DNA of 64,000 bases from NCBI GenBank assembly GCA_045632145.1, contig JAZQWB010000015.1, forward strand, positions 64,643-128,642, read 5' to 3'. The notes below the pieces were generated by a model. It ran no database searches. It was not told the origin of the DNA and saw nothing but the letters and a program-made list of their open reading frames with translations. This document shows, one piece after another, positions 1 through 64,000 of this stretch (the first letter of the stretch is position 1; every line of letters begins with the position of its first letter). Source of the stretch: Eubacteriales bacterium (lineage in GTDB: Bacteria; Bacillota; Clostridia; Oscillospirales; CAG-272). The translations under genes and the position numbers were made by a program.

Positions 1-602
1 TCGCAGAGGAAAACTTTGAGCGAGTTGACCTCTCGCCCATAGAGATGCTCAAAAGATTCAGCTTCTGGCGTGCCTTTATTCTGCTCATCTGCCTCACCGC
101 AGTAGGCAGCTCGGTAATCAGCTTTGCAAGAGATTTGGCTATCTCGGTAGGTGCAAACGGCTCGATTGCCACCACTCTCGTGGGTGTGCTTTCTGTATGC
201 AACGGCCTTGGCCGAATACTGACAGGCAGATGCTTTGACCTGCTTGGCAGAAGAAATACCATGCTGGCGGCTAATATCATCACCGTTTTTGCCGCAGGAG
301 TGACACTTCTCTCGGTTTATATGAATTCTTTGCCTCTGTGCATTATAGGTCTCTGTCTCACAGGACTTTCCTACGGCTCGTCTCCCACCGTATCCAGCGC
401 ATTTACATCTGCATTCTACGGCACAAAGCACTTCTCCACCAACTTCAGCATTATGAATTTCAACCTGATGCTCGCATCCTTTGTAGCAACAGCCTGCTCG
501 GCTCTGCTCACCGCAAGCGGTGGATATACGGCACCCTTTATTCTTCTGCTTGGTCTGTCGATAGTTGCATTAATAATGAATTTCAGCATAAAGAAGCCCT
601 AA
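1..602 (+). CDS. MFS transporter, C-terminal half (5' end outside the window), oxalate/formate-antiporter-like
   Basis: The frame is open from base 3 to the stop at 600-602. It has six hydrophobic helices and an MFS-type loop 'DLLGRRNTM'. Confidence 0.7.
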   Translation, partial: AEENFERVDLSPIEMLKRFSFWRAFILLICLTAVGSSVISFARDLAISVGANGSIATTLVGVLSVCNGLGRILTGRCFDLLGRRNTMLAANIITVFAAGVTLLSVYMNSLPLCIIGLCLTGLSYGSSPTVSSAFTSAFYGTKHFSTNFSIMNFNLMLASFVATACSALLTASGGYTAPFILLLGLSIVALIMNFSIKKP

Positions 603-608
603 AACACA

Positions 609-640
609 AAACCACCGTAAAAACGGTGGTTTTTTCTTAT
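609..640. terminator. Bidirectional intrinsic terminator between convergent genes
   Basis: Stem accaccg (611-617) / cggtggt (624-630), with an A-run before and a T-run after. Confidence 0.6.
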
Positions 641-1203
641 TTTTCCAAGAAGAGAGGTCGCAGCTGACGCCCCTCGGTCATAGCCGTCAGAGCATCGCAG
701 AGCAGAGAGAAATCCGCCACAAGAGAATGGGGCTTTCCTATCGGGTCATCCTGTCGCATAGGCAGAAAATAAACCGACTTTCGCGAGAGAAGAGTTCCGA
801 TATTAGAGAGATTCTGCGACATACCGTCATTGGTACAGAGGGCAAGAAGAAGCGGTCTGTCCTGCCTTAAATGTGCCTTGGCCGCCATTGTGACAGCGGT
901 GTCGGTGATGCCGTGAGCCATTTTTGCCAGGGTGTTGCCTGTGCAGGGGCAGATGATAAGAGCATCAAGGGGTGTCCTTGGGCCAAGAGGCTCGGCATCG
1001 GCAACCGTATGGATAATTTTTCTACCTGCCAAAGCCTCAACCCTGTCGCGAAACTCCGAGGCAAGCCAAAATCTTGTGTCTGTGGAATAGGCGCGCTCAC
1101 TCATTATTGGCTGCACCTGATAACCTGCATTGGTAAGCTCCTCGAGAGCTTTAAGAGAGCGAGAAAAGCTACAGAAGGAGCCACAGATAGCATATCCTAT
1201 CAT
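637..1203 (-). CDS. dpaB: Dipicolinate synthase subunit B (flavoprotein family)
   Basis: 188 aa with 'GYAICGSFCS...ICPCTGNTLAK', typical of SpoVFB/DpaB. It has a 4-nt ATGA overlap with the upstream dpaA. Confidence 0.85.
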   Translation of the reverse strand: MIGYAICGSFCSFSRSLKALEELTNAGYQVQPIMSERAYSTDTRFWLASEFRDRVEALAGRKIIHTVADAEPLGPRTPLDALIICPCTGNTLAKMAHGITDTAVTMAAKAHLRQDRPLLLALCTNDGMSQNLSNIGTLLSRKSVYFLPMRQDDPIGKPHSLVADFSLLCDALTAMTEGRQLRPLFLEK

Positions 1204-1946
1204 AGTCTGCCCTCCTTACCGAGAAATCGGAGCACCCCCTCGGCATAGAGCCGTCCTGCCGTCTCCGGATAAAAAGCATCGGGGATAGAAGAAAGCTTTA
1301 TCAATCGGTCACTTGGCTCGAAGATTTTACCCGAGGCAAGGTCGATAATCTCTAGCCCCTCGGGAATTTTTCTCTCCTCTATCTGCCTTTTCGGTGTGGT
1401 GTTTATCAGCAAATCAAGAGTATTTAGGCTAGTTATATCATCAATAAGCTCTGCCTTTACACCCATTTCGCAAAGCTCAAGCACTACGCTCTCCCTTGCG
1501 GTATATACAGTTACGTCAGCACCGAAAAGCAGGCAGAGTCTTGTCATCTCCCGACCTATCCTGCCGTATCCCACAATGCCTATCCTCATATCCTGAGCAT
1601 CCTTTACACTATGGGTAAGAATGTATCCCAGCGCACCGTTGGCGCTTATTTTAGCATTGGCAAGGAGAAACTCCTCGTCAAGCGAGGCATCATACACCGT
1701 GGCTCCAACATCTTTTGCCCTATCGGTTATTGCAGGAGGCAGAGAGTAGCCCACAACAATATTCCCCTCATCGATAAGGTCCATCACGTAAGACACGGTG
1801 ACCTCTGTATTATTTATGAATATATTATCTCGGCTGGTGGGGATAGGTAAAAGGATAAGCCGACCCCTATCCTCCGAAAGAACACCCCGAAGCAATCCAA
1901 GGCACTCACGCATTCTTCCCCCACCGCCAAAGGTCTTTATCTCCAT
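1200..1946 (-). CDS. dpaA: Dipicolinate synthase subunit A
   Basis: Dehydrogenase-like Rossmann motif 'IGIVGYGRIGREM'. It sits directly upstream of dpaB in an overlapping arrangement. Confidence 0.8.
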   Translation of the reverse strand: MEIKTFGGGGRMRECLGLLRGVLSEDRGRLILLPIPTSRDNIFINNTEVTVSYVMDLIDEGNIVVGYSLPPAITDRAKDVGATVYDASLDEEFLLANAKISANGALGYILTHSVKDAQDMRIGIVGYGRIGREMTRLCLLFGADVTVYTARESVVLELCEMGVKAELIDDITSLNTLDLLINTTPKRQIEERKIPEGLEIIDLASGKIFEPSDRLIKLSSIPDAFYPETAGRLYAEGVLRFLGKEGRL

Positions 1947-2024
1947 GGTTTCATCCTTTAAAATACAAGTCGTGCATTAGTGCACACTCTTATTATATTC
2001 ATAAAAAGAAAATATGACACAAGC

Positions 2025-2052
2025 AAAAAAGACCGCTGAAGCGGTCTTTTTG
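2025..2052 (-). terminator. Intrinsic terminator after pheT
   Basis: Stem gaccgc (2031-2036) / gcggtc (2041-2046), tetraloop tgaa, flanked by A6 and T5. Confidence 0.6.
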
Positions 2053-2065
2053 TAAACATAAGTTA

Positions 2066-4432
2066 TTATTTTACCTTAATTCCAAGCTCTGCGAAGGCGT
2101 TGGTGATAGCCTCGATAGAGGGAGCAAGCTCCTGCTTGGTAAGAGTTCTCTCGGTAGAGAGGAAGGCAAATCTGAGGGTTACGGCATAGCCGTCATCACC
2201 CTGGTAGATGTCCTGAAGCCACATATCAGAGAGAAGCTGACCTGCAGCATTCTTTGCAGCAGAGAGAAGCTGACCGAATACCATAGCAGCAGGGTCGCTC
2301 GCGAAGGTAACGTCAATCTCGATTGCAGGGAACTTAGAGGGCTCTGCATACTTAAGAGCAGCAACGGGAGTCTTTGCAAAGCTCTCGGTCTTGATCTCAA
2401 AGAAGGAGACAGCACACTTCTTGTCGATATTCTCAAGCACGGTGGGATGAGGAACGGCAAGGAAGCCAACCTTTACACCGTCAAGAAGGATATCAAAGGT
2501 GTTTACGGGGTGGCAGAACTCATACTCAGGCTCTGCAGAAACGAACTCGCAATTCTTGTGAAGAATGTCTGCACAAAGCTCGCGTACAGCATCAGCAGCG
2601 CGGCCGAAGAGTGCCTCCTCGCTCTGAGTCTTGGAGTAAAGAACAACACCAAGCTTGTTCTGCTCATCGCACTCGCCATTCTCGCGGAGACCCTCAACGG
2701 TGTGACCGATCTCGAAAATGCCGTAATCATCGGCATAAGCCTTGTTCTCCTTTGCAAACGCAAGGAGAGTGGGGATCATGGTGCGACGGAGAATTGCGTG
2801 GTCGGGAGTCTGTGCATTGATAACACGCACGTTGTCGGGAGTGGTGATGCCAAGCTCCTCGTTCTTCTTAATATCAGACCAGATGTAAGAGTGTACCTCG
2901 TGCATACGGTAGCTCTTTACAAGCAGATCCTTCATTCTGTCCTCCTCGGACTTAAGAATCTCCTTACGCTTGGGGAGAATGGGGCTCTCTGCAGTAAAGA
3001 TGTCAAAGTTATCGTAGCCGTAAATTCTGGTAATCTCCTCGATAACGTCAGCCTTGATGGTAACGTCCTTGGTAGCTCTCCAGGAAGGAACAACGGCGGT
3101 AAAGCTGTCACCCTTTACGGTAAGGCCAAAACCGAGGGATGTAAGAGTCTTTACGATAGTGTCGGTAGAAATGTCAATACCGGTGTATCTGTCCACATAT
3201 CTCTTGTCAAACTCGAGAGTGATGGTGGGATAGTGCTTTACGTAAGAGTCGGTGAAGGAAGAAATCACGCGAGACTGGGGGTCAAGGTCGGAGAGAAGCT
3301 TAAGCACACGCTCGGTAGCCACACGGCAGAGCTCGGGATCAAGCATCTTCTCATATCTCTGAGACGCGTCGGTACGAAGACCGAGTCTTGTGGTGGTCTT
3401 TCTTACGGAAACACCGTCGAAGGTAGCAGACTCAAGAAGGAGAGATGTGGTATCATCATCAATCTTGGATGCATCGCCACCCATTACACCTGCGATAGCA
3501 ACAGGCTGGTTGCCGGATGTAATCATAAGCATATTCTCGTCGATGCTTCTCTCAACACCGTCGAGGGTCTGGAACTTGAAGGGCTCGGGGAAGGTCTGTA
3601 CCTCGATCTTATCAACCTTGGCATTATCAAACGCGTGCATAGGCTGACCAAGCTCCATCATAACGTAGTTGGTAAGGTCGGCAAGGAAGTTGATAGCACG
3701 GCTGCCACAGTAGTAGAGACGGATACGCATATCAACAGGGCTGAGCTTACGTGTAACGTTTTCAACCTTGATAGCAGAGTAACGGTAGCAAAGGTCGGTA
3801 GCCTTTACGTCTACAAGCACAGGAGGAAGGTTGTCAAACTGAGATGCATCAAGAAGGTCGGGGCACTTAAGCTCACGGCCGGTGATGGTAGCAAACTCTC
3901 TTGCAATACCGTAGTGGCTCCAGAGGTCAGGACGGTTGGTAAGAGACTTGTTATCTACCTCAAAGATGATGTCATCAATGCCGTAAACAGTCTTGATGTC
4001 GGTGCCGAGAGGAATATCGTCGGTAATCTCCCAAAGGCCTGAGTTGTCATCGGAAATACCAAGCTCACTTTCGGAGCAGCACATACCGTAGGAGGTATAG
4101 CCTGCAAGCTTACGGGGAGCGATGGTAATGTCGCCGATGTGACCGCCGAGGGTAGCAAGAGCAACTTTCATGCCCTCTCTGACGTTGGGTGCACCGCAAA
4201 CGATGTCCACAACCTCATCACCCTTGTCAACCTTAAGAAGATGAAGCTTCTTGGACTCGGGGTGATTCTCAACAGAGAGAATCTTCGCCACAACGATGCC
4301 GCTGATGTCAGCACCCTTTTCAATAATATCCTCTACCTCTGCGGTAGAAAGAGTGAAATTCTTAATAAGACTTTTCTTGTCAAGGCCGGAAAGGTCAACG
4401 AAGTCGCCTATCCAATTCATAGATAAAAACAT
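2066..4432 (-). CDS. pheT: Phenylalanine--tRNA ligase beta subunit
   Basis: 788 aa. The N-terminus 'MNWIGDFVDL' plus tRNA-binding, B3/4, B5 and FDX-ACB-like regions are recognisable. RBS AAGGAGAGG lies 6 nt upstream. Confidence 0.95.
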   Translation of the reverse strand: MFLSMNWIGDFVDLSGLDKKSLIKNFTLSTAEVEDIIEKGADISGIVVAKILSVENHPESKKLHLLKVDKGDEVVDIVCGAPNVREGMKVALATLGGHIGDITIAPRKLAGYTSYGMCCSESELGISDDNSGLWEITDDIPLGTDIKTVYGIDDIIFEVDNKSLTNRPDLWSHYGIAREFATITGRELKCPDLLDASQFDNLPPVLVDVKATDLCYRYSAIKVENVTRKLSPVDMRIRLYYCGSRAINFLADLTNYVMMELGQPMHAFDNAKVDKIEVQTFPEPFKFQTLDGVERSIDENMLMITSGNQPVAIAGVMGGDASKIDDDTTSLLLESATFDGVSVRKTTTRLGLRTDASQRYEKMLDPELCRVATERVLKLLSDLDPQSRVISSFTDSYVKHYPTITLEFDKRYVDRYTGIDISTDTIVKTLTSLGFGLTVKGDSFTAVVPSWRATKDVTIKADVIEEITRIYGYDNFDIFTAESPILPKRKEILKSEEDRMKDLLVKSYRMHEVHSYIWSDIKKNEELGITTPDNVRVINAQTPDHAILRRTMIPTLLAFAKENKAYADDYGIFEIGHTVEGLRENGECDEQNKLGVVLYSKTQSEEALFGRAADAVRELCADILHKNCEFVSAEPEYEFCHPVNTFDILLDGVKVGFLAVPHPTVLENIDKKCAVSFFEIKTESFAKTPVAALKYAEPSKFPAIEIDVTFASDPAAMVFGQLLSAAKNAAGQLLSDMWLQDIYQGDDGYAVTLRFAFLSTERTLTKQELAPSIEAITNAFAELGIKVK

Positions 4433-4450
4433 ACTGTACCTCTCCTTTCA

Positions 4451-5473
4451 TTAGTTAGACTTAAACTGTGAAAGCGCCTTAAGATTACCCGAGTTGAAGT
4501 CACGGATATCCTTTACGCCATACTTCATCATTGCAAGTCTGGTAAGACCGAGACCGAATGCAAAGCCGGAATACTTCTCGGTATCAATGCCGCCCTCACG
4601 AAGTACGTTGGGGTGAATCATACCGCAGGGACAAAGCTCAAGCCAACCGGAGTTCTTGCAGGAGGGACAACCGTCGCCGCCACAGATCTCGCAGCTGATG
4701 TCAAGCTCAAAGCCGGGCTCCACGAAGGGGAAGAAGCCGGGACGGAGTCTAACCTTAACGTCGCGGTGGAATACCTCGGAGAGCATAGTCTTCATGAAGT
4801 AAATGAGGTTAGAGATAGAGATATTCTCGTCAATCATCATACCCTCAAGCTGGAAGAAGGTGTTCTCGTGGCAGGCGTCGGTGGACTCGTTACGGAAGCA
4901 ACGGCCGGGGAAAATGGCACGAAGGGGCGCGCCATACTTCTTCATAATATAGTTCTGAGCCGCGGAGGTATGGGTCTTAAGAAGCTGACCGTTGTCAAGA
5001 TAGTAGGTATCCTGCATATCTCTTGCGGGGTGGTGCTTGGGTATATTAAGAGCCTCAAAGCACTTGTAGTCGTCAACGATCTCGTCGTAGTTCTCGATGG
5101 TAAAGCCCATGGAGATAAACACGTCCTCAACCTCACGGGTTGCGAGAGTGATGGGGTGGTAGCTACCAAGCTCTCTGGGTGCTACGAGAGTGGGATTGTA
5201 CTTCTTTGCAGAGCGTACCTTTGCAGCGATTGCAGCGGCACGAAGCTCCTCGGTAGCACGCTCGATCTCGCCCTCAACGTAAACCTTAAGTCCGTTGATA
5301 AGCTGACCTGCGGCCTTCTTGTCCTCAGCAAAGCGAAGCTCGGCCATAAGACCTGCGATATATCCCTTTTTACCGAGATATTCTACGCGCAGAGCCTCAA
5401 GTGCCTCAGCAGAGGTGGCCTCAGCAAGTGCCTGGGCAAAGCTATTCTTAAGCTCTTCAATTCTAACTTGCAT
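4451..5473 (-). CDS. pheS: Phenylalanine--tRNA ligase alpha subunit
   Basis: 340 aa with class II aaRS motifs ('HPARDMQDTYY', 'FRNE', 'GFAFGLGLTRLAM'). It lies immediately upstream of pheT. Confidence 0.95.
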   Translation of the reverse strand: MQVRIEELKNSFAQALAEATSAEALEALRVEYLGKKGYIAGLMAELRFAEDKKAAGQLINGLKVYVEGEIERATEELRAAAIAAKVRSAKKYNPTLVAPRELGSYHPITLATREVEDVFISMGFTIENYDEIVDDYKCFEALNIPKHHPARDMQDTYYLDNGQLLKTHTSAAQNYIMKKYGAPLRAIFPGRCFRNESTDACHENTFFQLEGMMIDENISISNLIYFMKTMLSEVFHRDVKVRLRPGFFPFVEPGFELDISCEICGGDGCPSCKNSGWLELCPCGMIHPNVLREGGIDTEKYSGFAFGLGLTRLAMMKYGVKDIRDFNSGNLKALSQFKSN

Positions 5474-5512
5474 TTTTCTATGTCCTTTTTAGTAAAATTT
5501 TCTAACTTTATA

Positions 5513-5541
5513 ATTATATATCAAAATATTTAGTTTGTCAA
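5513..5541 (-). promoter_or_regulatory. Consensus sigma-A promoter for pheST
   Basis: On the minus strand: TTGACA (5541-5536), 17 nt spacer, TATAAT (5518-5513). This leaves only a ~30-40 nt leader. Confidence 0.55.
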
Positions 5542-5572
5542 GAAAATTCTAATTTCAAATTAGGAATTTATC

Positions 5573-6463
5573 CTACTCAAACTGTCTTATAGGCTTGATG
5601 GCGAGGCCGTTTTCGTATTCTCTCACCTCTCCGAGGGCAAAGAAGCCGTCCTTGTCCGAAAGACGCACGAGGGTGCCGAGGGGCAGATCAAGATTGATTT
5701 TCTTGAGATAAATCTCAAGACCCGAATGGGCAAGCCTCGAGAAAAAGGCAGGAAGCTTTACCTCGTCATACTTCATAAAGATGTGCTCCACGGGGAATAC
5801 GCAGGCCTCCCTCTCCTCCTCGGTCATATTCTCAAGCTCGGTGAGGGTGTGAGCATCCGCAAGGCTGAAGCCCGATGCGGAGGCACGCTGAAGCGTTTTC
5901 ATACAGCCGCCACAGCCGAGACGAGCACCGATGTCTGCACACAGGGTGCGGATATAGGTTCCCTTTGAGCAAACGACGTCAAGGGTGTATTCTCTGTCGT
6001 ATATTTTTTTGAGAGAAAGACTGTGGATAGTCACCTCTCTAGCCTCACGCTCTACGGTAACACCCTGTCTTGCAAGGTCGCAGAGCTTTTTGCCACCAAT
6101 CTTAAGGGCGGAATACATAGGAGGAGTCTGCAGATAACTGCCGACAAAGGAGTTAACGGCCTCAGTAACAGCCGTCTCATCGGGAATATCATCACTCTCG
6201 GTGAGTGTCTCGCCCGTCACGTCCTCGGTGTCGGTGGTGATGCCCAAAAGCAGAGTAGCAACATAATGCTTGTCGGAGGTAAGCATAAACTCGCTGGCCT
6301 TTACACCCCTGCCAACAAGCACAGGCAAAACACCCGTTGCCATAGGGTCAAGAGTGCCTGTATGTCCTGCCTTGGCAATGCCAAGCAGTCTTTTCACGCG
6401 GTTGACCACCCCCTGAGAGGTGGGGCCGATTTCTTTGTTTATAATAATTACGCCGTTTTTCAT
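5573..6463 (-). CDS. truB: tRNA pseudouridine(55) synthase
   Basis: 'NGVIIINKEIGPTSQGVV...GHTGTLDPMATGVLPV' (catalytic Asp motif). I prefer the ATG at 6463 over the TTG at 6481 used in the ORF track. Confidence 0.9.
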   Translation of the reverse strand: MKNGVIIINKEIGPTSQGVVNRVKRLLGIAKAGHTGTLDPMATGVLPVLVGRGVKASEFMLTSDKHYVATLLLGITTDTEDVTGETLTESDDIPDETAVTEAVNSFVGSYLQTPPMYSALKIGGKKLCDLARQGVTVEREAREVTIHSLSLKKIYDREYTLDVVCSKGTYIRTLCADIGARLGCGGCMKTLQRASASGFSLADAHTLTELENMTEEEREACVFPVEHIFMKYDEVKLPAFFSRLAHSGLEIYLKKINLDLPLGTLVRLSDKDGFFALGEVREYENGLAIKPIRQFE

Positions 6464-6531
6464 AGCCTGGCTCTTTCTCAAAGTGTTTTAAGGATATTTT
6501 ATCATAATTTGCTTAAAAATTCAATAATCTA

Positions 6532-6560
6532 TTGTAAATAAACAAAATTTATGATAAAAT
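6532..6560 (+). promoter_or_regulatory. Candidate sigma-A promoter (extended -10) for the ACT/UPF0210 pair
   Basis: TTGTAA (6532-6537), 17 nt spacer ending in TG-a, TAAAAT (6555-6560). GGAGG at 6578-6582. Confidence 0.45.
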
Positions 6561-6588
6561 AACACATATTTTACATTGGAGGTCTATT

Positions 6589-6858
6589 ATGAGAGCAGTT
6601 ATAACCGTTACAGGTAAGGACAAGGTAGGTATTATTGCGATGACAAGCAACGAGTGTGCAAAATACGGTGCAAACATCATCGACATCAGCCAGACCGTAA
6701 TGAAGGAATACTTTGCTATGATCATGCTCACCGAGCTTGACGGACTTAATGTAGATTTTGTCGAGTTTGCAGACAAGCTGAAGACCGCAGGCAGAGAAAA
6801 CGGTGTTGAAATCAGCGTTATGCACGAGGATATTTTCAACACGATGCATAGAATTTGA
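6589..6858 (+). CDS. ACT domain protein (UPF0237 family)
   Basis: 89 aa. 'MRAVITVTGKDKVGIIA' is typical of the small ACT proteins that pair with UPF0210. Confidence 0.8.
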   Translation: MRAVITVTGKDKVGIIAMTSNECAKYGANIIDISQTVMKEYFAMIMLTELDGLNVDFVEFADKLKTAGRENGVEISVMHEDIFNTMHRI

Positions 6859-6903
6859 TGCTAAAATCACCCTCGGCCATATTTCACAAAAGGACAAACA
6901 GCT

Positions 6904-8262
6904 ATGCTTAATACTAACGATATTTTACAGACAATAAGAATGATCCGCGATGAAAATCTGGACATCAGAACGGTCACTATGGGCATCTCGCTTTTCGACT
7001 GCATTTCCGATGATCCTGCGCGACTCGAGCAGAAGATATATGACAAAATCACCTCCTGTGCAAAGGACCTTGTAAAAGTATGCGAGGACCTTGAGCGAAC
7101 CTACGGTATTCCCATCGTAAACAAGCGTATTTCGGTAACTCCCGTGTCCTACGTTGGTGCAGGGCTTTCCTCCGATGGCTTTGTTCGATTGGCAAAGGTT
7201 CTTGACGCGGCGGCAAAGGAGCTTGGTGTAAACTTTATCGGTGGATATTCTGCCCACGTGCAGAAGGGCTCTATCATAGGTGCAGACAGACTTATCTACT
7301 CCATTCCCACCGCCCTCGCCGAGACCGAGCGAGTTTGCTCCTCGGTTAACGTTGCCACCACAAAGGCAGGCATCAATATGGATGCTGTCGGCAAAATGGG
7401 TGAGATTATAAAGGAGGCGGCAAGACTCACATCAGACAGAGATTCTATCGGCTGTGCCAAGCTTGTTGTTTTTGCAAACATACCCGAGGATAACCCCTTT
7501 ATGGCAGGTGCAGTACACGGATTTGGTGAGCCCGACAGAGTTATCAACGTAGGTGTCAGCGGTCCCGGTGTAGTTGCCGCCGCTATTAAAGAGGTGGGTC
7601 ATTGCGATTTCTCCACCCTTGCGGACACAGTAAAAAAGGTGGCGTTTAAAATCACTCGCGTAGGTCAGCTTATCGCGGCAGAGGCGGCAAGCAGACTCGG
7701 TGTTCCCTACGGAATCGTAGACCTTTCGCTTGCTCCCACACCTGCGGCAGGTGACTCGGTGGCAGAGATTCTCGAAAATATGGGACTTGAGCGCTGCGGC
7801 ACTCACGGTACAACAGCAGCCCTCGCCCTTCTTAACGATGCGGTGAAAAAGGGCGGTGTTATGGCATCCAGCCACGTGGGTGGACTCTCGGGCGCATTCA
7901 TTCCCGTTTCCGAGGACAGAGGTATGATTGCCGCGGCGGAGTGCGGAACTCTTACGTTAGACAAGCTTGAGGCTATGACCGCCGTTTGCTCGGTAGGTCT
8001 TGATATGATTGCCGTTCCCGGTGATACCTCGGCCGCGACCATCTCGGGCATCATCGCCGATGAGATTTCCATCGGTGTTGTAAATAACAAAACCACCGCG
8101 GTGAGAATTATCCCCGTGTGCGGCAAGGGTGTTGGCGAGCAGGTTGAGTTCGGCGGACTCCTTGGATATGCTCCGATTATACCTGTCAAGGGCGAGAGCT
8201 GTGCCGACTTTATCAAGCGCGGAGGCAGAATCCCCGCACCCATTCACTCGCTTAAAAACTAA
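6904..8262 (+). CDS. UPF0210/DUF711 (PFL-like) family protein
   Basis: 452 aa. The N-terminus '[24 protein letters not shown]' is characteristic of UPF0210. Confidence 0.85.
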
Positions 8263-8322
8263 AAGCTCCATCTCGGTAAAACAAGATGAAGCCTAGCCTT
8301 TAAGGTTAATATTTCTATACGT

Positions 8323-8360
8323 AAAAAGAGCGCTCATCAAGTGATAGGCGCTCTTTTCTT
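8323..8360. terminator. Bidirectional terminator between convergent genes
   Basis: Stem agagcgc (8327-8333) / gcgctct (8348-8354), flanked by an A-run and a T-run. Confidence 0.55.
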
Positions 8361-8370
8361 TATTCTGTTT

Positions 8371-10401
8371 TTATTTCAAATCCTGTACGCTTCTGATTCT
8401 GAGAAGCTGGCTTAACTGCTCTGCACTCTTGGTGGGATCGGTGATTTTAATGCCGATCTTTACAGGAGCTCCACTGGTAAGGTTGATGTAGTTATCCGAG
8501 AATACTCCGTCCACACCCTCAAAGTCTATTTCAAGATCCTTCACAAACTTATCAGCCGAGATGGTAAGGCTGAAATTCTTGTCTTGACCTGTAATTTTGG
8601 TATCGATAAGGGCCTTCTTAAAATCAAAGTGCTTTTCGGGTACGAAGAGAAGCACACCGTGTGCAAGTGCAGACGAGCCCTCTCTGAGACAATACTCAAG
8701 ATAATACTCATTCTCGTGGCCACTGATGACCTCGGAAATATCAGTGGAGAACACTCTGCCCTGACTTGCACCGCTTATCTCCAGAGGCTCGGAGGACTTG
8801 AATAGGGTATAATTGTTGGCATCTGCCACACGATACTCAAGGTTACCGATAAAGTCAAATCTGCGAAGATTGGAGGCGGAGAATACAAGCTCGTCACCCT
8901 GCATCTCGGCATAAAGGGCGAGAGGTGCGAAGAATCTGGAGCAATAATACTGCAGGGGCTTCCATCTGCCACGGTAATCGATAGCAGAGGGGGAAATCAT
9001 AAAGGAGGAGTCACACAGACGGTTGAATACCGCACGACCTGTGCTACCGTCGGAGAGTCGACAGCTCTTTATCTCCTCACCAACCGCGTGTGCGGAGGCA
9101 AGTGCAGACGCGTATGCGAAGGCGGAGAGGTCTCTGGGATAAGGGTATCTGTCTGCCACCGACATAAGCATATTTTTAATAGAACCGTCCTCGGCAATAG
9201 CCTCGATATGACGGGAGAAGAGGTTGCGCTCGCCCTCAGGGACAATGGCACAAATGCTCTTCATCGAAGGGAGAGCAGGCTTAGAAATATAGCTTACGCC
9301 CTCGGATACGGATACAATATTAAGCTGAGGGAGAGCCTCCTTGATTAAAGAAGCATCGGCCTCGGTATTTTCATCGGTTATAAGGTCAACAAGGCAAAGG
9401 CTGGGGTGGTCGATTCTCGCCTTAAGCATAGGAATAACAAGACTGTCGTCAGCCCTGTGCTCCTCGATAAGCAGAATGCCCTGGACGTCACAAAGCTCAT
9501 AGAGCTTTTCTGAGGGAGCGGGAGAGGAGAGAGGCAAAACAAGACAGTTGTAGCCTGCCATTGTAGCGGCGGTAACCTGCTTGCTTGTCCTATCGTCAGC
9601 AACGGTGCTGTCGGGGTCGGAGTCGGCATAATACACCGCTCCCATAGGTATCATTTTGCTACCGTTAACGGTAAGGGTTGCACCCTCGCCAAGCTCTATC
9701 TTTCGAAGACCAAGACGGGTTTCATAGCTATCCTCAATGTCTATCTCACCGTAAAGGTTTACGGTAAGGCGGTAAAGATTCTGCACACCGAGTCCGCGAG
9801 GCCACCAGTAAAGAGGGTCACGAAGAATAACACTTCCCTCTCCGCCTGTAAGACCGGCATAGTAAAGCTGACCTGCAGAGGAAACAAGGGTAGCAACCGC
9901 ACGCACAGACGAGGTGTCACCGAGGAGAGAAAGCTTGATGCCAAGGTTAACCGCACCGTCCTCGTGATGCTGGGTAAGAGCTACGCCATCGATGATAGCA
10001 CTGTTAAATCGCACGATTTCAGGCAGCTCGGTAATCTCCGCGTAGGAAAGATCGCCGTCTGCGGCATAGAAACGCAGGGAAAGGATGTTGTCACCAAGGG
10101 TAACCTGACCTGAAATATCAATGTTATAAACAGGGGTAAAGCCGTCGCACTTAAGGAGAGACTGACCGTTAAGGAATATCTCGGCAGGACGGTTTATACC
10201 ACGAATGCGCAGGTAAAAATATTTAATTGAAAGGGCAACCTCATCTGCACTGATTACTCCGTCAAAGCTGATAAAATCACCAAGCTCGGAGGAGGAAGCA
10301 CCCGCGGAGGAAAGCACCCTTCCTACTCTGCAGGGCAACGTGCAGGGGTATGAGCCACCCTCTGTTTTAAGTTCAAATTGTTTAATCTGCTTTTTTACCA
10401 T
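8371..10401 (-). CDS. Glycoside hydrolase family 2 (beta-mannosidase-like) protein, cytoplasmic, possibly degenerate
   Basis: Beta-mannosidase-like blocks 'LCDVQGILLIEE', 'HPSLCLV...DEN' and 'IDYRGRWKPLQYY', with no signal peptide. I set the start at MVKKQ (RBS GAGGAG 5 nt upstream), not at 10437. Confidence 0.55.
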   Translation of the reverse strand: MVKKQIKQFELKTEGGSYPCTLPCRVGRVLSSAGASSSELGDFISFDGVISADEVALSIKYFYLRIRGINRPAEIFLNGQSLLKCDGFTPVYNIDISGQVTLGDNILSLRFYAADGDLSYAEITELPEIVRFNSAIIDGVALTQHHEDGAVNLGIKLSLLGDTSSVRAVATLVSSAGQLYYAGLTGGEGSVILRDPLYWWPRGLGVQNLYRLTVNLYGEIDIEDSYETRLGLRKIELGEGATLTVNGSKMIPMGAVYYADSDPDSTVADDRTSKQVTAATMAGYNCLVLPLSSPAPSEKLYELCDVQGILLIEEHRADDSLVIPMLKARIDHPSLCLVDLITDENTEADASLIKEALPQLNIVSVSEGVSYISKPALPSMKSICAIVPEGERNLFSRHIEAIAEDGSIKNMLMSVADRYPYPRDLSAFAYASALASAHAVGEEIKSCRLSDGSTGRAVFNRLCDSSFMISPSAIDYRGRWKPLQYYCSRFFAPLALYAEMQGDELVFSASNLRRFDFIGNLEYRVADANNYTLFKSSEPLEISGASQGRVFSTDISEVISGHENEYYLEYCLREGSSALAHGVLLFVPEKHFDFKKALIDTKITGQDKNFSLTISADKFVKDLEIDFEGVDGVFSDNYINLTSGAPVKIGIKITDPTKSAEQLSQLLRIRSVQDLK

Positions 10402-10470
10402 AAAAACTCCTCTAATGAATGGGAGCAAAGCTCCCAAAGGGTATAAACGTTGGCAGGGGCGGCCAAAAAA

Positions 10471-12498
10471 TCATCTTCTGCCCACTCTGCGTACTCGGAT
10501 AGGAAGCTCCTCTCCAAATCTGTGAGCACGAAGCACAGAGCATATCTCCCTGCCCCTCTCGACGGTAAACAGAAGGTGGTGCGAGCCTAAACGGTGTGCG
10601 CGAAGCTCCTCACCTCTGTCACCCATATAGGTGGGAATACTGTTAAATATAAGATTTCTGTGAGAAAACTCTCGAATCATTGGGAATTTTTCACCCTTGC
10701 GGTCAATAAGAGCGCTCCTGCCACACTTGTCACAGCCAAAATTCTCGGAGATAAAGCATCTCTCGGTAATCATAAGAGGCAATCTGCCGTAGGTGATAAG
10801 GCCGCCACCAATGTCTCTTGCCTTAGGCAGAGTCAGCTCGGGTGAAAGGATAAGATGCGATATGCCCATTTTTCTGTAAACCAGGGCACTTTCGCTGTTG
10901 GTAGTGTTGAGTCGGAAATCACCTACAGGAGTAAATCCATAGCCCTTAACAAGCTCGATTTGACTGATATTGCCAACTAAAGCGTACATTACGCCGCTAT
11001 TCTTTGCCTTTTCAAGTGCCGCGCGCACCTCGTCAAGCTCGCTGTCAAAAATGACAGGAGGCAGGTAAACCGCACGTGAGCGAGAGAGTGATTCCACCGA
11101 CGAGAAGAGGGGAATAAATGCCATATCCAAGGAATCCACAAGCTCGCTGTCGCAATCAAGAGCCTCAAGATAGCTCTCCTCCGAGAAGAATTGTGCGGTG
11201 GTAAGAGGCTTTACCCCGCCCTTAACGTCGGGAGAGGGGGTATAGCTCACCCAGGGAAGCTCTCTGCTACAGTTTTCAAAGGCCTCTGCCGCCTCACGTC
11301 TTAAGGCATTGAGGGCCGAGGGAGGAAGATTTATATTTTCATCAAGTGAAAGAGTGATATCATCGGGAGAAAGTATAAGATTGGTATTGCCCATCTTGGC
11401 AAGTCTCATCTTGACCGAGTCGGGAGTGAGGGGAGAATTCTCTGCCACCATCGGCACAGCACCCTTTACGGATACGCTTCTGCCATTACCGATAATACGC
11501 ATTTCCGAGGGCTCACCGAGGGCGAGACGCACCTCTGCCCTGACGGGCAGCTTCTCTGCCACATATTCGGTGCGACCCATAGACTTGGTCTGCTGCTTGT
11601 CCTCATCCGAGCGTACACCCGTCACACCCTTTTCTGTCTTTCCAACAAAATAGCCGTCGGTAAATCCACCGCGAGAGAAGGCACGACGAAGAAGGTCATT
11701 TTCCCGAGCGTTAGCCACACGGTACTCGTCAAGCATCTGACGGTAGGCATGAGTTACGGCAAAAACATACTCGGGAGACTTCATACGTCCCTCGATTTTA
11801 AGGGAGGCAACACCCGACTCGATAAGCTCGGGAATATGGTTAGCAAGCGAAAGGTCTTTTAAGGAAAGAATATATTTACCGTTGTTGAAGGGCAGGCGGC
11901 AAGGCTGTGCACACTCACCGCGGTTTCCGCTTCTACCCCCCACAAGAGAGGAGAAGAGGCACTGTCCCGAATGGCAAACACAGAGAGCACCGTGCAAAAA
12001 TACCTCTATCTCACAGGGGGAGTTTTCAACAATGCTCTTGATATTTTTAAGCGAAAGCTCTCTGGCAGGCACAACGCGTGTGATACCCATTTCAGAAGCA
12101 GCCAAAGCACCGAGAGAGCTGTGCACAGACATCTGTGTAGATGCGTGAATCTCAAGGTCGGGCACAAGACGACGGATAGATGCGATAACACCCAAATCGG
12201 CAACGATAAGAGCATCAACACCTATGCGATAAAGCTCCGCCGCATAGGCAATGGCATCGGCAAGCTCCTTGTCCTCGATAAGTGTATTTAAAGTAACGTA
12301 AAGCTTTACTCCGTGGAGATGACAGTAGCGCACCGCCAGGGAAAGCTCGTCTATATCAAAATTTTTGGCAAAGGCACGAGCACCAAAGCGCTTTCCGCCC
12401 ACGTATACGGCATCCGCCCCTGCAGCCACAGCGGCATAAAGACAGTCCATATCACCGGCAGGAGCTAACAGCTCAGGGAGGGGGTCTTTTCTAAACAT
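10471..12498 (-). CDS. U32 family peptidase (collagenase-like, with DUF3656-type C-terminal region)
   Basis: 675 aa. 'ELLAPAGD...AGADAVYVGG' and 'E.FLHGALCVCHSGQCLFSS' are typical U32 motifs. Confidence 0.85.
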   Translation of the reverse strand: MFRKDPLPELLAPAGDMDCLYAAVAAGADAVYVGGKRFGARAFAKNFDIDELSLAVRYCHLHGVKLYVTLNTLIEDKELADAIAYAAELYRIGVDALIVADLGVIASIRRLVPDLEIHASTQMSVHSSLGALAASEMGITRVVPARELSLKNIKSIVENSPCEIEVFLHGALCVCHSGQCLFSSLVGGRSGNRGECAQPCRLPFNNGKYILSLKDLSLANHIPELIESGVASLKIEGRMKSPEYVFAVTHAYRQMLDEYRVANARENDLLRRAFSRGGFTDGYFVGKTEKGVTGVRSDEDKQQTKSMGRTEYVAEKLPVRAEVRLALGEPSEMRIIGNGRSVSVKGAVPMVAENSPLTPDSVKMRLAKMGNTNLILSPDDITLSLDENINLPPSALNALRREAAEAFENCSRELPWVSYTPSPDVKGGVKPLTTAQFFSEESYLEALDCDSELVDSLDMAFIPLFSSVESLSRSRAVYLPPVIFDSELDEVRAALEKAKNSGVMYALVGNISQIELVKGYGFTPVGDFRLNTTNSESALVYRKMGISHLILSPELTLPKARDIGGGLITYGRLPLMITERCFISENFGCDKCGRSALIDRKGEKFPMIREFSHRNLIFNSIPTYMGDRGEELRAHRLGSHHLLFTVERGREICSVLRAHRFGEELPIRVRRVGRR

Positions 12499-12520
12499 TT
12501 TGGTACTCCTTTCATAGAAG

Positions 12521-12578
12521 ATTTAAAATCGTTTTTTGATTGACGATGGGATTTTTGAGATTAGATTGACAATGTGAC
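12521..12578. repeat. Intergenic direct repeat, copy 1 (30-bp perfect core 12541-12570)
   Basis: Core tgacgatgggatttttgagattagattgac is identical to 12705-12734. The flanks atttaaaat and aatgtgac are also shared. Confidence 0.9.
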
Positions 12579-12684
12579 TCCAAACGCATTTCCAATCGGC
12601 AAAGAGATTTTGTGATAGAATTCGCGATTCGCTACCCGAAGGCGTAGTAATCTACGTCGAGTGGGAAAGAATACAAGTCAACAA

Positions 12685-12743
12685 ATTTAAAATGGATTTT
12701 GGGCTGACGATGGGATTTTTGAGATTAGATTGACGAATGTGAC
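12685..12743. repeat. Intergenic direct repeat, copy 2 (30-bp perfect core 12705-12734)
   Basis: Same core and flanks as copy 1, 164 bp downstream. Confidence 0.9.
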
Positions 12744-12806
12744 CCGAAGCTGTAGAAACCTACTGCGAGCTTGGTCACAGTCGGCAATATAAGCCAAAAA
12801 TCACCG

Positions 12807-14351
12807 TCATTTTTTCCAGTATTTGCGGTCAAGCGATCTATACATAATCGCTTCTGCTATATGATCCTCGTTTATCTCAGCCATACCGTCAAGGTCGGCT
12901 ATTGTTCTTGCTACACGAAGCACGCGGTCGTGACCTCTGGCAGAAAGACCAAGGCTCTCGAAGGCCTGCTTCATAAGGGCGCTGCCCTCCTCGGTGGGAG
13001 TGCAGTATTTACGGAGCTGCTCGGTGGACATTCTGGCATTGAGAGTGCCGGGCTTGTCGCCGCCCGCCTTAAGTCTCTCGTCGGTAAATCTGCGTGCCGC
13101 ATTTACGCGCGCACGAATGGAGGCAGAGCTCTCGCCCTTGGCGGTCTTGCCTGAAATCTCGTTATAAGTAACCGCAGGCAACTCAATCTCTATATCAATA
13201 CGGTCAAGAAGAGGACCGCTGACTCTCTCAAGATACTTGGTGATAGCACCGGTGGCACAACGGCACTGTCTTGTGGGGTCACCGAAATAACCGCACTTGC
13301 AGGGATTCATTGCACACACAAGCATAAATGACGCAGGATAGGTCACCTTTGCGGCCGCACGTGTAACGGTAACAACACCGTCCTCAAGGGGCTGACGAAG
13401 AGACTCGGAAACGCTCTTCGGAAATTCGGGAAGCTCATCAAGGAACAAAACACCGTTGTGAGCAAGGGAAATTTCACCGGGTCGGGGATTTGCACCGCCG
13501 CCAACCATACCTGCCGAGCTGACTGTGTGGTGGGGAGAGCGGAAGGGTCTCTCGGTAACAAGATTGCTCCTTAAGATACCCGTAACCGAATGAATCTTGG
13601 TGGTCTCCACCGCCTCATCAAAGCTAAGGTCGGGGAGAATGGTAGGCAGTCTCTTGGCAAGCATAGATTTACCTGCACCGGGAGGGCCTATCATAAGAAT
13701 ATTGTGTCCGCCTGCAGCGGCAATCTCAAGAGCGCGCTTGGCCTTAAGCTGACCGCGTACATCGGCAAAATCAAGCTCGCCAACGTGAGAGGACAGGTCA
13801 AAGGCCGATGCATCAAAGCTGACGGGAGTGATAAGCTCCTCACCCTTAAGGTGAAACACAAGCTGACGAAGGGTTTTCACAGGATAAACGGTGATGCCGT
13901 CAACCACAGAGGCCTCACCTGCATTTTCAAAGGGAACAAAAATCTCGCGTCTGCCCGACTCCTTTGCAGAAACCGTCATAGGCAAAACACCGCCTACAGA
14001 GCGAAGCTCTCCCGAGAGACTCAGCTCACCCACAAAGCACTTGTCCGACAAATCAAGGCTGCGAGGAATTCTTCCGTCGCACTGAAGCAGGGCCACCGTC
14101 ATGGCAAGGTCAAAGGCAGAGCCCTCTTTTTTGATATTTGCAGGAGCAAGGTTAAGCATTATTTCAAGGGGAGGAAACTGAAATCCGCTATTTTCACAGG
14201 CGGAGCGAATTCGTCCCTTCGCCTCTTTAACCGCAGTATCGGGCAGACCCACAAGATCAAACTTGGGCATTCTGTCCCATGCAGAGCACTCAACGGCGAC
14301 CTCAAAGCCCTCTATTCCAATTACACCTGCGCTGTAAATCTTCGATAGCAT
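12807..14351 (-). CDS. comM: YifB/ComM family Mg-chelatase-like AAA+ ATPase
   Basis: 'MLSKIYSAGVIGIEG', Walker A 'GPPGAGKS' and 'VLFLDELPEF'. RBS GGAGAGG precedes the ATG at 14351. Confidence 0.9.
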   Translation of the reverse strand: MLSKIYSAGVIGIEGFEVAVECSAWDRMPKFDLVGLPDTAVKEAKGRIRSACENSGFQFPPLEIMLNLAPANIKKEGSAFDLAMTVALLQCDGRIPRSLDLSDKCFVGELSLSGELRSVGGVLPMTVSAKESGRREIFVPFENAGEASVVDGITVYPVKTLRQLVFHLKGEELITPVSFDASAFDLSSHVGELDFADVRGQLKAKRALEIAAAGGHNILMIGPPGAGKSMLAKRLPTILPDLSFDEAVETTKIHSVTGILRSNLVTERPFRSPHHTVSSAGMVGGGANPRPGEISLAHNGVLFLDELPEFPKSVSESLRQPLEDGVVTVTRAAAKVTYPASFMLVCAMNPCKCGYFGDPTRQCRCATGAITKYLERVSGPLLDRIDIEIELPAVTYNEISGKTAKGESSASIRARVNAARRFTDERLKAGGDKPGTLNARMSTEQLRKYCTPTEEGSALMKQAFESLGLSARGHDRVLRVARTIADLDGMAEINEDHIAEAIMYRSLDRKYWKK

Positions 14352-14516
14352 AGCAACCTCTCCCAAATAGAGCATATTTTTTATATTATATCATAAATAA
14401 ATGCGCAAAATCAAGGTCTAGGCTAAAGATTGGTGTTTTTTGACAAATTAAGAATATATTTATTAACAAAAATAACAAAGATTTTTAATTATTTTTTAAA
14501 ATTCGGATTAATGCTG

Positions 14517-14545
14517 TTGAAAAGGGATTTTTACTGTGGTAAAAT
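14517..14545 (+). promoter_or_regulatory. Candidate sigma-A promoter (extended -10)
   Basis: TTGAAA (14517-14522), 17 nt spacer ending in TG-g, TAAAAT (14540-14545). Confidence 0.5.
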
Positions 14546-14586
14546 ACAAAATGGTAGACTATGAAAAAATTTGGTGAGGACAATTT

Positions 14587-15870
14587 ATGAAAACCAAGGT
14601 ATATAATAAAAGCTACGACGAGGTAATGGCGCTGCCCAAGAGAAAACACAAAAAGCCCATAAAGCCCAATATGCTCTTCAGAACACTCTTGAAGCTGGTG
14701 TCATTGCCCGACCTTATTGATACAAAATTCAAGTGCAACAAAATAGGTATGGAGCGTCTCGGCAAGAAGGAGCCTGCCTTCTTCCTTGTTAACCACTCCT
14801 GCTTCCTCGACCTTGAGATAGTGCCCTCGGTGCTCTATCCCCGTCCCTTCAACATCGTTGCCACCACAGATGCCTTCATCGGCAAGGAGTGGCTTATGCG
14901 ACAGATAGGATGCATCTCCACAAACAAGTTTGTTACCGAGATGAGTCTTATTCGCGATATGATGCACACCGTAAAGAATCTTAAGAGCTCGGTGGTAATG
15001 TTCCCCGAGGCAGGATATTCTTTTGACGGCAGATGCGTACCCATGCCCGATACTCTCGGCAAGATGGTAAAGATGCTTGGTGTTCCCCTCTGCACCATCA
15101 TCACCAAGGGTGCATTCAGCCGCGACCCTCTTTACAACAACCTGCAGAAGCGTAAGGTTAAGGTCAGCGCAGATATGAAATACCTGCTCTCCGCCGAGGA
15201 AATTGCAGAGATGACACCCGAGCAAATCCAGGAAATTATACTCAAAGAGTTCAGTTTTGACAGCTTTAGTTGGCAAAAAGAGAACAAAATTAAGATTGAC
15301 GAGCCCTTCCGCGCCGACGGACTCAACCGTATTCTCTACAAGTGTCCCCACTGCAAGGCAGAGGGAAAGATGCTCGGAAAGGGTACAGACATCACCTGTC
15401 AGGAGTGCGGAAAGTCCTATCACATGGACGAATACGGCGAGCTCTCTGCCAAGGAGGGTGATACCGAGTTTACAAGCATCACCGACTGGTATGACTGGGA
15501 AAGAGAGTGCGTAAAGGAGGAAATCAAGTCGGGTGACTACTCGCTTGACATTCCCGTAGAAATCCTTATGACTCTCACCGACTACAAATTCTACCGCGTT
15601 GGCGAGGGCAGACTCCGTCACGATATTGACGGCTTCGTGCTTGACGGCTGCGAGGGCAAGCTCCACTACGAGCACAAGCCCCTCTGTGCCCACACAGTAA
15701 ACTCCGACTTCTATTACTACCAGATGGGTGACGTTGTTTCCTTCGGTAATCAGGAGCATCTCTTCTACTGCTTCCCCAAAATCGAGGGTGATATAGTATG
15801 CAAGACCAGACTTGCAGCCGAGGAGATTTACAAAATCCGCCGCAAGGAAAAGGAGCCTTTAGAAAAGTAA
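14587..15870 (+). CDS. Lysophospholipid/1-acylglycerol-3-phosphate acyltransferase family protein with an internal zinc-ribbon
   Basis: HX4D motif 'NHSCFLD' and 'FPEAGYS'. CxxC...CxxC motif: 'CPHCKAEGKMLGKGTDITCQECG'. Confidence 0.7.
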   Translation: MKTKVYNKSYDEVMALPKRKHKKPIKPNMLFRTLLKLVSLPDLIDTKFKCNKIGMERLGKKEPAFFLVNHSCFLDLEIVPSVLYPRPFNIVATTDAFIGKEWLMRQIGCISTNKFVTEMSLIRDMMHTVKNLKSSVVMFPEAGYSFDGRCVPMPDTLGKMVKMLGVPLCTIITKGAFSRDPLYNNLQKRKVKVSADMKYLLSAEEIAEMTPEQIQEIILKEFSFDSFSWQKENKIKIDEPFRADGLNRILYKCPHCKAEGKMLGKGTDITCQECGKSYHMDEYGELSAKEGDTEFTSITDWYDWERECVKEEIKSGDYSLDIPVEILMTLTDYKFYRVGEGRLRHDIDGFVLDGCEGKLHYEHKPLCAHTVNSDFYYYQMGDVVSFGNQEHLFYCFPKIEGDIVCKTRLAAEEIYKIRRKEKEPLEK

Positions 15871-15880
15871 ATTCAAAATA

Positions 15881-15922
15881 AAAAGAGAAGATATTGGGAC
15901 AAGCCCGCTATCTTCTCTTTTT
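15881..15922. terminator. Bidirectional terminator between convergent genes
   Basis: Stem gagaagata (15885-15893) / tatcttctc (15909-15917), flanked by an A-run and a T-run. Confidence 0.6.
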
Positions 15923-15925
15923 CTA

Positions 15926-16579
15926 TTATCTTAAGTAGTAATCGTTAATGATAGGCACCTCTACCATGTCGATTTTATCATAATAATCGTTGAACACCAC
16001 CGACTTGCAGGCCTCCTCAAGTCGTTTTGCATACTCATCCTCTCCCATCATAGAGGGGAAAAGCTGGTCCGCCTTGTTTGCCTTATAAAACAGCGCGTCT
16101 GCATTCTGGAAATCGTTGTAATCAAAGCCGTAGGGCTCGGCAACGCGGTTAAACTCCTCGATAGAGCCGTTTGCATACTCACGAAGCACGCTGTCGCTGT
16201 TTTGCGCCACGGTAAGCTTGTCCTCCTGAGTGTAGCCGTGGAGAGTTATGTAGAGATAAGCCTTGGCAACTGTCAGTCGCATATACTCCTTGAATTTCTC
16301 GGTGAAATCCTCTGCGTGAGTTATACCCTCATCGGTTTGCGACTGCCAGAATTTCATGCTATCACCTGCATCCGCATGGTCATGAATCTGAATATATTTC
16401 ATCTTATAGAAGGAGGCAACGTAGGTTACGGTGCTCCAGTCTACGGTGATGTCTCCAAGCTTTACTACCGCCCTGACATGTCTTGCACCGTAGGCAAGTC
16501 CAACGGTCGTGCCGATAACCAGCAAAACGGCTATCAAAACACACGCAATTATTTTAACTATATTTTCCTTATCCTTCAT
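15926..16579 (-). CDS. Membrane-anchored hypothetical protein (single N-terminal TM; possibly a SurA-N/PrsA-like chaperone domain without the PPIase)
   Basis: I set the start at MKDKEN (RBS AAGGAGA inside the mfd 3' end). TM segment 'IIACVLIAVLLVIGTTVGLAY'. It sits just after mfd, where Firmicutes often carry a prsA-like gene. Confidence 0.45.
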   Translation of the reverse strand: MKDKENIVKIIACVLIAVLLVIGTTVGLAYGARHVRAVVKLGDITVDWSTVTYVASFYKMKYIQIHDHADAGDSMKFWQSQTDEGITHAEDFTEKFKEYMRLTVAKAYLYITLHGYTQEDKLTVAQNSDSVLREYANGSIEEFNRVAEPYGFDYNDFQNADALFYKANKADQLFPSMMGEDEYAKRLEEACKSVVFNDYYDKIDMVEVPIINDYYLR

Positions 16580-16580
16580 T

Positions 16581-19500
16581 TTAATTCTCCTTATGGATTT
16601 CCTGAATATAAGCCTTGTAGTAATCAAGCAAAATAGCCCTTGCCACACGTGAGGGCTCTGCCCCCTTAAATCTATAGGTCACGCTGTCACCCGAGGGGGA
16701 GAAGCGCATACCCTTGTAGCTCGAGAAAAGCTCCGACCAGAGTGCAAGGTCGGGTCTGCCTACCGTAATGATAAGCATATCACCGCGCGCCTCGGCCTTG
16801 GTAAAGCCAACCTGCTCGCAAATAGCCTTGCAAAGTGCAACCTCGATAAGTCGCTCCACGCATCTTGGCATATTGCCGTAGCGGTCGGTCATCTCATCGT
16901 AAACGTCATCTGCGTCGGCAGAGCAGCCGATGAGAGAAATCTTCTTATACATCTCCATTCTGCCTGCAGAGGTGGGGATATATTCCTCGGGAATATGTGC
17001 AGATATCTTCATATCTATCTGTGCCTCGGTCTTAGGACCGCGGGTCTCACCCTTTTCCTCAAGCACAGCCTCATTAAGCAGCTTTACGTACAAATCATAG
17101 CCCACAGCATCGATATATCCGTGCTGCTCTGCTCCAAGAAGATTACCTGCACCGCGTATCTCAAGGTCACAGAGTGCAATCTTAAAGCCTGCACCAAACT
17201 CGGCATACTCCTTGATGGCAGAAAGTCTCTTCTCGGCCACCTCGGTAAGTGCCTTGCCGGGACGGTAGGTAAAATACGCGTATGCCTGTCTCTCGCTTCT
17301 GCCTACTCGTCCACGAATCTGGTGAAGCTGGGAGAGGCCAAAGCGGTCGGCATTTTCAATAATAAGGGTGTTTGCGGTAGGCAAATCAATACCCGTCTCA
17401 ATAATAGTGGTACAAACGAGAATGTCGATTTCTCCGTTAAAGAGAAGTCGCCAGATGTCCTCCAGCTCATCCTTATCCATCTGTCCGTGTGCAATAGCAA
17501 CCCTGGCAGAGGGCATATCATGGGCAAGTCTTGCCGCCACAAGGTCTATAGTTTCAACTTTATTATAAAGGTACAAAACCTGACCTCCGCGGTCAAGCTC
17601 ACGGCGGATGGCATCGTAAATTATGCCGTCATCGTGCTCAAGCACGTAGGTCTGCACAGGACGTCTGTCCTCGGGTGCCTCGTCAAGCACCGAGATGTCA
17701 CTGATGCCATTCATAGCCATATTAAGCGTTCTGGGAATAGGAGTAGCCGTAAGGGTAAGCACGTCAACGTTCTTTGCAAGCTCCTTCAGCTTTTCCTTCT
17801 GTGCCACGCCAAACCTCTGCTCCTCATCTACGATGAGAAGTCCAAGATCGCGGAATTCCAGCTTTTTCGACAAAAGCTTGTGCGTACCGATCAATATGTC
17901 GGTCTCACCGCGCTTGACCTTACGGATAATCTCGGCCTGCTCCTTCGGCTTCTTAAATCGGGTAAGCATCTCCACAGTTACGGGATAGGAGCGCATACGG
18001 CTGAGAGCGGTCTGGTAATGCTGCATTGCAAGAATGGTGGTGGGCACCAAAATCGCAACCTGCTTGCCACCCATAATCGCCTTGAATGCGGCACGAAGAG
18101 CCACCTCGGTCTTGCCGAAGCCAACGTCACCGCAGAGAAGTCTGTTCATAGGCACAGGCTTCATCATATCGGCCTTTATCTCATTTATAGCCTGAATCTG
18201 CGATTCGGTCTCCTCATACTCAAAGGAGTCGGCAAACGCATACTCAAGGTCGCAATCCTCGGGGAATGGGAAGCCACCCATACGCTGACGGGCAGCATAG
18301 AGTGCGATAAGCTCCTTGGCAATATCCTTGGCAGCCGCCTTTGCCCTGTTTTTCGTGCGTTGCCATTCACCGCCACCCATTTTGGACAGCTTGACAGCAC
18401 CGTTTTTATCTCGCTCACCGATGTACTTGCCGATCATCTCGAGTCTGTCGCAGGGTACAAAGAGCTTGTCGGTGCCTGCATATTTTATGGTAATATAATC
18501 TCTGGTAATTCCGTCAACCCTTACGGTCTCAATGCCCTCGAAAAGACCGATACCGTAGTTTGCGTGAACAACGTAGTCACCTACAGAAAGCTCGGCGTGG
18601 CTCATAATTCTCTGGCTGCCGCCCGATTTTCTCAGGATACGCTGACGCTTGCGGTGCTGCATAACCGCCTTGCCTGTATCCTCCGCCATAGAGAGCACGG
18701 CAATCCTTTGGTTGATAAGCTCAAAGCCCTCGTGATGAGCCTCGGTGATAAAGATGCGACCGCCCTCTGCGTGGGCAAGGTCAAAATCACCCTCGGGAAG
18801 TCTGGTCGAGGCAATATCTGCCTCTGCAAGCGCATTGATAAGCGAGTCTGTGCCTGCTCTGTTTTCTGTCAAAAGAAGAATACGGCAGAGGCTGCGACGC
18901 AGACCGCGGATGTCCTCGAGCAGCATAGAGAAATTGCCGCCGTAATTGACGCATCTGCGTGCTCTGAAGCCAAAGAGACCTGCAAGTCTCATAGAGCCTA
19001 CACCGCCTGCAAAGCTGTTTACGTGTACGGTAGGAGAGGAGGATAATTTGCCCTTGTACTCGTCCTCTGTAAGCAGAAATTCAGAGTATTTATCCTCGAT
19101 TAATCCCTCTTTTTGTAAACTCTGCTTTTCATTTTCAATATAATTTATCTGTTTTTTAAGCTCCTCAAGGCAATTGTTTGTGCCAAGAGTAAAGCGGATA
19201 TACAGACCGTTTTTCTCAAGATAGGTAAAGAGATTTGACCCCTCGGGATAGATGATAGGAAGGTACTTGTCGCGGAAATCAACCGAGGAATCACCCTCCA
19301 GCACAGCCTTCTCACGAAGGAGTCTCGCCCTTGCATTCTCATCCTTTACGGAAGCCAAAAGTCTGTTGCAGGAGTCAAGCATTCTGCCCCTTGCCTCAGC
19401 CGAAACCATAACCTCGGTGGCAGGGAGAAGCTTTATGCCATCGCAGACCTCGGTGGCGCGCTGGGTGATAGGGTCAAAATAGGACATACGGTCGATTTCA

Positions 19501-20114
19501 TCACCAAAAAACTCTATTCTCACAGGTCGGTCGGACTCACCGCCAAAGAAGTCCACAATTCCACCTCTGCGTGAAAACTGTCCCGAGCTCTCAACCGTAT
19601 CCACACGTGCAAAGCCGAGGGTGACAAGAATCACCGAAAGCTCCTCGGGGGCAATGAAATCACCGATTTTTATATCTCTGGTAAGGGATGCAAGCATATC
19701 GGGAGAAAGGGTAAGCATAGATGCAGATGAGGGTGTGGAAACCACAACGTCCACCTCGCCCTTCATAACGATAGAAAGCACCGAAAGCCTCTCACGGTCA
19801 ACGTCGTGGGAGGCTCTGATATTATGAAACACAAGGTCGCGTCCCTTGTAGCCGACGGCATTAAGCCCTGCGGAGGAAAGATAATCGGTCAGCCTTTGCC
19901 TCTCGGCCTCGCTCTCCACCAAAAGAAGAACAGGCGCACCCGATAAATCCCTAGCCTCTCGCACAGCCTCGGCAACAAAGACGGATTCTGCTCCACCCGT
20001 CAGACCGTTAACCGCAATCGGCAATCGCTCGTCAGAGGAGTACACACCCCTCATACAGGACAGAAAAGCCTTGAACTCGACCTCGCTCCTGATTAAGCTT
20101 GTGATTTTTTGCAT
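16581..20114 (-). CDS. mfd: Transcription-repair coupling factor
   Basis: 1177 aa with Walker A 'GDVGFGKTEVA', 'DEEQRFG', a CarD-like domain and a TRCF C-terminal domain. Confidence 0.95.
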   Translation of the reverse strand: MQKITSLIRSEVEFKAFLSCMRGVYSSDERLPIAVNGLTGGAESVFVAEAVREARDLSGAPVLLLVESEAERQRLTDYLSSAGLNAVGYKGRDLVFHNIRASHDVDRERLSVLSIVMKGEVDVVVSTPSSASMLTLSPDMLASLTRDIKIGDFIAPEELSVILVTLGFARVDTVESSGQFSRRGGIVDFFGGESDRPVRIEFFGDEIDRMSYFDPITQRATEVCDGIKLLPATEVMVSAEARGRMLDSCNRLLASVKDENARARLLREKAVLEGDSSVDFRDKYLPIIYPEGSNLFTYLEKNGLYIRFTLGTNNCLEELKKQINYIENEKQSLQKEGLIEDKYSEFLLTEDEYKGKLSSSPTVHVNSFAGGVGSMRLAGLFGFRARRCVNYGGNFSMLLEDIRGLRRSLCRILLLTENRAGTDSLINALAEADIASTRLPEGDFDLAHAEGGRIFITEAHHEGFELINQRIAVLSMAEDTGKAVMQHRKRQRILRKSGGSQRIMSHAELSVGDYVVHANYGIGLFEGIETVRVDGITRDYITIKYAGTDKLFVPCDRLEMIGKYIGERDKNGAVKLSKMGGGEWQRTKNRAKAAAKDIAKELIALYAARQRMGGFPFPEDCDLEYAFADSFEYEETESQIQAINEIKADMMKPVPMNRLLCGDVGFGKTEVALRAAFKAIMGGKQVAILVPTTILAMQHYQTALSRMRSYPVTVEMLTRFKKPKEQAEIIRKVKRGETDILIGTHKLLSKKLEFRDLGLLIVDEEQRFGVAQKEKLKELAKNVDVLTLTATPIPRTLNMAMNGISDISVLDEAPEDRRPVQTYVLEHDDGIIYDAIRRELDRGGQVLYLYNKVETIDLVAARLAHDMPSARVAIAHGQMDKDELEDIWRLLFNGEIDILVCTTIIETGIDLPTANTLIIENADRFGLSQLHQIRGRVGRSERQAYAYFTYRPGKALTEVAEKRLSAIKEYAEFGAGFKIALCDLEIRGAGNLLGAEQHGYIDAVGYDLYVKLLNEAVLEEKGETRGPKTEAQIDMKISAHIPEEYIPTSAGRMEMYKKISLIGCSADADDVYDEMTDRYGNMPRCVERLIEVALCKAICEQVGFTKAEARGDMLIITVGRPDLALWSELFSSYKGMRFSPSGDSVTYRFKGAEPSRVARAILLDYYKAYIQEIHKEN

Positions 20115-20153
20115 ATTTTGTTCCGTTTCGAATATTAGATTTCGAATTACGAA

Positions 20154-20780
20154 TTATTTTGAAAATCTCGCCATCGCACCGTCGATGTCACCCTTAACGA
20201 TAAGCTCGGATGCGGTAGCAATATCATCAAATCTGTTTTTCAGAGCCTTGATGTCGCACTCGGGCATTTTGCCAAGCACCCAATCAGCAAGGTCGTACTC
20301 GGGATTAGGCTTCTTGCCAATACCGATCTTAATTCTGGGGAAATCCTCACCGGGCAGTCTTGCAATAATGCTCTTAAGTCCGTTGTGTCCACCTGCACTA
20401 CCCTTACGGCGAATGCGGATAACACCTGCATCAAAGCTGATTTCATCGTGGAGCACAAGCACGCACTCGGGAGGAATCTTATAAAACGCGGCAGCCTCAC
20501 CCACAGCCACACCCGAATTATTCATAAGTGTGGAGGGCTTCATAAGAAGCACACGCTTGCCACCGATGTTACACTCACCTACGGTGGAGTGGAACTTTAC
20601 ACGGTCAATTTTTGCACCGTACTTCTCCGCAATATAGTCTATGGCAAGGAAGCCTGCGTTATGTCTGGTAAGCTCATACTGCTTACCGATATTACCAAGT
20701 CCAACTATAATAAAGCTGACAGGCTCCGAGCTCACAGAGCTGCGCTCTATCTTCTTAAATAAATCAAAAATATCACTCAT
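20154..20780 (-). CDS. pth: Peptidyl-tRNA hydrolase
   Basis: 'IIVGLGNIGKQYELTRHNAGF' and 'HDEISFDAGVIRIRRKGSAGGHNGLKS'. Confidence 0.95.
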   Translation of the reverse strand: MSDIFDLFKKIERSSVSSEPVSFIIVGLGNIGKQYELTRHNAGFLAIDYIAEKYGAKIDRVKFHSTVGECNIGGKRVLLMKPSTLMNNSGVAVGEAAAFYKIPPECVLVLHDEISFDAGVIRIRRKGSAGGHNGLKSIIARLPGEDFPRIKIGIGKKPNPEYDLADWVLGKMPECDIKALKNRFDDIATASELIVKGDIDGAMARFSK

Positions 20781-21405
20781 CGTCCATCTCTCTCAGCAAA
20801 ATAAGCTCCTTGGCGTAAGGCAACTTCTCTATCTCGGCGCAAAGAATCTTCCACTCGTCAAGCTTGTGATAACGGCGCGCGCGATAAATGTTGATAAGCA
20901 CCTCGTAGTTAAGTGTAACCGTGCGAAGCTGATTATATGACGTGGGAAGAAGCTGAATCATATTGTGCCAATGTGCCTTATCCTTGGTCTCGATAAAGGC
21001 AAGACGCTCCTGCTCCATAAAGGAGATAATACCGTCAAGCACAGAAAGAGCTCCCTCGCTCATCTTCTCGCAGGAGAAATCACTGCGGGTAAACTCCTTG
21101 GCCTGAATCTTATGCATAGTGGAGCAGGAGTTGGCAACGGTGCCCACCTTATAGGTGTCAAACTCCTTCCACCAATAGAGAGGTGCGCAGATGTCCATAG
21201 ATACAATAACCTGACGCAGATATTTTCTGTGGTCGCTACCTGCCTTGACAAGTCGAGCGGCAAGGCTAAGGTCGTTTTCACCAAGGACAAAGTTGCCCTC
21301 CTCATCATAATAAGAATCCATACGCGCCCAGCTATTCATGGGATTTCTCGCACCGCGAATGGCATTCTCCATATTCATAACCGTGATTTTATCTACTGTT
21401 AACAC
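20773..21405 (-). CDS. ThyX (Thy1) fold protein lacking the canonical catalytic motif
   Basis: It aligns by eye with Thermotoga ThyX across the whole length. 'ICAPLYWWKEFDTYKVGTVANSCSTMH' corresponds to '[26 protein letters not shown]'. A GTG start at 21405 has GAGGTG 6 nt upstream; the ORF-track start is the GTG at 21414. It overlaps pth by 8 nt. Confidence 0.6.
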   Translation of the reverse strand: MLTVDKITVMNMENAIRGARNPMNSWARMDSYYDEEGNFVLGENDLSLAARLVKAGSDHRKYLRQVIVSMDICAPLYWWKEFDTYKVGTVANSCSTMHKIQAKEFTRSDFSCEKMSEGALSVLDGIISFMEQERLAFIETKDKAHWHNMIQLLPTSYNQLRTVTLNYEVLINIYRARRYHKLDEWKILCAEIEKLPYAKELILLREMDDE

Positions 21406-21646
21406 AACTAACACCTCAGAATTTTTGTTAAGGTATATTATATCATATATAAATATTTATGTCAAGAAGAGATGCCCTGTTTTTTCTTTTTTCTCTGTTT
21501 TTAAGGGGAAAAGCTTTACAAGAAAACAGATTTTGTTAATTTTTTAAAAAATCTATTTATTTTTTTATTTAAGTATGCTATAATATAGTAATTAAAATGT
21601 GAAAGTATGCCGTTTTTACGGTTTACATACAAGAAAGGTTATTATT

Positions 21647-22729
21647 ATGAGCAAGAAAAATAAAGAAAACTCCTGCCCCTTTTCCGACAGACTGGGTAAG
21701 GTAGGCGGCCAGGCCGTTATGGAGGGAGTTATGATGAAAGCGGGTAGCCGTATGGTTACCACCTGTCGCAAGGCTGACGGAAGTCTTGTGGTTAACGACG
21801 ATAAATTTGTTTCTGCAAGAGAGAAGCACAAGATTCTCGACCTCCCCCTCGTGCGTGGTGTTGTCAGCTTTGCAGAATCTATGATTATGAGCTTTAAGAC
21901 CCTCGGTGCATCTGCTGATGCCCTCGGCCTCGAGGAAGAGGAGCCCTCCAAGTTTGAGAAGTGGTTGGCTGAGAAGTGCGGCGCAAAGATTACCGACGTG
22001 GTTATGGTTGTTGCCCTTCTGCTCGGTCTCGGCCTCTCGGCTCTGCTCTTCGTATTCCTCCCCATCTGGATTACCGCAGGAATCAATCTTCTGCTGGAGC
22101 TTTTGTCCTTTAACAAAATGCCCGACACCGTCACCGCTATTGTTGAGGGCTTTGTAAAGATGGGCATCTTCGTCGGTTATCTTTCTGCCGTTTCGCTTAT
22201 GCCCGACATCAAGCGTACGTTTATGTATCACGGTGCAGAGCACAAGTCTATCGCCTGCTTTGAGGCAGGTGAGGAGCTGACCCCCGAGAATGCGAGAAAG
22301 CACACACGCTTCCATCCCAGATGCGGCACCAGCTTTATGTTCTTTATGATTCTTCTCGGCATCTTTGCAGGTCTTATCATCAAGACACTCATCCCCGGTC
22401 TTGACACCCTGCTCTATACTCTTATCAGACTTCTTATCCTTCCCGTTCTTATGGGTCTCGGATATGAATTTATCCGCTTCGCAGGTAAGCACCCCAACTG
22501 GTTTACACGTCTGCTCTCCGCGCCCGGCATCTGGATGCAGAGAATAACCACCAAGGAGCCCACCGACGATATGCTCGAGTGTGCTATCATCTCCCTCAAG
22601 TGCTCTCTTCGCGACGATTATCCCGAATTCCGCGAATTTTATGAGAACAGAGGCTGGGAGCCCAAGGCAGAGGAGTGCGAAAGCGACGTACAGGAAGAGC
22701 CTGTGCTGACAGAAGAAAATGACGCTTGA
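21647..22729 (+). CDS. DUF1385 family membrane protein (prmC-associated)
   Basis: 'GGQAVMEGVMMK...' and 'YHGAEHKSIACFE', with multiple TM segments. I set the start at MSKKNK. Confidence 0.8.
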   Translation: MSKKNKENSCPFSDRLGKVGGQAVMEGVMMKAGSRMVTTCRKADGSLVVNDDKFVSAREKHKILDLPLVRGVVSFAESMIMSFKTLGASADALGLEEEEPSKFEKWLAEKCGAKITDVVMVVALLLGLGLSALLFVFLPIWITAGINLLLELLSFNKMPDTVTAIVEGFVKMGIFVGYLSAVSLMPDIKRTFMYHGAEHKSIACFEAGEELTPENARKHTRFHPRCGTSFMFFMILLGIFAGLIIKTLIPGLDTLLYTLIRLLILPVLMGLGYEFIRFAGKHPNWFTRLLSAPGIWMQRITTKEPTDDMLECAIISLKCSLRDDYPEFREFYENRGWEPKAEECESDVQEEPVLTEENDA

Positions 22730-23534
22730 GCAGGCTATACAGATATTAAGCGAGGCGGGTGTTGACTCACCGAGCTATGATGCGGAGGAGCTATTCTGCC
22801 ATTTCGGTGGATACTCAAGAAGCACCCTTTATCTGATGCACAGAGTGGAAAGCGATGACCCAAGGCTGCTCGAGGCAATAGACCGCAGAGCAAAGCGCGA
22901 GCCGCTTCAGTACATCATCGGCGAGGTGGGCTTCTACCGTGAGACCTACAGGGTTACCCCCGACTGTCTCATTCCCCGCTCCGACACAGAGACTCTGGTC
23001 GATTATGCCGTAAGGCATATTCCCGAGGGTGCACGCTTTATGGACCTGTGCACAGGTAGTGGCTGTGTGGCAATTTCCACCCTTTGCAACACCAAGAATA
23101 CCACCGCGGTTGCCGTTGATATTTCGGAGGGTGCGCTTAAGGTTGCCACCGAGAATGCCGAGGCAAACGGTGTCGGCAATCGCATCGACCTAAGACGCGC
23201 CGACCTTATGAACGAGGTTATTGAGGAGCAGGTTTTTGCTGTGCTTTCCAATCCTCCCTACGTGACCGACAGAGCTTACGCCTCTCTTGAAAGAGAGATT
23301 TACCACGAGCCCAAGGCGGCCTTCGTCGGTGGAGCTGACGGACTGGAATTTTACGAAAGATTTACCCCTATATACAAAAACTACATTGCCGATGACGGCT
23401 TTATCGCATACGAGATAGGCTACGATCAGGCAGATATGCTTCGTGCAATTGCAGAAAAATGCTCTATGACCTGCGAGATTCTGAGGGATCTGTCAGGCAA
23501 TGACAGAGTGGCGGTGCTGAAGATTAGAAATTAA
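22719..23534 (+). CDS. prmC: Release factor N5-glutamine methyltransferase
   Basis: 'EPLQYIIGEVGFY', SAM motif 'DLCTGSGCVAI' and 'NPPY'. Confidence 0.9.
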   Translation: MTLEQAIQILSEAGVDSPSYDAEELFCHFGGYSRSTLYLMHRVESDDPRLLEAIDRRAKREPLQYIIGEVGFYRETYRVTPDCLIPRSDTETLVDYAVRHIPEGARFMDLCTGSGCVAISTLCNTKNTTAVAVDISEGALKVATENAEANGVGNRIDLRRADLMNEVIEEQVFAVLSNPPYVTDRAYASLEREIYHEPKAAFVGGADGLEFYERFTPIYKNYIADDGFIAYEIGYDQADMLRAIAEKCSMTCEILRDLSGNDRVAVLKIRN

Positions 23535-23574
23535 TTCTCCGCTTTGCATATACTACCGACGGAGGTATGTGCAA

Positions 23575-24546
23575 ATGACCAATGTTATGCTTATTTACGG
23601 CGGACGGGGTCTGGAGAGCGACGTTTCTGTTTCCTCTGCCAACCACCTTTTGCCAAGGATGCAAGAAATCTATAACACCCTGCCTGTTTTCATTGACAAG
23701 GAGGGGCGGTGGCTTAGCGAGGGCAGACAGCTTTTGCTCTGCCATGGCGGTATTCTTATTGACGGAGAATTTACCAAAATTAACTGTGCTCTTCCCCTGC
23801 TCCACGGAGATTTCGGTGAGGACGGACGGGTGCAGGGAGCTCTCGACTGTGCGTCTATCCCATACGTGGGATGCGATAGCGCGGTGGGGGCAATATGTCG
23901 CAACAAATTTATTGTAAAGGCTGTAGCTGACAGCCTGTCCATACCGACCCTTCCCTGCGTGCTTGCGGTAAGGGGCGAGGATTTCCCCAAAATTGCCACA
24001 GAGTGCGAGGGTAAAATAGGCTATCCCCTGTTTTTGAAGCCCACCTCTCTCGGCAGCTCGGTGGGTGCATCCGAGGTGCATAACAAAGACGAGCTAAGGT
24101 CGGCACTTGACAATGCATTCAGCCTTACCGACAGAGTGATTATCGAGCCACTCGTAGAGCAAAAAAGAGAGCTCGAATGCGGATATTTGCAGATAAAAGG
24201 CAAAGAGTTGTTTACAAAATGCGGAGAAATACTCTGCGAAGGCTTTTACGATTACCAAGGAAAGTACGGTCAAAGCCACATAAATACCTCTACCGTAGCA
24301 GATCTCCTCGAGGATGTACAGGATAAAATCCGAGAGTATTCAAGGAGGCTTGTACGCGCGCTGGGTGTTACGGGTATTGCCCGAATAGACTACTTCCTGT
24401 CGGGTGACAGGATATACTTCAACGAGATAAACACTATGCCCGGTATGACCGAGACCAGCCTTTACCCCAAAATGATAGAGGCCTCGGGAATAACCCTCGA
24501 GCTGATGATACGCGGACTGATAGAGTCTACGCTCGACGGTCGGTGA
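23575..24546 (+). CDS. ddl: D-alanine--D-alanine ligase
   Basis: 'LIYGGRGLESDVSVSS', 'LHGDFGEDGRVQG', 'GYPLFLKPTSLGSSVG' and 'EINTMPGMT'. GGAGG lies 9 nt upstream of the ATG at 23575. Confidence 0.9.
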   Translation: MTNVMLIYGGRGLESDVSVSSANHLLPRMQEIYNTLPVFIDKEGRWLSEGRQLLLCHGGILIDGEFTKINCALPLLHGDFGEDGRVQGALDCASIPYVGCDSAVGAICRNKFIVKAVADSLSIPTLPCVLAVRGEDFPKIATECEGKIGYPLFLKPTSLGSSVGASEVHNKDELRSALDNAFSLTDRVIIEPLVEQKRELECGYLQIKGKELFTKCGEILCEGFYDYQGKYGQSHINTSTVADLLEDVQDKIREYSRRLVRALGVTGIARIDYFLSGDRIYFNEINTMPGMTETSLYPKMIEASGITLELMIRGLIESTLDGR

Positions 24547-25217
24547 TAGGGGTATTTGACAGCGGTGTCGGGGGCTTCTGTGCCCTTCGTGAATTACAGA
24601 GGCTTCTGCCGAGCGAGGATATTGTTTACCTTGCGGACAGAAAAAACGCACCCTACGGCACAAAGAGTCAAGAAGAGATAATCGCCCTGACACAGGCGGA
24701 TATAAAAAGACTTCGGGATTATCAGGTAAATAAAATCCTCATAGCCTGCTGCACCGCCTCATCGGTGCACGAATTTCTCGACAAAGAGGAAAGGGAGATA
24801 TCACTCCCCATAATAAGACCTGCGGCACAAATGGCTGCTGAGGGCAGAAGAATAGCCGTCATTGCTACCGAAAGAACGGTCAGCTCGGCTGTATTCAGCA
24901 GGGAAATATCAAAAATATCGGATGCCAAGGTTGTGGAATTCCCGACGCAGAGACTGGTGACTCTTGTAGAGGGAGGATGTCGCGACGGCAGGATAAATAC
25001 CGAGTGCGAGCGCGAGCTTTGTCGCATCGCAGAATTGACAGCAGATGCCGAGGCGGACACACTTATACTCGGCTGCACCCACTTCTCTCATCTTGAGGGT
25101 GAGCTACAAAAGAGGTGCAACGTCAAAACCGTCAGCCCTGCAAGAGAGGGGGCGGCGGCACTTACAAGGATTATTAAAAAAAGCCACGGAGAAGGTGGCA
25201 GGATTATATACATTTAA
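24543..25217 (+). CDS. murI: Glutamate racemase
   Basis: 'GVFDSGVGG...YLADRKNAPYG', 'IACCTAS' and 'LGCTHF'. The GTG start overlaps the ddl stop. Confidence 0.9.
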   Translation: MIGVFDSGVGGFCALRELQRLLPSEDIVYLADRKNAPYGTKSQEEIIALTQADIKRLRDYQVNKILIACCTASSVHEFLDKEEREISLPIIRPAAQMAAEGRRIAVIATERTVSSAVFSREISKISDAKVVEFPTQRLVTLVEGGCRDGRINTECERELCRIAELTADAEADTLILGCTHFSHLEGELQKRCNVKTVSPAREGAAALTRIIKKSHGEGGRIIYI

Positions 25218-25255
25218 TTCGAATTTAGATTTCGAAGCTAGGAGGAAAAAAGAAA

Positions 25256-25618
25256 ATGGCAAGCTATAGAAGAGGAAGAATAAATGACGCGGTAACACAG
25301 GAGCTGGCAATCGCACTCCGCGAGGTGCGTGAGCCTAAGGTTATCGACAATTTCGTGAGCATTACAAGAGCGGACGTTGCACCCGACTTAAGAAATGCAA
25401 CCGTGTACTTCTCCTGTATGGGTGACTCCAAGGAGGCACTCGAGGGACTCAAGAAGTGCACAGGCATTCTCCGTCATCACCTGGCGATTACTCTCAACCT
25501 GAGAATTACTCCCGAGCTCAGATTTATCAAGGACGGCTCTATTGAGCACGGTGCAAAGATCGCAAAGCTGCTCGAGCAGACCAAAACCGAGAAAAAAGAA
25601 GAAAACGAGGACAACTAA
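25256..25618 (+). CDS. rbfA: Ribosome-binding factor A
   Basis: 120 aa. 'RINDAVTQELAIALREVREPK' and 'LRITPELRFIKD'. RBS AGGAGG. Confidence 0.9.
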   Translation: MASYRRGRINDAVTQELAIALREVREPKVIDNFVSITRADVAPDLRNATVYFSCMGDSKEALEGLKKCTGILRHHLAITLNLRITPELRFIKDGSIEHGAKIAKLLEQTKTEKKEENEDN

Positions 25619-25619
25619 A

Positions 25620-26495
25620 ATGAAAAAGATTACAAAGGCAATTATTCCCGCGGCAGGTCTGGGCACCAGAATGCTCCCTATTTCCGCAGCAGTATGCAAG
25701 GAGATGCTTCCTATCGTTGACCTCCCTGCTATATATCATCTCGTTGAGGAGGCGGTTGCCAGCGGCATTACCGATATTCTCATTATCACCAACCGCGGCA
25801 AGGAGATTATGGAAAGCTTCTTCGACCTTTCTCCCGAGTACGAGAAGGCTCTCGCAGCCAAGGGCAGACAGGCAGAAATCGACAAGCTTCGCGCTATCGC
25901 AAATATGGCAAACATCTATTTCCTTCGTCAGAAGGAGACCAAGGGTCTTGGCCACGCAGTAGGCAGAGCAAGACAGTTCGTTGGTGACGAGCCCTTCGTG
26001 GTGCTTTACGGCGATGACGTTATCTTCTCCAAGACCCCCGTATGTCAGCAGCTCATCGACGTTTACGAGCAGCACGGCAAGGCGGTTGTGGGTGTAAAGC
26101 CCGTTGACCCTGCCCTTCTCTCCAAGTATTGCTCTCTCAAGGTAGAGCCCACCGATACCGAGGGTGTTACCTATTGCACAGATATGATCGAAAAGCCTAA
26201 GAAGGGTGAGGAATTCTCCAACCTTTCTATCCTCGGCCGCGTTCTTCTCACCCCCGATGTGTTTGATATTATCGACAACCTTGAGCCCGGTGCAGGCGGA
26301 GAATATCAGCTCACCGATGCAATGAAGAAGATGGCACAGACAGATGGCGTTTACGCGCTTGAGTTTGAGGGCGACAGATATGACCTTGGCTCTAAGTTTG
26401 GTCTGCTTAAGGCCAACATCGTTAAGGGTCTCTCTCATCCCGAGACAGCCGACGAGCTTAAGGAATTTATCAAGGAAATCGCGAAGGAAATATAA
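25620..26495 (+). CDS. galU: UTP--glucose-1-phosphate uridylyltransferase
   Basis: 'KAIIPAAGLGTRMLP', 'QKETKGLGHAV' and 'EKP'. The ATG at 25620 is 1 nt after the rbfA stop, so the ORF-track start at 25542 is too early. Confidence 0.9.
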   Translation: MKKITKAIIPAAGLGTRMLPISAAVCKEMLPIVDLPAIYHLVEEAVASGITDILIITNRGKEIMESFFDLSPEYEKALAAKGRQAEIDKLRAIANMANIYFLRQKETKGLGHAVGRARQFVGDEPFVVLYGDDVIFSKTPVCQQLIDVYEQHGKAVVGVKPVDPALLSKYCSLKVEPTDTEGVTYCTDMIEKPKKGEEFSNLSILGRVLLTPDVFDIIDNLEPGAGGEYQLTDAMKKMAQTDGVYALEFEGDRYDLGSKFGLLKANIVKGLSHPETADELKEFIKEIAKEI

Positions 26496-26540
26496 TCGAG
26501 GTGCTTGAATTTCAGCTTCAAGGCACCGATGGAGCATAAT

Positions 26541-26984
26541 ATGGAAATCAGACGCGCGCGTCCTGACGATGCAGGAGAAATTGCAGAGCTTGAGGGTAAA
26601 ATATTCAACGATCCCTTCAACCAAAAGGACATTTTCTCCTACATCTGCTCGGACACAGGAATGTGCTTCACCGCCCTTGACGAAAGCGGTGTGGTAGGCT
26701 ATATTACAGGCAGAAAAATTCCGCCCGAGGGCGAGATATACCGCATTGCCGTTCGTGAGGACAAGCGTCAGAGGGGCATTGGCTACCGTCTGCTCTCCTA
26801 CGCACTTAAGACCGAGTACGGCTCGGGTGTGGAGACGGTTTTCCTCGAGGTGAGAAGCCAAAACCTCCCTGCCAGATCCCTCTATAAAGCCTATGGCTTT
26901 AAGGAAATGGGTATCCGCAAAGGCTACTATCAGAATCCCACCGATGACGCGGTGGTAATGGTCAAGGATAGCACGTCTTTCTGA
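26541..26984 (+). CDS. rimI: Ribosomal-protein-alanine N-acetyltransferase (GNAT)
   Basis: GNAT motif 'RIAVREDKRQRGIGYRLL'. It sits directly upstream of tsaD. The start at MEIRRA has GGAG 7 nt upstream. Confidence 0.75.
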   Translation: MEIRRARPDDAGEIAELEGKIFNDPFNQKDIFSYICSDTGMCFTALDESGVVGYITGRKIPPEGEIYRIAVREDKRQRGIGYRLLSYALKTEYGSGVETVFLEVRSQNLPARSLYKAYGFKEMGIRKGYYQNPTDDAVVMVKDSTSF

Positions 26985-27039
26985 CCATCGCAGAATTTTC
27001 GCACTTATTCTGCATTTATTTCAAACTAACGGAGTTACT

Positions 27040-28143
27040 ATGAATATTCTTGCTTTTGAAAGCTCCTGCGACGAGACCTCGGCATCTGTGGTTTCGGCCA
27101 CTCGCGGTGGCTTTAAGGTAAAATCAAATATAATCGCATCTCAGGTTGAAACCCACCGTCTGTATGGCGGAGTTGTGCCCGAGATTGCCAGCCGTGCGCA
27201 TACCGAGGCTATCTCTCGCATCACCTACGAGGCGCTTGAGGTGGCAGGGCTCTCCCTCTCGGATATTGATCTCATTGCCGTTACCGCCAACCCCGGTCTT
27301 ATCGGCGCGCTGCTTGTGGGTGTTAACTTTGCCAAGGCTCTTGCCGTAGCAAACAACATTCCTCTCGTGGCTGTAGACCACATCAAGGGACACATCGCAT
27401 CCTGCTATCTCGGTGGCAAGGGCAATACTCCCAAGCCCCCCTTTATTGCGCTTGCGGCATCGGGTGGACACACCGCGATATACAGAGTGGATAGCTACAC
27501 AGAGCTTTACGTTATCGGTACAACGCGCGATGATGCTATCGGTGAGTCCTTCGACAAGATAGGCAGAATTATCGGCATTCCCTACCCTGCAGGCAAGGGA
27601 TTTGACGCTCTCAGCAAGGAGGGCTTCATTAAGGCTACAGGTGACGAAAAGGACTTTTACGGGAAGTACAAGAAATCTCCCGCATACAAGGACAAGGAGA
27701 TGACTCTTCCCTCTCCCGCACTTAATGACGACACTCTTGACTTCTCCTTCTCGGGTCTCAAGACGGCGGCGATAAATCTGCTTCACCGTTACGAGCAGGC
27801 AGAAAAGGAGCTTGATCGCGCCCTCTTTGCGGCAAGATACACCTACGAGGCAGTTGAGGCGGTGGCAAAAAAGCTCTCGCTCGCCCTTGACCGTTATCCC
27901 GGTCACGACCTCTGTATGGCAGGCGGTGTGGCAGCCAACTCTCACCTTCGCAAGAGACTGCAGGAGGTGGCAGAGGCAAAGGGCGTTAGACTCTTTATCC
28001 CCTCGCTTGACCTGTGCGGTGACAATGGCGCTATGATTGCGGCAGCCGCATACTACGAATACAAAAAGGGCAATTTTGCAGACTCTTCTCTTAACGCAAG
28101 TGCTCTTGACAAAATAGAATTTGAAAAAGGCAGGACGATTTGA
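27040..28143 (+). CDS. tsaD: tRNA N6-adenosine threonylcarbamoyltransferase
   Basis: 'ILAFESSCDETSASVV', 'VDHIKGHI', 'ASGGHT' and 'GGVAANSHLR'. Confidence 0.95.
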   Translation: MNILAFESSCDETSASVVSATRGGFKVKSNIIASQVETHRLYGGVVPEIASRAHTEAISRITYEALEVAGLSLSDIDLIAVTANPGLIGALLVGVNFAKALAVANNIPLVAVDHIKGHIASCYLGGKGNTPKPPFIALAASGGHTAIYRVDSYTELYVIGTTRDDAIGESFDKIGRIIGIPYPAGKGFDALSKEGFIKATGDEKDFYGKYKKSPAYKDKEMTLPSPALNDDTLDFSFSGLKTAAINLLHRYEQAEKELDRALFAARYTYEAVEAVAKKLSLALDRYPGHDLCMAGGVAANSHLRKRLQEVAEAKGVRLFIPSLDLCGDNGAMIAAAAYYEYKKGNFADSSLNASALDKIEFEKGRTI

Positions 28144-28850
28144 TGGAACATATCGAAAAAGTACAAGGCACCTTTGAAATGAAAAATCGCGACGCGGCAA
28201 AGCAGAACATATCCGATGCAGTTATTAAAAGATTACCCAGATACCACAGATACCTGGGTGAGCTTATTGCAGACGGCAGACTTCGTATCTCATCTGCAGA
28301 GCTTGCAAAAATTATGAACGTTACCGCATCCCAGATCAGACAGGACCTTAACTGCTTCGGCGGCTTCGGTCAGCAGGGATACGGCTACAATATCAAGTAT
28401 CTCCACGGCAAGATCGGCGAGCTTCTCGGTGTTGAGGAGGGCTATACCGCAGTTATTGCAGGTGCAGGTAACCTTGGTAAGGCACTTGCCTCTACCAGAA
28501 TGTTTGGCAGACGCGGAATTCAGCGTCTCGCACTCTTTGACGTGGATGAGAATCTTATTGGCACAGAGATTTACGGCATTCCCGTATATCACATTGATGA
28601 GCTTTACGAGTACTGTCAGAAGCATAACGTAACCATCGGTGTGCTTACCGTCCCCAAGGATGCGGCTCATACAGTAGCACTCAGTATGGCACACGCAGGT
28701 GTAAAGGGAATCTGGAATTTCGCAAATATGGAGCTGGATGTTGACATCGAGGGCGTTGTGGTTGAAAACATACACCTTGGCGACTCTCTCTTAAGACTCA
28801 GCTATGCGATAAAAACAAAAAACGAGGAGACCGCTAATGACGAAGCTTAA
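28143..28850 (+). CDS. rex: Redox-sensing transcriptional repressor Rex
   Basis: 'VIKRLPRYHRYL' winged helix plus Rossmann motif 'IAGAGNLGKAL'. The ATG overlaps the tsaD TGA. Confidence 0.85.
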   Translation: MEHIEKVQGTFEMKNRDAAKQNISDAVIKRLPRYHRYLGELIADGRLRISSAELAKIMNVTASQIRQDLNCFGGFGQQGYGYNIKYLHGKIGELLGVEEGYTAVIAGAGNLGKALASTRMFGRRGIQRLALFDVDENLIGTEIYGIPVYHIDELYEYCQKHNVTIGVLTVPKDAAHTVALSMAHAGVKGIWNFANMELDVDIEGVVVENIHLGDSLLRLSYAIKTKNEETANDEA

Positions 28851-29823
28851 CTATAGGCTTAACCTGCTTCGTGTAACAGCCAACCCTTCCTATAGAGAGG
28901 CTACCGCCGAGGAGCTTCGCACCCTTATTGCACTTATTGAGTGTGATGGCAAGTGCGATGACATCGAGACTCTCTCCGAGATAGCCCACGTCTCTGTGGC
29001 AAGATGTCGCTCGGCTATCGTATTATGGGAGGAGGCAGGTGTTATCCGCGAGGATGACGGCACCCCCAGCATCGTTGACGAGTTTGAGGAAAAACTTGTA
29101 CGCGGTGAGATAGACGAGGAGCCTGCGGTTAAGGTGGCTGAGAGCATAAGGAACGAGGGGCTTTCCTCTATGCTTGAGGAATGCGCTACCATGTTTGGTA
29201 TTGCCTGCCTTTCAAACACCGAAATCAAGCAGCTGACCGCACTCACCACTCAATATGATCTTTCCCCTGAATACATAATGACCCTAACCGCATACAGAAC
29301 AGGAAAAAGGCATACCACAGTCAGAGCGTTATGCAACGAAGCGATAAGACTGTCAGGCAAGGGAATACAATCGGTCGAAAATCTTGATGCATACCTCAAA
29401 GACCTTGAGGATAATTTGGAGGCAGAGTGGGACATCCGCCGCGCGCTTGGTATTTATGGCAGAAATCTCTCGCCAAGTGAAAGAGGCTACTTCAAGAAAT
29501 GGTCGGAGGAGTTTGAATACTCGGTAGAGATAATCACAGTAGCATACGATATGGCCGTTCTTAACTCCAATACAGGACGCGGCGACCTTAGATATATGGA
29601 CAGAATCCTTTCCGACTGGCACGAGGCGGGCTGTCGCACCATAAACGAGTGCAAGGCAAGAGCCGAGGCAAAAAAGACCACCGCAGCCCAGGGCACCGCG
29701 AAGAAAAAGAAGTCTCAGCCCGAGACCCCAAGATACGGCAACTTTGACGCAAAGGACGCCTTTATGAAGGCTCTGGAGCGTAGCTACGGCAAGGAAAACG
29801 ACGATGAAGAAAGAGGTGTTTAA
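28837..29823 (+). CDS. DnaD-domain replication initiation/helicase-loading protein
   Basis: The C-terminal DnaD repeat 'YFKKWSEEFEYSVEIITVAYDMAV...DLRYMDRILSDWHEAG' is recognisable. RBS GAGGAG. Confidence 0.75.
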   Translation: MTKLNYRLNLLRVTANPSYREATAEELRTLIALIECDGKCDDIETLSEIAHVSVARCRSAIVLWEEAGVIREDDGTPSIVDEFEEKLVRGEIDEEPAVKVAESIRNEGLSSMLEECATMFGIACLSNTEIKQLTALTTQYDLSPEYIMTLTAYRTGKRHTTVRALCNEAIRLSGKGIQSVENLDAYLKDLEDNLEAEWDIRRALGIYGRNLSPSERGYFKKWSEEFEYSVEIITVAYDMAVLNSNTGRGDLRYMDRILSDWHEAGCRTINECKARAEAKKTTAAQGTAKKKKSQPETPRYGNFDAKDAFMKALERSYGKENDDEERGV

Positions 29824-29825
29824 TT

Positions 29826-30776
29826 ATGCCCAGTTATGATATTTACGAGAGAGCCAAGGCCGAAATCGAGGCAAGAAGAAATGCCGCAAGAGCCGAGGCC
29901 GACGGCAGAAACGAGATAGTGAGAGCCGAGAGCGAGGAAATCGCAAGCATCGATGCCGAGCTTTCCACCACGGGTATGCTTATCTTCAAGACCGCCTGCA
30001 TGGGTGGTGATATCACTCCTATCAAGGAGAGAAACAAGCAGCTTCAGGCAAGACGTCGCGAGCTTATCGTTGGTCTTGGCTACCCTGCCGACTACACCGA
30101 CCTTAAATACACCTGTCAGGCCTGCTCGGACACAGGATTTATCGACGGCACCAAGACCTGCAGCTGTCTTAAGGAGCTTATCATCAAGGGACGCATCGAG
30201 GCATCTGCCATGGGCAAGCTTCTTGAGAAGCAGTCCTTTGACAACTTTGACCTTAACTGGTATGCTTATGACCAGAAAATTATGGAGAGGATGAAGGTCA
30301 ACCTTGCCACCGCAAAGAATTATGTTCGCGATTTTGCTAAAAAACAGGACAACCTTCTGCTTATCGGCACCACAGGCACAGGAAAGACCCATATCTCCAC
30401 CGCTATCGCAAGAGAGCTTATCCACAAGGGATATGACGTTATTTACGATTCCACACAGAATATCATCTCGGACTTTGAGAGCGACCGTTTCAGAAACAAT
30501 TACGGCCGCGAGGAAAACAAGGCGGAGAAATATCTGGATTGCCGACTTCTTATCATCGACGACCTTGGCACCGAATTCTCAAACCAGTTTACCCTCTCCA
30601 CCCTCTATAATCTCCTTAACGCGAGACAGAACAAGGGACTTGCTACAATCATCTCCACAAATTTGTCCTACGAGGAGCTTAAGGACAAGTACGAGGATAG
30701 AATTTTCTCGAGAATTATCGGTACAAACTGCAAGGTTCTTGTCTTTGAGGGCAAGGACGCAAGACTCAGCAGATAA
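29826..30776 (+). CDS. DnaC/DnaI-like helicase loader ATPase (IstB-like AAA+)
   Basis: Walker A 'GTTGTGKTH', Walker B 'LLIIDDLGTE' and an N-terminal zinc motif 'CQACSDTGFIDGTKTCSC'. Confidence 0.8.
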   Translation: MPSYDIYERAKAEIEARRNAARAEADGRNEIVRAESEEIASIDAELSTTGMLIFKTACMGGDITPIKERNKQLQARRRELIVGLGYPADYTDLKYTCQACSDTGFIDGTKTCSCLKELIIKGRIEASAMGKLLEKQSFDNFDLNWYAYDQKIMERMKVNLATAKNYVRDFAKKQDNLLLIGTTGTGKTHISTAIARELIHKGYDVIYDSTQNIISDFESDRFRNNYGREENKAEKYLDCRLLIIDDLGTEFSNQFTLSTLYNLLNARQNKGLATIISTNLSYEELKDKYEDRIFSRIIGTNCKVLVFEGKDARLSR

Positions 30777-30780
30777 GGAA

Positions 30781-30825
30781 AAACAGCCAGAATGCAATCT
30801 TTAGTGCGCATTTTGGCTGTTTTTA
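30781..30825. terminator. Bidirectional terminator between dnaC-like and trxB (convergent)
   Basis: A ~13-bp imperfect stem, aaacagccagaatgc / gcattttggctgttt, followed by a T-run. Confidence 0.6.
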
Positions 30826-30877
30826 TATTCGCTTTTTATCGAATTTCAGTATAGAGCGTTACTCTGACATTCTGCGT

Positions 30878-31798
30878 TTAAGAGTGATGCTCGTCAAGGA
30901 ATCTGCAAGCGGCGAGGGCTGCAACCGCACCGTCTGCCACCGCTGTGGAAACCTGACGCACCGACTTAGTGCGGCAGTCGCCTGCAACGAAAATGCCTCC
31001 GTCAGCACCGTAGGCAACACAGCTCTCGTTTGCCGAAATGTAGCCGTAGCCGTCAAGAGTAACCTTGCTCTCGAAGGGCTCGTTCTCGGGCTTCTGTCCG
31101 ATGCAAACAAACATACCGTCAAGCTTAAGGTGACGTCTCTCACCGCTCTCGGTATTAACTATCTCAATAGCACTAAGGCTCTGATTACCGATAATCTTAT
31201 CAACCTGAGAGCAATAAAGTATCTCCACGTTGGGACGCTCGGCAAGAATATTTCTCAGCTTTTCCTCACCTGTAAGGTGGGGGAGATTCTGCACGATGTA
31301 CACCTTCTCGCAGCCGTCGGAAAGAAGCACCGCATCAACAAGGGCGGAGTTTCCGCCGCCGATAACGGCAACCGTCTGACCTCTGAAAAATGCACCGTCA
31401 CAAACTGCACAGTAGGAGATGCCCGAGCCTGTAAGTCTCTTCTCACCGTCAAGTCCAAGCTCTCTGTGGTGCGAGCCCGCAGCAATAATCACCGTCTTGG
31501 CCTGATAGTCCTTTGAGAGACCCTTTACGGTATAGCTACCTGCCTCACCCTCAATACCTGTAACGGTATCAAGCTCGATTTCTCCACCCTGGCTGAACAC
31601 CTGCTCGATAAGTCTGTCGGCAAGCTCGTTGCCGCTTATCTCAAGGAAGCCGGGATAATTTTCAATTTTAGGCGAGAGTGTCATCTGCCCACCGAAGCTT
31701 TCTTTTTCTATAATAAGCACGCGTTTTTCCGCGCGTCTTGCATATATTGCAGCGGTAAGACCCGCAGGTCCTGCGCCGATAATTATAATGTCGTACAA
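30878..31798 (-). CDS. trxB: Thioredoxin-disulfide reductase
   Basis: 'IIGAGPAGLTAA', redox centre 'CAVCDG' and 'GGGNSA'. There is an apparent TTG start with AAAGGAA upstream. Confidence 0.85.
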   Translation of the reverse strand: MYDIIIIGAGPAGLTAAIYARRAEKRVLIIEKESFGGQMTLSPKIENYPGFLEISGNELADRLIEQVFSQGGEIELDTVTGIEGEAGSYTVKGLSKDYQAKTVIIAAGSHHRELGLDGEKRLTGSGISYCAVCDGAFFRGQTVAVIGGGNSALVDAVLLSDGCEKVYIVQNLPHLTGEEKLRNILAERPNVEILYCSQVDKIIGNQSLSAIEIVNTESGERRHLKLDGMFVCIGQKPENEPFESKVTLDGYGYISANESCVAYGADGGIFVAGDCRTKSVRQVSTAVADGAVAALAACRFLDEHHS

Positions 31799-31903
31799 AG
31801 CTTTTCCTTTCAGGAAAATTACAAATCAATTTTTCCTTTGATATAGTATTTTTTAGCCTCCCTTGCTTGAAGAGAGGCTATTTTTAATATGATTTCGAAT
31901 TTC

Positions 31904-34291
31904 TTAAGCCTTTACGCACTGGCTGTCAACGTATCCCTTGATGTTAGAGGGATTTGCGATAACCTCTGCGCCGTCCCCCTTGATTACCACGAGGGTGGGT
32001 GCCTCCTTGATGCCATAGGAAGCGGCAAGAGAGGAATTTTCCTCTGCAAGAAGTGCCTCATACTGAAGTCCTGCGTTGTCGAGGAACATCTTTGCCATAC
32101 GGCACTTGGGACAGGTCTTGGTGGTAAAGAGGATAAGTCTGTCGGGTGCTGCGCACTCCTCTACACATTCTACGTCCTGCGCTACGCTCTCTGCATTCTC
32201 GTAAAGGGGCTGCTTGCCGTCAAGCCTCGAGTACACAACTCTGTCCTTGTACTCCTGGCTCTTACCGTCGTTCCAGTTCTGAATAGGACGGTAGTAGCCT
32301 GTGATTCTGGAGTAAACCTCGGTCTTTTCACCGCACTCGGGACAGGTGAACTTCTCGCCTGCGATGTATCCATGATTCTTACATACCGAGTAGGTGGGGG
32401 AGATGGAGTAGTAAGGAAGCTTGTAGTTCTCTGCGATGGTTCTTACAAGATGTGCCGCAGACTTCCAGGAAGGAAGCTTCTCTCCAAGGTAAGAATGGAA
32501 TACAGTACCGGAGGTATAGAGGGTATGAAGCTCGTCCTGCATATCGAGAGCCTCAAAGATATCGTCGGTATAGCCAACGGGAAGGTGGCTGGAGTTGGTG
32601 TAGTAGGGAGTGCCGCCGTTCTTGTCAGACGCGGTAATGATATCGGGATAGAACTTTCTGTCATGCTTTGCAAGACGGTAGGAGGTAGACTCTGCAGGAG
32701 TAGCCTCAAGGTTGTAGAGGTCACCGTACTTCTCCTGATAGTCGGAGAGACGCTCACGCATGTGGAGAAGCACCTGCTTTGTAAACTCACGGGTCTCGGC
32801 ATGGGTCATATCCTTGCGGAGCCACTTTGCATTAAGGCCTGCCTCGTTCATACCAACAAGACCGATGGTGGAGAAGTGGTTGTTGAAGGAGCCGAGATAA
32901 CGCTTGGTGTAAGGATAAAGTCCCTCACCCATAAGCTTGGTAATGATATCACGCTTAATCTTAAGAGAACGTGCGGAGAGGTCAAGCATATGGTCAAGGC
33001 GCTTGTAGAAGTCCTCCTCGCTCTCTGCAAGGTAAGCAATTCTGGGCATATTGATGGTTACAACACCGATAGAGCCGGTGGACTCACCGGAGCCGAAGAA
33101 GCCACCCGACTTCTTACGCAATTCACGAAGGTCGAGACGGAGTCTGCAGCACATGGAACGCACGTCAGAGGGCTCCATGTCGGAGTTGATGTAGTTGGAG
33201 AAATAGGGTGTACCGTACTTGGAGGTCATCTCGAAGAGAAGCTTGTTGTTCTCGGTCTCGGACCAGTCGAAGTCGCGGGTGATGGAGTATGTAGGAATGG
33301 GATACTGGAAGCCGCGGCCGTTGTAGTCACCCTCGATCATAGTCTCGATGAAAGCGCGGTTAACCATATCCATCTCTGCCTTACAGTCACCGTAGGTGAA
33401 GTCCATCTCCTTGCCACCAACGATGGCAGGAAGATTCTTAAGGTCGGAGGGAACGGTCCAGTCAAGAGTGATGTTGGAGAAGGGTGCCTGTGTACCCCAA
33501 CGGGAGGGAGTATTTACACCGTAAATAAAGCTCTCAACGCACTTCTTGGTCTGCTCGTAGGTAAGGTTGTCTGCCTTTACGAAGGGAGCAAGATAGGTAT
33601 CAAAGGAGGAGAATGCCTGCGCGCCTGCCCACTCGTTCTGCATAATGCCGAGGAAGTTAACCATCTGGTTGCAGAGAGAGGAAAGATGCTTTGCAGGAGC
33701 AGAGGTAATCTTACCGGTAACGCCGCCAAGACCCTCCTTGATAAGCTGCTTAAGAGACCAACCTGCACAGTAGCCTGTGAGCATGGAAAGGTCGTGGATA
33801 TGAATATCTGCGTTTCTGTGTGCGTTTGCAACCTCGTCATCATAGATCTCGGAGAGCCAGTAGTTAGCAGTGATAGCACCCGAGTTAGAGAGAATAAGAC
33901 CGCCTACAGAGTAGGTAACGGTGGAATTCTCCTTTACACGCCAGTCGTTGATCTTTACGTAGTTGTCAACGGTAGCCTTGTAGTCGAGAACGGTGGAACG
34001 CATCTCGCGGATTCTTGCGTGCTGACGGCGGTAAAGAATGTATGCCTTTGCCACGTCGTCATAGCCTGCTTGGATAAGCACAGACTCAACAGAGTCCTGG
34101 ATATCCTCCACAGAGATGTGACCGTCCTTGATCTTGGGCTCGAAATCAGCGGTAACCTTAAGTGCAAGGAAATCTATAATGTTAGATGTATAGTTTCTCT
34201 CCTGCGCGTCAAATGCGAGGGAGATAGCATCAGAAATTTTCTTTATATCAAATTCGACGATTTTGCCGTCGCGCTTTAAAACTGTATACAT
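31904..34291 (-). CDS. nrdD: Anaerobic ribonucleoside-triphosphate reductase (class III) with a C-terminal glutaredoxin/NrdH-like extension
   Basis: An ATP-cone N-terminus, 'SMCCRLRL', Zn-ribbon 'CPECG' and glycyl-radical motif 'SRITGYYRP..NWNDGK'. After these come 108 extra residues containing 'LILFTTKTCPKCRMAK'. Confidence 0.95.
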   Translation of the reverse strand: MYTVLKRDGKIVEFDIKKISDAISLAFDAQERNYTSNIIDFLALKVTADFEPKIKDGHISVEDIQDSVESVLIQAGYDDVAKAYILYRRQHARIREMRSTVLDYKATVDNYVKINDWRVKENSTVTYSVGGLILSNSGAITANYWLSEIYDDEVANAHRNADIHIHDLSMLTGYCAGWSLKQLIKEGLGGVTGKITSAPAKHLSSLCNQMVNFLGIMQNEWAGAQAFSSFDTYLAPFVKADNLTYEQTKKCVESFIYGVNTPSRWGTQAPFSNITLDWTVPSDLKNLPAIVGGKEMDFTYGDCKAEMDMVNRAFIETMIEGDYNGRGFQYPIPTYSITRDFDWSETENNKLLFEMTSKYGTPYFSNYINSDMEPSDVRSMCCRLRLDLRELRKKSGGFFGSGESTGSIGVVTINMPRIAYLAESEEDFYKRLDHMLDLSARSLKIKRDIITKLMGEGLYPYTKRYLGSFNNHFSTIGLVGMNEAGLNAKWLRKDMTHAETREFTKQVLLHMRERLSDYQEKYGDLYNLEATPAESTSYRLAKHDRKFYPDIITASDKNGGTPYYTNSSHLPVGYTDDIFEALDMQDELHTLYTSGTVFHSYLGEKLPSWKSAAHLVRTIAENYKLPYYSISPTYSVCKNHGYIAGEKFTCPECGEKTEVYSRITGYYRPIQNWNDGKSQEYKDRVVYSRLDGKQPLYENAESVAQDVECVEECAAPDRLILFTTKTCPKCRMAKMFLDNAGLQYEALLAEENSSLAASYGIKEAPTLVVIKGDGAEVIANPSNIKGYVDSQCVKA

Positions 34292-34360
34292 TTTTACCGT
34301 CCTTTAATAAAATATACGCCCCTCCCGGCCTCTTTAAAGCCACAGGAAAAGCGTATTATA

Positions 34361-34389
34361 ATAATACCATATATAGTGAAAAATGTCAA
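34361..34389 (-). promoter_or_regulatory. Sigma-A promoter of nrdD
   Basis: On the minus strand: TTGACA (34389-34384), 17 nt spacer, TATTAT (34366-34361). Confidence 0.55.
34364..34379. promoter_or_regulatory. NrdR box 1 (inside the promoter spacer)
   Basis: ataccatatatagtga matches the NrdR consensus acaCwAtATaTwGtgt at 13/16 positions. Confidence 0.55.
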
Positions 34390-34395
34390 CACAAA

Positions 34396-34411
34396 ACACA
34401 ACATTTTGTGC
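34396..34411. promoter_or_regulatory. NrdR box 2 (just upstream of the -35)
   Basis: acacaacattttgtgc matches the consensus at 13/16. Its start lies 32 bp from box 1, about three helical turns, which is the usual tandem spacing. Confidence 0.55.
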
Positions 34412-34581
34412 TTTTCGTCAATTTTTATAATTCGCATAAAAATGCACAAATGCATAAAAATCGCAAAAAGCCACATTTTTCGACGACTTTCCGCAATCTT
34501 TTGTTTGTTTATTACTATTTACATAAAAAAAGCAATTTTGTGCAACTTTTATATCACTATAAGATAATTCAAGGCAGAAAA

Positions 34582-35292
34582 TTACTCTCTAATTTCCGCA
34601 TTTGGTAGGTATTTCCTGAGCGCCTCAAGAAGAGCCTCGGTTTCACCCTTTGTAAAGGGAGTAAATCCTCCTACGATAAGGTCCCCCTCCTCACGATAGG
34701 TCTGTAAAAAGAGCCTTTCAGAGCCCTCAAGCCACCGACCGATAGAGTGCATATCATCAACGGTGTGCAGCTCCCTCATCAGTGTGGTGCGGAACTCAAA
34801 ATCCACCCTGCCCTGCATCAGTATGGAGGCGGAAAGCTTCACGTTTTCTAACAGTTCTGCATTTCGCAATTCCTGCCCTACGCTTAATCCTGCGGTCAGC
34901 AGGTACTTTTCGGGCGAATTCTTGATGTCCATTGCCACATAGTCCACAAGTCCGTCGTTTATCAGCGACAGAAGCATCTCGGGATTTGTGCCGTTGGTGT
35001 CAAGCTTCACCTCGTAGCCGCGTGCCTTTATCTCGCCAAGAAGCCAAGGAAGATCGGGATGAAGAGTAGGCTCACCACCGCTTACACACACGCCCTGCAA
35101 TCTTCCGCGACGGGCATCGAGAAAGGCGAGAAAATCCTCGACAGGAATATCCTGCCCCATTCGGTCGGGCAAAACCAACGAGCCGTTATGGCAGAAGGGA
35201 CAACGGAAATTGCAGCCCCCAAGAAACACAGTGCAAGCAATCTTGCCGGGATAATCAAGCAAGGTTACCTTTTGAAGTCCTTTAATTAACAT
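34582..35292 (-). CDS. nrdG: Anaerobic ribonucleotide reductase activating protein (radical SAM)
   Basis: 'GCNFRCPFCHN' (CX3CX2C) and 'VSGGEP'. I set the start at MLIKG (AAGGAG 5 nt upstream). Confidence 0.9.
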   Translation of the reverse strand: MLIKGLQKVTLLDYPGKIACTVFLGGCNFRCPFCHNGSLVLPDRMGQDIPVEDFLAFLDARRGRLQGVCVSGGEPTLHPDLPWLLGEIKARGYEVKLDTNGTNPEMLLSLINDGLVDYVAMDIKNSPEKYLLTAGLSVGQELRNAELLENVKLSASILMQGRVDFEFRTTLMRELHTVDDMHSIGRWLEGSERLFLQTYREEGDLIVGGFTPFTKGETEALLEALRKYLPNAEIRE

Positions 35293-35367
35293 ATCGGCTC
35301 CTTTCAATCGTTTTCTCTATTATACCTCATCAGGCTTTTATTTGCAATAGCATATCACAAAAATCTA

Positions 35368-35396
35368 TTGACAAACCCCAAGGTCTTTGCTATAAT
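35368..35396 (+). promoter_or_regulatory. Consensus sigma-A promoter upstream of tRNA-Pro
   Basis: TTGACA (35368-35373), 17 nt spacer, TATAAT (35391-35396). Confidence 0.6.
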
Positions 35397-35485
35397 AATA
35401 TAGCACAAATCGAGACGGTACAGGTCTCGACGCGCAGACAATCAGCGCCAAGCAAAACGAAGAAAAGCCAAACAAAAGAATTAAT

Positions 35486-35561
35486 CGAGGTGTAGCGCAG
35501 TTGGTAGCGCGCCAGTTTCGGGTACTGGAGGCCCGGAGTTCGACTCTCCGCACTTCGACCA
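35486..35561 (+). tRNA. tRNA-Pro (anticodon CGG), CCA encoded
   Basis: Manual cloverleaf fold:
- acceptor stem cgaggtg/cacttcg
- D stem gcgc/gcgc
- anticodon stem ccagt/actgg with loop ttCGGgt
- variable loop aggcc
- T arm cggag-ttcgact-ctccg
- discriminator A, then CCA
Total length is 76 nt. Confidence 0.9.
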
Positions 35562-35736
35562 AAAAGCAGAAGAGAGTCCTTGTGGCTCTCTTTTGTTTTT
35601 TGTCGGTGTGGATGATGAGAACTCCGCTCTGCGCAGCAGAATGGGGTTCGCATATCGAACCCGAAGATCGACAAGCTTGCTTGTCAGGCGCAGGGGAAGA
35701 TATCTTCGCATAGCGAATACCTCCGCACTTCGACCA
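35562..35736 (+). repeat. tRNA-linked repeat unit 1 (terminator-like hairpin, ~135-nt core, exact copy of the tRNA-Pro 3' 16 nt)
   Basis: Hairpin 35571-35591 followed by a T-run. ctccgcacttcgacca at 35721-35736 is identical to 35546-35561. Confidence 0.85.
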
Positions 35737-35916
35737 AAAAGAGAAAAGGTCACCGCAAGGGTGACCTTTTTTCTTTTTCGTTGGTGTGAATGGTGCGAAC
35801 TTCACTCGTGCGTAGCGCGAAGGAGTTCGCATATCCCTTACGGAGATCGACAAGTTCGCTTGTCAGGCGAAGTAAGAGGATATCTGCGCACATCGAATAC
35901 CTCCACACTTCGACCA
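35737..35916 (+). repeat. tRNA-linked repeat unit 2
   Basis: Hairpin 35746-35768 followed by a T-run. The core is ~75-80% identical to unit 1. ctccacacttcgacca at 35901-35916 matches the tRNA 3' end at 15/16. Confidence 0.85.
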
Positions 35917-35929
35917 CAAGACTTTAGTG

Positions 35930-37303
35930 TTATATAGTCTTAATAAACCTTTTATAGAATACCACGCACTCGCCGATATTCTTGATACCGATATGCTCGT
36001 TGGCATTATGAATGGTGGCAAACTGTGCCTTGGAAAGGTCGATGGGTGCAAAGCGGAGTATGTTATCCGCCACGTCGGTAAGACGTCTTGCATCTGTGCC
36101 TGCGGTAAGCAGGAAGGGGACAACGGCCACGTCGGGGAAGGTGTCGTGGAGAAGCTGCTCCACCGTTTTAAATGCCGCACCGTTAAAGTCGGTGGGCTTA
36201 CAGTAATCGCGCTCAAGCTCCTCTATCTCCACGCCGTATTTCTTGCCGATAGCCTTAATCTTCTCGAGACCGCGATAAAGGTCATCCTCTCTCACGCAAC
36301 GCAGAAACATTACCGCCTCTGCCTCCCTGGATCTGAAGGTAGGCTCGTTTACATCTCCTGCAAACACGGTCTGGAATCTGATGCTTGTTGAGAGCATGGC
36401 ACTTGCGGCAGGAATACCCATCATTATCTTCTTAATGAGGGGAGCAAAAATACCTATGTTACCGAAGAGTAAATTCATCGGGAAGGACATATAGGGCACG
36501 TGTCTTTCAAAGGTGGCCTTCACCTCGGGGTAGAATTTGCCCTTATAAATAGGTGTGCTGCTAACCTCGGCAATAAATCTGCTGATATTAAGTGCCGCGC
36601 TGTCTGCCGCTTTGCCAAATCCACCGTGGCCAAGCTGCTCGGAGTTTACTCTGCACTTAAAGTAGTGACGGCTCTTCTCGTGCACGGCAACAACGGCACT
36701 CTTGCACTTTACACCGGGAATCTGTCCCTCTGTAATAGCACCGCCCTCGTCAAGAACAACGTCAAAATGAATACCGTTTTCCTTAAAATACTCGGTAGCA
36801 AGGACCATACCGTCACCGCCAACCTCCTCATTGTCGGAGGATCCGATGTAGAGATTGATGCCCTCGAAGTCGTAGCCCTCGGAAAGAAGCTCCTCTGCTG
36901 CCTGAAGCTCTGCAAAGAGAGGGGTCTTGGTGTCAATGGTGCCTCTGCCGTAAAGATATCCGTCCTTCTCGGTGGCCTTGAAGGGATCGGTTGCCCATTC
37001 ATCACTTCCCTCCACAACGTCATGGTGGGACATAAGCATTATATTCTTGGTGGCATTCTTGCCCTCAATAACGTAAACGAAGCAGCCACTGCCAAAGGTC
37101 AATCTCTTGGCTACAGCGGTAAGGCTGGGAAAAAGCTCCTCTACTCTCTGATAAAACCTGTTAAACTCGTCCTTATTCTTGTGATCGCGTGTCCACACGG
37201 TCTTGCAGTCGATAAGGGCAGACAGCTTTCTTACGTACTCCCTGCTCTGCTCCTCGGAGACAGTGGGACGCTCGCTCTCGCTTCTAAGCTTGTAGTAAGC
37301 CAT
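35930..37303 (-). CDS. M20 family metallopeptidase
   Basis: 'IMLMSHHDVV', 'GRGTIDTK', 'SDNEEVGG' and the C-terminal 'HNANEHI'. Confidence 0.8.
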   Translation of the reverse strand: MAYYKLRSESERPTVSEEQSREYVRKLSALIDCKTVWTRDHKNKDEFNRFYQRVEELFPSLTAVAKRLTFGSGCFVYVIEGKNATKNIMLMSHHDVVEGSDEWATDPFKATEKDGYLYGRGTIDTKTPLFAELQAAEELLSEGYDFEGINLYIGSSDNEEVGGDGMVLATEYFKENGIHFDVVLDEGGAITEGQIPGVKCKSAVVAVHEKSRHYFKCRVNSEQLGHGGFGKAADSAALNISRFIAEVSSTPIYKGKFYPEVKATFERHVPYMSFPMNLLFGNIGIFAPLIKKIMMGIPAASAMLSTSIRFQTVFAGDVNEPTFRSREAEAVMFLRCVREDDLYRGLEKIKAIGKKYGVEIEELERDYCKPTDFNGAAFKTVEQLLHDTFPDVAVVPFLLTAGTDARRLTDVADNILRFAPIDLSKAQFATIHNANEHIGIKNIGECVVFYKRFIKTI

Positions 37304-38700
37304 TACTTATCCCCTGCCCTTCTGTGCTCATCAATAAATGCGGTAACAGCCTTTTCATTGTAGAACATAAAGAACACGAGCGAAACAAGGCTGAATACAC
37401 CGGCAAACACGCCTGTAAGCTTTACACCGAACATACCAACCGACTCACCTGCAGGCGCACCGATGGCAAGCACACTGGAAACAACAACCATAGCAAGAGA
37501 ATATGCAATCTTCTCAATAAAGGTCTTGGATGCAGAGAAGATGCCCTCTCTGTTTACACCGTTCTCGATGCTGTCCTTCTGAATAATGTCGGACATAACC
37601 GACTGAGGCAGGATATTGATAGCCGCGAAGGGGAAGGCAACAACGATACCCATAAACAAACCGAGATAAAGCTCGTTGCCGGGCACGAGAGCAGCCAATT
37701 TGTCGCCAAAGAAGATAAATGCAAACACGATAGTGAAGATAACGCTGGCGATAACAAGCATAGTTTTCTTGCCATATTTCTTACTAAACTTTACAATCAT
37801 GGGGAAAAGACAGAGTGCAACTCCGATCGCAGAGATCATTACAAGGAAGGACTGGTTCTCGGGCACGTTAAGAAGCATGGTGATATAGTAAAGCATAGCG
37901 GTCTGGAAAAACGCCATAGAAAGATAGCTGAAAAGGTCGCCTGCAAAGAAGGTGAGGAAGGTCTTGTTCTTGAAGATAGAGATAGCCGAGCTAAGCAGGG
38001 ACTGCTTGGGCTTGATATTCTCCTCAACGTAATTCTTCTCTTTAAAGGCGGTAGCACCAAGGAGCACACAGGTAAGACCGATTGCCGCAAAGATAGTGAA
38101 CACTATTCTCCAGGCAACGAGAGCATCAACGCTAAAGCCCTTTTTGATAAGGTCAACGAAAAGGGTTGCCGCGTACATAAAGGAGCTGGAGCCCATAAAG
38201 AATGCGGTGCTGATGCCGTAATATCCTACTCTATCCTTGGCATCGGGAATAACCTCGGGCACAAGGGCGTTTCTGGGAATGAAGAAGAAGGTATAGGCGG
38301 TGTAGTAGGTGATAAGGAAGAAGCCAACCCAAATTGCGTTACCCACAGAGCCCTGCTTGAAGGGTGCCATAAATATCATAAGCACCGAGAGAGCATAAGG
38401 TATGGCCGCATACTTCATAAAGGGCATTCTACGTCCGTCCTTGTGTGTGCACCTGTCGGAAAGGCTGGCAACAAGGGGGTCGGTAACCGCGTCAACCACC
38501 TTGCTTATACCCGTAAGCAAGGCCATAATGGTAAGGAAGCCAAGCAGCTTATTCTGAGGAAGAAGGGTGGGCAGACCACTCTTTACTGTAGGCTGGAAGA
38601 AGTACAAAAGATAGTTACCTATCATGCCGTTGAAAAGGCCCTTGGCAATATCGGATAAGCAATATCTTATCATCTGAGATTTAGAAAGTGTTTTTCTCAT
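37303..38700 (-). CDS. MFS transporter, glycoside-pentoside-hexuronide (GPH) cation symporter family
   Basis: 465 aa with 12 predicted TM segments. The GPH-like N-terminus reads 'YCLSDIAKGLFNGMIGNYLLYF...DAVTDPLVASLSDR'. Its stop overlaps the M20 start by 1 nt. Confidence 0.75.
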   Translation of the reverse strand: MRKTLSKSQMIRYCLSDIAKGLFNGMIGNYLLYFFQPTVKSGLPTLLPQNKLLGFLTIMALLTGISKVVDAVTDPLVASLSDRCTHKDGRRMPFMKYAAIPYALSVLMIFMAPFKQGSVGNAIWVGFFLITYYTAYTFFFIPRNALVPEVIPDAKDRVGYYGISTAFFMGSSSFMYAATLFVDLIKKGFSVDALVAWRIVFTIFAAIGLTCVLLGATAFKEKNYVEENIKPKQSLLSSAISIFKNKTFLTFFAGDLFSYLSMAFFQTAMLYYITMLLNVPENQSFLVMISAIGVALCLFPMIVKFSKKYGKKTMLVIASVIFTIVFAFIFFGDKLAALVPGNELYLGLFMGIVVAFPFAAINILPQSVMSDIIQKDSIENGVNREGIFSASKTFIEKIAYSLAMVVVSSVLAIGAPAGESVGMFGVKLTGVFAGVFSLVSLVFFMFYNEKAVTAFIDEHRRAGDK

Positions 38701-38892
38701 AATATCGTCCTCTCTTTTTAAAAATTACACCTATTATATCACGAAAATCAGCGTTTGTAAATCATATATCATCTTTTTTCGAGAGCTTTTTTAAAAATAA
38801 TTAAAACGCGAAGGATTTTTTTGACAAAGGAAGGATATAAGTATATTTCCTTAAGAAAGTGAATAAAATGTACCTAAGATATGGAGGTAGGT

Positions 38893-39420
38893 ATGAAAAG
38901 ATCCTTTGGTTTGTGGCAATTATTCGGCTTTGCGACGGTCTCGCTGTCGGGCACTCTGTTGCATTTTCTTTACGAGTGGTCGGGCGGCTCGCCCCTTGTT
39001 GCGCCATTTTCGGGGGTAAACGAGTCCACCTGGGAGCATATGAAGCTGCTCTTCTGGCCAATGCTGATTTATGCTCTTGTCGAGAGCTTTTTCTTCGGGG
39101 AATACGACAACTTCTGGTTTGTAAAGCTTAAGGGAATCTCGCTCGGGCTTATATTGATACCCGTTATTTTTTACACCTACAACGGTGTTATCGGCAAATC
39201 TCCCGACTGGATAAATATTGCAATATTCTTTATAGCGGCGGCTGTAGCATTTATCTATGAGACAAGGGCGCTCAAGGAAAGCTCAATTTATCTTGTAAAG
39301 CAGGTATCCATCTCGTTGCTCGCCATAATCGCCGTGATGTTTGTTATATTTACATTCGAGACCCCCGAGCTTAGTATCTTCAAGGACCCTGTAACCGGGG
39401 TGTATGGAATAGCGAAATAA
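38893..39420 (+). CDS. Small integral membrane protein (DUF6512-like)
   Basis: 'GTLLHFLYEWSGGSPLVAPFSGVNESTWEHMKLLFWP' and 5 TM segments. GGAGG lies 5 nt before the ATG at 38893. Confidence 0.55.
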   Translation: MKRSFGLWQLFGFATVSLSGTLLHFLYEWSGGSPLVAPFSGVNESTWEHMKLLFWPMLIYALVESFFFGEYDNFWFVKLKGISLGLILIPVIFYTYNGVIGKSPDWINIAIFFIAAAVAFIYETRALKESSIYLVKQVSISLLAIIAVMFVIFTFETPELSIFKDPVTGVYGIAK

Positions 39421-39422
39421 AA

Positions 39423-39450
39423 AGAGGCTGTCTCAAAAGAGGCAGCCTCT
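39423..39450. terminator. Stem-loop between convergent genes
   Basis: agaggctg (39423-39430) / cagcctct (39443-39450). Confidence 0.45.
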
Positions 39451-39461
39451 AAAACATTTAA

Positions 39462-42377
39462 TTAAAAGCTATTTTTCTTAAAGCCAAGAATGTTCCACGC
39501 GCCGAGAGCCACAAGTGCAGCCACGTCAACCGCAAGAACAGCGGTCTTCCACCAAGGAATAACCTCCACACCGGATACCGCACCTACGATAGAGCCGTTT
39601 TCAAGACCCTGTGCGGTCTCTGCATAGTACATAGTGTCAACGTAAGCATAAAGGAGATCCTTTGCACTCTTGTGAACGTAGTACTTAGCCGCGTCGCTGG
39701 TGGTGTCATCAAGCCAGTTGTTTACGTAACCGTCGGGATGAAGCATCTGGTTACAGCCTGCTCTGATACACTCGTCCATATCCTCGGAGCTATTGTTCTT
39801 ATAGTAGTCGGTAATAACTGTACCGCGAAAGCCCCACTCATCGCGTACAACTGCAGTAAGCATCGCATAAGTACCGGAGGACTTCATACCGCCTGTACGG
39901 GTATGAGAAGCCATAAGACCGTTAGCATCGCCAATCTTTACAGCATACTCGAAGGGCTTGAGATAAATCTCACGGAATGCCTGCTCGGTAACCCACTTGT
40001 AGCAACCGCTCTTTGCATCCCAGTTTACACGGCTGGCATCATCCTCGTTAAGACCGATGTGCTTGATGTAAACCTGAATGCCCTGCTCCTTTGCACCGAG
40101 AACGTGGTACGCACACATAGTACCGGAAAGGAATGCGTCCTCAGAATAGTACTCGAAGTTACGGCCGCCCATTGCACTACGGTGAGTGTTTCCACCAGGG
40201 CCATACCAACCGGTGATGCCGAGAGCATTACCCTCGATACCGATTGCAATACCTACCTGATATGCGGCATACCAGTCCCAGGTCTGTGCAAGAACAACAG
40301 AGGAAGGATAGTTAACCGCCTTAAGATTACCGTCACCTGTTACAGAGTTGTTGAAACCGGAGGGACCGTCTGCGTCCTTGGTCTTGGGCTTGCCGATGGA
40401 CTCAAGAGCCATTGTGCCGAAGCCTGCACTAAGGATGAACTCGCGGCACTCGTCATAGCTGAGCTGGCTGATAATCTCATCCCACATAGGATCGTCATAC
40501 TCAACACCCATAAGGTCCTGAATGTTCCACTGTGTCTTGGTGGAATTGAACTCGGGAACTACGATATTATCGGGGTCGATGGGGGTATAGATCTTATCCA
40601 TATCCTCGTAGAGAGCGCCCATAGGTCTGCCCTTGCCCTTCTCCTGAGGGAAGGTGCCTGCGATGTCCGCACGGGTAACATACTGGATAGCGCCGCCCTC
40701 GTTGTCTGCACCGTCGATAGAATGTGCATTTGCAATGAAGGGCTCGTTAACTGTGCTGGATGCACCGGAAACGGGATTAGTGTAATTGGTAAACTGGTTC
40801 TTTACAACAGTACCTGTAGCGCTGTCAACCTCGTAGCGGATATCCTCTGCTACGTTAAGGGTGATAGTGCTGCCTTCCATACCAGCCTTAAGGGTGTGAA
40901 CGTCGGAGCGGAAGGATATAACGTAGCTGCCCTTCTCAAGCTCGTAACCCATAAAGCCGTTGTTGTTCATATCATAGCAGTCGTAGGACTTCATCTCCTC
41001 GATAGGCATCTCGATAACCACGTCAGCAAACTGACCGGGCTCGATCTTGGGAGTCTTGCCGAAGCCACCAAGCTTGATAGCAGCCTTCTCGATACCGCCC
41101 TTGGTATAGGGTGCGGAGTAGTAAAGCTCTACAACGTCACGGCCTGCAACGTCGCCGGTATTGGTAACACGAACGGTAACCTTAAGAGTATCGTTCTTGC
41201 CAACGGTAGCACCGTCCTGGAAGTTGATCTCGTGAATCTCCCAATCAAAGTCGGTGTAGGAGAGACCGAAGCCGAAGGGATACTGAACCACGTCAGCATA
41301 GCTCTTTACACCCCAGATAGACTCTGCAAGGTCGCCATTCCAGAAGCCCTCTGCATCAGCGGTCTCATACCAGAGATAGCCGTTGTAGATATTCTCGCGA
41401 TACTCGGTATAGGAAGCCTTGCTCTTGTCGGTATAGGTGCTTACACCCTCAAGACCGGAGGTAGCATAGGAAGCCGCGGTGGAAAGGTCATACGCCCAGG
41501 TGTCTGCAAGTCTACCCGAGGGATTAACCTCACCGGTAAGAAGCTTTGCAAAGCCGATAGCACCGCGAGTGCCGGGATAACCCATATAAAGCACAGAGTC
41601 AACGCCTGCCTCGTCAGCAAAGCCAAGCTCCATGGGGTTTGCACAGTTGACAACGAGAATTACGTTCTCGAAGTTCTCGCAAACGAGACTAATCATATAC
41701 TCCTCGCGCTCGGAGAGAGACTGAAGCTTTCTTGTGCTGTCCTCACCTCCACCTGCCTGGTTGGAGAAGTACTGTGTCTTGGAAAAATCGTTACCCTCGC
41801 CCATAAGACGGCCGACAACGATAATAGCAGTATCGGAATATGCCTTGGCATCTGCCATAAGCGCATCGGTATAGAAGCTCTCGGGAGCCTCGGTTACACC
41901 GTAATAATCCTTGTAGGTTGCACCGTGAGCCTCGATAACCCAGGAGCCGCTCTTTGCACGAACCCAGCCGAGATCGTCATAAGCCTTTGCAAGGTTTTCG
42001 TTATACTCGATGCCAGCCTCCTTAAGACCGCCAAGGAAGGTAACAAGGTCGTTTCTGGAGCCTGTGCCAGAGCCTGTGCCCTGAGGAATAAATCCGTCGT
42101 CACTGCCAGACCAGCCGAAAACGTTAACCTTAAGATTCTTAAGAGGAAGAACGTCATTTTCGTTCTTCATAAGTACAGCGCCCTCAGACGCAACCTGCGC
42201 CGCAAGCACCTTACCGGACTCACGTGCAGCCATAGCCTCCTCGCTATCCTCGGTATAACCTGCTCCGCAAAGGAAGGTGGTTATGAGATTAGCGTTAGCA
42301 TAGCAAGCAAGGTTACCGATAAGAAGCGCAAATATAAGAACAATGCTAATAAGCAATCTTATAACAATATTTGCCAT
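39462..42377 (-). CDS. Glycoside hydrolase family 3 (beta-glucosidase/xylosidase-like), permuted domain order, TM anchor at both termini
   Basis: The N-terminal TM is followed by an alpha/beta-sandwich region and an FnIII-like region ('VRVTNTGDVAGRDVVELYYSAP'). After those comes the barrel region with 'KHIG' and the nucleophile motif 'GFRGTVITDYY'. The C-terminal TM is 'AVLAVDVAALVALGAWNILGF'. Confidence 0.8.
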   Translation of the reverse strand: MANIVIRLLISIVLIFALLIGNLACYANANLITTFLCGAGYTEDSEEAMAARESGKVLAAQVASEGAVLMKNENDVLPLKNLKVNVFGWSGSDDGFIPQGTGSGTGSRNDLVTFLGGLKEAGIEYNENLAKAYDDLGWVRAKSGSWVIEAHGATYKDYYGVTEAPESFYTDALMADAKAYSDTAIIVVGRLMGEGNDFSKTQYFSNQAGGGEDSTRKLQSLSEREEYMISLVCENFENVILVVNCANPMELGFADEAGVDSVLYMGYPGTRGAIGFAKLLTGEVNPSGRLADTWAYDLSTAASYATSGLEGVSTYTDKSKASYTEYRENIYNGYLWYETADAEGFWNGDLAESIWGVKSYADVVQYPFGFGLSYTDFDWEIHEINFQDGATVGKNDTLKVTVRVTNTGDVAGRDVVELYYSAPYTKGGIEKAAIKLGGFGKTPKIEPGQFADVVIEMPIEEMKSYDCYDMNNNGFMGYELEKGSYVISFRSDVHTLKAGMEGSTITLNVAEDIRYEVDSATGTVVKNQFTNYTNPVSGASSTVNEPFIANAHSIDGADNEGGAIQYVTRADIAGTFPQEKGKGRPMGALYEDMDKIYTPIDPDNIVVPEFNSTKTQWNIQDLMGVEYDDPMWDEIISQLSYDECREFILSAGFGTMALESIGKPKTKDADGPSGFNNSVTGDGNLKAVNYPSSVVLAQTWDWYAAYQVGIAIGIEGNALGITGWYGPGGNTHRSAMGGRNFEYYSEDAFLSGTMCAYHVLGAKEQGIQVYIKHIGLNEDDASRVNWDAKSGCYKWVTEQAFREIYLKPFEYAVKIGDANGLMASHTRTGGMKSSGTYAMLTAVVRDEWGFRGTVITDYYKNNSSEDMDECIRAGCNQMLHPDGYVNNWLDDTTSDAAKYYVHKSAKDLLYAYVDTMYYAETAQGLENGSIVGAVSGVEVIPWWKTAVLAVDVAALVALGAWNILGFKKNSF

Positions 42378-42438
42378 TATATAGCCCTCACAATTTTATT
42401 TTTGTCTACCGCACCCACTCGGGTGCGGTGCTTTTTTA

Positions 42439-44988
42439 TTACTTTACAATCTCGAAGGAGAGATAATCAAGATCGGTATAAACGCCGAAGCTAAACTCGA
42501 ATACGTAGATACCTGCCTCGGTGATCTCTACTGTGCCTACAATCGCCTCGCTTACGGGAGAACCAAGGTTGATAGCCGCATCGGCATCGGGAGTGATTAC
42601 CTGATCACCAAGCTTCCATGTATAGGTGGAGAGCTTTTCGTTGCCGTTTGCTCTCGATGCATCCGCATAGCCTGCGATGCTGATCTTAACGGTGCAGGCC
42701 TCGGTAACCTTTACGTAAACGCGGAATACAGAGCCGTTGTCGAAGCCGTAAATTCTGCCGCTGCCCTTACCGCAGTTGCCCTCACCTACAGAGGGAATGA
42801 AGTCGTTTCTGGTAACGATGTCACACTGAGAGCAATCGATGTTCTCAAGCTCGTACTTGGTTACACCGTCGGTTGCAAGAGTAAGGTCAAACTTATCCTC
42901 GGGGATCTGCTGACCGCCGCCCTCTACAACGTCAAAGATGTACTTATCAAGGTTACCGGAGGTAAGGTTCACCTTGAACTCATACTTAACGTTAGCCTTA
43001 AGCTCGATGGTAGCAAGAGTGATCTCGGAGAGATTCCAGTACTGATTGCTGCTTGTTCCTGCAGGAACAGTTGCGTTGTTAAGGGTGATGTTCTTACCGT
43101 TTACGCTAACGGTAGGAATGTATGTAAGAATGCTACCGCCTGCCTTCTTTGCAAAGTTAACAATGAAGTTTACGGTCATATCCTTGTCGGGAATAATGGT
43201 AAACGTCTGATAGCCGCTCTTGATAGCCGCAATACCCTGACCGCCTGTGAAGGACTCGATCTTTACGCCGGCAGATGTCTCAGGAACGAGCTTGTCGATA
43301 GGAAGATTCTCCGCCTCGATAACAACACGACCGTCGGAGATGATAGCATCATACTCAGGTCTGCAGCCGGGACACTTATCAGCGCAAGCGCTCTCGGTAC
43401 AGTCGGTGGTACACTTGCCACAGATAGCACAGGTGTCAGCACATACGTGCTTCTGCTCGTCAAGACCCTTACCGATCTCGTCATAAGAGCCGAGAGAAAG
43501 AATCTCAAACTCAACGGTATCAACGTTACAGTCAACGCCAACAACCTCGATAACGAAGGTGTGGTCACCTGCGGGAAGATTGATTTCACCAAGGCTCGTG
43601 AGCTTCCATTCCCAGTACATTTCCTGAGACTTGTCACCGCCGTGGATATCAATATATTCAACGAACTGAAGCTTTACGCCATCAATATAGAAGCTCCAGT
43701 TGTCATCTACATAGTAAATAGCGTTATTAGGTGTGGTCTTGGACGCCTTGAACCAGATACGGATGGTAGCATCCTCGGAAAGACGGAGAGTGGTGGAGAT
43801 GAGCGAGCCCTTACCGATAGCACCTACAGATGTGCCACCGCTGGTGGAGCAACCGGGCCATTCCTTCTTAACGGGCTCAACGAAGAGCTGACCGTCCTTA
43901 AGACCGTGTGCATCTGCAACGTCGGTACGTGTGAACGCCTTCTCGGTATCGAGAGTCTCGATATCCTTGATAACTCTGTCGGTGGAGGAAATCTCTACCA
44001 CGGAATTGATGTAACGAGAGCCAACGTAAAGGTCAACATAGTCGATGTCAAAGGCATCCTTGCCCTGAACGTCGAAGGTAATGGTGTTTACACCCTCCTT
44101 AAGATTAAGGTTACGGATGATGATGTCAATCCACTGACCGTCTGCCTCAACCATAAGGCCGTCAAGAGGAAGCTCGCCGCTGATAGCACCGTTCTCATCC
44201 ATAGAGAAGTTAAGGTATGTCTTAACAGCCTCGCCCTGAAGGTTGGTGTCGCCGTGGTTGGCAACACGAATAACGACGGTAACACCCTCGTAAGCCTCGG
44301 CAGCGGTAAAGCTGAAGCCGAAGTAATTGTACTTGCCACCAAGGTTGGTAAGATACTTATTGCCACTTACGATCTCATCGGTGGTGGAATTTGCAGCATT
44401 ACCTGTAGCCTGGGTCATATCGATAGCCTCTGCCTCTACACGGTAGGGAGTAGACTCATTCTTTGCAAGAATGTCTACAAGAGAGGTATCGGAAATTGTG
44501 GGATAAACTCTTTGATTAATGGTAATCTCATAACGTGCGGACTTGCCACCGTAGGAGATAGAAACCACACGCACACCTGCGGCGGTGGTATCGGGAGTCT
44601 TGATGCTTACGTCGCTGAGAGAGAGCTGCTTGGTAGTGCCATCGGTGAAGGTAGCAACTATCTTAAGTCCATCTGCGGTAAACTCCTCTCCAAACTTATA
44701 AACGGTCTTAACTGCGGTGGTATCGATGGTGAGAGATTCAACCTTAACGGCCTCCTCCTTCTCCTCGTCGGGGTTCTCGAAGTTGCCCCCATTCTCACCT
44801 GTAATCAAGCCCTCAATATTAAGCGCATCGTAGATAGCACCGAGAGGGCTCTTATCGATTGCACCTATAACTGAGTCAAAAATATCCTCGCCAAGCAGGA
44901 ATACACCGTCAAGCGCGGAGCAGGATGACAGAAGCATAACGCTGGCAAGCAATATAATTGCAACTAATGGTAAACGAAGCTTTTTCAT
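42439..44988 (-). CDS. Large surface lipoprotein with an Ig-like domain and several CBM6/35-like modules
   Basis: Lipobox 'LLSSC' after MKKLRL (I use the start at 44988). Big-type repeat 'ESLTIDTTAVKTVYKFGEEFTADGLKIVATFTDGTTKQL'. Repeated 'VEAE.ID/IEAENL' CBM-like segments. Confidence 0.65.
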   Translation of the reverse strand: MKKLRLPLVAIILLASVMLLSSCSALDGVFLLGEDIFDSVIGAIDKSPLGAIYDALNIEGLITGENGGNFENPDEEKEEAVKVESLTIDTTAVKTVYKFGEEFTADGLKIVATFTDGTTKQLSLSDVSIKTPDTTAAGVRVVSISYGGKSARYEITINQRVYPTISDTSLVDILAKNESTPYRVEAEAIDMTQATGNAANSTTDEIVSGNKYLTNLGGKYNYFGFSFTAAEAYEGVTVVIRVANHGDTNLQGEAVKTYLNFSMDENGAISGELPLDGLMVEADGQWIDIIIRNLNLKEGVNTITFDVQGKDAFDIDYVDLYVGSRYINSVVEISSTDRVIKDIETLDTEKAFTRTDVADAHGLKDGQLFVEPVKKEWPGCSTSGGTSVGAIGKGSLISTTLRLSEDATIRIWFKASKTTPNNAIYYVDDNWSFYIDGVKLQFVEYIDIHGGDKSQEMYWEWKLTSLGEINLPAGDHTFVIEVVGVDCNVDTVEFEILSLGSYDEIGKGLDEQKHVCADTCAICGKCTTDCTESACADKCPGCRPEYDAIISDGRVVIEAENLPIDKLVPETSAGVKIESFTGGQGIAAIKSGYQTFTIIPDKDMTVNFIVNFAKKAGGSILTYIPTVSVNGKNITLNNATVPAGTSSNQYWNLSEITLATIELKANVKYEFKVNLTSGNLDKYIFDVVEGGGQQIPEDKFDLTLATDGVTKYELENIDCSQCDIVTRNDFIPSVGEGNCGKGSGRIYGFDNGSVFRVYVKVTEACTVKISIAGYADASRANGNEKLSTYTWKLGDQVITPDADAAINLGSPVSEAIVGTVEITEAGIYVFEFSFGVYTDLDYLSFEIVK

Positions 44989-45102
44989 TGTCGTTTCCTT
45001 TCTAAATAAAATATTTGCGTCTTTATTATAACATTTTAACATTAGCAAAATCTATTCTCAAAATCACCAAAATGCCCCACCGTTTTTGTACAAAATAGAC
45101 AA

Positions 45103-45135
45103 TAAAAAAACCGACGGAGCTTGATTTTCGTCGGT
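45103..45135 (-). terminator. Intrinsic terminator after pcp
   Basis: On the minus strand: accgacg / cgtcggt stem followed by T7. Confidence 0.65.
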
Positions 45136-45145
45136 AGATGATTAT

Positions 45146-45730
45146 TTAACTGATGCTTTTTATCGCACTCTCAAGAGCGGCTACAATCTGTGACAGCTCC
45201 ATCGAGGGCTCCTTGCCCTGCTCCTTACAGTAGGGAATGTGGATAAAGCACACCTTGACGTCCCCTCCCCTATAGTGATGAAGGAGGGTGTAAAGCAGGT
45301 CGTTACATACGTACGCACCTGCCGAGTATGAGAGCCTTGCAGGGACTCCCGAGGCATTGATTTCCTCTGCCATTTTACGCACCTTGAGTGTGGAAAAATA
45401 CGCCCTTTCTCCCTCGGGAATAATGGGTGTATCCTTCGGCTGATTGCCCTTGTTGTCGGGAATGTCCGCGTGTCGCAGATTAATAGCCACAAGCTCGGGG
45501 GTGACGAATGCCCTGCCCCCTGCCTGACCCACGCAAATGATGGCATCGGGCTTCAGCTCTGCCGAGGCAGAGAGCAGCTTCTCGGCCGCCTCACCGAATA
45601 CCACGGGCAAAAGCAGCCTTGTAAGTCGGTAATCTCCGACACTCTCGGGCAGACGGCAAACCGCCTCCCAGGAGGGATTGATGCTTTCTCCGCCAAAGGG
45701 CTCAAAGCCTGTTATAAGCAGCCTTTTCAT
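45146..45730 (-). CDS. pcp: Pyroglutamyl-peptidase I
   Basis: 'LLITGFEPFGGESINPS', catalytic 'SAGAYVCN' and 'FIHIP'. Confidence 0.9.
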   Translation of the reverse strand: MKRLLITGFEPFGGESINPSWEAVCRLPESVGDYRLTRLLLPVVFGEAAEKLLSASAELKPDAIICVGQAGGRAFVTPELVAINLRHADIPDNKGNQPKDTPIIPEGERAYFSTLKVRKMAEEINASGVPARLSYSAGAYVCNDLLYTLLHHYRGGDVKVCFIHIPYCKEQGKEPSMELSQIVAALESAIKSIS

Positions 45731-46284
45731 TTTATTTTCTTTCCGTCGGAGAAGGCCTGACCTACAGGCTCACCGAAGCTGATGTAGTGATGAGACACGC
45801 TATCATAAATGATAGGATTAACCTTTTTTGCATCGATTTTGCCATTTTCATCAAGTACAGACTCGTCTGCGCTGACGTTGACAATCTCACCGATGCAGAT
45901 GCCGTCCTCGGTAAACTTATGAAGTCGGCACTCAACGGTTACGGGAAGCTGATCGATAATAGGCGCGTTTACAAACTCGCTTCTTGTGGCGGTAAAGCCT
46001 GCGCGATCAAACTTGTCGGGAACGTCGTTTGCCGAGGTGATACCCACATAATCGCAAGGAATTACGGTGTCCGCGGTGGCAAAGCTGACGGTAAAGGCTC
46101 TCTGGTCCACAATATTCTTGGTGGTCTTATGCTCGTCGGCAAGGCAGACCATCAGAAGATTGGTATCATAGATACCACCCCAAGCCGCATTCATGGCGTT
46201 AGGCACACCCTTCTCGTCGTAGGTGCCAACGATGAAAACAGGCATAGGATAGAGCCAATTCTTTACTCCAAAGTTCTTACGCAT
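45727..46284 (-). CDS. Flavin reductase-like domain protein
   Basis: 185 aa. 'PMPVFIVGTYDEKGVPNAMNAAWGG' is typical of the flavin reductase-like family. It has a 4-nt overlap with pcp. Confidence 0.75.
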   Translation of the reverse strand: MRKNFGVKNWLYPMPVFIVGTYDEKGVPNAMNAAWGGIYDTNLLMVCLADEHKTTKNIVDQRAFTVSFATADTVIPCDYVGITSANDVPDKFDRAGFTATRSEFVNAPIIDQLPVTVECRLHKFTEDGICIGEIVNVSADESVLDENGKIDAKKVNPIIYDSVSHHYISFGEPVGQAFSDGKKIK

Positions 46285-46295
46285 ATTTTTCTCCT

Positions 46296-47630
46296 TTACT
46301 CTCCAACGGCCTTGTTGGTAAGCATAATTGCCGCAAGCTTAAAGATAGAGGGGTTGCCCATTTTAGCCTCGCCCTCGCCAAGCATCATAGACCTTTTGCT
46401 CTCATTTACGCTATTCCACTCGGGCATATTTTCGCTGTTAGGATGGCCGTTTTTCGCAAAATTGCAAAGATAAGTTGTCATTTTGTCGGATAATTCGTAA
46501 TCTTTCTGCTCCATAGGACGCCAACAGTTGTCGAGAGTTCCGAACCAATACCAAAGATCAGCAGAGTGCCACGCACCGTTGTTGTCACCGGGAAGCATTC
46601 TGTCAAAGTGGTAATGATAAAGGCTTAAAATCTTACCCTTGCCATAGCCCTTGCCGAAGGAGTGGAGCATAGGAGGAGCCATATCGTGACTGTTTGAGCC
46701 TACGATGTAGGGTATCTGCTTGGGTGCAGCACCCTCGACGATAAGCACACCGTCCTTCACAGGGAAGGTAGCCATAGCACCGCCCTTGACCTCCTTCTTG
46801 GTCTTCTGCCAAGCGGCAAAGAGCTCCTCGGGGGATACCGCACGAAGCTCCTCAAGAGTAGCACAGCCAAGTGCCTTCATAAGCTCCTGCCAGAAGGGAT
46901 AAACCTTCTCGGGGGTGCTCATCAGCATATTACTCATTCCGCATCCGCTGGACATAATAGCAGCTGAGAAAAGTCCTTCTGTAAGGGGGCTTTCCACAAG
47001 ATGCTGCACGCTCATAGCACCGGCACTCTGACCCATTATTGTAATTTTTGAGGGGTCACCGCCAAAGGCAGAAATATTATCCCTTACCCACTTAATAGCG
47101 GTAATCTGGTCGAAAAGACCGTAGTTGCCACAATGCCCTGCCTCATCCTTCAGCTCGGGAAGGCAGGCAAAGCCCATCGGGCCAAGACGGTAGTTTATTG
47201 TTACCGCAACTACGCCCTTCCCCGGCCAAACGGGGCCGTCAAAATGCTTCTCGTGGCCGCATCCGCCTGTAAATCCACCGCCATGAATGTAAAGAAGGAC
47301 AGGCAGCCTGCTGTCAGCCTCCGCACTCTCGGGAGTCCAGATATTAAGGAAAAGACAGTCCTCGCTGTAGGAATACTTCTCTCCCTTGCGGAATTCGTTG
47401 TAGTAAAAGATTTTCTTTAAATTATCCTCTTCATTATAAAAGGCTCTGGGCTGATAGGAGCAATTGCCATACTCTGTGGCATCGTAAACTCCGTCCCACC
47501 CCTCAACCTGCTTAGGATATTCCCATCTGCCTGCGGTAGCATAACGGACCCCCTTAAAGGCAACAACGCCCTCGAGAGCACACTCTGAGCCCTTGATTTC
47601 ACCGCAGGGAGTGTTGATCAATTTTTTCAT
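46296..47630 (-). CDS. Carboxylesterase type B family protein
   Basis: 'EDCLFLNIW', oxyanion motif 'IHGGGF' and nucleophile elbow 'GQSAGA'. Confidence 0.85.
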   Translation of the reverse strand: MKKLINTPCGEIKGSECALEGVVAFKGVRYATAGRWEYPKQVEGWDGVYDATEYGNCSYQPRAFYNEEDNLKKIFYYNEFRKGEKYSYSEDCLFLNIWTPESAEADSRLPVLLYIHGGGFTGGCGHEKHFDGPVWPGKGVVAVTINYRLGPMGFACLPELKDEAGHCGNYGLFDQITAIKWVRDNISAFGGDPSKITIMGQSAGAMSVQHLVESPLTEGLFSAAIMSSGCGMSNMLMSTPEKVYPFWQELMKALGCATLEELRAVSPEELFAAWQKTKKEVKGGAMATFPVKDGVLIVEGAAPKQIPYIVGSNSHDMAPPMLHSFGKGYGKGKILSLYHYHFDRMLPGDNNGAWHSADLWYWFGTLDNCWRPMEQKDYELSDKMTTYLCNFAKNGHPNSENMPEWNSVNESKRSMMLGEGEAKMGNPSIFKLAAIMLTNKAVGE

Positions 47631-47688
47631 ATTTTAGCCTATCTTTCGTAGAATGGTTTTGTTGATAAGTATACCAAAATTTATTTAA

Positions 47689-49107
47689 TTACTCCTCGAT
47701 CGCAGGAGCTTCTTCCTTGTTTGCAGCCTTGAATGTTGCCATCTTCTCACGAATCTCGGGAGTGATGTTCCAAACAAACTTGAATGCCGCCCAAGAGCCG
47801 AGAATAAAGAGCGCGGGAGCAAGAACGCAAAGGATCTTGAAGCCAAATACGGTTGCATCTCCCTGTACGTCGAGCTGAGGATTATATCCAATCCAATCGA
47901 GTGCAAAGAAGCTGAAACCAAGACCGACGGTCTGACCGATACGGCGCGAGAGGTTGAAGGTTCCGTAAATAGATCCCTCTGTACGCTTGCCTGTAATAAA
48001 CTCATTATAGTCAATAGCCTCACCTACAAGACCCCACTGCATCTGGATAGAAACCATAGCCATACCCGAGCCCGTACCAAGAATAACACCGTGAACAAGA
48101 GGATTTACGTCCATAAAGAGGTGCATAACGAAGAGCAAGCCACATATCGCGCCACCTAAAAGAAGCGTGTAACGGATAATCTTTTCAAGACCGAACTTCT
48201 TACACAGGAAGGGCACGCCGGCCATTGCGCCCACCATAAAAGGCGCAGAAAGCACAGAAGCAATAGTCTTATATGTAACGTCGTTGTATACCGCATCATA
48301 CATATACATGCTGATATTCTCTGCAAGATACTGCATAGTACAGATACATACGCCATGAATACAAAGAGCGATAAACGCGCGATTCTTTTTAACAACATCG
48401 AGAATGTCGGTAAGCTTAATATCGTCAGCCTTTGTTTCCTCATCAACGATACCGCGCTCCTCAGTAAACGCATAGTGAAGAAGGCAAACAACAAAGCCAC
48501 CAATAGCACATGCCACACCGGTGATCATATAACCCGTAGAATTGGTGTCACCAAACATACCGATGATAACAGGACCGATCATACCGGGAATCATATTACC
48601 GAACATAGAACCAACACCTCTCGCAGAGGAGAGAGACGCACGCTCGGTGTCGTTGGTAGACATAGCCGAAAGAAGCGAGCCCATAGGAATGTTGAACATT
48701 GTGTAGGATGCCTCGTAGAGAATCTTGAACGAGAAGAGGGCTATAAGCAAAGGAATTCCGTCAAGGAGCGTAGGCACTGTCCAAAGTGCTATCGCAGTAA
48801 CTGCGAGGAGAGGAGTTGCGCGAAGAAGCCAAGGACGGAACTTGCCTCTCTTGTTCTTGTTGCGTGCAAACGCCTTATCCATAATTGCGCCCATAATAGG
48901 ATCGTTAATTGCGTCCCAAATGGTCCAAATAATAGTAAGCACACCCATTACACTTGCATTTACTCCAAGCACGTTGGTACAGTACATTGAGAAAATACTT
49001 GCCATGAGTGCGAATGTCATGCAGCCACCGAAGTCACCAAACATATAACCCATCCAATGCTTGGTAGTAAGGCCGCCCTTAGATGCTTTGTTTTTAGTTT
49101 TAAGCAT
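47689..49107 (-). CDS. MFS/GPH family glycoside transporter
   Basis: 472 aa with 12 TM segments. 'GYMFGDFGGCM...DAINDPIMGAIMDK', characteristic of melibiose/glucuronide-type carriers. Confidence 0.75.
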   Translation of the reverse strand: MLKTKNKASKGGLTTKHWMGYMFGDFGGCMTFALMASIFSMYCTNVLGVNASVMGVLTIIWTIWDAINDPIMGAIMDKAFARNKNKRGKFRPWLLRATPLLAVTAIALWTVPTLLDGIPLLIALFSFKILYEASYTMFNIPMGSLLSAMSTNDTERASLSSARGVGSMFGNMIPGMIGPVIIGMFGDTNSTGYMITGVACAIGGFVVCLLHYAFTEERGIVDEETKADDIKLTDILDVVKKNRAFIALCIHGVCICTMQYLAENISMYMYDAVYNDVTYKTIASVLSAPFMVGAMAGVPFLCKKFGLEKIIRYTLLLGGAICGLLFVMHLFMDVNPLVHGVILGTGSGMAMVSIQMQWGLVGEAIDYNEFITGKRTEGSIYGTFNLSRRIGQTVGLGFSFFALDWIGYNPQLDVQGDATVFGFKILCVLAPALFILGSWAAFKFVWNITPEIREKMATFKAANKEEAPAIEE

Positions 49108-49145
49108 TTTTTAGTCCCTTTATCTTTGTTTTCTTATATTTTTCT

Positions 49146-49188
49146 TGGAAAAAGGCCGAGTCGAACCTATAATACAGTCCGACTCGGC
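49146..49188 (-). terminator. Intrinsic terminator after the ABC ATPase gene
   Basis: Stem gccgagtcg (49155-49163) / cgactcggc (49180-49188), followed on the minus strand by cttttt. Confidence 0.55.
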
Positions 49189-49202
49189 AATAAAGCAAAA
49201 TA

Positions 49203-50327
49203 TTATACCAGAAGGTTTTTCTGACTTGCCTCGTCGAAGAAGTGCATAACCTTACCCTCAAAGGTAATGTGAATCACAGTTCCCTGTACGAGTGACTTGC
49301 GCTGCTCATCTGTAAGAGAAACGGTGGGGATACGAACAATAAGCTTGTCGCCACTCTCCACCACAACGTGAAGGTGAAGCTCGCTACCCATCATCTCGTT
49401 TACAATAATCTCGCAGGAGATAGCCTTGGGATCGGATGCCTCCGCAAGAACAAAGTGCTCGGGACGTACACCGAGAACAACCTCGCGGGAATCGATGCCA
49501 CAGGAAGCAAGAGCATCAGCCTTTGCACCGGTAACCTCAATCTTTGCACCGTAGGGAGTAACGAAGTACTTGCCACCCTCCTTAACAAGCTGAGTCTTGA
49601 AGGTATTCATCTTGGGAGCACCGATAAACTCGGCAACAAAGAGATTGCAGGGCATATCAAACACCTCGGTAGGTGTGCCAACCTGCTGAATAAGACCGTC
49701 CTTCATAATAACGATACGGTCACCGAGTGTCATAGCCTCGGTCTGATCGTGAGTAACGTAGATGAAGGTGGTGTCAATCTTCTTACGGAGAAGGATAATC
49801 TCTGCTCTCATCTGGTTACGAAGCTTTGCATCCAGGTTGGAGAGAGGCTCATCCATAAGGAAAATCTTGGAGTCACGCACCATCGCACGGCCGATAGCAA
49901 CTCTCTGACGCTGACCGCCCGAAAGAGCTCTGGGCTTTCTGGTAAGATACTCGGTAATGCCAAGAATCTCAGCAGCCTCGGTTACTCTCTTATAAACCTC
50001 ATCCTGAGGCACCTTCTTAAGACGAAGGCTGAAGGCCATATTCTCGAAAACGGTAAGGTGGGGATAAAGCGCATAGTTCTGGAATACCATGGCAATATCT
50101 CTGTCACGGGGCTGAAGGTCGTTTACAACAACACCGTCAATCTCAACAGTACCGTCGGAAATATCCTCAAGACCTGCAATCATACGCAGGGTGGTAGACT
50201 TACCGCATCCCGAGGGGCCTACGAAAACAATAAATTCCTTGTCGGCAATATCAAGGTTGAAGTTATCTACCGCAACGGTGTTCTTGCCGTATATTTTCTT
50301 TACGTTAGTTAATTTTACACTAGCCAT
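49203..50327 (-). CDS. Sugar ABC transporter ATP-binding protein (MsmK/MalK/UgpC type)
   Basis: 'GPSGCGKST', 'LSGGQRQRVA' and 'LMDEPLSNLD', plus a C-terminal TOBE-like domain. Confidence 0.9.
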   Translation of the reverse strand: MASVKLTNVKKIYGKNTVAVDNFNLDIADKEFIVFVGPSGCGKSTTLRMIAGLEDISDGTVEIDGVVVNDLQPRDRDIAMVFQNYALYPHLTVFENMAFSLRLKKVPQDEVYKRVTEAAEILGITEYLTRKPRALSGGQRQRVAIGRAMVRDSKIFLMDEPLSNLDAKLRNQMRAEIILLRKKIDTTFIYVTHDQTEAMTLGDRIVIMKDGLIQQVGTPTEVFDMPCNLFVAEFIGAPKMNTFKTQLVKEGGKYFVTPYGAKIEVTGAKADALASCGIDSREVVLGVRPEHFVLAEASDPKAISCEIIVNEMMGSELHLHVVVESGDKLIVRIPTVSLTDEQRKSLVQGTVIHITFEGKVMHFFDEASQKNLLV

Positions 50328-50339
50328 TTTTCTTTCTCC

Positions 50340-51245
50340 TTATCCCTTAACTGCGCCGCCTGTTACACCCTCAACGTAGTACTTCTGCAAAGCAAGGAAT
50401 ACTATGGTAACAGGAATTGCAACTACTACACCGGCTGCACAGAACATAGTGTAGTGATAATTAATCATCGTCTTGTCAAGCAAGCCCCACATACCGACAG
50501 CAACGTTTTGTCCCTCGGCAGCACCGTACGCCATGTAACGCGCAAACATAAAGTCTCCCCAGGGAGCCATAAAGCCCATAAGGATGGTGTAAATGATGAT
50601 AGGCTTGGACATAGGCATAATAACCTTGTAGAATACCTGCCAACGGGTTGCACCGTCAACTCTCGCCGCCTCGTCAAGGCTCTTGGGAATGGTATCAAAG
50701 AATCCCTTGGATACGTAGTATCCCATACCCGAGCTTGCACAGTAAACTATGATCAAGCCAATGGGTGCCAATTCACGGGTAAGGCCGTAATCTCCAAACA
50801 TCTTAAGGTCGGCGAAAACCTTATAAATCAGGATCATGGTAAGGAAGCCGGGGAACATACCAAGAATAAGCATGGAGTTCATAAGCAGCTTTCTGCCCTT
50901 GAATCTGAGTCTGGAGAGTGTATAGGACATAGAAAGAACGAAGAATGTCTGAAGAAGCGCGGTGGAAACACCCATAATAAGAGTGTTGAGATACCACTTG
51001 ATAAAGATACCGTCCTTGTAGGTAGTCAGCTTGATGTAGTTGTCAAAACCGAATTCCTTGGGGATGAAGTAGTTTACCTGCCAGGTGCTCTCTACTCTGA
51101 AGGACTCGAGCAGGATACCGAGGAAGGGGAAGAGCCAAACGCAGGTCATCAAAACAAGAACTATGTAAATAAGGGTATTGGAAATAGTTCTGCTGGCCCT
51201 TGTGCCGAGAAGAGACTGGTGCATTTTGTTATCTTTTTTTCTCAT
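50340..51245 (-). CDS. Carbohydrate ABC transporter permease (MalG-like)
   Basis: EAA-type loop 'IPKSLDEAARVDGATRWQVFYKVIMP' and 6 TM segments. Confidence 0.85.
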   Translation of the reverse strand: MRKKDNKMHQSLLGTRASRTISNTLIYIVLVLMTCVWLFPFLGILLESFRVESTWQVNYFIPKEFGFDNYIKLTTYKDGIFIKWYLNTLIMGVSTALLQTFFVLSMSYTLSRLRFKGRKLLMNSMLILGMFPGFLTMILIYKVFADLKMFGDYGLTRELAPIGLIIVYCASSGMGYYVSKGFFDTIPKSLDEAARVDGATRWQVFYKVIMPMSKPIIIYTILMGFMAPWGDFMFARYMAYGAAEGQNVAVGMWGLLDKTMINYHYTMFCAAGVVVAIPVTIVFLALQKYYVEGVTGGAVKG

Positions 51246-52831
51246 CAGCTGTAATCCTCCTCATTCTTAGTAGACGGAATTATGTTATAAATGATGAGCG
51301 AGAGTATTGCTACAACAAGGAATATCATAATACCGATAACCGATGCCATGTAGTATCTGGCACTGGTGTTACCTATAGTAAGCTTGAACAGCCAGGTAAC
51401 AAGAAGGTCGGTCTGACCGACAGAGGTACCCGCAATGGTACCGAGAGCCTGATTGGTAGGCTCACCGCCCGTCAGAAGGTAAATAACGTTGAAGTTATTC
51501 AGGTTACCCACAAAGCTGGTCAGAAGATATGGACCTGTTACGAAGAGCATGTAAGGAAGGGTGATCTTGGTAAACTGCTGTACACCGTTTGCACCGTCAA
51601 TCTTTGCAGACTCGTAAAGGTCGGCGGGAATATTCATAAGAATACCGGTTGCCATAAGCATTACGTAAGGAATACCGATCCAGATATTGATTACGATAAG
51701 CAATATTCTTGCGATAAGAGGAGAATTCCAAAGTCCGGTAAATCTGTTTACCTCAAGATAATCATTAATGAAGGGAATGCTCTCAATCAAGCTGCCCACA
51801 AAGCCGGTGGTGCTGAACATCTTGGAGATGTAAAGCAAGGAAACGAACTGGGGAATAGCGATGGTCAACACCAAAACGGTTCTCCAGAACTTCTTGATAA
51901 CGATACCCTTCTTGTTGATCATGATCGCAACCATCATACCGAGGAAATAGTTGGTAAAGGTAGCGAAGAATGCCCACATAAGGGTCCAGCCGAGAAGCTC
52001 GCCGAAGGCAAGTCCAACACCGCCCGCGCCAAAGTCCATCAAGGCATTGAAGTTATCAAGTCCAACCCATGTGAATAGGTTAGCATAACCGTCGTTAAAG
52101 GCATCATAGTTGGTAAAGGAAATGATTACCATAAAGATGATGGGAAGAACGGTAAATGCCAGAATACCGAAGAGAGAGGGAGCAAGAAGAGTCTTGTGGA
52201 ACTGGTCATCAAGAAGGGACTGAAGGTCCTCCTTGCCACTCTTGATCTTCTTACCCTTGGCGGTGATATCCATACAGATACGGCACTGCTTTACCTGCAT
52301 TCTCCATGTTGCAATAAAGGAAACGATAAAGATGATGGTGAGAAGACCGTAGAGCAAAACTCTTACAGAGTCGTCACCCTCCACCCACACGGGAGTGTCG
52401 AGGATATCATCATATCCCATATGGCCCTGCTCTGTACCGATAGTGGCACCGATCTTAAACCAGTTGCCCTTACTGAGCCAATGGAGACCGAAGCCAAGCT
52501 GATTTGTACCGAAGGGGATGAACATATATACAACGAATATCAGCTCGAAGAGAAGGAAGAGCACACCTCTCATGATCTGGCCGTAATACAAATTACCGAA
52601 GCCAAAGATGAGGAAGGAAAGCTTTACTGCCCAATTTCCCTTGGTGAAGGTGTGGAAGATGTCCACAAACTCGTCTCTGATTGCAAAAACAACACCCTTA
52701 AGCATATTCAGCAGGGATAAGAATGCGTTCTTAAACCAAGCAGGAATGCCGCAGAAGAACATCTTAACATCATATATAAGCGCCTGAGGCTTACTCAGCT
52801 TCAGGTACTCTAAGCTGTTTAGTTTTTTCAT
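51245..52831 (-). CDS. Carbohydrate ABC transporter permease (MalF-like, extended N-terminus)
   Basis: 'IPADLYESAKIDGANGVQQFTKITLP'. I set the start at MKKLNS (52831). The upstream in-frame extension would run through a 17+ bp hairpin. Confidence 0.8.
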   Translation of the reverse strand: MKKLNSLEYLKLSKPQALIYDVKMFFCGIPAWFKNAFLSLLNMLKGVVFAIRDEFVDIFHTFTKGNWAVKLSFLIFGFGNLYYGQIMRGVLFLLFELIFVVYMFIPFGTNQLGFGLHWLSKGNWFKIGATIGTEQGHMGYDDILDTPVWVEGDDSVRVLLYGLLTIIFIVSFIATWRMQVKQCRICMDITAKGKKIKSGKEDLQSLLDDQFHKTLLAPSLFGILAFTVLPIIFMVIISFTNYDAFNDGYANLFTWVGLDNFNALMDFGAGGVGLAFGELLGWTLMWAFFATFTNYFLGMMVAIMINKKGIVIKKFWRTVLVLTIAIPQFVSLLYISKMFSTTGFVGSLIESIPFINDYLEVNRFTGLWNSPLIARILLIVINIWIGIPYVMLMATGILMNIPADLYESAKIDGANGVQQFTKITLPYMLFVTGPYLLTSFVGNLNNFNVIYLLTGGEPTNQALGTIAGTSVGQTDLLVTWLFKLTIGNTSARYYMASVIGIMIFLVVAILSLIIYNIIPSTKNEEDYS

Positions 52832-52863
52832 AAAGCAAAAACACGAACCACGAAAAGGTTCAT
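52828..52863 (-). CDS. Candidate 11-codon leader mini-ORF (MNLFVVRVFAL) translationally coupled to the malF-like gene
   Basis: AAGGAG (52873-52868) lies 4 nt upstream of the ATG at 52863. Its TGA overlaps the permease ATG as ATGA. Confidence 0.3.
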   Translation of the reverse strand: MNLFVVRVFAL

Positions 52864-52882
52864 AGGACTCCTTTTTTTGATA

Positions 52883-52946
52883 AAAGGCATTGTTAGGCGG
52901 TACACAAAGCGAACGCATACCTGGTGTGTCGCCTAACAATGCCTTT
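52883..52946 (-). other. Long intercistronic stem-loop (17 bp perfect, extendable to about 23 bp)
   Basis: aaaggcattgttaggcg (52883-52899) pairs with cgcctaacaatgccttt (52930-52946). Confidence 0.8.
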
Positions 52947-52955
52947 ACTTTTTAA

Positions 52956-52981
52956 GGTTGGGCGGGAAAACCCGCCCAACC
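52956..52981 (-). other. GC-rich intercistronic hairpin after the malE-like gene (no U-tract)
   Basis: ggttgggcggg - aaaa - cccgcccaacc. Confidence 0.8.
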
Positions 52982-53045
52982 TCTTATTTCAAGTAAATAA
53001 GTTAGCGTAAATTACGCAGTCAAATACTGAACAAATTCCTTATTA

Positions 53046-54263
53046 TTATTTGAAGAATCCGTCGATTGCAGAACGGTACTGTGCAAGAGCGGTTCTGATC
53101 TGCTCCTCGTTCTCAGCGGTGATGGAAGCGGAGCCAAGAAGCTTAGCGGTGTTCCACCAGTCACCGTGGATGTTGCCCTGAGGAATAGCGTGCGCACCCT
53201 GAGCTGCAAGAGCGGCAAGAGAAGCGTTAGCCTTTACCTCCTCGTTAGCCTGCGCAGCAACGTTAGAGGGACCCCACTGGAATTCAGCATATCTCTCAAG
53301 CTGGCACTCCTCACCGGTAAGGTACTGTGCAAGAGCGGAGCAGAAAGCACCTCTCTCAGCAGAGGTCTGAGGCTTAACAGCCATAAGCTTGTTACCGGAG
53401 AAGGAACCGAGCTGGTAGGTAGTACCGTCAACTGTGAATGTAGGAAGCTTGCAAACGCCGAGGTTCTCACCGTAAGCCTCTGCAGCGGTATTTGCATTCC
53501 AGATACCGGTTACAACAGCAGAAGAAGCCTCGAAGTCAGCAGAAGAGTTGTAGTATGCCTCAGACTGAGTAACGATCTGCATACCCTTCATAGCGATAAC
53601 GCCAAGATCGGAGTTCCAGTTATCGTCAACAGAGATGAACTGACCGTTGTCATCAACAGTCCACTCGGAGTGACAGCCAACACCGATGAAGAAGGAAGCG
53701 GTGTACCAAGCGTTCTCAAGCTCGAAAGCGAACTTAGTGCCAGCTGCCTCACATGCAGCAACGATAGCCTCGAGGCTGCTGGGATCGGTAACAACGCTCT
53801 TATCGTAGTAGAGATAGTAGCCGTTGTCGGAAGTCATGGGGTAAGCATAGAGAGTGCCACCAACAGATGCAGCGGCAACAGAGATGCTGTCGTTTGCAGC
53901 GGTAATGTTAGCAGCGGCATTCTTACCGGGAGCTGCAACTGCAGATGCCTGTACAAGACGAGCAAGCTGGTCCTGTGCGATACAGTAGATGTCGGGAGCG
54001 GATGCTACGTCGGTAAGAACCTGAGAAGTAGCGTCAGCCTCGGAAACGCCCTCAACCTTAATTTCATAATTGCTGTATTCGGGATGAGCCTCAAGGAATC
54101 TGGCAACCTGTACCTTAGTAAGATCGGAAACGCCCTCAACCTCAGAAACCCAAATTGTAATTGATTCCTTCTTGGGACCCTCTTCGCCACCGCCGAAGCA
54201 GCTAACGAGGCAGGAAAGAAGCATAACAACTACAAGTACAAGAGAAAAAATTCTTGTTTTCAT
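53046..54263 (-). CDS. ABC transporter substrate-binding lipoprotein (maltose/maltodextrin-binding-like, family 1)
   Basis: Signal peptide with lipobox 'LVSCFGG'. MalE-like blocks 'ITIWVSE', 'PDIYCIAQDQL' and 'IPQGNIHGDWWN'. Confidence 0.8.
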   Translation of the reverse strand: MKTRIFSLVLVVVMLLSCLVSCFGGGEEGPKKESITIWVSEVEGVSDLTKVQVARFLEAHPEYSNYEIKVEGVSEADATSQVLTDVASAPDIYCIAQDQLARLVQASAVAAPGKNAAANITAANDSISVAAASVGGTLYAYPMTSDNGYYLYYDKSVVTDPSSLEAIVAACEAAGTKFAFELENAWYTASFFIGVGCHSEWTVDDNGQFISVDDNWNSDLGVIAMKGMQIVTQSEAYYNSSADFEASSAVVTGIWNANTAAEAYGENLGVCKLPTFTVDGTTYQLGSFSGNKLMAVKPQTSAERGAFCSALAQYLTGEECQLERYAEFQWGPSNVAAQANEEVKANASLAALAAQGAHAIPQGNIHGDWWNTAKLLGSASITAENEEQIRTALAQYRSAIDGFFK

Positions 54264-54310
54264 TAGAGTAAATCCTCCTAAAATTATTTTTTGCGTCTAG
54301 CGCATTAATG

Positions 54311-54339
54311 ATTATATCATTACTGTTACTTTTTGTCAA
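54311..54339 (-). promoter_or_regulatory. Consensus sigma-A promoter (extended -10) for the malE-like operon
   Basis: On the minus strand: TTGACA (54339-54334), 17 nt spacer ending in TG-a, TATAAT (54316-54311). Confidence 0.6.
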
Positions 54340-54375
54340 TAACAATAATTGATGAATATTCATTTTCGGCAGTTT

Positions 54376-54417
54376 GCACAAAACGCCTTGGCATTTTTAT
54401 ATATTATGCCAAGGCGT
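54376..54417 (-). terminator. Terminator-like 12-bp hairpin downstream of the amylase gene
   Basis: acgccttggcat (54383-54394) / atgccaaggcgt (54406-54417), followed on the minus strand by tttgtg. Confidence 0.5.
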
Positions 54418-54569
54418 CTTATCGATTTATTGTGTTTTTAATTAATTGTTGGGTTGCTTAATAACACAGCATTTTTAAAATTTAAGTTCTCATAAAAATC
54501 GTGTCCAAAAAGCGGTGATTAAATCGCAAATTCGCGAATTTTGTTTAATTTTGACAATATATGTTTACA

Positions 54570-56150
54570 TTAATTCAAAATTGCGCTGGTTTTTCCGCCG
54601 ATTGTAAGGGTGTCCCCCTTCAGCTTTGCAGTGCCAACTCCGATGTAATCGCAGAGAGCGGTGACCGTCTTTGCACCAAGTCCCTCAAGGTTGGAGAGCG
54701 AGATGCTTATCTCCTCCTCGGAGGTGTTGTGTATAAGCAAAATGCTCTCTCCGTTATACTCGATAAGGAAGCCGCCGAGGTTGCTGTTATCGCTTGTGAG
54801 AGCGCTGTATTCTCCCCTGGCAATCGCGGGATATTTGTGACGGATGGAGATGAGTGCGGAGTAGTAATTCAGGAGGCTGTCCTTACTTTTTAGCTGATCC
54901 TTTACGCCATCCTTTATCTGCCTATCGTCGGAGTAGGTTGAGCCAACGGGATTTTCCACAGTATCAGAGTCACCCCAGAGCATTGCAAGTCTGCGATTGG
55001 CATCGGTGTTTGAGCTACCTCTCGAGCCTCTCATTCCAAGCTCCTCACCGTAGTAAATCACCGGTGAGCCGGGAGAAAGAAGGTAAAGATTTGCCGCCAT
55101 TTTCATATCCTCCGGCTTGAGAAACGTACCGCCTATTCTGTCCATATCATGATTAGAAAGGAAGGGCATCGGCATTCCATTGGGGTTTGCCGCCTGTACA
55201 CTGTCCTGATATCTTACAATGTAGTTAAGGAAGGTTAGGATGTTACTACCCTTTGCCGCAGGAGCTACCTTGCCCTCTGCACCCGAGGTGGCAAAGTTAA
55301 AGCAATTCATCGCCTCGTAATACTCGAGAATTTCGCTCTCGACAGACCAGCACTCACCTACGCAGTAAATGTCGGGAGCATAGGCGGTAAGCTCGTCCAT
55401 ATACCATTTCCAGAAATCCACCGACTTTTGAGTATCGGAGTAATAAACGTACTTGACAGCGTCAAATCTGAAGCCGTCGATGCCCATATCCAGATAGAAT
55501 TTTGCAAGAGAGAGCATATCCGCTCTAACGTCGGGGTTATCAAAATTAAGCTCGGGCATAGCCGAGGAGAAGTTGGACTCATACCACCAACCGCCACCGA
55601 AACTGGTATAGGTGGAGCCACCGCCTCTGGAATCTGCATCAACGCAGGAATAATAATCGTAGTATTTGCTCGCGGTGTCACCGCTAAGGCGTGCCTCTTT
55701 GAATTTCAAAAACCAATCGTTTTGATCCGAGCTGTGATTAATTACAAGGTCGAGAATTATCTTCACGTTACGCTGATGACAGAGTGCGATAAGCTCCTTA
55801 AGGTCATCCATAGTGCCGAATTGCTCGTCAATCCTGTAGTAATCAATAGCATCATACTTATGATAAGAGGGGGACTCAAAGATAGGAGAGAGCCAGATGC
55901 CCTGCACACCCAGGTCCTTGCCACCGTTAACGTTGCCGTCATTCAGGTAATCCATACGGTTGATTATGCCTCGAAGGTCTCCGATGCCGTCACCGTCAGA
56001 GTCGGAGAAGGAGCCGACGAATATCTGATAAAAGGTTCTGTAGTTATCGCTTACAGGATCCACCTCCGCAGGCCTTACACAGCCATAAAGCGAAAGTATG
56101 GGCAGAAGCATAGTAATAATAAGCAGAAGGCTTAGGGTCTTGTTCTTCAT
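54570..56150 (-). CDS. GH13 alpha-amylase family lipoprotein
   Basis: Lipobox 'LSLYGC'. All four GH13 conserved regions are present: 'DLVINHSS', 'GIDGFRFDAVKY', 'CVGECW' and 'FLSNHD'. Confidence 0.9.
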   Translation of the reverse strand: MKNKTLSLLLIITMLLPILSLYGCVRPAEVDPVSDNYRTFYQIFVGSFSDSDGDGIGDLRGIINRMDYLNDGNVNGGKDLGVQGIWLSPIFESPSYHKYDAIDYYRIDEQFGTMDDLKELIALCHQRNVKIILDLVINHSSDQNDWFLKFKEARLSGDTASKYYDYYSCVDADSRGGGSTYTSFGGGWWYESNFSSAMPELNFDNPDVRADMLSLAKFYLDMGIDGFRFDAVKYVYYSDTQKSVDFWKWYMDELTAYAPDIYCVGECWSVESEILEYYEAMNCFNFATSGAEGKVAPAAKGSNILTFLNYIVRYQDSVQAANPNGMPMPFLSNHDMDRIGGTFLKPEDMKMAANLYLLSPGSPVIYYGEELGMRGSRGSSNTDANRRLAMLWGDSDTVENPVGSTYSDDRQIKDGVKDQLKSKDSLLNYYSALISIRHKYPAIARGEYSALTSDNSNLGGFLIEYNGESILLIHNTSEEEISISLSNLEGLGAKTVTALCDYIGVGTAKLKGDTLTIGGKTSAILN

Positions 56151-56611
56151 TTTGTTACACCTTTACAAATTCTAATATTGGTTTTTACATCTGTTAAGCT
56201 TGACTAATAATATGATATCACACCGAGAAGAAAAAATCAATCACCATTTTTTATTTTTTAAATTCCCCGAGTTTTAAGTCAAAAACAGGTTGTTTTGTGG
56301 CTTTTTGACAACAATATTTTACATTTTTCCAACTTTTTTTCGTCTCGGACAAGACACTTCGCATCTCCCGATTGCTTGGTTTGTGTGTGCGTTTTTAATC
56401 CGGATGTCCAAGGCTACTGCAAATCCCCCCCTCTTGTCTTGCGAGTGAATGCATCATTTCCCTGCCGGTTTTTGCGTTAATCCTTCGACAGGTTTGTGCA
56501 TAATACATAAATAAAGAACAAAATTTTTATAATATTTTTTTAAATTTGAGAGTTGATTTTCCTGTCGCTTTGTGCTAGAATATACTTGACCTATTGCGTT
56601 TTGACATCGCG

Positions 56612-56663
56612 AACGCGTTTACGCGTTATAAATATTTAATTATAATGAACGTTTTTTCGTTCA
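56612..56663 (+). promoter_or_regulatory. Candidate promoter with two palindromes upstream of the RDD/ABC operon
   Basis: Perfect inverted repeat aacgcgt-tt-acgcgtt (56612-56627) overlaps a weak -35, TTTACG (56618-56623). After a 17 nt spacer comes TATAAT (56641-56646). A second palindrome, tgaacg-tttttt-cgttca (56646-56663), follows. Confidence 0.35.
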
Positions 56664-56681
56664 AACCACCAAGGAGCACCT

Positions 56682-57500
56682 ATGATTTACGATATCCAAA
56701 AGGCCAGTCTCACCAAGAGACTGTCCGCCTTCCTATTCGACTTTGTCCTGATGACAATATTTGTGACCGGATTTATGCTTTTGCTTTCCTTTATTCTCGG
56801 TTACGACGGCTATGCTCAGGGCCTGCAGGACAGACTGTCCGCAATTAATGAAAAATACCACATCACAGAGCTTGAGGAAAAGTACAAGGACTCCGAGGGT
56901 TTCGTTGTAAGCTATGAGCAATACCAGTACATGACCGAGGAGGAGAGAGCGGTGCTTCCCGAGGAAGTGACCACCGCCTTCGACGCCTGTCTCGAAGAGA
57001 CAAACAACGACGATGAGTCCATCAGACTTTACGCAACCATCATGAATCTGTCGCTCGTGATACTTTCCTGCAGTATTCTGCTGTCCTATCTTGTTCTGGA
57101 ATTTGCCGTTCCCCTCTTCCTTGGAAACGGACAGACCCTCGGCAAAAAGATCTTCTCTATCGCACTTATGAGAAGCGACTGTGTTAAGATCTCTCCCACG
57201 GTGCTCTTCATACGCACCATTCTGGGCAAGTACACCATCAGCACTATGGTGCCCGCCCTCATGCTTTTGATGCTTTTATTCGGAGCAGCTCCGATTATGC
57301 CTTTGGCAGTTATACTTCTCATTCTCCTCCTGCAGGTTGTTATTATGATAACCTCAAAGACCAACTCGCTTATCCACGACAGCCTTGCGTCCACGGTGGC
57401 GGTTGATCTGCAGAGCCAGATGATTTTCGACAGCCCCGAGGCATTAAACGAGTACAAGCTCCGTCTGCACCGCGAGGAAGCAGAAAAGGCAGAGTATTAA
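56682..57500 (+). CDS. RDD family membrane protein
   Basis: 'ASLTKRLSAFLFDFVLMTIF' and 'GQTLGKKIFSIALMRSD'. RBS AAGGAG. Confidence 0.75.
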   Translation: MIYDIQKASLTKRLSAFLFDFVLMTIFVTGFMLLLSFILGYDGYAQGLQDRLSAINEKYHITELEEKYKDSEGFVVSYEQYQYMTEEERAVLPEEVTTAFDACLEETNNDDESIRLYATIMNLSLVILSCSILLSYLVLEFAVPLFLGNGQTLGKKIFSIALMRSDCVKISPTVLFIRTILGKYTISTMVPALMLLMLLFGAAPIMPLAVILLILLLQVVIMITSKTNSLIHDSLASTVAVDLQSQMIFDSPEALNEYKLRLHREEAEKAEY

Positions 57501-57545
57501 ACTAGTTAGTAAATCAAATAATATTTATATAAGATTGGAGATTTT

Positions 57546-58643
57546 ATGAAAGTCGTATTACAAGACCTCACAAAAGTCTTCCCCAACCGCGACAAGAAAA
57601 AGGTTGGAGAGGACGTTGTAGCTGTAAACAGCTTCAATTTTGAAATTCCGGACGGTAAGCTTATCGGCCTCCTCGGCCCCTCCGGTTGTGGTAAGTCCAC
57701 TACTCTCTACATGATCAGTGGCTTGCAGAGACCCTCTTCGGGTAAGATCTTCTTCGGCGACGAGGATGTTACCGATCTTCCCACAGAGAACCGTGGCGTT
57801 GGTCTGGTATTCCAGAACTATGCGCTCTATCCTCACATGACCGTAAAGCAGAACATCCTCTTCCCCCTCCAGAACCTTAAAGGTGCGGACAAGCTTGAAA
57901 AGGACGTTATGCTTGAGAGAGCATACGAGGCAGCAAGACTCGTTCAGATCGACGAGCTTATGGACAGAAAGCCCAGCGAGCTTTCCGGCGGTCAGCAGCA
58001 GAGAGTTGCTATCGCAAGAGCTCTTGTAAAGATGCCCCGCGTTCTTCTTCTCGACGAGCCCCTTTCCAACCTTGACGCACGTCTTCGTCTCCAGACCCGT
58101 GAGGAGATCAAGAGAATCCAGAAGGAAACCGGCATCACCACTATTTTCGTAACTCACGACCAGGAAGAGGCTATGTCCATTTCTGACTTCATCGTAGTTA
58201 TGAAGCTCGGTACCGTTCAGCAGATCGGTAAGCCTCAGGCTGTTTATGATGATCCTGCTAACCTCTTTGTTGCCAAGTTCCTTGGTACTCCCCCCATCAA
58301 CGTATTTGAGGGTGAGGTTGTTGACGGCAAGCTTCTTATCGGCGGCGCAGAGGTTCTTGAGGTTCCCGGCGTAGCTAACCAGCCCGTTACCGTTGGTATC
58401 CGTCCCGAGGGCTTCAATCTCGATGCTGAGGGCAAGTTCGTTGTAGAGCTTTCCAACCTCGAGGTTATGGGCCGTGACGTAAGCGTTGTTTCCAAGCATC
58501 AGAGCTCTCTCAACCCCGTTGTTAGATCTATCATCAACTCTGATTCCAACATCGACGAGAATGCCGAAACCGTAAGCTTCTCCCTTAAGCCTCACAAGGT
58601 ATTCCTCTTCAACAAGGAAACCGAAGAGAGAATTTATTTCTAA
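57546..58643 (+). CDS. ABC transporter ATP-binding protein (MsmX/UgpC type)
   Basis: 'GPSGCGKST', 'LSGGQQQRVA' and 'LLDEPLSNLD'. Confidence 0.9.
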   Translation: MKVVLQDLTKVFPNRDKKKVGEDVVAVNSFNFEIPDGKLIGLLGPSGCGKSTTLYMISGLQRPSSGKIFFGDEDVTDLPTENRGVGLVFQNYALYPHMTVKQNILFPLQNLKGADKLEKDVMLERAYEAARLVQIDELMDRKPSELSGGQQQRVAIARALVKMPRVLLLDEPLSNLDARLRLQTREEIKRIQKETGITTIFVTHDQEEAMSISDFIVVMKLGTVQQIGKPQAVYDDPANLFVAKFLGTPPINVFEGEVVDGKLLIGGAEVLEVPGVANQPVTVGIRPEGFNLDAEGKFVVELSNLEVMGRDVSVVSKHQSSLNPVVRSIINSDSNIDENAETVSFSLKPHKVFLFNKETEERIYF

Positions 58644-58654
58644 GGAGTTAGACT

Positions 58655-59629
58655 ATGGTTGACAACAAACAACAATGGAAGGCCTGGTTGTATCTTGCTC
58701 CCGCGATTTTCTTTCTTCTTATATTTACAGTATGGCCTATCTTCAATACTTTAAGACTCGCATTCCTTGACGGATACGACTCCTCCATCGAGCTTCTCTG
58801 GCTCAGAAAAGGTCAGTACCGCGGAGATGCATATCCCTTTACCGTCGGAATTCAGAACTTCATTACCGTTGTACAGAACGACGAGTTCTTCACCATTCTT
58901 AAGAACACTCTCCTTCTTACCGTATTGACTGTTCCCCTTTCCACCTTTATCGCACTCGTTATTGCGGTATCTCTTAACTCTATTAAGTTCCTTAATAGAT
59001 TCCTTCAGACTATCTATTTCCTTCCCTACGTTACCAACTCCATCGCGATCGGTATCGTATTTGCGGCCATGTTCACGATGAGTGTGCGAATGAACAACGG
59101 TGAACGAATTATTGAGACCGCGGGTATCATAAACGATATTTTAGGAATATTTAATGTCGAGCCTGTAGACTGGATGGGATCACAGCATCCTATGTCCTAC
59201 TGGCACAATATGACAGTAATGGTGGTTTACATAGTATGGAACGCACTGCCCTTCAAGATTCTTATTCTTCTCGGCGGTCTCCAGTCTGTTAACAAGCAGT
59301 ACTATGATGCAGCAAAGGTTGACGGTACATCCAAGATCAGAACCTTTACCCACATTACAGTTCCGCTCCTCTCTCCCATGATTGCCTACGTAGTAATTAC
59401 AGGCTTCATCGGTGGATTCAAGGAGTACACCAGCATCGTCGGTGTATTCGGTGAGTCTATGGGTCCTGTTGGTGACGCATACAGACTTAACACCATGGTA
59501 GGTTACATCTACAAGTACATCGCAAGCAACCAGGGTCGTGCCAGCGCCGCTGCACTCATCCTGTTCGGTATCATCTTCCTGGTTACCATGATTAACCTCA
59601 AGGTAAGCAGCAAGAAGACTCAGTATTAA
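58655..59629 (+). CDS. Carbohydrate-type ABC transporter permease
   Basis: EAA loop 'VNKQYYDAAKVDGTSKIRTFTHITVP'. RBS AAGGAG. Confidence 0.85.
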   Translation: MVDNKQQWKAWLYLAPAIFFLLIFTVWPIFNTLRLAFLDGYDSSIELLWLRKGQYRGDAYPFTVGIQNFITVVQNDEFFTILKNTLLLTVLTVPLSTFIALVIAVSLNSIKFLNRFLQTIYFLPYVTNSIAIGIVFAAMFTMSVRMNNGERIIETAGIINDILGIFNVEPVDWMGSQHPMSYWHNMTVMVVYIVWNALPFKILILLGGLQSVNKQYYDAAKVDGTSKIRTFTHITVPLLSPMIAYVVITGFIGGFKEYTSIVGVFGESMGPVGDAYRLNTMVGYIYKYIASNQGRASAAALILFGIIFLVTMINLKVSSKKTQY

Positions 59630-59642
59630 GGAGGTAAACGAA

Positions 59643-60563
59643 ATGGCTAATCTTACTTCACGCACCATGCAGGAACAGGATTTCGGCAAGGTTACCTCTA
59701 CACAGAAGGTTATGAGAGTTCTTGGAATAGTCCTCAACTACGCATTCCTTCTTCTTGTTGCTTTCACCGTTCTTCTTCCCTTCTACTGGATGATCATCTC
59801 CTCTGTTAAGTCTCTTGGCGAGTACAGACTTGATCCCCCCACACTCTTCCCCGTAGAGTTCCACTTTGATAACTATCTCTATGCTTTCCAGACAGTTAAT
59901 CTTGGCAGACTCTTCCTCAACACTATTTTCGTTGGTGTGGTATCCACTCTTCTTTCTCTTGTGATCACCATTCTCTCGGCGTTCGCATTTGCAAGACTTG
60001 AGTTCAAGGGCAAGAACGCACTCTTCGCAGGACTTCTTGCAACCATGATGATCCCCGGTGAGCTCTTCACCATCACCAACTATCAGACCATGGCACAGTT
60101 CGAGGACACCTACTTCATCCTTATCGTTCCCTTCCTCGTAAGTGTGTTCTACATCTACCTTCTCCGTCAGAACTTCCTTCAGGTTCCCAACGAGCTTTAC
60201 CTCGCCGCTAAGGTTGACGGTACCAGCGACTTCAAGTACCTCTGGAAGGTTATGATCCCTCTCGCACTTCCCACCATTATCTCCATCACCATTCTTAAGA
60301 TGATGGGCTCCTGGAACACCTACGTATGGCCCAACCTTGTAATCAACGACGTTGACCTTCAGATGATTACTCAGGGTATCCGTAACGCAGGCTTCAAGTT
60401 CGAGATCGATTATGAGCTCGGTCAGATGTTCCAGTCCGATATGGTTAACATCCCCGTACAGATGGCGGCGGTTGCAACCGTATCTCTTCCTCTCTTTGTT
60501 GTATTCCTCTGCTTCAGAAAGTACATCATGAAGGGCGTATCCAGAAGTGGTATCAAGGGTTAA
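59643..60563 (+). CDS. Carbohydrate-type ABC transporter permease
   Basis: 'VPNELYLAAKVDGTSDFKYLWKVMIP'. RBS AAGGAGG. Confidence 0.85.
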   Translation: MANLTSRTMQEQDFGKVTSTQKVMRVLGIVLNYAFLLLVAFTVLLPFYWMIISSVKSLGEYRLDPPTLFPVEFHFDNYLYAFQTVNLGRLFLNTIFVGVVSTLLSLVITILSAFAFARLEFKGKNALFAGLLATMMIPGELFTITNYQTMAQFEDTYFILIVPFLVSVFYIYLLRQNFLQVPNELYLAAKVDGTSDFKYLWKVMIPLALPTIISITILKMMGSWNTYVWPNLVINDVDLQMITQGIRNAGFKFEIDYELGQMFQSDMVNIPVQMAAVATVSLPLFVVFLCFRKYIMKGVSRSGIKG

Positions 60564-60639
60564 TCCCTCCACTTCTCTTAAAGTTTGTGTTAAATGCGAA
60601 TAACGCTTAACAAATTATAATTTTCGAAAGGAAAAAACA

Positions 60640-62067
60640 ATGAAAAAATCACTCGTTTCTCTCCTCCTTCTCGTAGCAATGATGTTTAACATCTTTGCAA
60701 TGCTCACCTCTTGCTTTGGTGGCGGCGGCTACGTAAAACAGACCTATGATGGTGCTTATGACGGCTCTGCTGTAACCATCTCCTTCTGGCACTCCATGGG
60801 TGCTGAGAACAAGGCACTTCTCGACTCCGCAATCGCAAGATTCAACGAGATCTACCCCAACATCAAGGTTGAGCACCAGTCCTACGGCGACTACGACGGC
60901 GTATTCGACGTAATCAGAACCAAGCTCACCGCAGGTAAGCAGCCCAGCTTTGCATTCTGCTATCCTGACCACGTTGCTACCTACAACAAGTCCGAGTCTG
61001 TTATCTGCCTCGACGACCTCATCAACAACAAGAACGTTCTTGAGTCCGGTGAGATGATGGGCTTCACCGATGCACAGATCGCTGACTTCATCCCCGCTTA
61101 CTTCAACGAGGGTAAGGAATACGGCGACGGCAAGATGTACTCCATCGCATTCCAGAAGTCTACTGAGGTTCTCTACTACAACAAGACCATCGTAGATCCC
61201 ATCATGGCTCAGCTCGGCGTTGACGCTCTTGACACTTGGGACAAGGTTGAGCTTGTTATCAAGGAGCTCAAGAACCAGTATCCTATGTCTACTCCTCTCG
61301 GCTATGACTCCTCCGAGAACTTCTTCATCACCCTTTCCATTCAGAACGATGCTCCCTACACCTCCGCAACCGGCGAGCACTACCTCTTCAACAACGACAA
61401 GTCCAAGGCATTTGTTGCTAAGTTTGCTGAGTGGTATCAGAAGGGTTGGATGACCACCTCCGAGCTTATGGGCGGCTCCTACACCTCCGACGCCTTCAAG
61501 AAGGGCAACGACGAGAGCGGTAAGGTATTCATGTCCATCGGTTCCTCCGCAGGTGCTAGATACCAGAGACCTGACAAGGTTAACGGCGAGTATCCCTTCG
61601 AGGTTGGTATCGTTTCCATTCCTCAGACCGCGGGCAGCAAGAAGGTTATCTCTCAGGGTCCCTCTGTATGTATCTTCGAGCCCGCAAGCGGTAACGTTCA
61701 GGAGGTTTACGCTTCTTGGCTTCTCGTTAAGTTCCTCACTACCGATGCAAGATTCCAGGCTGAGTACTCTATGAAATCCGGTTACGTTCCCGTAATCCAG
61801 TCCGTATACGAGACCAAGCAGTATCAGGATTCTCTTGCAAAGGCTGACGGCGGCGACTTCATCACCGCTCTTGCAGCAAAGGTTGCTCTTGAGCAGAAGG
61901 ATTACTACTTCACCTCTCCCGCATTCCCCGGCTCTGCAGATGCTCGTACCCAGGTTGGTCTTCTTGTTGAGGCTGTATTCACCAAGTATCAGCTTAACGG
62001 TGACAACACCGCTATGATGAACGAGCAGTTCAAGAAGTTCTTCGATATCTGTAAGGCAAACGACTAA
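60640..62067 (+). CDS. ABC transporter substrate-binding lipoprotein (family 1), substrate unknown
   Basis: Lipobox 'LTSCFGG'. It is 475 aa and has the family-1 SBP layout ('ITISFWHSMG'). Confidence 0.8.
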   Translation: MKKSLVSLLLLVAMMFNIFAMLTSCFGGGGYVKQTYDGAYDGSAVTISFWHSMGAENKALLDSAIARFNEIYPNIKVEHQSYGDYDGVFDVIRTKLTAGKQPSFAFCYPDHVATYNKSESVICLDDLINNKNVLESGEMMGFTDAQIADFIPAYFNEGKEYGDGKMYSIAFQKSTEVLYYNKTIVDPIMAQLGVDALDTWDKVELVIKELKNQYPMSTPLGYDSSENFFITLSIQNDAPYTSATGEHYLFNNDKSKAFVAKFAEWYQKGWMTTSELMGGSYTSDAFKKGNDESGKVFMSIGSSAGARYQRPDKVNGEYPFEVGIVSIPQTAGSKKVISQGPSVCIFEPASGNVQEVYASWLLVKFLTTDARFQAEYSMKSGYVPVIQSVYETKQYQDSLAKADGGDFITALAAKVALEQKDYYFTSPAFPGSADARTQVGLLVEAVFTKYQLNGDNTAMMNEQFKKFFDICKAND

Positions 62068-62106
62068 TACAGGCTAAACAAATAATTATTTAGAGTGTAT
62101 AAAAAT

Positions 62107-63519
62107 ATGAAGAGATTTAATAAATTCTTATGTTTATTAATTCTTCTCTGCGTAACCGTAAGCGGATTAGCTTCCTGCGATATTCTCGCAGGGCTTTTCC
62201 CTTCGGAAACGCCGGAAGAACCCGTGTGGGTTGACTACGCTTCTCAGCTTAAGCTTGATAAGAACGATACATCCACACTTAAGTGGGAGGTTACCGTAAA
62301 GATGTTTATCGACGGTGACACCACTCACTTCTATATCAACCAGAGCGGTAACTACAACAACGTAAGCAAGACCCCCGGTATTGACGGTGTGCTTAAGGCA
62401 AGATACCTCGGTGTTAACACCCCCGAGTCCACCGGTAAGATCGAGCCCTGGGGTAAGAAGGCTTCCAACTTCACCAAGTCCAAGCTCGAGAACGCTGAGT
62501 CCATCATCATCGAGAGTGATGACGGCAACTGGAACGTAGACTCCACCGGCGAGAGATTCCTCGTTTGGGTTTGGTACAAGGCTCCCGGCGCTGAGGATTA
62601 CAGAAACCTCAACCTCGAGATTCTTCAGGAGGGCCTTGCTGTATCCAGTAAGTCCACCAGATCCGGTTACGCAGAGTACTGCGAAAAGGCTATCAGCCAG
62701 GCCGGTGATTTCAAGATGCACCTTTATGCTCCCGCAAACGTTAAGGATCCCGACTTCCCCTACGGCGATGCTCAGTTCATGACTCTTAAGGAGCTCAAGA
62801 TCAACATTAAGGATTACATTGGCTTGAGAGTTGCCTTCGAGGGTATTATCGTTAAGAACAGCGGTGGCTCGGTATACATCGAGTCCTATGACGAGGAGAC
62901 CGGTATTTACTTCGGTATTACCGCATACTACCAGACCTCCGGTCTTGACGGATGGGGCCTTGAGCTTCTCCAGGTAGGTAACAAGCTTCGCTTTGCAGGC
63001 GTTGTTGGCGAGTTCAACGGCTCCTACCAGATCACCGACCTTAAGTACGACATTTTCGATACTGAAAATGCAAAGAATCTGGCTTTCATCTCCGATGGCC
63101 ACGCTCCTGCATACCAGGAGATCACCGCACTCCACTTTGATCCTCAGTCCAACCAGGGCTCTGTAAGAATGGCAACCGAGGTTGAGGGTGAGACCGTTAT
63201 CGTAGAGCGTGCCTTCTGCGAAATGGCACAGGATGCTTCCGTTTCCATGAAGAACCTTTACGTTAGAAGCGTTTACACCACCGCTAAGGGCGACTCCAAG
63301 GGTGCTATGACCCTCTACTGTCAGGATCAGAACGGTAACGAGATCCAGGTTCGTACCATCGTTCTTTTCGACGAAAACGGCAATATGATCACATCCTCTG
63401 CATTCCAGGGCAAGACCATCGACGTTAAGGGCACTATCGACTACTACCTCCCCGAGGGCGCTAGCGTAGGCTCTTACCAGATTCAGCTCTTCTCTATCAA
63501 CGACGTAACATTCCACTAA
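62107..63519 (+). CDS. Thermonuclease (SNase-like) lipoprotein with a C-terminal OB-fold-like region
   Basis: Lipobox 'GLASC'. SNase motifs 'IDGDTTHF', 'KARYLGVNTPES' and 'GERFLVWVW...NLEILQEGLA'. The ATG at 62107 fits the signal peptide better than the GTG at 62095. Confidence 0.8.
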   Translation: MKRFNKFLCLLILLCVTVSGLASCDILAGLFPSETPEEPVWVDYASQLKLDKNDTSTLKWEVTVKMFIDGDTTHFYINQSGNYNNVSKTPGIDGVLKARYLGVNTPESTGKIEPWGKKASNFTKSKLENAESIIIESDDGNWNVDSTGERFLVWVWYKAPGAEDYRNLNLEILQEGLAVSSKSTRSGYAEYCEKAISQAGDFKMHLYAPANVKDPDFPYGDAQFMTLKELKINIKDYIGLRVAFEGIIVKNSGGSVYIESYDEETGIYFGITAYYQTSGLDGWGLELLQVGNKLRFAGVVGEFNGSYQITDLKYDIFDTENAKNLAFISDGHAPAYQEITALHFDPQSNQGSVRMATEVEGETVIVERAFCEMAQDASVSMKNLYVRSVYTTAKGDSKGAMTLYCQDQNGNEIQVRTIVLFDENGNMITSSAFQGKTIDVKGTIDYYLPEGASVGSYQIQLFSINDVTFH

Positions 63520-63595
63520 TATATTATTTATTTGTAACGTTTTGTTTGTTAACATCGGGTAAAACCGAAAAAATAAAAAAATAAAAGGAGCTTAT

Positions 63596-64000
63596 ATGAA
63601 AAGACTTTTATCTCTCGTACTTGTCCTTGCACTTGTGCTTGGCGTACTCGCTTCCTGCGATCTTCCCTTCTTTAACAACGGTACCGAAGAGGCAGACATC
63701 CAGGGCGTAGTAAAAGAACTCGACGACATGTACAAGGCTGGCAACGGCACTTCTATCCAGAATGGCTATGAGCTTATCGCTCAGTACAAGCTTGGTGGCA
63801 CTATGTTCACCATTACCTGGACCAGCGACAATGCTGACATCAAGATTGAGCTCGTTGACGGTCTCTATGTTGTTACTCTTCCCGAAAACACCTCCGGTCA
63901 GTCTGAGTACAACCTTATCGCTACCATCACCAGCGAGGGTGGTCAGACCGCTACTGTTAAGTACAACCGCGTGCTTACAGAGAGCTTTGGTATGATTACC
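63596..64000 (+). CDS. Lipoprotein of unknown function (3' end outside the window)
   Basis: AAGGAG lies 6 nt upstream of the ATG at 63596. 'MKRLLSLVLVLALVLGVLASCD' carries a lipobox. The frame stays open to the window end, so it is absent from the ORF track. Confidence 0.7.
   Translation, partial: MKRLLSLVLVLALVLGVLASCDLPFFNNGTEEADIQGVVKELDDMYKAGNGTSIQNGYELIAQYKLGGTMFTITWTSDNADIKIELVDGLYVVTLPENTSGQSEYNLIATITSEGGQTATVKYNRVLTESFGMIT

Follow-up and report, generated by a model that had tools for sequence, protein, structure and literature searches.

The two units that follow the tRNA-Pro(CGG) gene in the window (the whole 64,000-nucleotide stretch of DNA analysed) are cargo-less members of a large family of tRNA- and tmRNA-linked modules in gut Clostridia (Oscillospiraceae and relatives). 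The arms of these modules match whichever tRNA gene adjoins them, and the core between the arms is under selection for base pairing. The explanation that we prefer, and to which we give about an even chance, is a new RtT-type tRNA-linked module that spreads by recombination at the repeated tRNA end and probably yields a processed RNA.

The tRNA-Pro(CGG) locus and its two units

The sole tRNA gene detected in the window by ARAGORN was tRNA-Pro(CGG) at 35486-35561 on the plus strand, which scored 63.4 bits with the Rfam tRNA model. Two units of 175 and 180 bp lay 3' of it, each composed of a terminator-like hairpin and then a structured core of about 135 nt with a copy of the tRNA 3' end last. 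The initial annotation had listed six items (hairpin with T-run, core and tRNA-end copy, twice over), and all six were found in their places. Tandem Repeats Finder (TRF) reported the region as a repeat at 35591-35916 with a period of 179, 1.8 copies, 79% matches and a score of 431. The features were as follows.

35368-35396, plus strand: perfect sigma-70-type promoter, TTGACA, 17 nt, TG-TATAAT; 12/12 matches with TG extension
35486-35561, plus strand: tRNA-Pro(CGG) gene, CCA encoded (ARAGORN, Rfam)
35546-35566, plus strand: X, first direct-repeat copy, the last 16 nt of the tRNA and 5 nt of flank, CTCCGCACTTCGACCAAAAAG
35562-35602, plus strand: terminator-like hairpin 1 (F-loop-F'), -20.8 kcal/mol, z = -5.6; A-tract before, T-tract after
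35602-35612, plus strand: X' of unit 1, GTCGGTGTGGA; 5' strand of P1, pairs with 35720-35733
35619-35649, plus strand: P2 of unit 1; outer stem GAACTCCG/TGGGGTTC, inner hairpin CTCTGC-GCA-GCAGA, variable
35643-35650, plus strand: sense copy of tRNA nt ~50-57 in unit 1, GGGGTTCG (tRNA: GGAGTTCG); conserved core directly 3'
35651-35717, plus strand: conserved non-tRNA core of unit 1 (CAT, P3, P4); covariance model match at 35640-35729, 78.8 bits
35653-35703, plus strand: P3, long helix of unit 1; conserved internal loops CGAAGATC/AGGCGCAG, apical GACAAG-CTTG-CTTGTC
35705-35717, plus strand: P4, short hairpin of unit 1
35721-35741, plus strand: X* of unit 1, CTCCGCACTTCGACCAAAAAG, 21 nt, 100% copy of tRNA end and flank; 3' strand of P1
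35738-35782, plus strand: terminator-like hairpin 2, bidirectional in form, -24.8 kcal/mol, z = -6.6; T-run after
35782-35917, plus strand: unit 2; covariance model match at 35819-35909, 80 bits
35782-35788, plus strand: X' of unit 2, TGGTGTG
35797-35828, plus strand: P2 of unit 2
35822-35829, plus strand: copy of tRNA nt 49-57 in unit 2, GGAGTTCG
35830-35897, plus strand: core of unit 2; middle stem of P3 compensatorily CCCTTAC/GTAAGAGG, P4 degenerate
35901-35916, plus strand: X* of unit 2, CTCCACACTTCGACCA; 15/16 identical

The exact copy of the tRNA end extended 5 nt beyond the 16 nt first given to it, since the 21-nt CTCCGCACTTCGACCAAAAAG at 35546-35566 recurred in full at 35721-35741; a third copy (81%) was located at 35901-35921, and the spacings between copies were 175 and 180. 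Hairpin 1, the tRNA end and X' together formed a longer imperfect palindrome. The inverted repeat around hairpin 2 had 29-nt arms that took in X* of unit 1 and X' of unit 2, and this hairpin was also called as a minus-strand terminator. Two details of the initial annotation were revised. The 5' strand of the units, described as a degenerate copy of the tRNA 5' acceptor strand, was the reverse complement of the tRNA 3' end, X' of unit 1 being antisense to the 3' strands of both the T-stem and the acceptor stem. The T-arm-like ggagttcgcatatcc of unit 2 was not a T-arm hairpin; its GGAGTTCG copies tRNA nt 49-57, with atatcc forming the 5' strand of P3. The outer stem of P2 in unit 1 consisted of antisense and sense copies of the 5' part of the T-arm. 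The helices said to be shared by the two units were present (gacaag-CTTG-cttgtc versus gacaag-TTCG-cttgtc; gaactcc/ggggttc versus gaacttc/ggagttc), and both cores gave a closed multi-helix junction fold with z = -3.0 and -2.9.

The central motif (20 specified bases) was observed twice in the window when 0.04 occurrences were expected. A covariance model from relatives matched both units with E ~1e-23 and had no other match in the 64 kb. The Rfam models, applied at the gathering score and again at E <= 10, matched nothing but the tRNA and, by chance, hairpins, placing the units outside every family. The units also failed as tRNAs or tRNA pseudogenes: no cloverleaf was present, and the tRNA model gave no second match even at E <= 10. 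The promoter at 35368-35396 plausibly drives tRNA-Pro and, judged from its sequence, would be the sole plausible origin of plus-strand transcription into the units; no promoter-like site was found between tRNA-Pro(CGG) and the units.

Module arms match the adjoining tRNA gene

An exact-protein look-up of the nrdG-like gene of the window returned no record, and homologues were taken instead. The central hairpin motif was detected in at least 119 stretches of genome contigs from at least 94 assemblies, at least 93 of them of Clostridia type, and a metagenome scan added 47 further stretches. No motif match was obtained in viral contigs, GenBank phages or PLSDB plasmids. About 70% of the 152 scorable copies adjoined a tRNA or came after another unit: a same-strand tRNA lay within 150 nt upstream of 56 copies and at 151-400 nt from 14, a divergent tRNA-Ser was the neighbour of 22, and 14 were placed after another unit. 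Partner tRNA genes were of at least 15 types, and tmRNA genes stood upstream of units in at least three loci (L030, L051 and L101). A single MAG could carry units at several tRNAs, as did SIG718 at Gln, Pro-CGG and Pro-TGG. In L044 and L037, tandem units of 134-171 bp were nearly identical; in L120, the closest relative, unit 1 was present and unit 2 was absent. A motif-only match without the flanking features of the family was seen in one Enterobacterales MAG (L114).

Each module was headed by the terminator hairpin and then ran, 5' to 3', through X', the variable hairpin P2, a sense copy of tRNA nt 49-57, the P3/P4 core and X*. The conserved core, P3 and P4 together, measured about 85 nt and fell precisely at TTCG^A in the T-loop. 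X* comprised 8-23 nt of the tRNA from T-loop nt ~58 on and ran to CCA or beyond, the direct repeat passing CCA by 4-6 nt in some cases; in the commoner Gln, Ser and Met type it ended after about 11-12 nt, without CCA. The match to the neighbouring tRNA was specific. Alignment of X' with the reverse complement of the tRNA 3' end gave a mean score of 18.8 for cognate and 12.0 for non-cognate pairs, and the 9 nt before the core agreed with tRNA nt 49-57 at 8.2/9 positions in cognate versus 6.1/9 in non-cognate comparisons. X' alignments began at the complement of CCA in 19 of 42 cases, the longest matches reached 28 nt, and species-specific acceptor changes were mirrored in X'. At divergent tRNA-Ser genes, the core split the reverse complement of tRNA-Ser nt 1-18 exactly between CTTCG and ATA. 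In L037, the palindrome formed by X' and the terminator arm paired at 25 of 26 positions. The units had at first been taken for tRNA-derived structured RNAs; this holds for the shell and fails for the ~85-nt core, which is foreign to tRNA and common to at least 15 tRNA types and tmRNA.

The same arms could belong to a tRNA mimic serving as substrate or decoy for a synthetase, the CCA-adding enzyme, EF-Tu or a tRNA-targeting nuclease, which we consider very unlikely. The arms of a mimic would match the partner tRNA, since the acceptor stem carries identity elements; they do track the tRNA across species, and P1 reproduces its acceptor and T stems as one continuous helix, ending in ACCA in the Pro type. 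However, the units of the commoner type lack CCA, and truncated units were as conserved as complete ones, which points against a charging or binding role. The units also have no anticodon arm and no D/T elbow, with the core in place of the T-loop, and at tRNA-Ser their arms copy the tRNA 5' end reversed, an arrangement sensible for DNA and not for a mimic. Two other candidates were rejected. Reverse transcription primed by tRNA, with X' as the primer-binding site, was weighed on the grounds that X' opens with TGG and that the start of X* lies near nt 58; no reverse transcriptase was linked, the tRNA-Ser class uses the tRNA 5' end, and nt 49-57 are copied too. A T-box or riboswitch was ruled out because a downstream regulated gene and a model match were both absent.

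Core covariation and the comparison with E. coli RtT

Pairing was observed in 91.7% of cells in the core alignment compared with 82.2% in shuffles and 28-44% in slid controls. Two-sided changes occurred in 15 of 24 pairs, and the observed values were reached by none of 500 shuffles. The apical stem covaried too, and the internal helices noted at the outset proved real, covarying across about 80 relatives. These results bear on the possibility of a neutral event, in which the tRNA 3' region was duplicated locally and the units are decaying as a functionless pseudogene. The two units are just 79% identical, P4 of unit 2 is broken and its X* has one mismatch, all as such decay would have it. Against this, the core is not tRNA sequence, being ignored by ARAGORN and the Rfam tRNA model, it is conserved in at least 93 MAGs at many different tRNAs, and the 15 pairs carry compensatory changes. 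Family spread, tRNA linkage and covariation already contradict the duplication reading, which we regard as barely credible. Absence or lack of conservation in relatives and lack of compensatory changes, named in the initial annotation as signs of such a pseudogene, were clearly not what was found.

Plus and minus strands folded equally well in a comparison of folding energies over 98 non-redundant copies, and strand assignment by folding energy was dropped for want of a difference. The P3 tip was limited to CTCG, CTTG and TTCG, which are stable RNA tetraloop families. The tips of P4 were mostly C(NNA)G triloops, and GCGAAGC tip loops were also seen; C(NNA)G triloop hairpins are better known from stable DNA hairpins. 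An apparent mobile-element insertion right after CTTGTCAGG, present in four copies, was merely an extra 75-nt hairpin domain inside P3.

The closest analogue of the family is RtT of E. coli (RF00391, rttR), which since the late 1970s has been an orphan, a curiosity of a single operon. A likeness to the tyrT locus had been pointed out from the window alone, and it goes deeper than was described. In RtT and in the family, tandem units immediately follow a tRNA gene on their own strand and have at their end the tRNA sequence repeated from T-loop nt ~58 to CCA and beyond, while an antisense copy of the same segment lies upstream and forms a closing helix. Both have a copy of the T-stem 5' strand with TTCG(A), followed by 70-85 nt of foreign core rich in hairpins, the T-loop being split at the same place, and the unit lengths are alike (178 bp in RtT, 175-180 bp in the window). 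RtT is ordered as X' GGGGAAGGAT, then AAGGTTCGA, core and AATCCTTCCCCCACCACCA, and P1 in its Rfam consensus is the X':X* pairing. In the window, likewise, tandem same-strand units behind the tRNA had tRNA 3'-end copies last, 35602-35612 paired with 35720-35733, and the T-loop was split between TTCG(A) and A. In the K-12 annotation, rttR is a small RNA of 171 nt whose 5' end lies 7 nt downstream of tyrV and whose 3' end is at CCA of the first X*.

The core sequences of RtT and the Clostridia family are not alignable. The RtT model (gathering 45 bits) scored 134-138 bits on three E. coli units and had no match in the window, nor any at E <= 10 on 35300-36000. A terminator hairpin between tRNA and unit is missing from RtT, as is nearly all of the P2 insert, whereas the Clostridia family has both. 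To our knowledge, RtT is tied to tRNA-Tyr in enterobacteria; the Clostridia family, by contrast, adjoins tmRNA and no fewer than 15 types of tRNA gene and, in addition, stands at the borders of gene cassettes. No described equivalent had been known to the initial annotation, and literature searches found none. The RtT curiosity becomes a class open to comparative genomics, making testable the question of why antisense and sense copies of a tRNA end surround a conserved fold. For annotation, the units account for breaks in assembly and for spurious ORFs downstream of tRNA genes in MAGs from the gut; an RNA or DNA family model is warranted.

Under the preferred reading, recombination of X with X*, inside the tRNA-end segment that they repeat, would create copies and raise their number; the enzymes may be encoded elsewhere, or general recombination and replication machinery may be enough. 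A terminator-like hairpin with a T-run stood between each unit and the preceding tRNA or cargo gene, and no promoter was found in this interval, so that plus-strand expression needs read-through. Read-through from the strong tRNA promoter could give an RNA that is trimmed at the tRNA-like end, by analogy with what is documented for RtT. X' and X* would then pair into a continuous-helix copy of the partner acceptor and T stems that closes a four-way junction, and the conserved internal loops of P3 would be the likely binding surface for a putative factor. Several observations weigh against this explanation. Equal folding of both strands is unlike most sense-strand RNAs and counts against an RNA reading, X' often complements NCCA and flank that are missing from the X* in cis, which formation of P1 in RNA leaves unexplained, and the P4 triloops, the terminator-like hairpins ahead of the units and the absence of a linked recombinase tell in the same direction.

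Insertion behind tRNA genes and the alternative DNA readings

In L171, tRNA-Pro was followed by three units, and the last X* abutted AAAAGACCGTTTTTGACGGTC, which is the terminator directly 3' of tRNA-Pro in the unit-less locus L122. Because the array ends at the terminator of a unit-less locus, the module is a DNA insertion between the CCA of the tRNA and its native terminator, and it supplies the tRNA with a new terminator. Modules occurred singly, in tandem arrays or as boundaries of gene cassettes, including a complete Gabija system. Units stood between a terminator and the next promoter, and the ORFan and defence cassettes were all in one orientation. The 20 cargo and neighbour proteins scanned with Pfam and PADLOC were ORFans, HTH, GIY-YIG, GDPD, Gabija, SmpB and others, with no recombinase, reverse transcriptase or transposase among them. 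When 787 neighbouring ORFs from 119 loci were clustered, no recurrent family emerged as a partner gene, and no integrase, Xer-like, HUH, TnpA or TnpB gene recurred near these loci (chunks of <=8 kb). The window units themselves are without coding room for an integrase. The family marks small arrays of defence-gene cassettes behind tRNA genes and bears on how islets form without a local integrase. At this tRNA-Pro locus, the anticodon loop was also the site of other integrations.

Genomic islands offer one account of such a layout. The units would be remnants of integrase islands that target the tRNA/tmRNA T-loop, with X* as the displaced fragment (attR), the core as an attP arm and cargo-less units as deletion products; we think this improbable. 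Island ends are marked by a regenerated tRNA and a displaced 3' fragment in direct orientation (Islander, PMC4383910). The loci showed this arrangement together with the native flank (the 21-nt repeat; L171 compared with the empty L122). The use of tmRNA genes and many tRNAs, the start of the fragment in the T-loop, a direct repeat that can extend 4-6 nt beyond CCA, the defence cargo and the anticodon-loop integrations all agree with an island origin. Islander islands, tycheposon arrays and cis-mobilisable elements share with the family the intact tRNA, the displaced fragment, the native flank kept after the last fragment, tandem accretion and defence or ORFan cargo. However, no integrase was present in the arrays examined, and no tyrosine or serine integrase was found in the loci (<=8 kb chunks) or the 20 scanned proteins. 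Units as small as ~135-180 bp, near-identical in tandem in L044 and L037, a conserved folded core and an inverted target copy by the displaced fragment set the family apart from islands and satellites. An inverted copy, or a copy of nt 49-57 beyond an 85-nt insert, is unexpected of attP arms, and a site-specific integrase family leaves unexplained how one core has matched arms at at least 15 tRNA gene types. Covariation, moreover, reflects selection on folding and not on duplex protein sites.

Miniature IS200/IS605 elements (PATEs) resemble the family in having a core 3' of a fixed TTCG in one orientation, without target duplication, and in being made of hairpins. The family, in contrast, never occurred at ordinary TTCG sites, the examined members all lying inside tRNA/tmRNA arms as part of tRNA-derived palindromes, and no transposase recurred near the loci. 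Its hairpin-to-end distances presumably do not fit IS608 geometry either.

A serious rival to the processed-RNA module, although on balance we consider it rather unlikely, is a folded single-stranded DNA recombination site of the integron attC or CTX phage attP kind. The module would act as DNA, with X':X* in the single strand, or X*-F with F'-X' in a circle, rebuilding the duplex of the tRNA-gene 3' end and the conserved core protruding as a branch. A recombinase from elsewhere would exchange one strand with the tRNA gene, replication would finish the process, and RNA would be incidental. In CTX phage integration, the order direct, inverted, direct is expected for a hairpin site recombined with a duplex site. 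The order X ... X'-spacer-X* is the same, and the inverted arms rebuild the duplex target. Folding without strand asymmetry, the C(NNA)G and GCGAAGC tip loops, the complementarity of X' to the tRNA end through NCCA, continuing into the terminator arms as one long palindrome, and the position of units between terminator and next promoter as bounds of one-orientation ORFan and defence cassettes also favour a DNA site. As with attC and CTX attP, a duplex recombination site is rebuilt when imperfect inverted repeats fold, ORFs and hairpin sites form arrays, and structure is kept more than arm sequence. The likeness is of architecture only: the family arms mimic the tRNA gene end instead of a dif or attI core, the branch is strongly conserved in sequence, and no IntI or Xer link was seen. 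Several findings oppose a DNA site, such as the restriction of the P3 tip to stable RNA tetraloops and the annotation of RtT, the closest analogue, as a stable small RNA. The lack of a recurring integrase, Xer-like or HUH gene near the 119 loci or in the scanned cargo, the lack of motif matches in viral contigs, phages and plasmids, and a circle of ~175 nt, which is very small for mobile DNA, likewise speak against it.

A slightly less probable and tentative extension is that the modules and RtT are general, unrecognised elements that home to tRNA-gene ends via a folded single strand. If so, integron-like arrays of defence and ORFan cassettes would be built behind tRNA genes without a linked integrase, and a trans-acting enzyme or replication factor would use the conserved core as its handle. 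In the E. coli tyrT-rttR region under stress, coverage of exonuclease-resistant 'mobilome' DNA is raised, its cause unspecified, which fits the folded-DNA account.

Two tandem units behind tRNA-Pro(CGG)

The tandem layout that the initial annotation had described behind tRNA-Pro(CGG) was confirmed by the tRNA gene, the hairpins, the cores, the tRNA-end copies and the repeat call:

35486-35561, + strand: tRNA-Pro(CGG), sole tRNA gene in the window
35562-35602: hairpin 1 and T-run, right after the tRNA (-20.8 kcal/mol, z = -5.6)
Between hairpins 1 and 2: core 1, about 135 nt
35738-35782: hairpin 2 (-24.8 kcal/mol, z = -6.6), with the second core after it

Tandem Repeats Finder reported a repeat in the window with a period of 179, 79% matches and a score of 431. 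The sequence CTCCGCACTTCGACCAAAAAG, comprising the final 16 nt of the tRNA and five flank bases, recurred without mismatch at 35721-35741 and with 81% identity at 35901-35921, the tRNA-end copies being spaced by 175 and 180. The internal helices named in the initial annotation were present in the window units, a closed junction was predicted by folding for both cores (z about -3), and the middle of helix P3 was exchanged between units 1 and 2 in a fully compensated swap. When the units were checked against Rfam, tRNA was the sole family matching and no other family was found there, even at E <= 10. R1, a covariance model built from related units, detected the two units and nothing else in the window, at 78.8 and 80 bits.

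The search motif, matched exactly, comprised the central hairpin and the flanks of its loop, GATCGACAAG-NNNN-CTTGTCAGG. It was observed twice in the window (0.04 expected) and occurred in at least 119 stretches of a species-representative genome collection, a large family rather than a local accident. Among the matches listed, the stretches came from 94 assemblies; 93 of these were labelled Clostridia, Eubacteriales, Oscillospiraceae, Acutalibacteraceae or Ruminococcus, and most derived from the guts of ruminants and other animals. A metagenome scan gave 47 further stretches, and the motif had no match in viral contigs, phage records or plasmids. These copies were ascertained by the exact motif; R1, built afterwards, detected additional units, diverged in the core, in the same arrays. 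We conclude with high confidence that the window feature belongs to a family of RtT-type modules that is new and widespread, is linked to tRNA genes and is inserted at the tRNA end. One Enterobacterales stretch (L114) matched the motif alone and lacked the family features.

A perfect promoter was located upstream of tRNA-Pro, with the units on the + strand behind it. A leader of about 89 nt (35397-35485) separated promoter and tRNA; it started with TCGAG, resembling the first bases of the tRNA-Pro gene, and contained the hairpin TCGAGACGGTACAGGTCTCGA. The tRNA of L120, the closest relative, started a few bases past the -10 box without a leader, so that the window leader resembles a scar left when the tRNA 5' end was rearranged at an earlier time. 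Directly after unit 2, a small hairpin, AAGACTTTAGTG...ATAGTCTT (35918-35941), was found just beyond the stop of a convergent M20-peptidase-like gene (35930-37303, minus strand); the hairpin may represent the terminator of that gene or the native flank of the tRNA.

Arms, core and comparison with E. coli RtT

In an alignment of about 80 non-redundant units, the core was conserved and the arms were locus-specific. The 3' arm (X*) repeated the adjacent tRNA sequence, beginning in the T-loop at about nt 58, over 8-23 nt and sometimes reached 4-6 nt beyond CCA. The 9 nt preceding the core corresponded to tRNA nt 49-57, matching the cognate tRNA at 8.2/9 and other tRNAs at 6.1/9 (4.3/5 versus 2.5/5 for the T-stem strand by itself). 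When the T-loop started with TCCG instead of the usual TTCG (GGTCCG; L043, L068), the adjoining units showed the identical variant. The 5' arm (X') had been taken for a copy of the tRNA 5' strand; it was instead the reverse complement of the tRNA 3' end, with local alignment scores of 18.8 against cognate and 12.0 against non-cognate tRNAs. Its alignments began at TGG, the complement of CCA, in 19 of 42 cases, and some extended 28 nt through the T-arm. The core was positioned in the T-loop of the sense copy (TTCG^A), and the antisense copy lay upstream, separated from the sense copy by a variable hairpin (inner P2). X' and X* formed the closing helix P1, and the two T-arm halves formed outer P2. 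X' was nearly complete, including NCCA, and X* shortened in the Gln/Ser/Met subtype; in the Pro subtype, window included, X* was complete and X' partial. It is very improbable that a unit serves as a decoy for tRNA enzymes.

Units adjoining a divergent tRNA-Ser followed the same logic, their arms matching tRNA-Ser nt 1-18 in reverse complement and their core splitting this copy at CTTCG|ATA (identities of 7-8/8 and 9-10/10). The copy co-varied with the tRNA-Ser of each species. Between tRNA-Ser and unit (L022, L025, L032, L057, L106 and others) lay a conserved palindrome whose centre, GATGCAACAGCGTGCATC, was invariant and whose outer arms covaried; it overlapped the position that the tRNA-Ser promoter must occupy, and a decayed copy followed the unit.

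Covariation was tested on A3, a core alignment of related units, with a structure that we specified and 500 shuffles. Pairing was found in 91.7% of the cells versus 82.2% after shuffling, and both sides changed in 15 of 24 pairs. The covariation score was 0.284 versus 0.115, a value reached by 0/500 shuffles, and pairing fell to 28-44% once partners were slid. Ten of the 11 P3 pairs had compensatory changes. The core is selected for folding, and a neutral pseudogene is scarcely credible as an explanation. Variation in the apical stem was frozen by the search motif; this stem covaried in a model-found unit (GGCGAG-CTTG-CTTGCC). P3 was diverged in some units, and a sub-family of four copies carried an extra hairpin domain of about 75 nt (TAGCGAAGCGG...GACATCACAGTGTGATGTC...) on the 3' side of the P3 internal loop:

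L041, 6615-6790
L075, 1590-1770
L091, 3137-3309 (minus strand)
L115, 821-1040

RtT was read from the E. coli K-12 tyrT-tyrV region (L175; NC_000913.3 1286600-1287340), where the 178-bp unit contained:

Element 1: GGGGAAGGAT, reverse complement of tRNA-Tyr ATCCTTCCCC
Element 2: antisense T-arm, decayed
Element 3: AAGGTTCGA, copy of the T-stem 5' strand plus TTCGA
Element 4: non-tRNA core of about 70 nt, with many GCA/GAA-loop hairpins
Element 5: AATCCTTCCCCCACCACCA plus about 20 nt of flank

The T-loop was split at TTCGA|AATCC, and the direct repeat reached about 20 nt beyond CCA. The RtT consensus in Rfam is closed by exactly the X':X* helix, as in the Clostridia units, and the annotated rttR small RNA begins 7 nt downstream of tyrV and ends at the first X* with its CCA. 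The cores were unrelated in sequence. However, the matching element order and T-loop split position indicate the same plan in two phyla, and the analogy to RtT was right in a stronger sense than first proposed. A preprint reports that exonuclease-resistant DNA coverage over tyrT-rttR was raised under stress.

Insertion at tRNA gene ends and cargo

Linkage was counted in 152 copies with enough upstream sequence among the matches listed. A same-strand tRNA gene ended within 150 nt upstream of 56 copies and was 151-400 nt away from 14; another 14 stood in tandem behind another unit, 22 adjoined a divergent tRNA-Ser, and 46 were without a tRNA inside 400 nt. Some of the last were directly downstream of tmRNA (ssrA; L030 6260-7304, L051 3869-4666, L101 3927-4523), and in others cargo genes intervened between tRNA and unit. 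In L030, the tmRNA gene and the unit were separated by a gene encoding a 23S rRNA intervening-sequence protein. The partners were Gln(CTG, TTG), Pro(CGG, TGG), Ser(GGA, CGA, TGA), Arg(CCT), Met, Cys, Glu(CTC, TTC), Tyr, Val, Thr and Gly, and several different tRNAs bore units within single MAGs.

In L171, a relative of the window locus, tRNA-Pro(CGG) was followed by three units, the final X* being CCTCCACACTTCTACCA, then AAAAGACCGTTTTTGACGGTCTTTTTTCATTG. The same terminator directly followed the tRNA in the unit-less L122 (...CTTCGACCA|AAAAGACCGTTTTTGACGGTCTTTTTCATTG), indicating that the array sits between CCA and the native terminator. Each unit supplied a terminator for whatever preceded it. 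L120, whose nrdG was 91% identical, carried a copy of unit 1 (about 95% identity) but lacked unit 2, and its downstream gene differed; the arms of its unit were no longer matched by its tRNA allele. A regenerated gene with a displaced fragment is a known signature of tRNA-gene integration (PMC4383910). Judged by these sequence comparisons, the units are DNA insertions.

Half tRNA-Pro genes ending in the anticodon loop (...TTTCGGGTACT| and ...TTTCGGGT|, then unrelated DNA) were observed in L122/L123, upstream of nrdG, and in L124/L125, indicating that a further element inserts at this tRNA's anticodon loop and that the locus is a recombination hotspot. In L122, a second, complete tRNA-Pro of a different allele came after the unrelated DNA. 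L126 and L127 carried, some 280-600 nt upstream of nrdG, another type of tandem repeat (about 290 bp) whose copies each open with tRNA-Pro nt 1-18, CCGGGTGTAGCGCAGTTG; it represents a second class of tRNA-linked repeat, one joined to the tRNA 5' end.

In arrays behind tRNA-Gln (L019, L082, L091) and in Cys-type arrays (L118, L036), units alternated with a promoter and small ORF, a terminator and unit following every ORF. A 178-aa ORF in L118 was flanked, at 95% identity, by a 269-nt block made up of a terminator, a unit and some 85 nt more. Cargo mostly had no Pfam match; XRE-type regulators and a GIY-YIG nuclease were also found. A complete Gabija system (GajA 1e-212, GajB 1e-171) lay directly upstream of a unit (L049 3242-7098, minus strand), and other units adjoined a DUF4379/CapR-like protein, HTH + DUF4145, or GIY-YIG + HTH. 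That the units are remnants of classical islands seems improbable. No recurrent protein family was found among the neighbouring ORFs of 119 loci among the matches listed, and no recombinase among the 20 cargo/neighbour proteins scanned.

RNA-level and DNA-level readings

We give about an even chance to modules that are propagated through recombination within the repeated tRNA segment and also yield a processed structured RNA. The RtT precedent, the + strand position behind a perfect promoter, the terminator after each unit, the restriction of the P3 tip to CTCG, CTTG and TTCG, and the conserved purine-rich internal loops favor an RNA product. The main rival, that the module is a folded single-stranded DNA recombination site, is possible but rather doubtful. 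Consistent with a DNA-level role, a terminator also stands before each unit with no promoter between, and folding is equally good on both strands. X' is complementary to NCCA and runs on into the terminator arms as a single palindrome, a complementarity superfluous for an RNA closing helix. The direct, inverted, direct order would, by analogy, agree with folded hairpin att sites; the tRNA-Ser class tracks DNA sequence rather than tRNA sense, and cassettes are bounded by units. The antisense arm requires a DNA-level origin under either reading, and the RNA and DNA layers are compatible, not exclusive.

Spurious ORFs crossed units (e.g., window 35593-35937, + strand, 114 aa). Many genome-contig and metagenome copies were located within a few hundred bases of contig ends, so that the units probably break short-read assemblies behind tRNA genes.
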